Assembly (NCBI GenBank): GCA_039714075.1
Contig: JBDLKA010000058.1
Location: 1-22,386 of the forward strand
Reading direction: 5' to 3'
DNA length: 22,386 nt
From: Candidatus Krumholzibacteriota bacterium
Lineage (GTDB): Bacteria; Krumholzibacteriota; Krumholzibacteriia; LZORAL124-64-63
Both the position numbers and the translations under genes were made by a program. The stretch's first letter is position 1. Each line of letters begins with the position of its first letter. Below the pieces are notes generated by a model that had not been told where the DNA came from, did no database searches, and worked only from the letters and a program-made list of their open reading frames with translations. Of this stretch, positions 1 through 22,386 are shown one piece after another.

Positions 1-1
1 G

Positions 2-2188
2 GCCGGCATGGCCGATGATATCACCGGTCATCTTCGCGCCGACGACCCGAACATCGTTCTTTATGATTCCCTGGCGACCTGGAGTGATATCGGTCCGCTG
101 GACGATGTTGCCGGCAGTACGGTCTATTCCCTTTCGGTCACCAATATCCTGGGAATAGTGGAAAGCCGTTTCGACTTCGTGGATAACCATGGCCGGGTGT
201 TCAGCCACTATTTCAGCCCCTGGCGCCCAACGGCCCCATTGAACATCACCACGGACACTTCCCTGGGGTCCGATATCATCGCCCTGAGGTGGGACCCCTC
301 CACCTCTCCCAAACGGTACGGCTACAACATCTACCGGAGCCTCAGCGATTTGGGTCCCTTCCAGAGGGTGAACCAGGACGTCGTCGCGGGAACGTCCTAT
401 TTCATGGATACCGGCCTGGACCAGTTGACCCGCTATTACTACAAGGTGGCAACCGTCGATTCCTCCCGGGTGCTGAGCGTGATGTCGGCCGTGGTGGCCC
501 AATCCACCGCTCCGGCGGAACGGGAGGGTTTCCCGGTTCCAATTTCCAGTGAAACCAGCGGCCACCTGGCTGTTGGTGATGTCGACGGCGACGGCGATCA
601 GGAAATCGTTCTGGGCAACGACCAGGTCTACGTTTTCCACCACAACGGCATGGAACTTCTGGACGGGGACGCGGACTCCCAGACCCTGGGCGTCTTCACG
701 AACTATCCCGCCGGTCACGTTTTCAATCCCGCTGGCATCACCCTGGGCCATCTGGACGACGTTCCCGGCCTGGAAATGATTGTTTCGGAACAAACCCCCG
801 TACAGCAGATCCACGTCTTCACCAGGGACGGCTCCGAACTTGCAGGCTGGCCCCAGACTTTGACTTCCAACCAGGTGGGTTCCAAATGGAACTGGGCCGC
901 CCCGGCAGTGGGCGACATTGACGGGGATGGCGAACCCGAAGTCGTGGTCAACACCCTCAACGGTGTGGTTTTCGCCTGGCACGCCGACGGGACCGAAGTC
1001 AGGGACGGTGACGGCGATCCCGGTACCATCGGTCCGTTCTACGTCCGCTCCGGCGCCCAGTACGAGTGGTCGCGCAGTGGTCCGGCTTTGTACGATCTCG
1101 ATGGTGACGGCGCGAAGGAAATCATTTTCGGCACCAGGAACGACGATTCGGGCCTCAAGCGCCTGATGGCCATCAAATATGACGGCACCGATGCACCCGG
1201 GTTCCCCTACAACGTCGTGGCCGGCGTCTCGGTGGATCCGTGCATCGGCGATCTGGACGGCAACGGGCAGGTGGAGATCATCATCCAGGATAATGCCCGC
1301 TATCTGTACGCGGTCCAGCAGGACGGGACCAACTATCCCGGTTTCCCTGTCTATATGGGCTACGCAGCCCTTCACAACTGGGTCAGCAGCCCCGCCCTCG
1401 GGAACATGGATGCGGACCCTGACCTCGAAATCATCTATGCGCCCAACCAGTCGGGTCTTGTCAGCCGGATCGTCGTGGTCGATACCGATTACTCCGGCGG
1501 CACTTCCGGTCAGGAACTACCGGGCTGGCCGGTGACCCTGCCCGGCAGTTCGGAAGGCAGTCCGGTCGTCGGCGATATTGACGGCGATTCGGTTCCGGAA
1601 ATCGTGCACGGCATCGGTGGCGGCGATGTGAGCGCCCCCTACAACCTGTACGCCTATCATGCGACCGGCGACCTGGTGGACGGTTTCCCGATCACCCTGG
1701 ATGGTCCCCTGATGCCCTCGTCCGTCATCACGGATATCGACGCGGATTCTGACGTGGATATCGTTTACGGCGGCTGGGATTTCCTGATCCACGTCTGGGA
1801 CATGCCGTTTGCCTACGATCGTCATGATGTTCCCTGGCCGACGTTCGGGGCAGCAGCCGGCGCGACGGGGTTCTGGTCCCCATGGCCGCCGTACCGGTGG
1901 AAAACCCGGAGGATTTGCCGGCGGCGGGGTTCACCGTCGGTTCCGTGTATCCCAATCCCTTCAACCCTTCGACTTCGGTCCGGTTGTACATTCCCCGGTC
2001 TTCGGAGCTCGATCTGGCTGTCTACGACGTCCAGGGACGCAAGATCCGGAACCTGTACACGGGCGGGATTGCCTCCGGTTGGCACACCCTGGTCTGGGAC
2101 GGACAGGATGATGACGGCCGCACCCAGGCCAGCGGCATGTATTTCCTGCGGGCGAAGAACGCGGGCGAGGTCACCGTCCAGAAGATGA
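2..2188 (+). CDS. Large secreted/surface protein, 5'-partial: fibronectin type III domain plus eight FG-GAP/VCBS-type Ca2+-binding repeats (beta-propeller). Credible coding in this frame ends at ~1850 (frameshift).
   Basis: The frame is open from base 2, so the gene probably starts upstream of the window. FN3 signature (ALRWDPS...YGYNIYRS...YFMDTGL...YYYKVATVD). Eight GDxDGDG..EI(V/I)-type repeats with G(F/W)P spacers. After WPTFG (~1850) the translation becomes Arg/Pro/Ser-rich and looks non-coding. Confidence 0.85.
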   Translation, partial: AGMADDITGHLRADDPNIVLYDSLATWSDIGPLDDVAGSTVYSLSVTNILGIVESRFDFVDNHGRVFSHYFSPWRPTAPLNITTDTSLGSDIIALRWDPSTSPKRYGYNIYRSLSDLGPFQRVNQDVVAGTSYFMDTGLDQLTRYYYKVATVDSSRVLSVMSAVVAQSTAPAEREGFPVPISSETSGHLAVGDVDGDGDQEIVLGNDQVYVFHHNGMELLDGDADSQTLGVFTNYPAGHVFNPAGITLGHLDDVPGLEMIVSEQTPVQQIHVFTRDGSELAGWPQTLTSNQVGSKWNWAAPAVGDIDGDGEPEVVVNTLNGVVFAWHADGTEVRDGDGDPGTIGPFYVRSGAQYEWSRSGPALYDLDGDGAKEIIFGTRNDDSGLKRLMAIKYDGTDAPGFPYNVVAGVSVDPCIGDLDGNGQVEIIIQDNARYLYAVQQDGTNYPGFPVYMGYAALHNWVSSPALGNMDADPDLEIIYAPNQSGLVSRIVVVDTDYSGGTSGQELPGWPVTLPGSSEGSPVVGDIDGDSVPEIVHGIGGGDVSAPYNLYAYHATGDLVDGFPITLDGPLMPSSVITDIDADSDVDIVYGGWDFLIHVWDMPFAYDRHDVPWPTFGAAAGATGFWSPWPPYRWKTRRICRRRGSPSVPCIPIPSTLRLRSGCTFPGLRSSIWLSTTSRDARSGTCTRAGLPPVGTPWSGTDRMMTAAPRPAACISCGRRTRARSPSRR
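575..1766 (+). repeat. Eight protein-level FG-GAP-like repeats
   Basis: GDVDGDGDQEIV, GHLDDVPGLEMIV, GDIDGDGEPEVV, YDLDGDGAKEII, GDLDGNGQVEII, GNMDADPDLEII, GDIDGDSVPEIV, TDIDADSDVDIV. Confidence 0.85.
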
Positions 2189-2202
2189 CCCTGGTCAAGT
2201 AG
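1882..2202 (+). CDS. FlgD-Ig-like / T9SS type A sorting-like C-terminal domain; most likely the true C-terminus of the upstream FG-GAP protein, separated by a frameshift
   Basis: YPNPFNPSTSVRLY...LAVYDVQGRKIRNL...WDGQDDDG...ASGMYFLR...QKMTLVK*. This frame reads GSSRRDG from 1849, completing the usual WPTFxGxxRRxG motif. Confidence 0.85.
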   Translation: MAAVPVENPEDLPAAGFTVGSVYPNPFNPSTSVRLYIPRSSELDLAVYDVQGRKIRNLYTGGIASGWHTLVWDGQDDDGRTQASGMYFLRAKNAGEVTVQKMTLVK

Positions 2203-2237
2203 GGTGATTGACGCGCCCCGCGGGCGTGGTTATCCTC

Positions 2238-2272
2238 AGGCGCAGCTCCGGTGGGGCTGCGCCTTTCCTTTT
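2238..2272 (+). terminator. Rho-independent terminator
   Basis: Stem AGGCGCAGCTCC / GGGGCTGCGCCT (one G-U pair) with loop GGT, followed by TTCCTTTT, 36 nt after the stop at 2202. Confidence 0.75.
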
Positions 2273-2328
2273 ACGACTCCGGTTGATCGTTTTCTCCCGG
2301 CTGCCGATCGGAAACCAAAGGGCACATA

Positions 2329-4020
2329 GTGACCGCACGGAAATCTTTCAGATGCTGCGGATTGGTCCGGACCCCGGTGCGGGTCCGTACCTGCCTGTGG
2401 TTGCTGGGGCATGTCCTGCTGGTGCTGTCAGCTTTGGGGTTGGCGGGGTGCGGACCTGATGACAAGGAGACCGAGACGGGAACGCCGGCGACGGACCTGG
2501 CACCTGTTCCCGGGGGCACGGCCGTGGTGGCCCTTGACATGGATCCCGAAGTCCTGAATCCCCTGATCTATTCTTCATCCACCGCGGGCCTGGTTTACTC
2601 CGAACTGCACGACGGCTTGACCGAGATGGGGGATGATCTCCTTCATTATCCCCGTATCGCTACGGGTTGGGAGGTGGCCCCGGACAGCCTGTCGGTCACC
2701 TATCATCTGCGGCCCTGGCGCTGGTCCGATGGCGTGCCCCTGACGGCGTTCGACGTGGTGACGTCATTCGGTCTCTACAAGGATCCGGTCGTGGCCAGTC
2801 CGCGCCGGGGCAAATACCGCGATGTCCGGGCCGCGGTGGCCTTGGATTCCGCCACGGTCAGGTACGAACTGTCACGGCCCCTGCCTGATCTGCTGCGGCG
2901 AACATGGCATCATATCCTGCCCGGTCATCTGGTCGGTCACCTGGACCCGGCCGAAATCCGCAAATGGGAATTGAACCACCGGCCTCTTTCCTCGGGAGAA
3001 TTTCTGCTGGAAGACTGGGCCCACAATCGTTCCCTGTCGATGGTTCGCAACCCCGCCTACCCGGGCAGGGCGGCCCTGCTGGACCGGGTGGTCTTTCGGA
3101 TCCTTCCGGAGCAGAACGCGCGGCTGGTGGCCCTGGAAACCGGGGAAGTCGACTTTGTGGACAATATTCCTCCGGACGCCGTCCGCATCCTGGAACAAAC
3201 GGGCCGGGTGCGGATCGCCGCGACTGGTGGGCGGCGGTTCTATTATCTGCAATGGAATTTTACCAACCCCCTGTTCGCCTCGGCGCAGGTGCGCAAGGCC
3301 CTGTCCCTGGCCATCGACCGGAACCGGATGATTGAAACCCTTCTGCTGGGATACGGCCGGCCCGCCATCGGTCCTATTCCTCCGGCGCTCTGGAATCATC
3401 ACCGGGACATGAAACCCGATCCCTACGATCCCGCCCAGGCCCGCCGGTTGCTGGCGGATGCCGGGTGGGAGGATACCGACGGGGACGGCGTTCTGGACAG
3501 GGATGGAACGCCTTTCCGTTTCGAGATTCTTACCAAGCAGGGGGATCCCGTGCGGGAAAGCGGGTCGGTAATATTGCGGGAGAACCTCCGGGAAGTAGGG
3601 GTGGAGGTAACGATTCTGGCCATGGAACTCGCCGCGGGCCTGGACCGACTGCGGGCTGGACGATTCGACACCTACTTCGGCCGGTTGAACGCGAACCTCT
3701 ATGGTGACCCGTCCGCAGTAATCAAATCCACGGCAGTCGAGGAATTCAACAACGGCCGTTTTGCCAATCCGCTGGTGGATTCGCTCCTGACGGTTGCTCT
3801 GCGTATCCCGGATCGTGGGGATGCCCTGCCGCTGTGGCTGGAAATCCAGGAAACGCTTGCGCAGGACCCTCCGGCCGCCTATCTCTTCTACCCGGAAAAC
3901 CTGATCGGAATCGGGGAGAGGCTGCGGGATGTGCGCCCCCATCTCCTGTCTCCGGTCAACAACCTGGCCGAATGGTGGATTGCTCCTTCCGACAGGAAAT
4001 ACAAGACCGATTCCCGGTAA
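2329..4020 (+). CDS. ABC transporter substrate-binding lipoprotein, family 5 (OppA/DppA/AppA-like)
   Basis: Hydrophobic signal with lipobox LAG-C. Family 5 motifs: DPEVLNP, LRP..WSDGVPLTAFDV, PLSSGEF, LETGEVD, VRKALSLAIDR, YDPAQARRLLADAGW.DTDGDG. The start codon (GTG 2329) is uncertain. Confidence 0.92.
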   Translation: MTARKSFRCCGLVRTPVRVRTCLWLLGHVLLVLSALGLAGCGPDDKETETGTPATDLAPVPGGTAVVALDMDPEVLNPLIYSSSTAGLVYSELHDGLTEMGDDLLHYPRIATGWEVAPDSLSVTYHLRPWRWSDGVPLTAFDVVTSFGLYKDPVVASPRRGKYRDVRAAVALDSATVRYELSRPLPDLLRRTWHHILPGHLVGHLDPAEIRKWELNHRPLSSGEFLLEDWAHNRSLSMVRNPAYPGRAALLDRVVFRILPEQNARLVALETGEVDFVDNIPPDAVRILEQTGRVRIAATGGRRFYYLQWNFTNPLFASAQVRKALSLAIDRNRMIETLLLGYGRPAIGPIPPALWNHHRDMKPDPYDPAQARRLLADAGWEDTDGDGVLDRDGTPFRFEILTKQGDPVRESGSVILRENLREVGVEVTILAMELAAGLDRLRAGRFDTYFGRLNANLYGDPSAVIKSTAVEEFNNGRFANPLVDSLLTVALRIPDRGDALPLWLEIQETLAQDPPAAYLFYPENLIGIGERLRDVRPHLLSPVNNLAEWWIAPSDRKYKTDSR

Positions 4021-4041
4021 CATCCGACTTTGTCCAGGGTG

Positions 4042-4070
4042 TTGTCTAATCTTCACTTGTTACATAAATT
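4042..4070 (+). promoter_or_regulatory. Putative sigma70-type promoter
   Basis: TTGTCT (4042-4047), 17 nt, TAAATT (4065-4070) in an AT-rich intergenic gap. Confidence 0.5.
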
Positions 4071-4078
4071 TAAGTGAC

Positions 4079-5746
4079 ATGAAGCAGGTAACCGTAAATA
4101 TCACCAAAGGGACCGCGGCGGCATGCTGGAGCACGGTCGGGGCGCTCTTCTGCGTATCCCTTCTTTTGCTCCAGGTTTTTGCCGGTTGTTCCAGCAGCAC
4201 TGATCCTGAAGAAGGTGATAAGCCGGCGCCGACAATCGATTTTTTCCCCGTCGGCAAGGGCCAGTCCCTGAAACTCGATGAGACCATGGATTTTGCCGTC
4301 TCCAAAACCGGGGACGGCGTTTTGTCCGTGAATTGGTACCGGGGGGGACTCCCGGTCAGCCAGGATACATCCTACACCTATGTCCCCGAACAGGTGGGTC
4401 GCGACACTCTCCGGGTCGGTGCTTTGGTCGGGGCGGTCCGCGACACCTATTACTGGGTGCTTACCGTCGAGGAGGAAGCATCGGTCGTTCCCCCGGAGGT
4501 CGAAGGGATCCGGGTGCTTCCGGGTCCCGATCCCGCCGACGTCGAACTCTGGTGGACCCGGGTTACCGACGCCAACTTCCCGCTGGTTGAATACCTGGTG
4601 GCCATCAGTTACACCGGGCCCATCACGGAAGCCAACTGGGATCAGGCGACGATTCTGGACCGAATCGTGCCGGTCCCGGACCAGATCTTCTACACTCAAA
4701 TCTACACCGAGGCCCAGGACGGAATGAGGCCGGGAGAAACTGCCTGGTTCGCAGTGCGTGTCGTCGATGACAAGCAGCAGTTGTCGCCTCTTACGAGCAG
4801 CTTCCTGCATGATATTACCTGGCCCTGGTATCTGGGCGGGTATGTTTATGACGACGTCGGCCTGCCCTTGCTGGGCGTCATCCTCGACTCCAGCGAGGGT
4901 GGCTACTCTTCCAATACCGATGCCGACGGGTATTTTCTTTTCGACCAACCATTCCGGAATATCGACGCGATTCGGATCGGGACCAATTCGCCGTCCTGGT
5001 ACAATTTCGTGACGGATCCCATTTCGGTGGACCAGGACACGACGTTTACGGATATTACCCTGATCACCCGGTACGTTCTGGATGAAACCTGTTACGGAAG
5101 TGATTTTCTCGAGTACCTGAGGGATGTTACCAGGACCAGGGATGCCGGCGGTCCGCCCGACGATTCCAGGTTGATGACCTGGGACCAGTATCCTGTTTCC
5201 GTTTTTATTCCCGCGGGTCTGAACGATGCGGGCATCGACATGGAAGAGTGTTGCCGCCTTGCCATGGCATTCTGGGACTCCACCATGAGTTTCGATGCGG
5301 CGGGGTTGGGCATCACCGAGACGGATTATTTCGTGCGAACAACCGACGAGGCCGCTGCGGATATCGTATTCGTGTTTGATGATCAACCTGCTCTTAAATA
5401 CGGGGAGACAAGTTTGCTTCTTCCGGATGGCTTGGACGACCATCTGGGCTCTGCTTTCCCGGAAAAAATGCAAATATATATCAATACCACAGACGCCCTA
5501 TGGAATTCGTCCCTCATCCAGGGTGTGGCTCTGCATGAGTTTGGACATTCCCTGGGGATTTATTCGCATCCCATTCAGTGTACCAATACGGATTACCTCA
5601 TGTTGTTGTCCCCAGGCGGTCTCGGAGCCATGGACAGGGCAGATCCTGTCCATCTTGACGAACGCCGCGCAGTGCGAACAATTCGAAACCTACCCTTGGG
5701 TGTCCAGATGTCTGATTTCACCGCGGGGTTGATCCAATTCAGATAA
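4079..5746 (+). CDS. Multi-domain lipoprotein with a C-terminal metzincin/matrixin-like zinc metalloprotease domain (555 aa)
   Basis: ATG 4079 followed by a signal peptide and lipobox FAG-C. Ig/FN3-like and carboxypeptidase-regulatory-like segments (GYVYDDVGLPLLGV...TDADGYF). HEFGHSLGIYSH zinc motif at 5534-5569 and a downstream Met-turn-like YLM. The ORF-track start at 3929 overlaps the upstream gene and is unlikely. Confidence 0.8.
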   Translation: MKQVTVNITKGTAAACWSTVGALFCVSLLLLQVFAGCSSSTDPEEGDKPAPTIDFFPVGKGQSLKLDETMDFAVSKTGDGVLSVNWYRGGLPVSQDTSYTYVPEQVGRDTLRVGALVGAVRDTYYWVLTVEEEASVVPPEVEGIRVLPGPDPADVELWWTRVTDANFPLVEYLVAISYTGPITEANWDQATILDRIVPVPDQIFYTQIYTEAQDGMRPGETAWFAVRVVDDKQQLSPLTSSFLHDITWPWYLGGYVYDDVGLPLLGVILDSSEGGYSSNTDADGYFLFDQPFRNIDAIRIGTNSPSWYNFVTDPISVDQDTTFTDITLITRYVLDETCYGSDFLEYLRDVTRTRDAGGPPDDSRLMTWDQYPVSVFIPAGLNDAGIDMEECCRLAMAFWDSTMSFDAAGLGITETDYFVRTTDEAAADIVFVFDDQPALKYGETSLLLPDGLDDHLGSAFPEKMQIYINTTDALWNSSLIQGVALHEFGHSLGIYSHPIQCTNTDYLMLLSPGGLGAMDRADPVHLDERRAVRTIRNLPLGVQMSDFTAGLIQFR

Positions 5747-5789
5747 CGTCGCATGGGGGCGTGGTAACATCCGCACCCTGCGGCATGAA

Positions 5790-5818
5790 TTGACATGTTT
5801 ATTACTTCAATCTAGGCT
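5790..5818 (+). promoter_or_regulatory. Strong sigma70-type promoter
   Basis: Perfect TTGACA (5790-5795), 17-nt AT-rich spacer, TAGGCT (5813-5818). Confidence 0.7.
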
Positions 5819-5890
5819 GAGGCCAAGTCGAAACGGCCGGGAGGAATCCGGATGTCGGCAGGACCTCATTGCTTGCCACGGGAGGCGATC

Positions 5891-6385
5891 ATGCCACGGA
5901 ACAAGTCATCCCTTCTTAATGATCTCAGCACGTCGGATCTGAAGCGTCTTTTGGCCGCCCGGGAACGGATCGATGTCCTGGAAACGGAAAAGTCCAGATT
6001 GGTGAAGGAGTTGGCCAAGATCGACAGTGAACTTGCGAAGCTCATGCGCGGTGCTTCCGCCAAGAGCGCGGGTGTCCGGAAAAAAGTGACCAAAAAGAAG
6101 GCGGCCGGGAAAAAGACGGGCAAGAAGAAGGTGGCCAGGAAGAAGGTGGCCAAGAAGGTTGCCGCCGGCTCCGCGGGCGCGGCGAAAATGAAACTCGAAG
6201 ATGTCATCGTGGCCGTGATCAGGAAGAAACGTTCCCCGATCGCTTTCCAGGATTTGAAGGCCCGGATCGTCAAAGGCAAGCTGTTCAAGACCAAAAGTGG
6301 GAACTTCGACAATGTCCTGCGCCGGACGCTGTCGACCAGCAGGATGGTCAAGAGGGTGGGAAGGGGCATCTACGACGTGGCCTGA
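5891..6385 (+). CDS. Small basic putative DNA-binding / nucleoid-associated protein (coiled coil + histone H1-like Lys-rich linker + winged-helix-like C-terminus), 164 aa
   Basis: SD GGAGG at 5881 and ATG 5891 (alternative in-frame ATG at 5852). Heptad-like N-terminus; KKVTKKKAAGKKTGKKKVARKKVAKK linker; C-terminal LEDVIVAVI...IAFQDLKARI...NFDNVLRRTL...VKRVGRGIY. Has its own promoter and terminator. Confidence 0.8.
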   Translation: MPRNKSSLLNDLSTSDLKRLLAARERIDVLETEKSRLVKELAKIDSELAKLMRGASAKSAGVRKKVTKKKAAGKKTGKKKVARKKVAKKVAAGSAGAAKMKLEDVIVAVIRKKRSPIAFQDLKARIVKGKLFKTKSGNFDNVLRRTLSTSRMVKRVGRGIYDVA

Positions 6386-6407
6386 AGAAGGCCCGCAACG
6401 ATTCGCC

Positions 6408-6435
6408 AAGCCCCGGCAGCCGCCGGGGCTTTTTT
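6408..6435 (+). terminator. Rho-independent terminator between convergent genes
   Basis: AAGCCCCGGC-AGCC-GCCGGGGCTT followed by TTTT. A second hairpin, CCCCGGG-TCAA-CCCGGGG (6444-6461), overlaps the HIT stop codon. Confidence 0.85.
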
Positions 6436-6450
6436 AATGGAAGCCCCGGG

Positions 6451-6795
6451 TCAACCCGGGGGCCATCCCAGATGCCGGCCCCCGAGGAGGTGCAGGTGCA
6501 GGTGGCCGACCGTCTGACCGCCGTCGGAACCGCTGTTGATGACGAACCGGTACCCCGCCTCGGCGAGACCTTCGCCGGCGGCGATGCCAGCGGCCGTGAG
6601 CATGAGTTCTCCGGCCAGGTCGCTGTCCGGACTTCCCAATTCCGTCAGGCCGGCGATGTGCCGGCGGGGGATCACCAGGATATGGGTGGGCGCCTTGGGG
6701 TCGATGTCGCGGAAGGCCAGGAATTTTTCATCGCTGTACACCTGGTCGCATGGTATTTTGCCGGCGGCGATATCACAGAAAAGACAGGGTTCCAT
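6451..6795 (-). CDS. hinT: Histidine triad (HIT) nucleotide-binding protein, Hint/HinT family (114 aa)
   Basis: MEPCLFCDIAAG..., AFRDIDPKAPTHILVIP, GGQTVGHLHLHLLGGR.LGWPPG. SD-like GGAAGGA precedes ATG 6795. Confidence 0.95.
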   Translation of the reverse strand: MEPCLFCDIAAGKIPCDQVYSDEKFLAFRDIDPKAPTHILVIPRRHIAGLTELGSPDSDLAGELMLTAAGIAAGEGLAEAGYRFVINSGSDGGQTVGHLHLHLLGGRHLGWPPG

Positions 6796-6848
6796 TTTTT
6801 TCCTTCCCGGTGGTTGATAAACGGCCGGACGTCGGTGAGAGTCAGAAA

Positions 6849-6875
6849 AAACTAGCACAGCGGCCATGTCGTCAA
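6849..6875 (-). promoter_or_regulatory. Possible promoter for the HIT gene (extended -10)
   Basis: On the - strand: TTGACG, 15 nt, then TAGTTT preceded by TGc. The spacer is short. Confidence 0.3.
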
Positions 6876-6888
6876 CAAGGAGGGTTTG

Positions 6889-7860
6889 GTGGGCGGGTCC
6901 AGGGATTCAGGAAAACCTCGCGTTCTGGTGGTTGGGTATAACGCCTTCGATATTACCGTCCCCGTACGGGATTTCCCCGCACCGGATCAGAAATGCGAGG
7001 TGTCCCGTCTGATTACCGGAGGCGGCGGACCCGGCGCCACGGCCGCCCTTGCCCTGGCCAGGCTGGGAGCCGAAGTCAAACTCATGACTCCCCTGACCGA
7101 CGATATCTACGGGCAGCTTCAACGCCGGGAGCTTGAGGACGGAGGGGTGGACCTTACCCCGAGTCCGACCATCAACGGCCACCAAAGTCCCCTGGCCGTA
7201 ATCCTGGTGGATGAAGAGCGGCCCCGGCGGACCATCTTCTGGACGCGCGGCGATGTTCCTCATCTCTCCCTGGGTCAAGTTCCCCCGGCAGTACTTGATG
7301 GCATTGATTTGCTCTACGTGGACGGACATGAACCGGAGGTGTCGATCCACCTGGCGCAATTGGCGGCCGCGCGTGGCCTGCCGGTGGTGATGGACGCCGG
7401 ATCGGTACGGGAACGTTCCGCGGAACTGATCGCTTGTTGCACGGATGTGGTCAGCTCCCGCGGATTCGCCCCGGCCCTGACCGGGCGAAAGGCACCCCTG
7501 GAGGCGTTGCAAGCGCTGCGGGGGATGGGCCCCCTATGGGTAGCCATGACCTTCGGGGGCGACGGGAGCATCGGGCTGGATGGGAACAGGATCATCACCA
7601 TGCCCGCCTTCGAGGTTCCGGTCACAGATACGACCGGAGCAGGTGATGCCTTTCATGCCGGGTACGCTTTCGCCCGGGCAAGGGGCGAAGGCCTCGGACC
7701 GTGTCTCGAGTGGGGCAGCGCCGTCGCCGGGCTGAAATGCGGGGACTGGGGCGGGCGCCGGGGGTTGCCGGATCTCACCGCCGTCCTCGATCTGCTGGAA
7801 ACCGGCCGCCGGTGTTCCACTGCCCCGCTGCAGGAATATTTGCCGTCCGCAGGCGACTGA
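6889..7860 (+). CDS. PfkB/ribokinase-family carbohydrate kinase
   Basis: GGGGPGATAALALARLGA and DTTGAGDAFHAG signatures. SD AAGGAGG (6877-6883) before GTG 6889 (TTG 6886 is an alternative). The N-terminal motif resembles the YihV/sulfofructose kinase type, but the substrate cannot be determined from sequence. Confidence 0.92.
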   Translation: MGGSRDSGKPRVLVVGYNAFDITVPVRDFPAPDQKCEVSRLITGGGGPGATAALALARLGAEVKLMTPLTDDIYGQLQRRELEDGGVDLTPSPTINGHQSPLAVILVDEERPRRTIFWTRGDVPHLSLGQVPPAVLDGIDLLYVDGHEPEVSIHLAQLAAARGLPVVMDAGSVRERSAELIACCTDVVSSRGFAPALTGRKAPLEALQALRGMGPLWVAMTFGGDGSIGLDGNRIITMPAFEVPVTDTTGAGDAFHAGYAFARARGEGLGPCLEWGSAVAGLKCGDWGGRRGLPDLTAVLDLLETGRRCSTAPLQEYLPSAGD

Positions 7861-7908
7861 AAGCTCCTTTTGAATCGATCTTGGGAACCCATCCAATTTT
7901 TCATAAAT

Positions 7909-7943
7909 ATTCGCTGGACTTTCGCCTGGTTTTCGTCTAATTT
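7909..7943 (+). promoter_or_regulatory. lexA promoter with three 11-bp-phased TTCG direct repeats (candidate LexA operator)
   Basis: TTCG at 7910, 7921 and 7932, overlapping TGGACT (7915-7920), 17 nt, TAATTT (7938-7943). Confidence 0.6.
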
Positions 7944-8002
7944 GTCAATCAGATGGTATGAAGGGCCGGGTGGCCCTGGGCCGCATAGCGCAGGAGGCGA
8001 TC

Positions 8003-8614
8003 ATGGGACTTACTCCAAGACAGGCGGAAATTCTCGCGTACATCACCGAGTACAGTGATATCCGGGGTTACGCCCCGACCCTTCACGAGATCGGGGAAAA
8101 ATTCGGACTTTCTTCCGTGGCGACGGTCCATAAGCACGTCAGCCACCTGGTGGAGAAGGGCTACCTGCGCCGTGAACGGCGGAACGCCAGCCGGGATCTG
8201 GAGGTGGTGGGGCTCGGGGGAAGCCAGAACGGTTTGGCGCGCATTCCCCTGCTGGGCACGGTGGCCGCCGGCCTGCCCATCGAGGCTCTCGCTGATCAGG
8301 AGGAAATCAACCTCCCCGAAGAATGGCTGGGAAAGGGCCGCACTTTCGCCCTGCGGGTCCGCGGTGATTCCATGATCGAGGAGCAGATCAGGGACGGCGA
8401 TACGGTCGTTGTCGAGGCCAGGGAAACCGCCCGGAACGGCGAAACCATCATTGCCCTGGTCGACGGGGATTCCGTCACGGTTAAACAGTACTTCCGCGAA
8501 GGGGCCCAGGTCCGGTTGCAACCGGCCAACCCGACGGTTCCGGTGCTCAAGTTGCCCGAGGAACGGGTGCGGGTTCAGGGTGTCGTCATCGGAGTCTTGC
8601 GCCGGTTCTCCTAG
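8003..8614 (+). CDS. lexA: SOS transcriptional repressor LexA (203 aa)
   Basis: LTPRQAEILAYI...GYAPTLHEI...LSSVATVHKHV..L.EKGYL.R winged HTH; Ala-Gly cleavage site in VAAG; catalytic Ser (GDSM) and Lys (VTVK). SD AGGAGG before ATG 8003. Confidence 0.96.
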   Translation: MGLTPRQAEILAYITEYSDIRGYAPTLHEIGEKFGLSSVATVHKHVSHLVEKGYLRRERRNASRDLEVVGLGGSQNGLARIPLLGTVAAGLPIEALADQEEINLPEEWLGKGRTFALRVRGDSMIEEQIRDGDTVVVEARETARNGETIIALVDGDSVTVKQYFREGAQVRLQPANPTVPVLKLPEERVRVQGVVIGVLRRFS

Positions 8615-8635
8615 GACCCGGCGGAGATTGCGGCC

Positions 8636-9688
8636 ATGGCCCTTCGGTCTATCCTGCACCTTCGTCTTATTGGACCGGGTTCGGAGGACGCGCAGGCAAA
8701 ATCAGGGGCCCTGGCCGAACTATGCCGCCGAACCACTCCCGCCTGGGTCATGAAACCCCATGGAGCCTATCTTGATCTGACAGGAACCGAACGCTTGTAC
8801 GGCCGGGGGTTGGACGGACTTGAACACGTCAGCCGCCTGGCCCGTGATGTCGGGGGAATCCGGGCCGCGGGCGCGGGGCCCAGCCGACTCGCGGCACGTC
8901 TTGCCTCCCTGACCGCGGCCCGGGCCGGAGGAGGACTCTTTTCCGTGGCGCCCGGCATGGCGGCCGTTTTTCTGCAGGCATTTCCCGTGGATTTTCTGGC
9001 GGCACCAGCTTCGGTTTCGGGGCGACTTCAAAAGTTGGGGGTCCGAACCCTCGGCGACCTTCAGGTCGTGCCGCCGGCCCTGCTCAAAACCGTGTTCGGG
9101 GCCGGCGGTCCCCGCCTCACCCGCGAAGCCTGGGGCTGGTCCCCTGGTTTGGTCGAACGGGAAGCCGGGGCCCGGCGGGAGGGTTCCTTGCCCCTGGAAC
9201 TTGTTGTCGGCGTCGGGCTCTCCCGGCCGGTTTCCTCTGCCGCGGTGGGGTCGGCCCTGCGCCGTGGATTGGCCGTGCGTGCTTTGACCAGATGTCCCCG
9301 GGGCCCCGCCAGCCGGGGAAATTGGCGGTTGACCGGGTTCTGGCCGGAGGGACGGCGTGCGTCCGTCACCGTGCGGGGGGCGGCGCATCCCGGCTGGAAA
9401 AGCTGGCTGGGCCTGCTGGATTTGCTCTGGAGAAGGTTGCCCCACCGGCGCAAGGGTCTGGTCGGTCTGGAATTGCGGGCGCAGTCTTCGGTAGCCGTTC
9501 AACCTGCCCAGGGGAATCTTTTCCCCGAAGATGAGGCCGATTGCCGCCTGGCGGAAGCCATGCGTCGGGTCCGTCTTGCTTCCGGTGCTCCGCTGGGAAC
9601 GGCCTGCGAAGACCTGCTGTCCGCCTGGGGCGCGGTCTGGTATGGCCCGGGCGGAGATAGACCGAAGTCCGGACAGGGGTTTGGTTGA
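8636..9688 (+). CDS. Y-family DNA polymerase-like protein, catalytically inactive (ImuB-like), 350 aa
   Basis: AYLDLTGTERLYG, AGAGPSRLAARLAS and LQKLGVRTLGDL match palm/thumb motifs. The catalytic acidic residues are absent. Clamp-binding-like QGNLF at 9509-9523. Lies 21 nt downstream of lexA. Confidence 0.75.
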   Translation: MALRSILHLRLIGPGSEDAQAKSGALAELCRRTTPAWVMKPHGAYLDLTGTERLYGRGLDGLEHVSRLARDVGGIRAAGAGPSRLAARLASLTAARAGGGLFSVAPGMAAVFLQAFPVDFLAAPASVSGRLQKLGVRTLGDLQVVPPALLKTVFGAGGPRLTREAWGWSPGLVEREAGARREGSLPLELVVGVGLSRPVSSAAVGSALRRGLAVRALTRCPRGPASRGNWRLTGFWPEGRRASVTVRGAAHPGWKSWLGLLDLLWRRLPHRRKGLVGLELRAQSSVAVQPAQGNLFPEDEADCRLAEAMRRVRLASGAPLGTACEDLLSAWGAVWYGPGGDRPKSGQGFG

Positions 9689-9713
9689 CGGTGGGGGTTC
9701 GGCACGGTAGCAT
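9685..9713 (+). promoter_or_regulatory. Putative sigma70-type promoter for hsp20-lon
   Basis: TTGACG (9685-9690, overlapping the upstream stop codon), 17 nt, TAGCAT (9708-9713). Confidence 0.6.
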
Positions 9714-9763
9714 ACCCACCAATCGTGTATTACCGTTCCGATTGGGCAGTGATCGAGGCGAAA

Positions 9764-10198
9764 ATGAGCAGACGGGACAGAACAGGCGACCTTGAGGAGA
9801 TCTTCGAGATCCTGGTGACATCCTACGCCCAGAAGGGCGGGGTTATCCCCGGTGAAAGCGACTTGTGCTGGCGCCCTGCGACCGACGCCTACGAAACCGA
9901 TGAGCAATTCATCGTCCAGGTCGATCTGGCGGGCATGGACCCCGCCCAGATCGAAGTCCTGGCCGACAAGAACAGCCTCGTGGTCCGGGGGATCCGGCAG
10001 GAATCGTCCGTTCCCGGCAAGAAGCATTTCCACAAGATGGAAATCAATGTGGGCCCTTTTGTGCGCAAGGTTGCGATTACCGTGGATGTCGATGCGTCCA
10101 GCGCTTCGGCCCAGTACAGGAGCGGGTTTCTCTACGTCACTTTCCGCAAGGGTTCCGGCAATGAAGGTGCCCGGAGGCAAATCACCATCGACCGCTGA
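9764..10198 (+). CDS. Hsp20/alpha-crystallin family small heat-shock protein (144 aa)
   Basis: WRPATDAYET...VDLAGM...GPFVRKV...AQYRSGFLYV and a C-terminal ITI (IxI) motif. SD GAGG before ATG 9764. Confidence 0.92.
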   Translation: MSRRDRTGDLEEIFEILVTSYAQKGGVIPGESDLCWRPATDAYETDEQFIVQVDLAGMDPAQIEVLADKNSLVVRGIRQESSVPGKKHFHKMEINVGPFVRKVAITVDVDASSASAQYRSGFLYVTFRKGSGNEGARRQITIDR

Positions 10199-10281
10199 GA
10201 TTGCGGCGGTCACAACGGCTGCATGATACCGAAGAACAAGGCGCCGGCAGCGCCCTGAAATCTGGAAGGAGCTGGAGCTAC

Positions 10282-12663
10282 ATGGCGGACAACGATCAGG
10301 ATCTCATGGAACTGGATCATTCCGGGGAAATTGTGCTGCCTCGGGAAATGCCCATTCTGCCCATCAGCGAAGCGGTCATTTTTCCCGCCATGATGGTGCC
10401 CCTGGTTCTGAGTGACGCGAACCTGGTCAAACTGGCGGACGATTGCCTGGCCGGGCATAAAATCCTGGGGGCCTTCTCCCAGCGGGACATCGGCGACGAA
10501 GATCCCGACGACGTCGATGAACGCGATCTCATCTACCAGGTGGGGACGGCCGTCAAGATCCAGAAGATGCTGCGTTTCCCCGATGGAAGCATGCGTCTGC
10601 TCGGGCAGGGCATTGCCCGGTGCCGCATCAACAAGTTTCTTGCCACGGACCCCTACATGCTGGCCGACGTGGAGCTGATCGAGGAGGACATCCAGGACGA
10701 TTCCCGCACCCTGGCCTACATGCGGGGAGTGGCCAACAACTTCCTGAAGATCATCGACGCCAGTGAAACCCTGTCCGAGGAACTCAAGGTCGTCGTGATG
10801 AATATCGACGACCCGGGGCGTCTGGCCGACCTCATCGCGACCAACCTGGATGTCGAAGTCTCCGAAAAACAGAAGATGCTGGAGGAAAAATCCCCCCGCA
10901 AGCGTTTGCAGATCCTGTCCAAGACGGTGATGCGGGAGCTGGATGTCCTGGAACTGGGGCAGAAGCTCCAGACCCGGGTGCGGAAATCCATCGACAAGGA
11001 CCAGAGGGAATACTATCTGCGCCAGCAGTTGAAGGCCATCCAGCGCGAGTTGGGTGAAGTCGACGAGGGTTCGGTCGAACTGGACGATCTGCGGGAACGA
11101 ATCGAAGCGGCCGATTTCCCGGAGAAGGTGCAGGTGGCGGCCGACCGGGAACTGGATCGTCTCGGGCGCATGTCTCCGGGCGCCAGTGAATACACCGTGA
11201 GCAAGACGTATCTGGATTGGCTGCTCGACCTGCCGTGGAACGAAAGCAGTGACGACAAGCTGAACCTGAAACGGGCCGAAAAAATCCTCGAGCGCGATCA
11301 CTACGGCCTGGAGGACGTGAAGGAACGCATCATCCAGTATCTGGCCGTGCGCAAGCTGAAGGACAACCACCGCGGTCCCATCCTTTGCCTGGCCGGGCCT
11401 CCGGGGGTGGGCAAGACGTCCCTGGGCCGCAGCATTGCCGAGGCCGTGGGACGAAAATTCTTCCGCTTCTCCCTGGGGGGAATGCGGGACGAGGCGGAAA
11501 TCCGCGGCCACCGGCGCACCTACGTGGGGTCGATGCCCGGCCGTATCATCAACGGCATCAAGGAGTGCGGGACCAACAACCCCGTGTTCATGCTGGATGA
11601 GATCGACAAGCTGGGCCAGGATTTCCGCGGGGATCCCGCCAGCGCGCTGCTGGAGGTCCTGGACCCCGAGCAGAATTCCGATTTCACCGACCACTACCTC
11701 AATCTGCCCTTTGACCTTTCGAACGTCATGTTCATCACCACGGCGAACATGCTCGATACCATTCCGCGGCCTCTGCTGGACAGGATGGAGGTCATTCAAC
11801 TGGCGGGTTACACCAACCTGGAAAAACTCCAGATCGCCAAGCGGTATCTCATGCCGCGGCAGATCGAGGCGAATGGACTGACGGGCAAGTACATCAGGTT
11901 CACCGACGCCGGCCTGATGCGCATCGTGGAAGACCACACCCGCGAGGCGGGGGTGCGAAACCTGGAAAGGGAGATCGGCACCGTCTGTCGGCAGGTCGCC
12001 ACCGATGTGGCCAAGGGAAAGAAGAAACGGCAGATCATCGGGGCCAACAACCTGGAGGAATACCTGGGGGCGCCCAGCTATACGGGTGACCGTTTGCGCC
12101 GGCATCTCAAAGTCGGTGTCGTGACCGGGCTGGCCTGGACCCAGGTCGGGGGGCGCATTCTCTACATCGAGGGTCTGTCCATGCCCGGCGGTCGTGGCAA
12201 CCTGAAGCTGACCGGCCAGGTGGGCAGCGTGATGCAGGAGTCCGCCAGCGCGGCCTTCAGCTACCTGCGCAACCGGTTCGGCGGGCGCGCGGAATTCAGT
12301 GATTTCTTCTCCGGGCGGGACGTCCATATTCATCTGCCCGCCGGGGCGGTTCCCAAGGACGGTCCCAGCGCCGGTATCGCCATGGCATCGGTCTTGCTTT
12401 CATTGCTGTTGGATAAGAGTCTGGACCGCCGCACCGCCATGACGGGGGAAATTACCCTGACCGGGGCCGTGCTTCCCATCGGTGGTTTGCTGGAAAAGGT
12501 GTTGGCCGCCCATCGCGTGGGGATCCGGAAGATCATCATCCCGGAGGCCAACGAGCCCGATCTCGAAACCATTCCCGAAGAGGTCCGGGAGGCGATCGAG
12601 TTTGTTCCCGTCGCCCATGTGGATGACGTGTGGGATGCCATCTTCCCGGAAATCCTGAACTGA
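10282..12663 (+). CDS. lon: ATP-dependent protease La (LonA), 793 aa
   Basis: Lon N-domain, QREYYLRQQLKAI, Walker A GPPGVGKTS, Walker B MLDEIDK, catalytic PKDGPSAG and GGLLEKVLAA. SD GGAG before ATG 10282. Confidence 0.98.
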   Translation: MADNDQDLMELDHSGEIVLPREMPILPISEAVIFPAMMVPLVLSDANLVKLADDCLAGHKILGAFSQRDIGDEDPDDVDERDLIYQVGTAVKIQKMLRFPDGSMRLLGQGIARCRINKFLATDPYMLADVELIEEDIQDDSRTLAYMRGVANNFLKIIDASETLSEELKVVVMNIDDPGRLADLIATNLDVEVSEKQKMLEEKSPRKRLQILSKTVMRELDVLELGQKLQTRVRKSIDKDQREYYLRQQLKAIQRELGEVDEGSVELDDLRERIEAADFPEKVQVAADRELDRLGRMSPGASEYTVSKTYLDWLLDLPWNESSDDKLNLKRAEKILERDHYGLEDVKERIIQYLAVRKLKDNHRGPILCLAGPPGVGKTSLGRSIAEAVGRKFFRFSLGGMRDEAEIRGHRRTYVGSMPGRIINGIKECGTNNPVFMLDEIDKLGQDFRGDPASALLEVLDPEQNSDFTDHYLNLPFDLSNVMFITTANMLDTIPRPLLDRMEVIQLAGYTNLEKLQIAKRYLMPRQIEANGLTGKYIRFTDAGLMRIVEDHTREAGVRNLEREIGTVCRQVATDVAKGKKKRQIIGANNLEEYLGAPSYTGDRLRRHLKVGVVTGLAWTQVGGRILYIEGLSMPGGRGNLKLTGQVGSVMQESASAAFSYLRNRFGGRAEFSDFFSGRDVHIHLPAGAVPKDGPSAGIAMASVLLSLLLDKSLDRRTAMTGEITLTGAVLPIGGLLEKVLAAHRVGIRKIIIPEANEPDLETIPEEVREAIEFVPVAHVDDVWDAIFPEILN

Positions 12664-12721
12664 CCAGTGGGTGTTTCGTAAAGAACCGTTCCGTTTCTGA
12701 TTCAGCCCCGAGAGGCGATCC

Positions 12722-13891
12722 TTGGCCGAACACAAGATCATGAGCACTTTGATGCGCCCCTTTTTCAAAAAAGGGAAGGCGGGCTCCTTTACCGTGCCCC
12801 GGGCGTTGACGGACTCCTCGCGAATCCTGTGCATCGACTGCGGCGAGTTGAGTGAGTTCCTGTTCCATATTCCCCTGCTGACGGCCATCCGCCACCGGTA
12901 TCCCGGTTCCAAAATGGATTTCCTGGTGCCCGAGGTCCACGCACCGTTGGTGATCCCCAGCGGCCTGGCCCGCCAGTGCATGATCTACAAGGAGGGCCAG
13001 CTCAATCCCTGGCGCCCGGCTTTCGGATCACTTTTGCGCAAACTCGGTGCGGGAAACTACGATGTGGCCCTGGTCATGTCCTATTCCCCGCAACCGAAAC
13101 TGGAACTCGCGGCGCTGGCCAGCGGCGCTTCCCTGCGGTTCGGTCCCTCGCACAAGGAAGCCTGGCCGGGGGTGAATTTCGAAATGCGTCCCGGCAAGGA
13201 CGATGACGGTTATCTGGGGGACAGGTTGAAGTCGGCCGCCCCCTTCCTCGGTTTTGACCCCGAGGAGTTGAACACCCGCTGGCCTCTGCCCCTGGAAAAG
13301 CTCCGGCAGATGGCGCAGCAGGTCCATTTCCACAAACCCAACCCCGACCAGATGCTGATCGGTGTGGATCCCGGCATCGGCAAGTCGGGGCACGGTTTCG
13401 CCCTGGAGAATATCCAGTTCCTGGTCCGGCAGTTGTCCAGCCAACTGTCCTGCAAGATCATGCCCCTGGGGTATCCCGTGGGCAGCGATCGCCTGGAAAA
13501 ATTCGAAGCCAGCCTTTCCGAAGTGCCGGTCGGATTGCAGCGGGACACCCTGCTGGAGATGATCCTGCTGCTGGCCCAGTGCGACCTTTTCGTGGCCGGC
13601 AACACTGATTTCTTTCATTTCGCGGTGGCTCAGGGAGTGCCGGTGATCGGACTTTTCGCCAAAAACGACGGGCCCCAGTGGATGCCCCGCGGCCGGCCGC
13701 GGGCCAGGGTCATTCCCGTCACCAAAGGGGAAAAGGTTGATATCGAAACCCTCATGGAAGCCGTCGAAGGGGTGACCGAAGGTCGGACCAGTACGGCGTC
13801 GACGGTGATCACCACCCCGCTGCCGGGCGGCGGTGCTTCTTCCGGGGCCGGGGTTCTCCCTCCCGTCGAAGACGCGCCAAGTCATGATTGA
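12722..13891 (+). CDS. Glycosyltransferase family 9-like protein with degenerate motifs
   Basis: GT9-like layout (PLLTAIRHRYPGSKMDFLV, LRKL..GNYDVAL, LLAQCDLFVAG, GVPVIGLF), but GD is replaced by SE and DSGxxH by NTDFFH. TTG start with SD GAGG; ATG 12740 is an alternative. Confidence 0.75.
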   Translation: MAEHKIMSTLMRPFFKKGKAGSFTVPRALTDSSRILCIDCGELSEFLFHIPLLTAIRHRYPGSKMDFLVPEVHAPLVIPSGLARQCMIYKEGQLNPWRPAFGSLLRKLGAGNYDVALVMSYSPQPKLELAALASGASLRFGPSHKEAWPGVNFEMRPGKDDDGYLGDRLKSAAPFLGFDPEELNTRWPLPLEKLRQMAQQVHFHKPNPDQMLIGVDPGIGKSGHGFALENIQFLVRQLSSQLSCKIMPLGYPVGSDRLEKFEASLSEVPVGLQRDTLLEMILLLAQCDLFVAGNTDFFHFAVAQGVPVIGLFAKNDGPQWMPRGRPRARVIPVTKGEKVDIETLMEAVEGVTEGRTSTASTVITTPLPGGGASSGAGVLPPVEDAPSHD

Positions 13892-15011
13892 TTCTCCCGC
13901 GACACGGATGCCCCTGCGACTGCTGGTCCTGGCTCCCAACTGGTTGGGCGATGTCGTCATGGCCACCCCCCTGTTGTCTTTTCTCCACCGCAACAAGGAT
14001 GTGGTCCGTGAAACCCTCGGCCGCCCGCTGACCCTTGGGCTGGGTGTGCGGAGCGCCTGGGTGGACCTGTTCCGGGATGATCACAGGATTGATGAACTGC
14101 TGGTCCTTGAAAGAGGCGGGCGCCATGCCGGCCTGGGGGGAGCCTTCCGCCTGGCGAAGTCCATGAAGCAGGGTGGTTACGACGCCGTCATTCTCGGACC
14201 GCCTTCGTTGCGGACCGGACTGGCCGCCTGGCTTTCGGGGATTCCCTGCAGGGTGGGATACCGGGCCGACGGCCGTGCTCTGTTTTTGAATAGGGGGGTG
14301 ACTCCCCGCCGGCGGGGCAGCATCCACTACTCCCGCGAGATGGTTCATTTGGGATCGGTCTGGCTGGAAAGTCTTGGTTTGTCCCCGGATAACCTTCAGG
14401 ACGAACAGGGGGCCTGCTCCCTGCCGGGCTGCGAATCCCTCCGACCGGCGAACCTGGGCGCCGCCGGGCCTGTTTGGGCGGTCGCTCCGGGCACAACCTA
14501 TGGGGAAGCCAAAACCTGGCCGGTCGCACGCCTGGCGGAATTCATCCAACTGGCGGCAAAGCAGGCCGGGGCCCGGTTTGTTTTTCTGGGGGATGCCGCC
14601 GCCCGGGGATTCACCGCCAGCCTGAAGGAACAGGTCCCCGGGGACTGGAGCGAAGACGCCCAGGGTGATGCCTCCCTGATCGACCTGACGGGGAAAACCG
14701 GTTTGACCGCCGCGGTGGAGGTCCTCAAGGCAGCTCGGGTGTTTGTCGGGAACGACAGCGGACTCATGCATCTGGCCGCCGCTCTGGGCGTGCCCACCAT
14801 CGGGGTGTTCGGCTCTTCCAACCCTGACTGGACGGCGCCGCTCGGACCCCAAACCCGGGCGGTTTTCCCGGAGGGATTTCCCTGTCGCCCCTGCTACCGG
14901 AAAACCTGCAACCAGGATACCTTCTGCCTGGAAACCGTTGCGGCCGGGACCGTGCTGGCTGCGGTTCTTGATCTCGTCGGTGATGGCCGGGCCATGCGCG
15001 GAGGTGTTTGA
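13884..15011 (+). CDS. waaF: Lipopolysaccharide heptosyltransferase II (WaaF-like, GT9), 375 aa
   Basis: APNWLGDVVMATP, APGTTYGEAKTWP, DLTGKTGL, GNDSGLMHLAAALGVPTIGVFGSSNP, CRPC. The start overlaps the upstream stop (ATGATTGA). Confidence 0.88.
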   Translation: MIDSPATRMPLRLLVLAPNWLGDVVMATPLLSFLHRNKDVVRETLGRPLTLGLGVRSAWVDLFRDDHRIDELLVLERGGRHAGLGGAFRLAKSMKQGGYDAVILGPPSLRTGLAAWLSGIPCRVGYRADGRALFLNRGVTPRRRGSIHYSREMVHLGSVWLESLGLSPDNLQDEQGACSLPGCESLRPANLGAAGPVWAVAPGTTYGEAKTWPVARLAEFIQLAAKQAGARFVFLGDAAARGFTASLKEQVPGDWSEDAQGDASLIDLTGKTGLTAAVEVLKAARVFVGNDSGLMHLAAALGVPTIGVFGSSNPDWTAPLGPQTRAVFPEGFPCRPCYRKTCNQDTFCLETVAAGTVLAAVLDLVGDGRAMRGGV

Positions 15012-15622
15012 TGGCCGTCTGGAAACGTTGCCTTCCCGGTGAATCGTCCGGTCTTCGTCCCGTCCTGTTTCTCGACCGGGACGGGGTGGTGATCCGGGAT
15101 CGTGATTACCTGAGCGATCCGGACCAGGTCGAGTTGATCCCCGGTGTTGCGGAAACCATGAAGGCCGCAACATCCGCGGGTTATCTGCTTGTCGGGATTT
15201 CCAACCAGTCGGGCCTGGGGCGGAACTTGTTCACCATGCGCGAACTGACTGCGGTCATGGAAAGGCTCGAGGAGATCCTGGCCGCCAGCGGCACGGGATT
15301 CGACGGTTTCTATTACTGTCCGCACGCTCCCGAAGATCAATGCACATGCCGCAAGCCCGGGACGGGATTGTTGGATGAGGTCGCGGAAACCTGCCGGTGG
15401 GACGTCGGCCGAAGCTGGGTCGTGGGGGACAAGGCCAGTGATGTCGCGCTGGCGCGTGCCGGCGGGATGGGTGGGGTTCTGGTCCGCACCGGGAATGGCC
15501 GGGCCAACGAAAATGAAGTCGGCCGCATGGCCGTTGACGATTCCAGAATCCTGATCGCCGCCGACCTGCCCGCGGCCTTTGCCGCCCTGCGCCTGGCCGA
15601 ATCACAGGACCCGGACCGTTGA
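15011..15622 (+). CDS. gmhB: D-glycero-D-manno-heptose 1,7-bisphosphate phosphatase (HAD IIIA)
   Basis: FLDRDGV, SNQSG, YYCPHAP..CTCRKP, VGDKASDV. TGATG coupling with waaF and SD GGAGG. Confidence 0.92.
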   Translation: MAVWKRCLPGESSGLRPVLFLDRDGVVIRDRDYLSDPDQVELIPGVAETMKAATSAGYLLVGISNQSGLGRNLFTMRELTAVMERLEEILAASGTGFDGFYYCPHAPEDQCTCRKPGTGLLDEVAETCRWDVGRSWVVGDKASDVALARAGGMGGVLVRTGNGRANENEVGRMAVDDSRILIAADLPAAFAALRLAESQDPDR

Positions 15623-16794
15623 GCTGGGAGTTGGACGGCAAACCCATCAGGTCGGTTCTCCTGACCCGCCTGCGTTACCTCGGGGACATCGTGATGTCCA
15701 CCGTGCTTGTCGAAGCGTTGCGCCGCGGCGACCCCGACCTTGAAATCGGCTACCTGTGCGAGGAAGGGTTCGCCCCGGTTTTACACGGGCACACCGGCAT
15801 TGACCGTCTGCATCGGCTGCGAACCGGAAAACCGGGCCGGAACGCCGCGCGCAGGGTCAAGCAGTTATCGACGGGAGATGCCCACGGCACTCCGGGTCTC
15901 ATTCGGGATCTGAGGAGATTTCGCTACGACCTGGCTGTCGACATGTTTTTCAATCCCCGCAGTGCCTGGCTTTTGCGGTTGTCCGGCATTCCCCTGCGCA
16001 TCGGCGGCACCGACAGGCCCCGCGGCCGACTCTACAGCCATCGGGCTTTGCGCCGGGATATAGGGGAGGATCATCGCGAGTTCGATCGGATAGCGCCCGG
16101 GGGGCTCGGTGAACATCTCTGTCGGCTGGGGCCCCTGGTTCATTCGGAAACAGGAGCGGGTTTCGCGGACTGGCTGGCGACAACCTTCCGCCCCGGTGAA
16201 TTGAAGCCGGTCCTGGGTCCGGGTCGGACCGAATCAATCCCGTCCGGTCTGTTGAGCGCCCTGGGGGTGGCCCCGGGAGATCCCTATCTGCTTCTGGCGC
16301 CCTGCGCCACCTGGGTCAGCAAGGAATGGCCCCGGGCACGGTGGGGCGAACTGGTTTCGCTTCTGGTGGAAAGTCTGGAACTTAACGTTGTTGTCATGGT
16401 GGCCCCGGGGAAGGAGGATGCCTGGTCCGGTCTGGCCGAACTGATACCGCCGGGCAGGGGGGGCGTATTGCCGCCGCTGCCCCTGGACGATGCCTTGGCT
16501 GTCACCGCCTCGGCCCGGGCCCTGGTCACGGTCGATGGCGGCATCATGCACGCGGCCGTCGGATTGGATGTCCCCACCCTGGCTATTTTTGGCCCCACCG
16601 ACCCGGCCATCTGGTTTCCCTATGAAAGGCTCGGTCCTTTCCGGGTCATGGCCAGGGAACCTTATTGCCACCCCTGTGATCTGCATGAATGCCCGGCCTT
16701 CGTCTGCCTGCCCGAACTCGAGCCCGCCGAGGTCCGGCGTTCGCTGGCCGCCCTGCTGGAAGGGGAGATACGAACAGAAGGGGAGGCCACGTGA
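15619..16794 (+). CDS. Glycosyltransferase family 9 (heptosyltransferase-like)
   Basis: RLRYLGDIVM, YDLAVD, SKEWP, DGGIMHAAVGLDVPTLAIFGPTDP, CHPC. TTGA overlap with the gmhB stop. Confidence 0.9.
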   Translation: MSWELDGKPIRSVLLTRLRYLGDIVMSTVLVEALRRGDPDLEIGYLCEEGFAPVLHGHTGIDRLHRLRTGKPGRNAARRVKQLSTGDAHGTPGLIRDLRRFRYDLAVDMFFNPRSAWLLRLSGIPLRIGGTDRPRGRLYSHRALRRDIGEDHREFDRIAPGGLGEHLCRLGPLVHSETGAGFADWLATTFRPGELKPVLGPGRTESIPSGLLSALGVAPGDPYLLLAPCATWVSKEWPRARWGELVSLLVESLELNVVVMVAPGKEDAWSGLAELIPPGRGGVLPPLPLDDALAVTASARALVTVDGGIMHAAVGLDVPTLAIFGPTDPAIWFPYERLGPFRVMAREPYCHPCDLHECPAFVCLPELEPAEVRRSLAALLEGEIRTEGEAT

Positions 16795-17888
16795 GCGAAA
16801 GACCTTCCTTCAGGAAAATCCTCCTGATCCGGCGCAAGGCTCTCGGCGATGTTCTGGTCAGCATGAGGGCGGTTCTGGAGGTGGCCCGGACGTGGCCCGC
16901 CGCCTCCGTCGATCTGGTCGTCGACCGTCCCTTTGCCGATCTTCTGGATGGTCTGGCGGGTCGCGCGGACCGGCCTGGGGGCTTCCGGATATTGTCCTGG
17001 CCTCCGCGGAACGGGCAATCATGGTTGAATGTTCTGCGGGGGGGGCGTTACGATCTGGTCATCGACTGGCTCGGCAGTCCGCGCACGGCCCTGTGGACCA
17101 TGTTGACCGGGGCTCCGGTGCGGGTGGGTTATGATCTGCCCCGGCGGCGATGGGCCTACAACGTCAAGGTGCCCCGCAACAGGTCCGGCCGGTGGGACCT
17201 GCGCGGATTCGCCGGGGAGGCTTTTCTCGATCCTTTGCGCAGCCTCGGGTTGGATCCGCAACCCTGGCGTGACGGTTTCGCCGGTGGCTCGACGGTGGGG
17301 GAGGCTGTTCCAGGTTCCGGTGGGTCACTCGGAAATGGTTTCAGCGGCAGCTTCAGCGGTGAATTCAGCAATTGGCTCGAAAATTGGATTTCCGGGTCCG
17401 GGGCGCCGGTCGTCATGATGATGAGTGCCACCTGGAGCGCCAAGGGGTGGCCGGCTTCCCATGCCGCGGAATTGTTCCGGGATCTTGGCCGGCGAGGAAT
17501 GAACCCCGTTCTGGTCACCGGTCCCGGTGACCGGGAGTTGGAGAAGGAATTGCGTCTGCTCTTGCCGGGAGATGCGATCGCCCCGCCCACGAACCTGTTG
17601 GAACTGGCGCATCTGCTGGAAAAGGCAAGTGTTTTCGTGGGGACCGATTGTGGTCCCCGCCATCTGGCGGCCAGCCTGGGTGTTCCCACGGTCACTCTTT
17701 TCGGCCCCACGGACCCGGTTGGTTGGAACCCGGCGGTCCCGGAACATGTTTCAGTGCGAACGGCCGAGGATTGCTCACCCTGCGACCTGGCCGACTGCCC
17801 GGTTCCCGGGCATCCCTGCATGAATGACCTCGTGCCGGGAATGGTTATGGAGGCCGTGGAACGGGTTTTGAATCCCGCTTCCCGTTGA
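16791..17888 (+). CDS. Glycosyltransferase family 9 (heptosyltransferase-like), 365 aa
   Basis: IRRKALGDVL, YDLVID, SAKGWP, DCGPRHLAASLGVPTVTLFGPTDP, CSPC. SD GGAGG and GTGA overlap at 16791. Confidence 0.9.
   Translation: MSERPSFRKILLIRRKALGDVLVSMRAVLEVARTWPAASVDLVVDRPFADLLDGLAGRADRPGGFRILSWPPRNGQSWLNVLRGGRYDLVIDWLGSPRTALWTMLTGAPVRVGYDLPRRRWAYNVKVPRNRSGRWDLRGFAGEAFLDPLRSLGLDPQPWRDGFAGGSTVGEAVPGSGGSLGNGFSGSFSGEFSNWLENWISGSGAPVVMMMSATWSAKGWPASHAAELFRDLGRRGMNPVLVTGPGDRELEKELRLLLPGDAIAPPTNLLELAHLLEKASVFVGTDCGPRHLAASLGVPTVTLFGPTDPVGWNPAVPEHVSVRTAEDCSPCDLADCPVPGHPCMNDLVPGMVMEAVERVLNPASR
17340..17387 (+). repeat. Degenerate in-frame 12-nt tandem repeat
   Basis: TTCAGCGGCAGC / TTCAGCGGTGAA / TTCAGCAATTGG / CTCGAAAATTGG, encoding FSGS-FSGE-FSNW-LENW. 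Confidence 0.55.
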
Positions 17889-17898
17889 AAGGTTTGTC

Positions 17899-18738
17899 AT
17901 GAGATTTTTCCCTGATAGATACGGTGTCCGGATTGCCGGGCGGCGGGCTTTGTGTTGGCTGGCCCTGATGCCGGCATTTGTCGGCATCAGCGGTGCGGCG
18001 CTCGCCGCCGATGATGCGGTGCCCGCTTCCTATCAGGCGGCTCCGGCGGTGTACGGACCCGGAGAACGAATGGTGTTCAACATCGGCTACGGACCCATCA
18101 ACGCGGGCGAGGGTATCCTCGAGGTGTTGGGTCTGACCGAATACAAAGGGCACACCTGCTATCACATCCAGAGCAAGGCCAACAGCAACCGGTTCTTCTC
18201 GTCCATTTACAAGGTGCGGGACAAGATCACCAGTTATATCGATGTGGAAACCCTCTACAGCCATTATTTCCACAAGAGGCTGCGGGAAGGAGACTACAAG
18301 AAGACCGTGGAGGTCGATTTCGATCACCTCGCGGAAAAGGCACGGTATTCCAACGGCGAGACCTATCCCATCACCAATGGTGTCCAGGATGTGTTGTCCG
18401 CTTTTTTCTACGTGCGCAATCTCGACCTGACCAAGGGCAAGGTATACATTGTGCCCGCCCACAGTTCCCGGCGCACCTACGATCTGAAGGTCATCATCCA
18501 CGGCAAGGAAAAGGTGAAGGTCGAAGCCGGAACGTGGGATTGTTTCGTGGTCGAACCGGTCATCGAGGGCGAGGGCCTGTTCAAGCACGAAGGAAAGTTG
18601 ACCCTGTATATCACCGACGACGCCAACCGGGTCCCTGTTCTGATCAAAACCAAGGTGCCGGTCGGATCGATCGATGTGGAACTGAAGTCTTACCAGGCCG
18701 GCGTTCCCCTGGGCTCCGCCGGGGGCGAAACCGAATGA
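17899..18738 (+). CDS. DUF3108-like exported beta-rich protein
   Basis: Signal peptide; PGERMVFNIGYG.INAG, FFSSIYKVRD, QDVLSAFFYVR, VKVEAGTWDCF.V.P, ITDDANRVPV.I. The family assignment is from motif recall, not a search. Confidence 0.8.
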   Translation: MRFFPDRYGVRIAGRRALCWLALMPAFVGISGAALAADDAVPASYQAAPAVYGPGERMVFNIGYGPINAGEGILEVLGLTEYKGHTCYHIQSKANSNRFFSSIYKVRDKITSYIDVETLYSHYFHKRLREGDYKKTVEVDFDHLAEKARYSNGETYPITNGVQDVLSAFFYVRNLDLTKGKVYIVPAHSSRRTYDLKVIIHGKEKVKVEAGTWDCFVVEPVIEGEGLFKHEGKLTLYITDDANRVPVLIKTKVPVGSIDVELKSYQAGVPLGSAGGETE

Positions 18739-18742
18739 TACG

Positions 18743-20341
18743 ATGAAAGCGACATCTCCGGCATCTTCCCCGCCTGCAGGTTCTTTGGTCCCGCCAGCCG
18801 GCTGGGCGGCGGAAAGCGGCAACGAACAGATCCGGCTGACTCCGGGGTTTCTGTTCCTGGTGACCCTCCTGGGGGCGGTGCTCCGTTTGTACTCTCTCAC
18901 GGGGCAATCCCTTTGGGTGGATGAACTGCTTACTTGGCAGATGATCCGCCCGGGCGTTCCGGCCGGCTACCTCGAGCAACTCCTCGATTCCATCCAGGGT
19001 CCCCTGTACATGGCCGTTGCCTGGCCCCTGATCCGGCTGCAGGACTCCGCGCTTATGCTTCGTCTGCCCGCCGCTCTGGCCGGAATCGTCACCGTGCCGT
19101 TGTTCGGACTGGCGGTCACCCGGCTGCTGGGGGGCAGGGCCGGACGTCTGGCCGTGCTGCTGTTCGCCCTGAACCCGTTTCATGTCTGGTACAGCCAGGA
19201 GGGTCGAGGTTACGCCTTCCTGATCCTGTTTTCCGTTCTGATGGCCCTGGCCCTGCAGCCTTTGGTCTCCCGGAAAGGCGGCTACCGCTCCGCTGTCTTG
19301 TTTGCGCTGGCCACCGCGGCCGCGGTCTGGAGCAACCTGGGCGGCATGTTCCTGTGGGCGGGGATGGGACTGGGGGTTCTCCTTTTCCATTTCCCGAACA
19401 GCCGGCGGCAATGGGGAACCATGGGACTGGCCTTCGGGGCCGGACTGTTGTTGGTGTTGCCCTGGTTGTTGAAGGCGGCCGGTATCTGGGCGGTCGACCG
19501 TGTGCTGCCCGGCGGCGCGACCGGGGAGGCCTTGCGCGGCGAGACGACCTTTTCTGTGTTTGCCTGGCCATATACCATGCACACGTTTTTTTACGGTTAC
19601 AGTCTGGGACCTTCACTGCGGGAACTTCACCAACCGGACCGGATGGCATTCATCCGGGGTTCCCTGCCCCTTCTGTTGGCGGGCATGGCTCCGGTTTTTG
19701 TGGGTTTGGTCGGGGGGCTCTTCAGGATCAATCGCCGGCGGTTTTCACTGTTGGTCTGGATCATCGTTCCGGTGGCGGTCCTGACCTTTCTCGCCCTGCG
19801 AAATTTCAAACCCTGGAATCCCCGCTACGTCGCCATGGCCCTGCCGTGGGTTATGGCCCTGGCCGCCTTCGGGCTGTCCCGTCTGCCGCGACGGGCCGGC
19901 ATGGCGGCGGTGGTGTTATTGACTGGTTTGACGCTTTGGTCCCTGGGTGGTTACTATTGGGACGGACGGTATGCCAAGGCCGATGTGCGGGCCGCGGCAG
20001 CCTTTCTGGAAGAGACCAACCCCGAAGGTGATCCCCTGATCGTCCCGGTTGTGACCTCTGTGTTCAGTTATTACTACAAGGGCCCAGCGGATGTGGTGGA
20101 CACCTTCGGTCTGGCCGCCCTCGAAAGTGCCGCCGACGCCGACGCATTCTGCGACAGCGTTCTGGGCGACATGACCCGGGCCAGGTTGGTCCTGGCCCGC
20201 GAATGGTATTTCGATCCGCAGGGCCAATTGCCGCTGGCCATGTCCCGCCGGGGGCATCTGCGCCAGACCATGGTCGCGGACGGGGTCAGGGTCTACCACT
20301 GGGAAAAAGGAAAGACAGCAAAGCAGGGCCATGGGAACTGA
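18743..20341 (+). CDS. GT-C fold membrane glycosyltransferase (GT39/PMT_2/ArnT-like)
   Basis: Many hydrophobic segments; LRLYSL..QSLWVDE, GPLY, LRLPAALAG, NPFHVWYSQEGRGYA, PRY. Confidence 0.85.
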   Translation: MKATSPASSPPAGSLVPPAGWAAESGNEQIRLTPGFLFLVTLLGAVLRLYSLTGQSLWVDELLTWQMIRPGVPAGYLEQLLDSIQGPLYMAVAWPLIRLQDSALMLRLPAALAGIVTVPLFGLAVTRLLGGRAGRLAVLLFALNPFHVWYSQEGRGYAFLILFSVLMALALQPLVSRKGGYRSAVLFALATAAAVWSNLGGMFLWAGMGLGVLLFHFPNSRRQWGTMGLAFGAGLLLVLPWLLKAAGIWAVDRVLPGGATGEALRGETTFSVFAWPYTMHTFFYGYSLGPSLRELHQPDRMAFIRGSLPLLLAGMAPVFVGLVGGLFRINRRRFSLLVWIIVPVAVLTFLALRNFKPWNPRYVAMALPWVMALAAFGLSRLPRRAGMAAVVLLTGLTLWSLGGYYWDGRYAKADVRAAAAFLEETNPEGDPLIVPVVTSVFSYYYKGPADVVDTFGLAALESAADADAFCDSVLGDMTRARLVLAREWYFDPQGQLPLAMSRRGHLRQTMVADGVRVYHWEKGKTAKQGHGN

Positions 20342-21020
20342 TAATTTTTTCGGCAGTGAAAAGGGATTCGCTGAATTCCTCGGTGAAAGCAGCAAGGGTT
20401 ACACGGGGCGGGCGTCCTTCCTGTCCCGACTTGTCAAGCGACTGTTCGACCTGGCCGCGTCACTGTTCGGCCTGACCCTGATTCTTCCCCTGCTTCCCTT
20501 CATCATCCTCTTGATCAAACTGGAAACACCCGGTCCCATCTTTTTCAAGCAACTCCGCGTCGGCTTCCGGGGCCGTGTTTTTCACTGCTACAAGTTTCGC
20601 TCCATGGCCGTGGACGCGGAAATGCAGAAAGAGCATATGGAGCACTTGAATGAAGCGACCGGCGCGGCGTTCAAGATCAAGGACGACCCGCGGATCACGG
20701 GGGTGGGCCGGTTTTTGCGCCGCAGCAGCCTGGACGAATTCCCGCAGCTTTTCAACGTGTTCATCGGCGACATGAGTATCGTGGGTCCCCGTCCGCAGAT
20801 TCCTTCCGAGGTGAAGGACTACACGCCCGAGCACGCCCGTCGCCTGCTGGTGAAACCGGGCCTGACCTGTTTGTGGCAGGTTTCGGGCAGAAGCCACCTG
20901 GACTTCCAGGAATGGATGGAACTCGACCAGGAATATGTGCGGCAGGCCGGCTTGAAAATGGACCTTCACGTCCTGGCCCGCACCCTGCCCGCCGTCATCG
21001 AAAGAAAGGGCGCCTATTGA
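20331..21020 (+). CDS. Bacterial sugar transferase (monotopic undecaprenyl-phosphate phosphoglycosyl transferase, WcaJ/WbaP catalytic-domain type)
   Basis: KRLFD, PGPIFFKQ.RVG..G..F.CYKFRSM, KDDPRIT.VGRFLRRSSLDEFPQL.NV..GDMSIVGPRP, KPGLTCLWQVSGRS, C-terminal KGAY. Confidence 0.93.
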   Translation: MGTDNFFGSEKGFAEFLGESSKGYTGRASFLSRLVKRLFDLAASLFGLTLILPLLPFIILLIKLETPGPIFFKQLRVGFRGRVFHCYKFRSMAVDAEMQKEHMEHLNEATGAAFKIKDDPRITGVGRFLRRSSLDEFPQLFNVFIGDMSIVGPRPQIPSEVKDYTPEHARRLLVKPGLTCLWQVSGRSHLDFQEWMELDQEYVRQAGLKMDLHVLARTLPAVIERKGAY

Positions 21021-21397
21021 GTGTCGTGGGGGTCGGCATTGATATCGTTTCGGTCCAAAGGATGGACGATCTGCTGCAACGGCATGGGACCCGTTTCCTG
21101 GACCGGTGTTTTCGGACGGGTGATCTCCTGGTTGGAGAGACTGGTGCGGGCCCCGAGGCTGGACATGTTGCCGGGCGTTGGGCGGCCAAGGAGGCGTTTT
21201 TGAAGGCTCTGGGGGCCGATGTTCGTGGGGTTCCCTATCGGGACATCGAAGTGCGGAAGGAGCCGGGAGGGCCCGTGAGTCTGGCCCTTCACGGGAAGGC
21301 CCTGTCCGCGATGAACCAGGCGGGCGGGCTAAAGGCACATCTGTCCATCAGCCATGAACGTGAATTCGCGGTTGCGACCGTTCTGGTGGAAGACTGA
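21017..21397 (+). CDS. acpS: Holo-[acyl-carrier-protein] synthase (126 aa)
   Basis: GVGIDIV, AGRWAAKEAFLKALG, HLSISHE. The TTG start overlaps the upstream TGA (TTGA); the ORF-track start at 20873 is too far upstream. Confidence 0.93.
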   Translation: MSVVGVGIDIVSVQRMDDLLQRHGTRFLDRCFRTGDLLVGETGAGPEAGHVAGRWAAKEAFLKALGADVRGVPYRDIEVRKEPGGPVSLALHGKALSAMNQAGGLKAHLSISHEREFAVATVLVED

Positions 21398-21401
21398 AGG
21401 A

Positions 21402-21449
21402 TTCACAACCACTGGATTTCCAAACCACCTCACTTCCAAACCTCTTGGA
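21402..21449 (+). repeat. Three 16-bp-period direct repeats upstream of a promoter
   Basis: TTCACAACCACTGGAT / TTCCAAACCACCTCAC / TTCCAAACCTCTTGGA at 21402, 21418 and 21434. Confidence 0.5.
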
Positions 21450-21473
21450 CCCCGCCCCGGTGTGTGCTAAATT
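21445..21473 (+). promoter_or_regulatory. Putative promoter with extended -10
   Basis: TTGGAC (21445-21450), 17 nt, TAAATT (21468-21473), with TG at 21465-21466. Confidence 0.5.
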
Positions 21474-21557
21474 CTGATGTCGTCATCGGGGTCGGTCAGG
21501 CTTGGAAACAGCGCCGGCTCCCCGGAAACCCACGAGCTCGAGGTGTCCGTCCCGATC

Positions 21558-22386
21558 ATGGAACTGGAATTCCTTCTCATCGACGTTTTTACGGACCGCC
21601 CTTTCGGTGGTAGCCGTCTCTATCTTTTCCCCGACGCGACCGGGGTGCCGGCCGAACTGATGCAGAACCTGGCCATGGAACTGGGCGCGGGTGAAACGGC
21701 GTTTATCGTCCCGACGAATGATTCCGGAAAGAATGCCGGATCCGGGTTGCGGGTCTTCACGCCGTCAGCGGAAATTCCCTTCGGGGGGCATTCGGTCCTC
21801 GGGGCGACTTTCGCCCTGGACCATATGGGGCGCCGCGACCATCAGGAGGGTTCGGCTCCTTTTGTCTGGGATTTGGAATCCGGCCAGTACCAGGTGGTCA
21901 CCAGCACCGAAAACGGGAACCGGATCTACAGTTTGAAACTCGACACGCCGGTTTTCATGGGGCAGTATTTTCACCGGGGCAAGGTGGCCCGCACCTTGGG
22001 CCTGCCCGAGGACGACATCGCGATAACGGGGTTGCCGTGCGAGGTCATCTCGACCGGTCTGCCGATCCACATCGTGCCTCTGGCCTCCCTGGACGCCATG
22101 CAGAGGATCATCCTGCGCAACCGCGACGCCGACGCCATCGCCCGGGACCTGGGTTTCGGCGATCTGTTCGTGTTCACCTGCGAAACGGTCCAGGACGACA
22201 CGACCGTTCACTGCCGCATGTTCGCCCCCTATTTCGGGATCCCCGAGGATGCCGCCAGTGGCGCCGCGACCGGGGCCCTGGTGGCCTATCTGGTGAAGCA
22301 TCGTCTGGTAAAGTTCAGTTCCAAGGTGCGAATCATTAGCGAGCAGGGTCTCGAAATGGGTCGCCCCAGCCGCATCATTGCCGAAG
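21558..22386 (+). CDS. PhzF/diaminopimelate-epimerase-like family isomerase, 3'-partial (not in the ORF track because no stop falls inside the window)
   Basis: Hand translation: MELEFLLIDVFTDRPFGG...MQNLAMELGAGETAF...LRVFTPSAEIPFGGHSVLGA...STGLP...CRMFAP.FGIPEDAASGAA...EQGLEMGRPS. Open to the window end. In-frame GTG 21543 is an alternative start. Confidence 0.9.
   Translation, partial: MELEFLLIDVFTDRPFGGSRLYLFPDATGVPAELMQNLAMELGAGETAFIVPTNDSGKNAGSGLRVFTPSAEIPFGGHSVLGATFALDHMGRRDHQEGSAPFVWDLESGQYQVVTSTENGNRIYSLKLDTPVFMGQYFHRGKVARTLGLPEDDIAITGLPCEVISTGLPIHIVPLASLDAMQRIILRNRDADAIARDLGFGDLFVFTCETVQDDTTVHCRMFAPYFGIPEDAASGAATGALVAYLVKHRLVKFSSKVRIISEQGLEMGRPSRIIAE

Follow-up and report, generated by a model that had tools for sequence, protein, structure and literature searches.

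A conserved family of small basic winged-helix proteins in uncultivated Krumholzibacteria, putative organisers of DNA

The window, a stretch of 22,386 nucleotides from a Candidatus Krumholzibacteriota genome, contains a gene for a 164-residue, very basic protein (P0001) that represents a real, conserved and uncharacterised family of uncultivated Krumholzibacteria, and this family most likely organises DNA. We read the protein as a small, very basic, multivalent chromosomal DNA-binding protein of the nucleoid-associated (architectural) kind with an H-NS/Rok-like layout, and put the probability of this reading at about 0.55. The observation is more than chance, because 289 homologous proteins were found at E ≤ 1e-3 in a 90%-clustered collection, and 202 clusters at 50% identity. 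Members that carry names are all called hypothetical or are clearly misnamed, and the full architecture corresponds to no Pfam or NCBIfam family. We found no paper on such a protein family in the literature, and the Krumholzibacteriota papers among the matches listed were ecological, as judged by title and abstract.

The gene is monocistronic, with a promoter and a terminator of its own (Table 1), as a sequence-only reading of this DNA had described it, and is flanked by a gene for a 605-aa conserved protein without a Pfam family and by a convergent HIT-family gene. The open reading frame translates exactly as had been read, including the segments LSTSDLKRLL...AKLM and VKRVGRGIY, and the product contains 47 lysine and arginine residues versus 14 aspartate and glutamate residues (net charge +33, pI 11.2). 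An alternative in-frame ATG at 5852 would yield 177 aa; the alignment of upstream DNA from 12 orthologues assigns the start to the MPR codon, which immediately follows a conserved Shine-Dalgarno sequence of the GGAGG type. The pattern TTGAC[AG]-N17-TAnnnT is kept upstream of the gene in all 12 closest orthologues, and TTGAC occurs at most 260 nt from the start in 23 of 27 loci, some of the distant occurrences being possibly due to chance. The promoter was not called by a consensus scanner, because its -10 box agrees with the consensus at only three of six positions. The perfect TTGACA, the GGAGG Shine-Dalgarno sequence and the strong terminator claimed earlier are thus all present, and the -10 partner is weak yet conserved in orthologues. 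The monocistronic arrangement, consensus -35 box, AT-rich upstream element, strong Shine-Dalgarno sequence and own terminator would fit an architectural role.

Table 1. Features of the gene and its product, in coordinates of the window
Feature	Position	Strand	Basis
AT-rich element GGTAACAT, possibly UP-element-like or an operator	5763..5770	+	GGTAAYAT recurrence in orthologues
-35 box TTGACA	5790..5795	+	direct reading; TTGAC[AG] in 12/12 closest orthologue upstream regions
-10 box TAGGCT, 17 nt past the -35 box	5813..5818	+	TAnnnT at the same spacing in the orthologue alignment
Shine-Dalgarno GGGAGG, 5 nt ahead of the ATG	5880..5885	+	direct reading; GGAGG-like run conserved before the MPR start
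Coding sequence of P0001, 164 aa and stop	5891..6385	+	translation (MPRNKSS...RGIYDVA)
Residues 1-58: a short helix (5-11), then a long, amphipathic helix with heptads (14-58)	5891..6064	+	AlphaFold2 pLDDT, block means 85-95
Residues 59-99: Lys/Ala/Val/Gly-rich disordered linker, net +17	6065..6187	+	pLDDT <50 for residues 59-97
Residues 100-164: HARE-HTH-type winged helix (H1-b-H2-loop-H3-b-b)	6188..6382	+	AlphaFold2 pLDDT ~81-92 over residues 102-163
Intrinsic terminator: stem 6408-6431, T run after it	6408..6435	+	10-bp stem, 8 G-C, 4-nt loop

The AlphaFold2 model of the full protein, run with a 33-sequence alignment, agrees with the three-part plan proposed from the sequence: (i) an N-terminal heptad helix, (ii) a disordered basic linker, and (iii) a C-terminal winged helix, which carry net charges of +4, +17 and +12, respectively. 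Eight of the ten a/d positions within residues 20-51 are occupied by Leu, Ile, Val, Met or Phe in 100% of the 33 sequences; further invariant leucines are found at positions 12, 17 and 21, and the segment L8/L9/L12/L17 is conserved. Residues 14-58 display a coiled-coil pattern with a hydrophobic stripe that would need burial by a partner, and are a putative self-association module. The complex prediction for two copies of residues 1-60, made with the alignment, gave a score of 0.24 (mark 0.42), a result that bears neither way on self-association. The linker contains 17 lysine and arginine residues, no acidic residues and no glutamine run; among homologues its length varies from almost nil to ~100 residues, and its K/R/A/T/G/P-rich composition is kept. 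The linker had earlier been likened to histone H1 and to chlamydial Hc1/Hc2, and a Lys/Ala/Val-rich polycation is indeed present; however, the likeness to Pfam HC2 (PF07382) consists of low-complexity, below-cut-off matches via the linker in 10 of 33 relatives at E ≤ 0.01 (P0126 scores 27 bits, the cut-off being 40), and P0001 itself has no HC2 match.

The C-terminal domain is the most conserved part of the protein. Residues S136, F139, N141, L143, R144, T146, S148, R158, G159 and Y161 are invariant in both alignments, and V142, R145, T149, K154 and R155 in the 33-sequence alignment only. Modelled alone, the domain reached a pLDDT of 85.8. The AlphaFold2 model and the fold comparison bear out the earlier description of the C-terminus as shaped like a winged helix, with an H-H-H-beta-beta domain. 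When the model was compared with 48,161 PDB representatives, with no Foldseek pre-filter, the best 50 structural matches listed were all winged helices; forkhead, linker-histone H1 and RNA-polymerase delta domains tie as structural matches, and Rok ranks lower. The domain has a winged-helix fold like that of the delta N-terminal domain. The Rok structure appears in Foldseek at ranks 6 and 11 (E 0.078) and is absent among the best 50 matches listed in either VIA-align structure search. Rok was not matched when PDB sequences were searched with P0001, with the full profile or with the profile of the C-domain; these searches returned only coiled coils and lysine-rich low-complexity regions (sigma factor tails), RNA-polymerase delta at E 2.4 being the best match of relevance.

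At the level of sequence families, two profiles are relevant to this domain. The best Pfam match of P0001 is WH_Rok (PF23159), which covers residues 104-161 on profile positions 3-58 of 58 and remains below threshold (19.7 bits versus a gathering score of 27.6, E 9.5e-4). WH_Rok matches 14 of 33 relatives at E ≤ 0.01 (best E 7.2e-6), and the top score seen, 25.8 bits for P0121, is still under 27.6. HARE-HTH (PF05066) does not match P0001 itself, and matches 6 of 33 relatives with a best E of 4.4e-9; the distant relatives found with P0001 that exceed its cut-off of 25.9 bits are P0241 (67.7), P0121 (40.7), P0126 (30.2) and P0248 (29.0). An hhalign comparison of a profile of 24 family C-domains with eight HARE-HTH relatives that pass or nearly pass the cut-off gave 99.3% (E 1.3e-20, 69 columns). 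Together with the PF05066 passes of the relatives, this value makes the domain a divergent winged helix of the HARE-HTH superfamily, a membership that sequence comparison establishes only transitively, through the profiles. The proposal of a Rok-like C-domain is therefore retained in part: Rok is the best, albeit weak, Pfam match, but it stays below the cut-off and structure does not single it out. Likewise, the suggestion of an independent family holds for the whole architecture, whereas the DNA-binding domain is a HARE-HTH-superfamily winged helix and falls in the broad fold group to which the domain of Rok also belongs.

From these parts we infer self-association, DNA binding and bridging, as well as any effect on transcription, by the following putative route: (i) the N-terminal heptad helix would pair or bundle protomers, (ii) the disordered polycationic linker, similar to a histone H1 tail, would contact the DNA backbone non-specifically, and (iii) the HARE-HTH winged helix, through its invariant helix 3 and its Arg/Gly wing, would give a defined DNA contact. 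Such an oligomer would be multivalent, because each protomer offers two DNA-contacting modules, and might condense DNA or form bridges in it, in the manner of H-NS, MvaT, Lsr2 and Rok. Two features of the C-domain speak against an architectural role: its helix 3 is almost invariant, beyond the strict need of a non-specific binder, and HARE-HTH domains can bind proteins, delta being located on RNA polymerase in the matched entries. Three HU/IHF genes already present in the genome also count against it, as does the average codon adaptation of the gene (CAI 0.54, 42nd percentile of 1953 long ORFs, with six ribosomal-protein and EF-G genes plus, unintentionally, a TypA/BipA-like GTPase fragment as the reference), which gives no support for abundance. 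The index discriminates poorly here, because the three HU genes themselves reach only 0.57-0.60. A search for RNA sequencing runs containing the stretch found none. Two DNA sequencing runs of one study contain it, one of which may be its source.

The family is vertically inherited in one family-level clade. The 36 genome loci are mostly labelled Candidatus Krumholzibacteriia or Krumholzibacteriota, the remaining ones being labelled bacterium, 'uncultured Fibrobacteraceae' or, once, Gemmatimonadales. In an even sample of the phylum that includes the genome of the window, the protein is present in 67 of 201 genomes. With that genome set aside, it occurs in 64 of 86 genomes of its own GTDB family and in 2 of 9 genomes of one further family; the remaining seven families, with 105 genomes, yielded none. 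The C-domain profile agrees (63/86, 2/9 and 0/105). The genome of the window (4.06 Mb, 92% complete) contains one copy. Its neighbourhood is shared by 21 of 27 distinct genomes, by two more in part and by four loci not at all; the conserved order is an FG-GAP protein, SBP_bac_5, the 605-aa protein, the gene, HIT (opposite strand), PfkB, LexA and Lon. A look-up in the Atlas showed similarly built hypothetical HARE-HTH proteins mostly in Planctomycetota and Verrucomicrobiota, which is a lead only.

The gene is dispensable in at least one genus of the clade. It was not found in any of the eight sampled genomes of genus g2 (84-100% complete), and at three g2 loci the 605-aa gene and the HIT gene abut, with no room for it. 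The gene is not indispensable, because it is missing from its slot in these three genomes and was not found in the eight sampled ones, and this absence is a further point against an architectural role. In other genomes, the same slot is occupied by forms with two winged helices and a second Lys-rich linker between them (P0121, P0126 and L097). These twin forms point to an architectural binder over a classical regulator.

Alternatively, although we consider this improbable, the protein might regulate transcription as a dimer that recognises a specific sequence, for example as an autoregulator, its basic linker doing no more than raising affinity. Such a protein would account for the near invariance of helix 3 (FDNVLRRTLSTS) and of the wing (KRxGRGxY), and a candidate site exists upstream of the gene. 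Of the 27 loci examined, 23 bear a TTGAC, and 9 of these have an exact GGTAAYAT or its complement in the 75 nt that precede the -35 box; the element is palindromic in places (GGTAATATTACC-like in L024, GTAATATTAC in L006). The motif is rare, with 65 sites across the 4.06-Mb genome, 7 of which fall within 3.4 kb around the gene. However, this seven-site cluster is not conserved, the same-genus locus L029 having one site, and the GGTAACAT element could be an UP element as well as an operator. Twin-domain variants and highly variable linkers would be unusual for classical regulators, and no co-transcribed or divergently paired target gene is seen. A connection of the promoter element with the LexA box of the neighbouring lexA gene was also weighed and dropped: the lexA upstream regions share another motif, a repeated TTTCG.

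Apart from the syntenic copies, the family includes copies on mobile DNA. Where a genome has several matches, one of them is the syntenic copy and the others lie elsewhere. We examined the context of eight non-syntenic loci in four genomes, and five of them carry mobile-element or defence genes, namely a tyrosine integrase, a large serine recombinase, IS21 IstB, the S and R genes of a type I restriction-modification system immediately upstream, or an N6/N4 methylase with a GmrSD-type nuclease. A 775-aa gene resembling a terminase large subunit was found at two of the eight loci, both in one genome. In all four comparisons with the syntenic locus of the same genome, the paralogue locus is 7 to 19 points lower in G+C (55.5% and 60.4% versus 67.2%; 53.6% and 54.1% versus 72.8%). 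Three relocated copies (L017-L019) have normal G+C and no mobile genes. In a scan of IMG/VR, full-length relatives (168-200 aa, 51-60% C-domain identity) turned up on four viral contigs, which also encode serine integrases, an HNH nuclease, and proteins of the virion and tail. A tblastn search of GenBank phages and PLSDB plasmids yielded no match at E ≤ 0.01. The maximum-likelihood tree, built from 38 sequences, places one viral copy with the island copies from two genomes of a single genus (support 99/99); the remaining viral and island copies form long-branched clades of their own, and the syntenic copies follow taxonomy.

PMC6936261 describes the same division into a core chromosomal copy and diverged mobile copies for MvaT, for Rok/sRok and for H-NS, the last with paralogues on plasmids and islands. 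This split is the strongest new argument for a chromatin-level role, although silencing itself is not proven by it. A narrower form of the architectural reading, which we hold as tentative and on balance doubtful, is a xenogeneic silencer whose oligomers would nucleate and spread on AT-rich acquired DNA and repress it; the phage and island copies would then be 'stealth' or anti-silencing paralogues. The low G+C of the paralogue loci, the mobile-element and restriction-modification genes near them, the viral relatives and the separation of island and viral clades from the vertical chromosomal clade would all be consistent with such a protein, as would the layout, which is that of H-NS-like proteins as outlined in PMC6936261, and the weak best Pfam match to WH_Rok. 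The host genome is 62% G+C, and none of Histone_HNS, Lsr2 and WH_Rok has a match above cut-off in this 92%-complete genome, in line with the earlier remark that no silencer is known from the lineage.

The silencer reading draws further on the residues by which Rok reads DNA. According to the portions of PMC6212790 that deal with its DNA contacts, the minor groove is read by R174 in the wing and by N154 and T156, where helix 3 begins, with K171 assisting. In the present family, the near-invariant N138 caps helix 3, and R155 and R158 are located at the wing, 17 and 20 residues further on; judged by equal spacing rather than by a residue alignment, N138, R155 and R158 would occupy the places of Rok N154, K171 and R174, and D140, likewise by position, would stand in for T156. 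On the other side, the N-terminal domain is not acidic and two separate dimerisation sites are not in evidence, a polycation takes the place of Rok's neutral Q-linker, forkhead, H1 and delta match the structure better than Rok does, and non-silencer DNA-binding proteins also travel on mobile elements.

A role mainly outside duplex DNA, either as an RNA-polymerase factor that uses its HARE-HTH domain in the way of delta or as a polycation coating RNA, ribosomes or polyphosphate, seems very unlikely to us, and so does the alternative of a reader of modified DNA. The delta-like variant is disfavoured by the nature of delta itself, a Firmicutes protein with an acidic rather than basic tail. The modified-DNA variant draws on the gene content of the mobile loci: two of the four viral loci have a DNA methyltransferase gene within ~0.5 kb downstream of the homologue, a third has one ~5 kb away, and an N6/N4 methylase is present at one island locus. 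According to PMC11037411, it has been proposed that HARE-HTH domains read modified bases. However, no methyltransferase gene adjoins the chromosomal copy.

The architectural reading has consequences beyond this phylum. Nucleoid proteins and silencers are known from a few cultivated lineages only, and each of the silencer families H-NS, MvaT, Lsr2 and Rok was invented separately in evolution. The Krumholzibacteria family shares with the known silencers the split between a chromosomal copy and mobile-element copies, and differs in combining a HARE-HTH winged helix with a histone H1-like tail on a coiled coil, in a phylum known only from metagenomes. If the protein binds and bridges DNA, it would (i) extend the rule by which bacteria converge on an oligomeriser, a linker and a DNA binder, (ii) provide a bacterial protein that unites an H1-like tail with an H1-like fold, and (iii) suggest a function for many hypothetical HARE-HTH proteins, mostly of Planctomycetota and Verrucomicrobiota as far as the Atlas lead goes. 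A more speculative and rather unlikely extension is that we see a fifth independently assembled family of the silencer type, an H-NS analogue for a whole family within the Krumholzibacteriia, whose temperate phages and genomic islands would carry diverged versions, in many cases next to DNA methyltransferases, and thereby subvert host silencing or blend into it; its winged helix might sense DNA shape or methylation.

Comparison with known systems revealed partial likeness to several of them. Rok of Bacillus subtilis, from a different phylum, has a comparable build, in which a helical N-terminal region for self-association is followed by a linker and, at the C-terminus, a winged helix. Its linker is neutral and Q-rich, as characterised in the linker-related text of PMC6936261, whereas the present one is a polycation. 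A Rok-type paralogue on a mobile element is also known, namely sRok, the short plasmid form on pLS20 (mentioned within PMC6936261).

H-NS, MvaT and Lsr2 have in common with the Krumholzibacteria protein a small size, the plan of an oligomerisation domain (here a putative one), a flexible basic linker and a DNA-binding domain, and the occurrence of paralogues on mobile elements. The linker is flexible here as well, being of low predicted confidence and variable in length and sequence with its composition kept; it is much longer and more highly charged than in these proteins, and their DNA-binding fold is unrelated to the winged helix. Where H-NS-like proteins have two dimerisation sites, we see one heptad helix and the conserved L8/L9/L12/L17 segment, a second site not being evident. 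The N-terminal domain of H-NS, MvaT and Lsr2 is acidic, according to the account of charge distribution in PMC6936261, in contrast to a net +4 here, so the charge asymmetry is absent. The Rok/H-NS-like layout of the sequence-only reading consequently survives as a modular plan, but without an acidic N-terminal domain.

HARE-HTH proteins (PF05066) include RNA-polymerase delta, ASXL and the N-terminal domains of restriction enzymes. Bacterial examples known so far carry the domain in fusion with acidic tails or nucleases, whereas here the domain is C-terminal, behind a coiled coil and a polycation. Linker histones H1/H5 have the order of parts reversed, and P0001 has no sequence match to the H1/H5 family, of which it is not a member. 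To our knowledge, the bacterial H1-like proteins (Hc1/Hc2 and related) contain neither a winged helix nor a coiled coil. The protein would function most like the class formed by H-NS, MvaT, Lsr2 and Rok, but departs from each of these four families in features compared here, namely the fold or the profile score, the type of linker and the asymmetry of charge.

Seven copies of the AT-rich 8-mer GGTAAYAT lie within positions 3567-6957 of the window, around the gene for the 164-aa basic protein, compared with an expectation of 0.24 from window shuffles. The whole 4.06-Mb genome contains 65 such sites, and any other 3.5-kb span of it holds at most two. Three of the seven are in-frame D[IV]T codons within the gene of the 605-aa neighbour protein, and the cluster is absent at the same-genus locus compared.

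Further observations concern copies of the 164-aa protein's family outside the window: (i) in some genera, the syntenic slot is held by twin-winged-helix forms, in which a coiled coil precedes two winged helices joined by a long Lys-rich linker; (ii) DNA methyltransferase genes are found repeatedly close to phage and island copies, and in two viral contigs such a gene is directly downstream of the family copy; and (iii) genome G017 carries two related low-GC elements, each with a 775-aa terminase-large-subunit-like gene located 2-4 kb upstream of a paralogue. The recurrence of methyltransferase genes near the mobile copies hints at a link between the family's winged helix and DNA modification. 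The two G017 elements are probably related prophages or phage-like islands.

Coordinates of the features in the window and at related loci
Feature	Location	Positions	Remarks
GGTAAYAT sites	window	3567+, 4016+, 4812-, 5052-, 5124-, 5763+, 6950-	8-mer match; strand as signed
605-aa protein gene	window	3929-5746	true start probably near 4079
lexA upstream arrangement	window	7880-7957	also at loci L015, L027-L032
Glycosyltransferase block	window	12722-17888	
DNA methyltransferase genes near family copies	L098	2524-4182	
	L100	8534-9676	
	L101	13339-14331	
	L090	528-1526	
Terminase-large-subunit-like gene, 775 aa	L089	1483-3813	genome G017
	L020	2001-4325	genome G017
Twin-winged-helix form	L097 (G086:C19)	5959-6846	further examples: proteins P0121, P0126, P0132, P0138

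Upstream of lexA, a conserved TTTTCGCTGGACTTTCGCC-N4-6-TTTCGCCTAA arrangement includes three TTTCG repeats and is a candidate promoter and LexA box for this phylum. Further along the window, four family-9 glycosyltransferase (heptosyltransferase) genes stand in succession with a HAD phosphatase among them, and DUF3108 and a sugar transferase come next; the arrangement resembles a block for lipopolysaccharide core biosynthesis. The 605-aa protein is conserved, has no Pfam family, and is syntenic with the 164-aa protein in most genomes. With a hydrophobic segment at the N-terminus and a HEFGHSLG motif resembling a zinc-metalloprotease site, it is possibly a protease that is either secreted or a lipoprotein.
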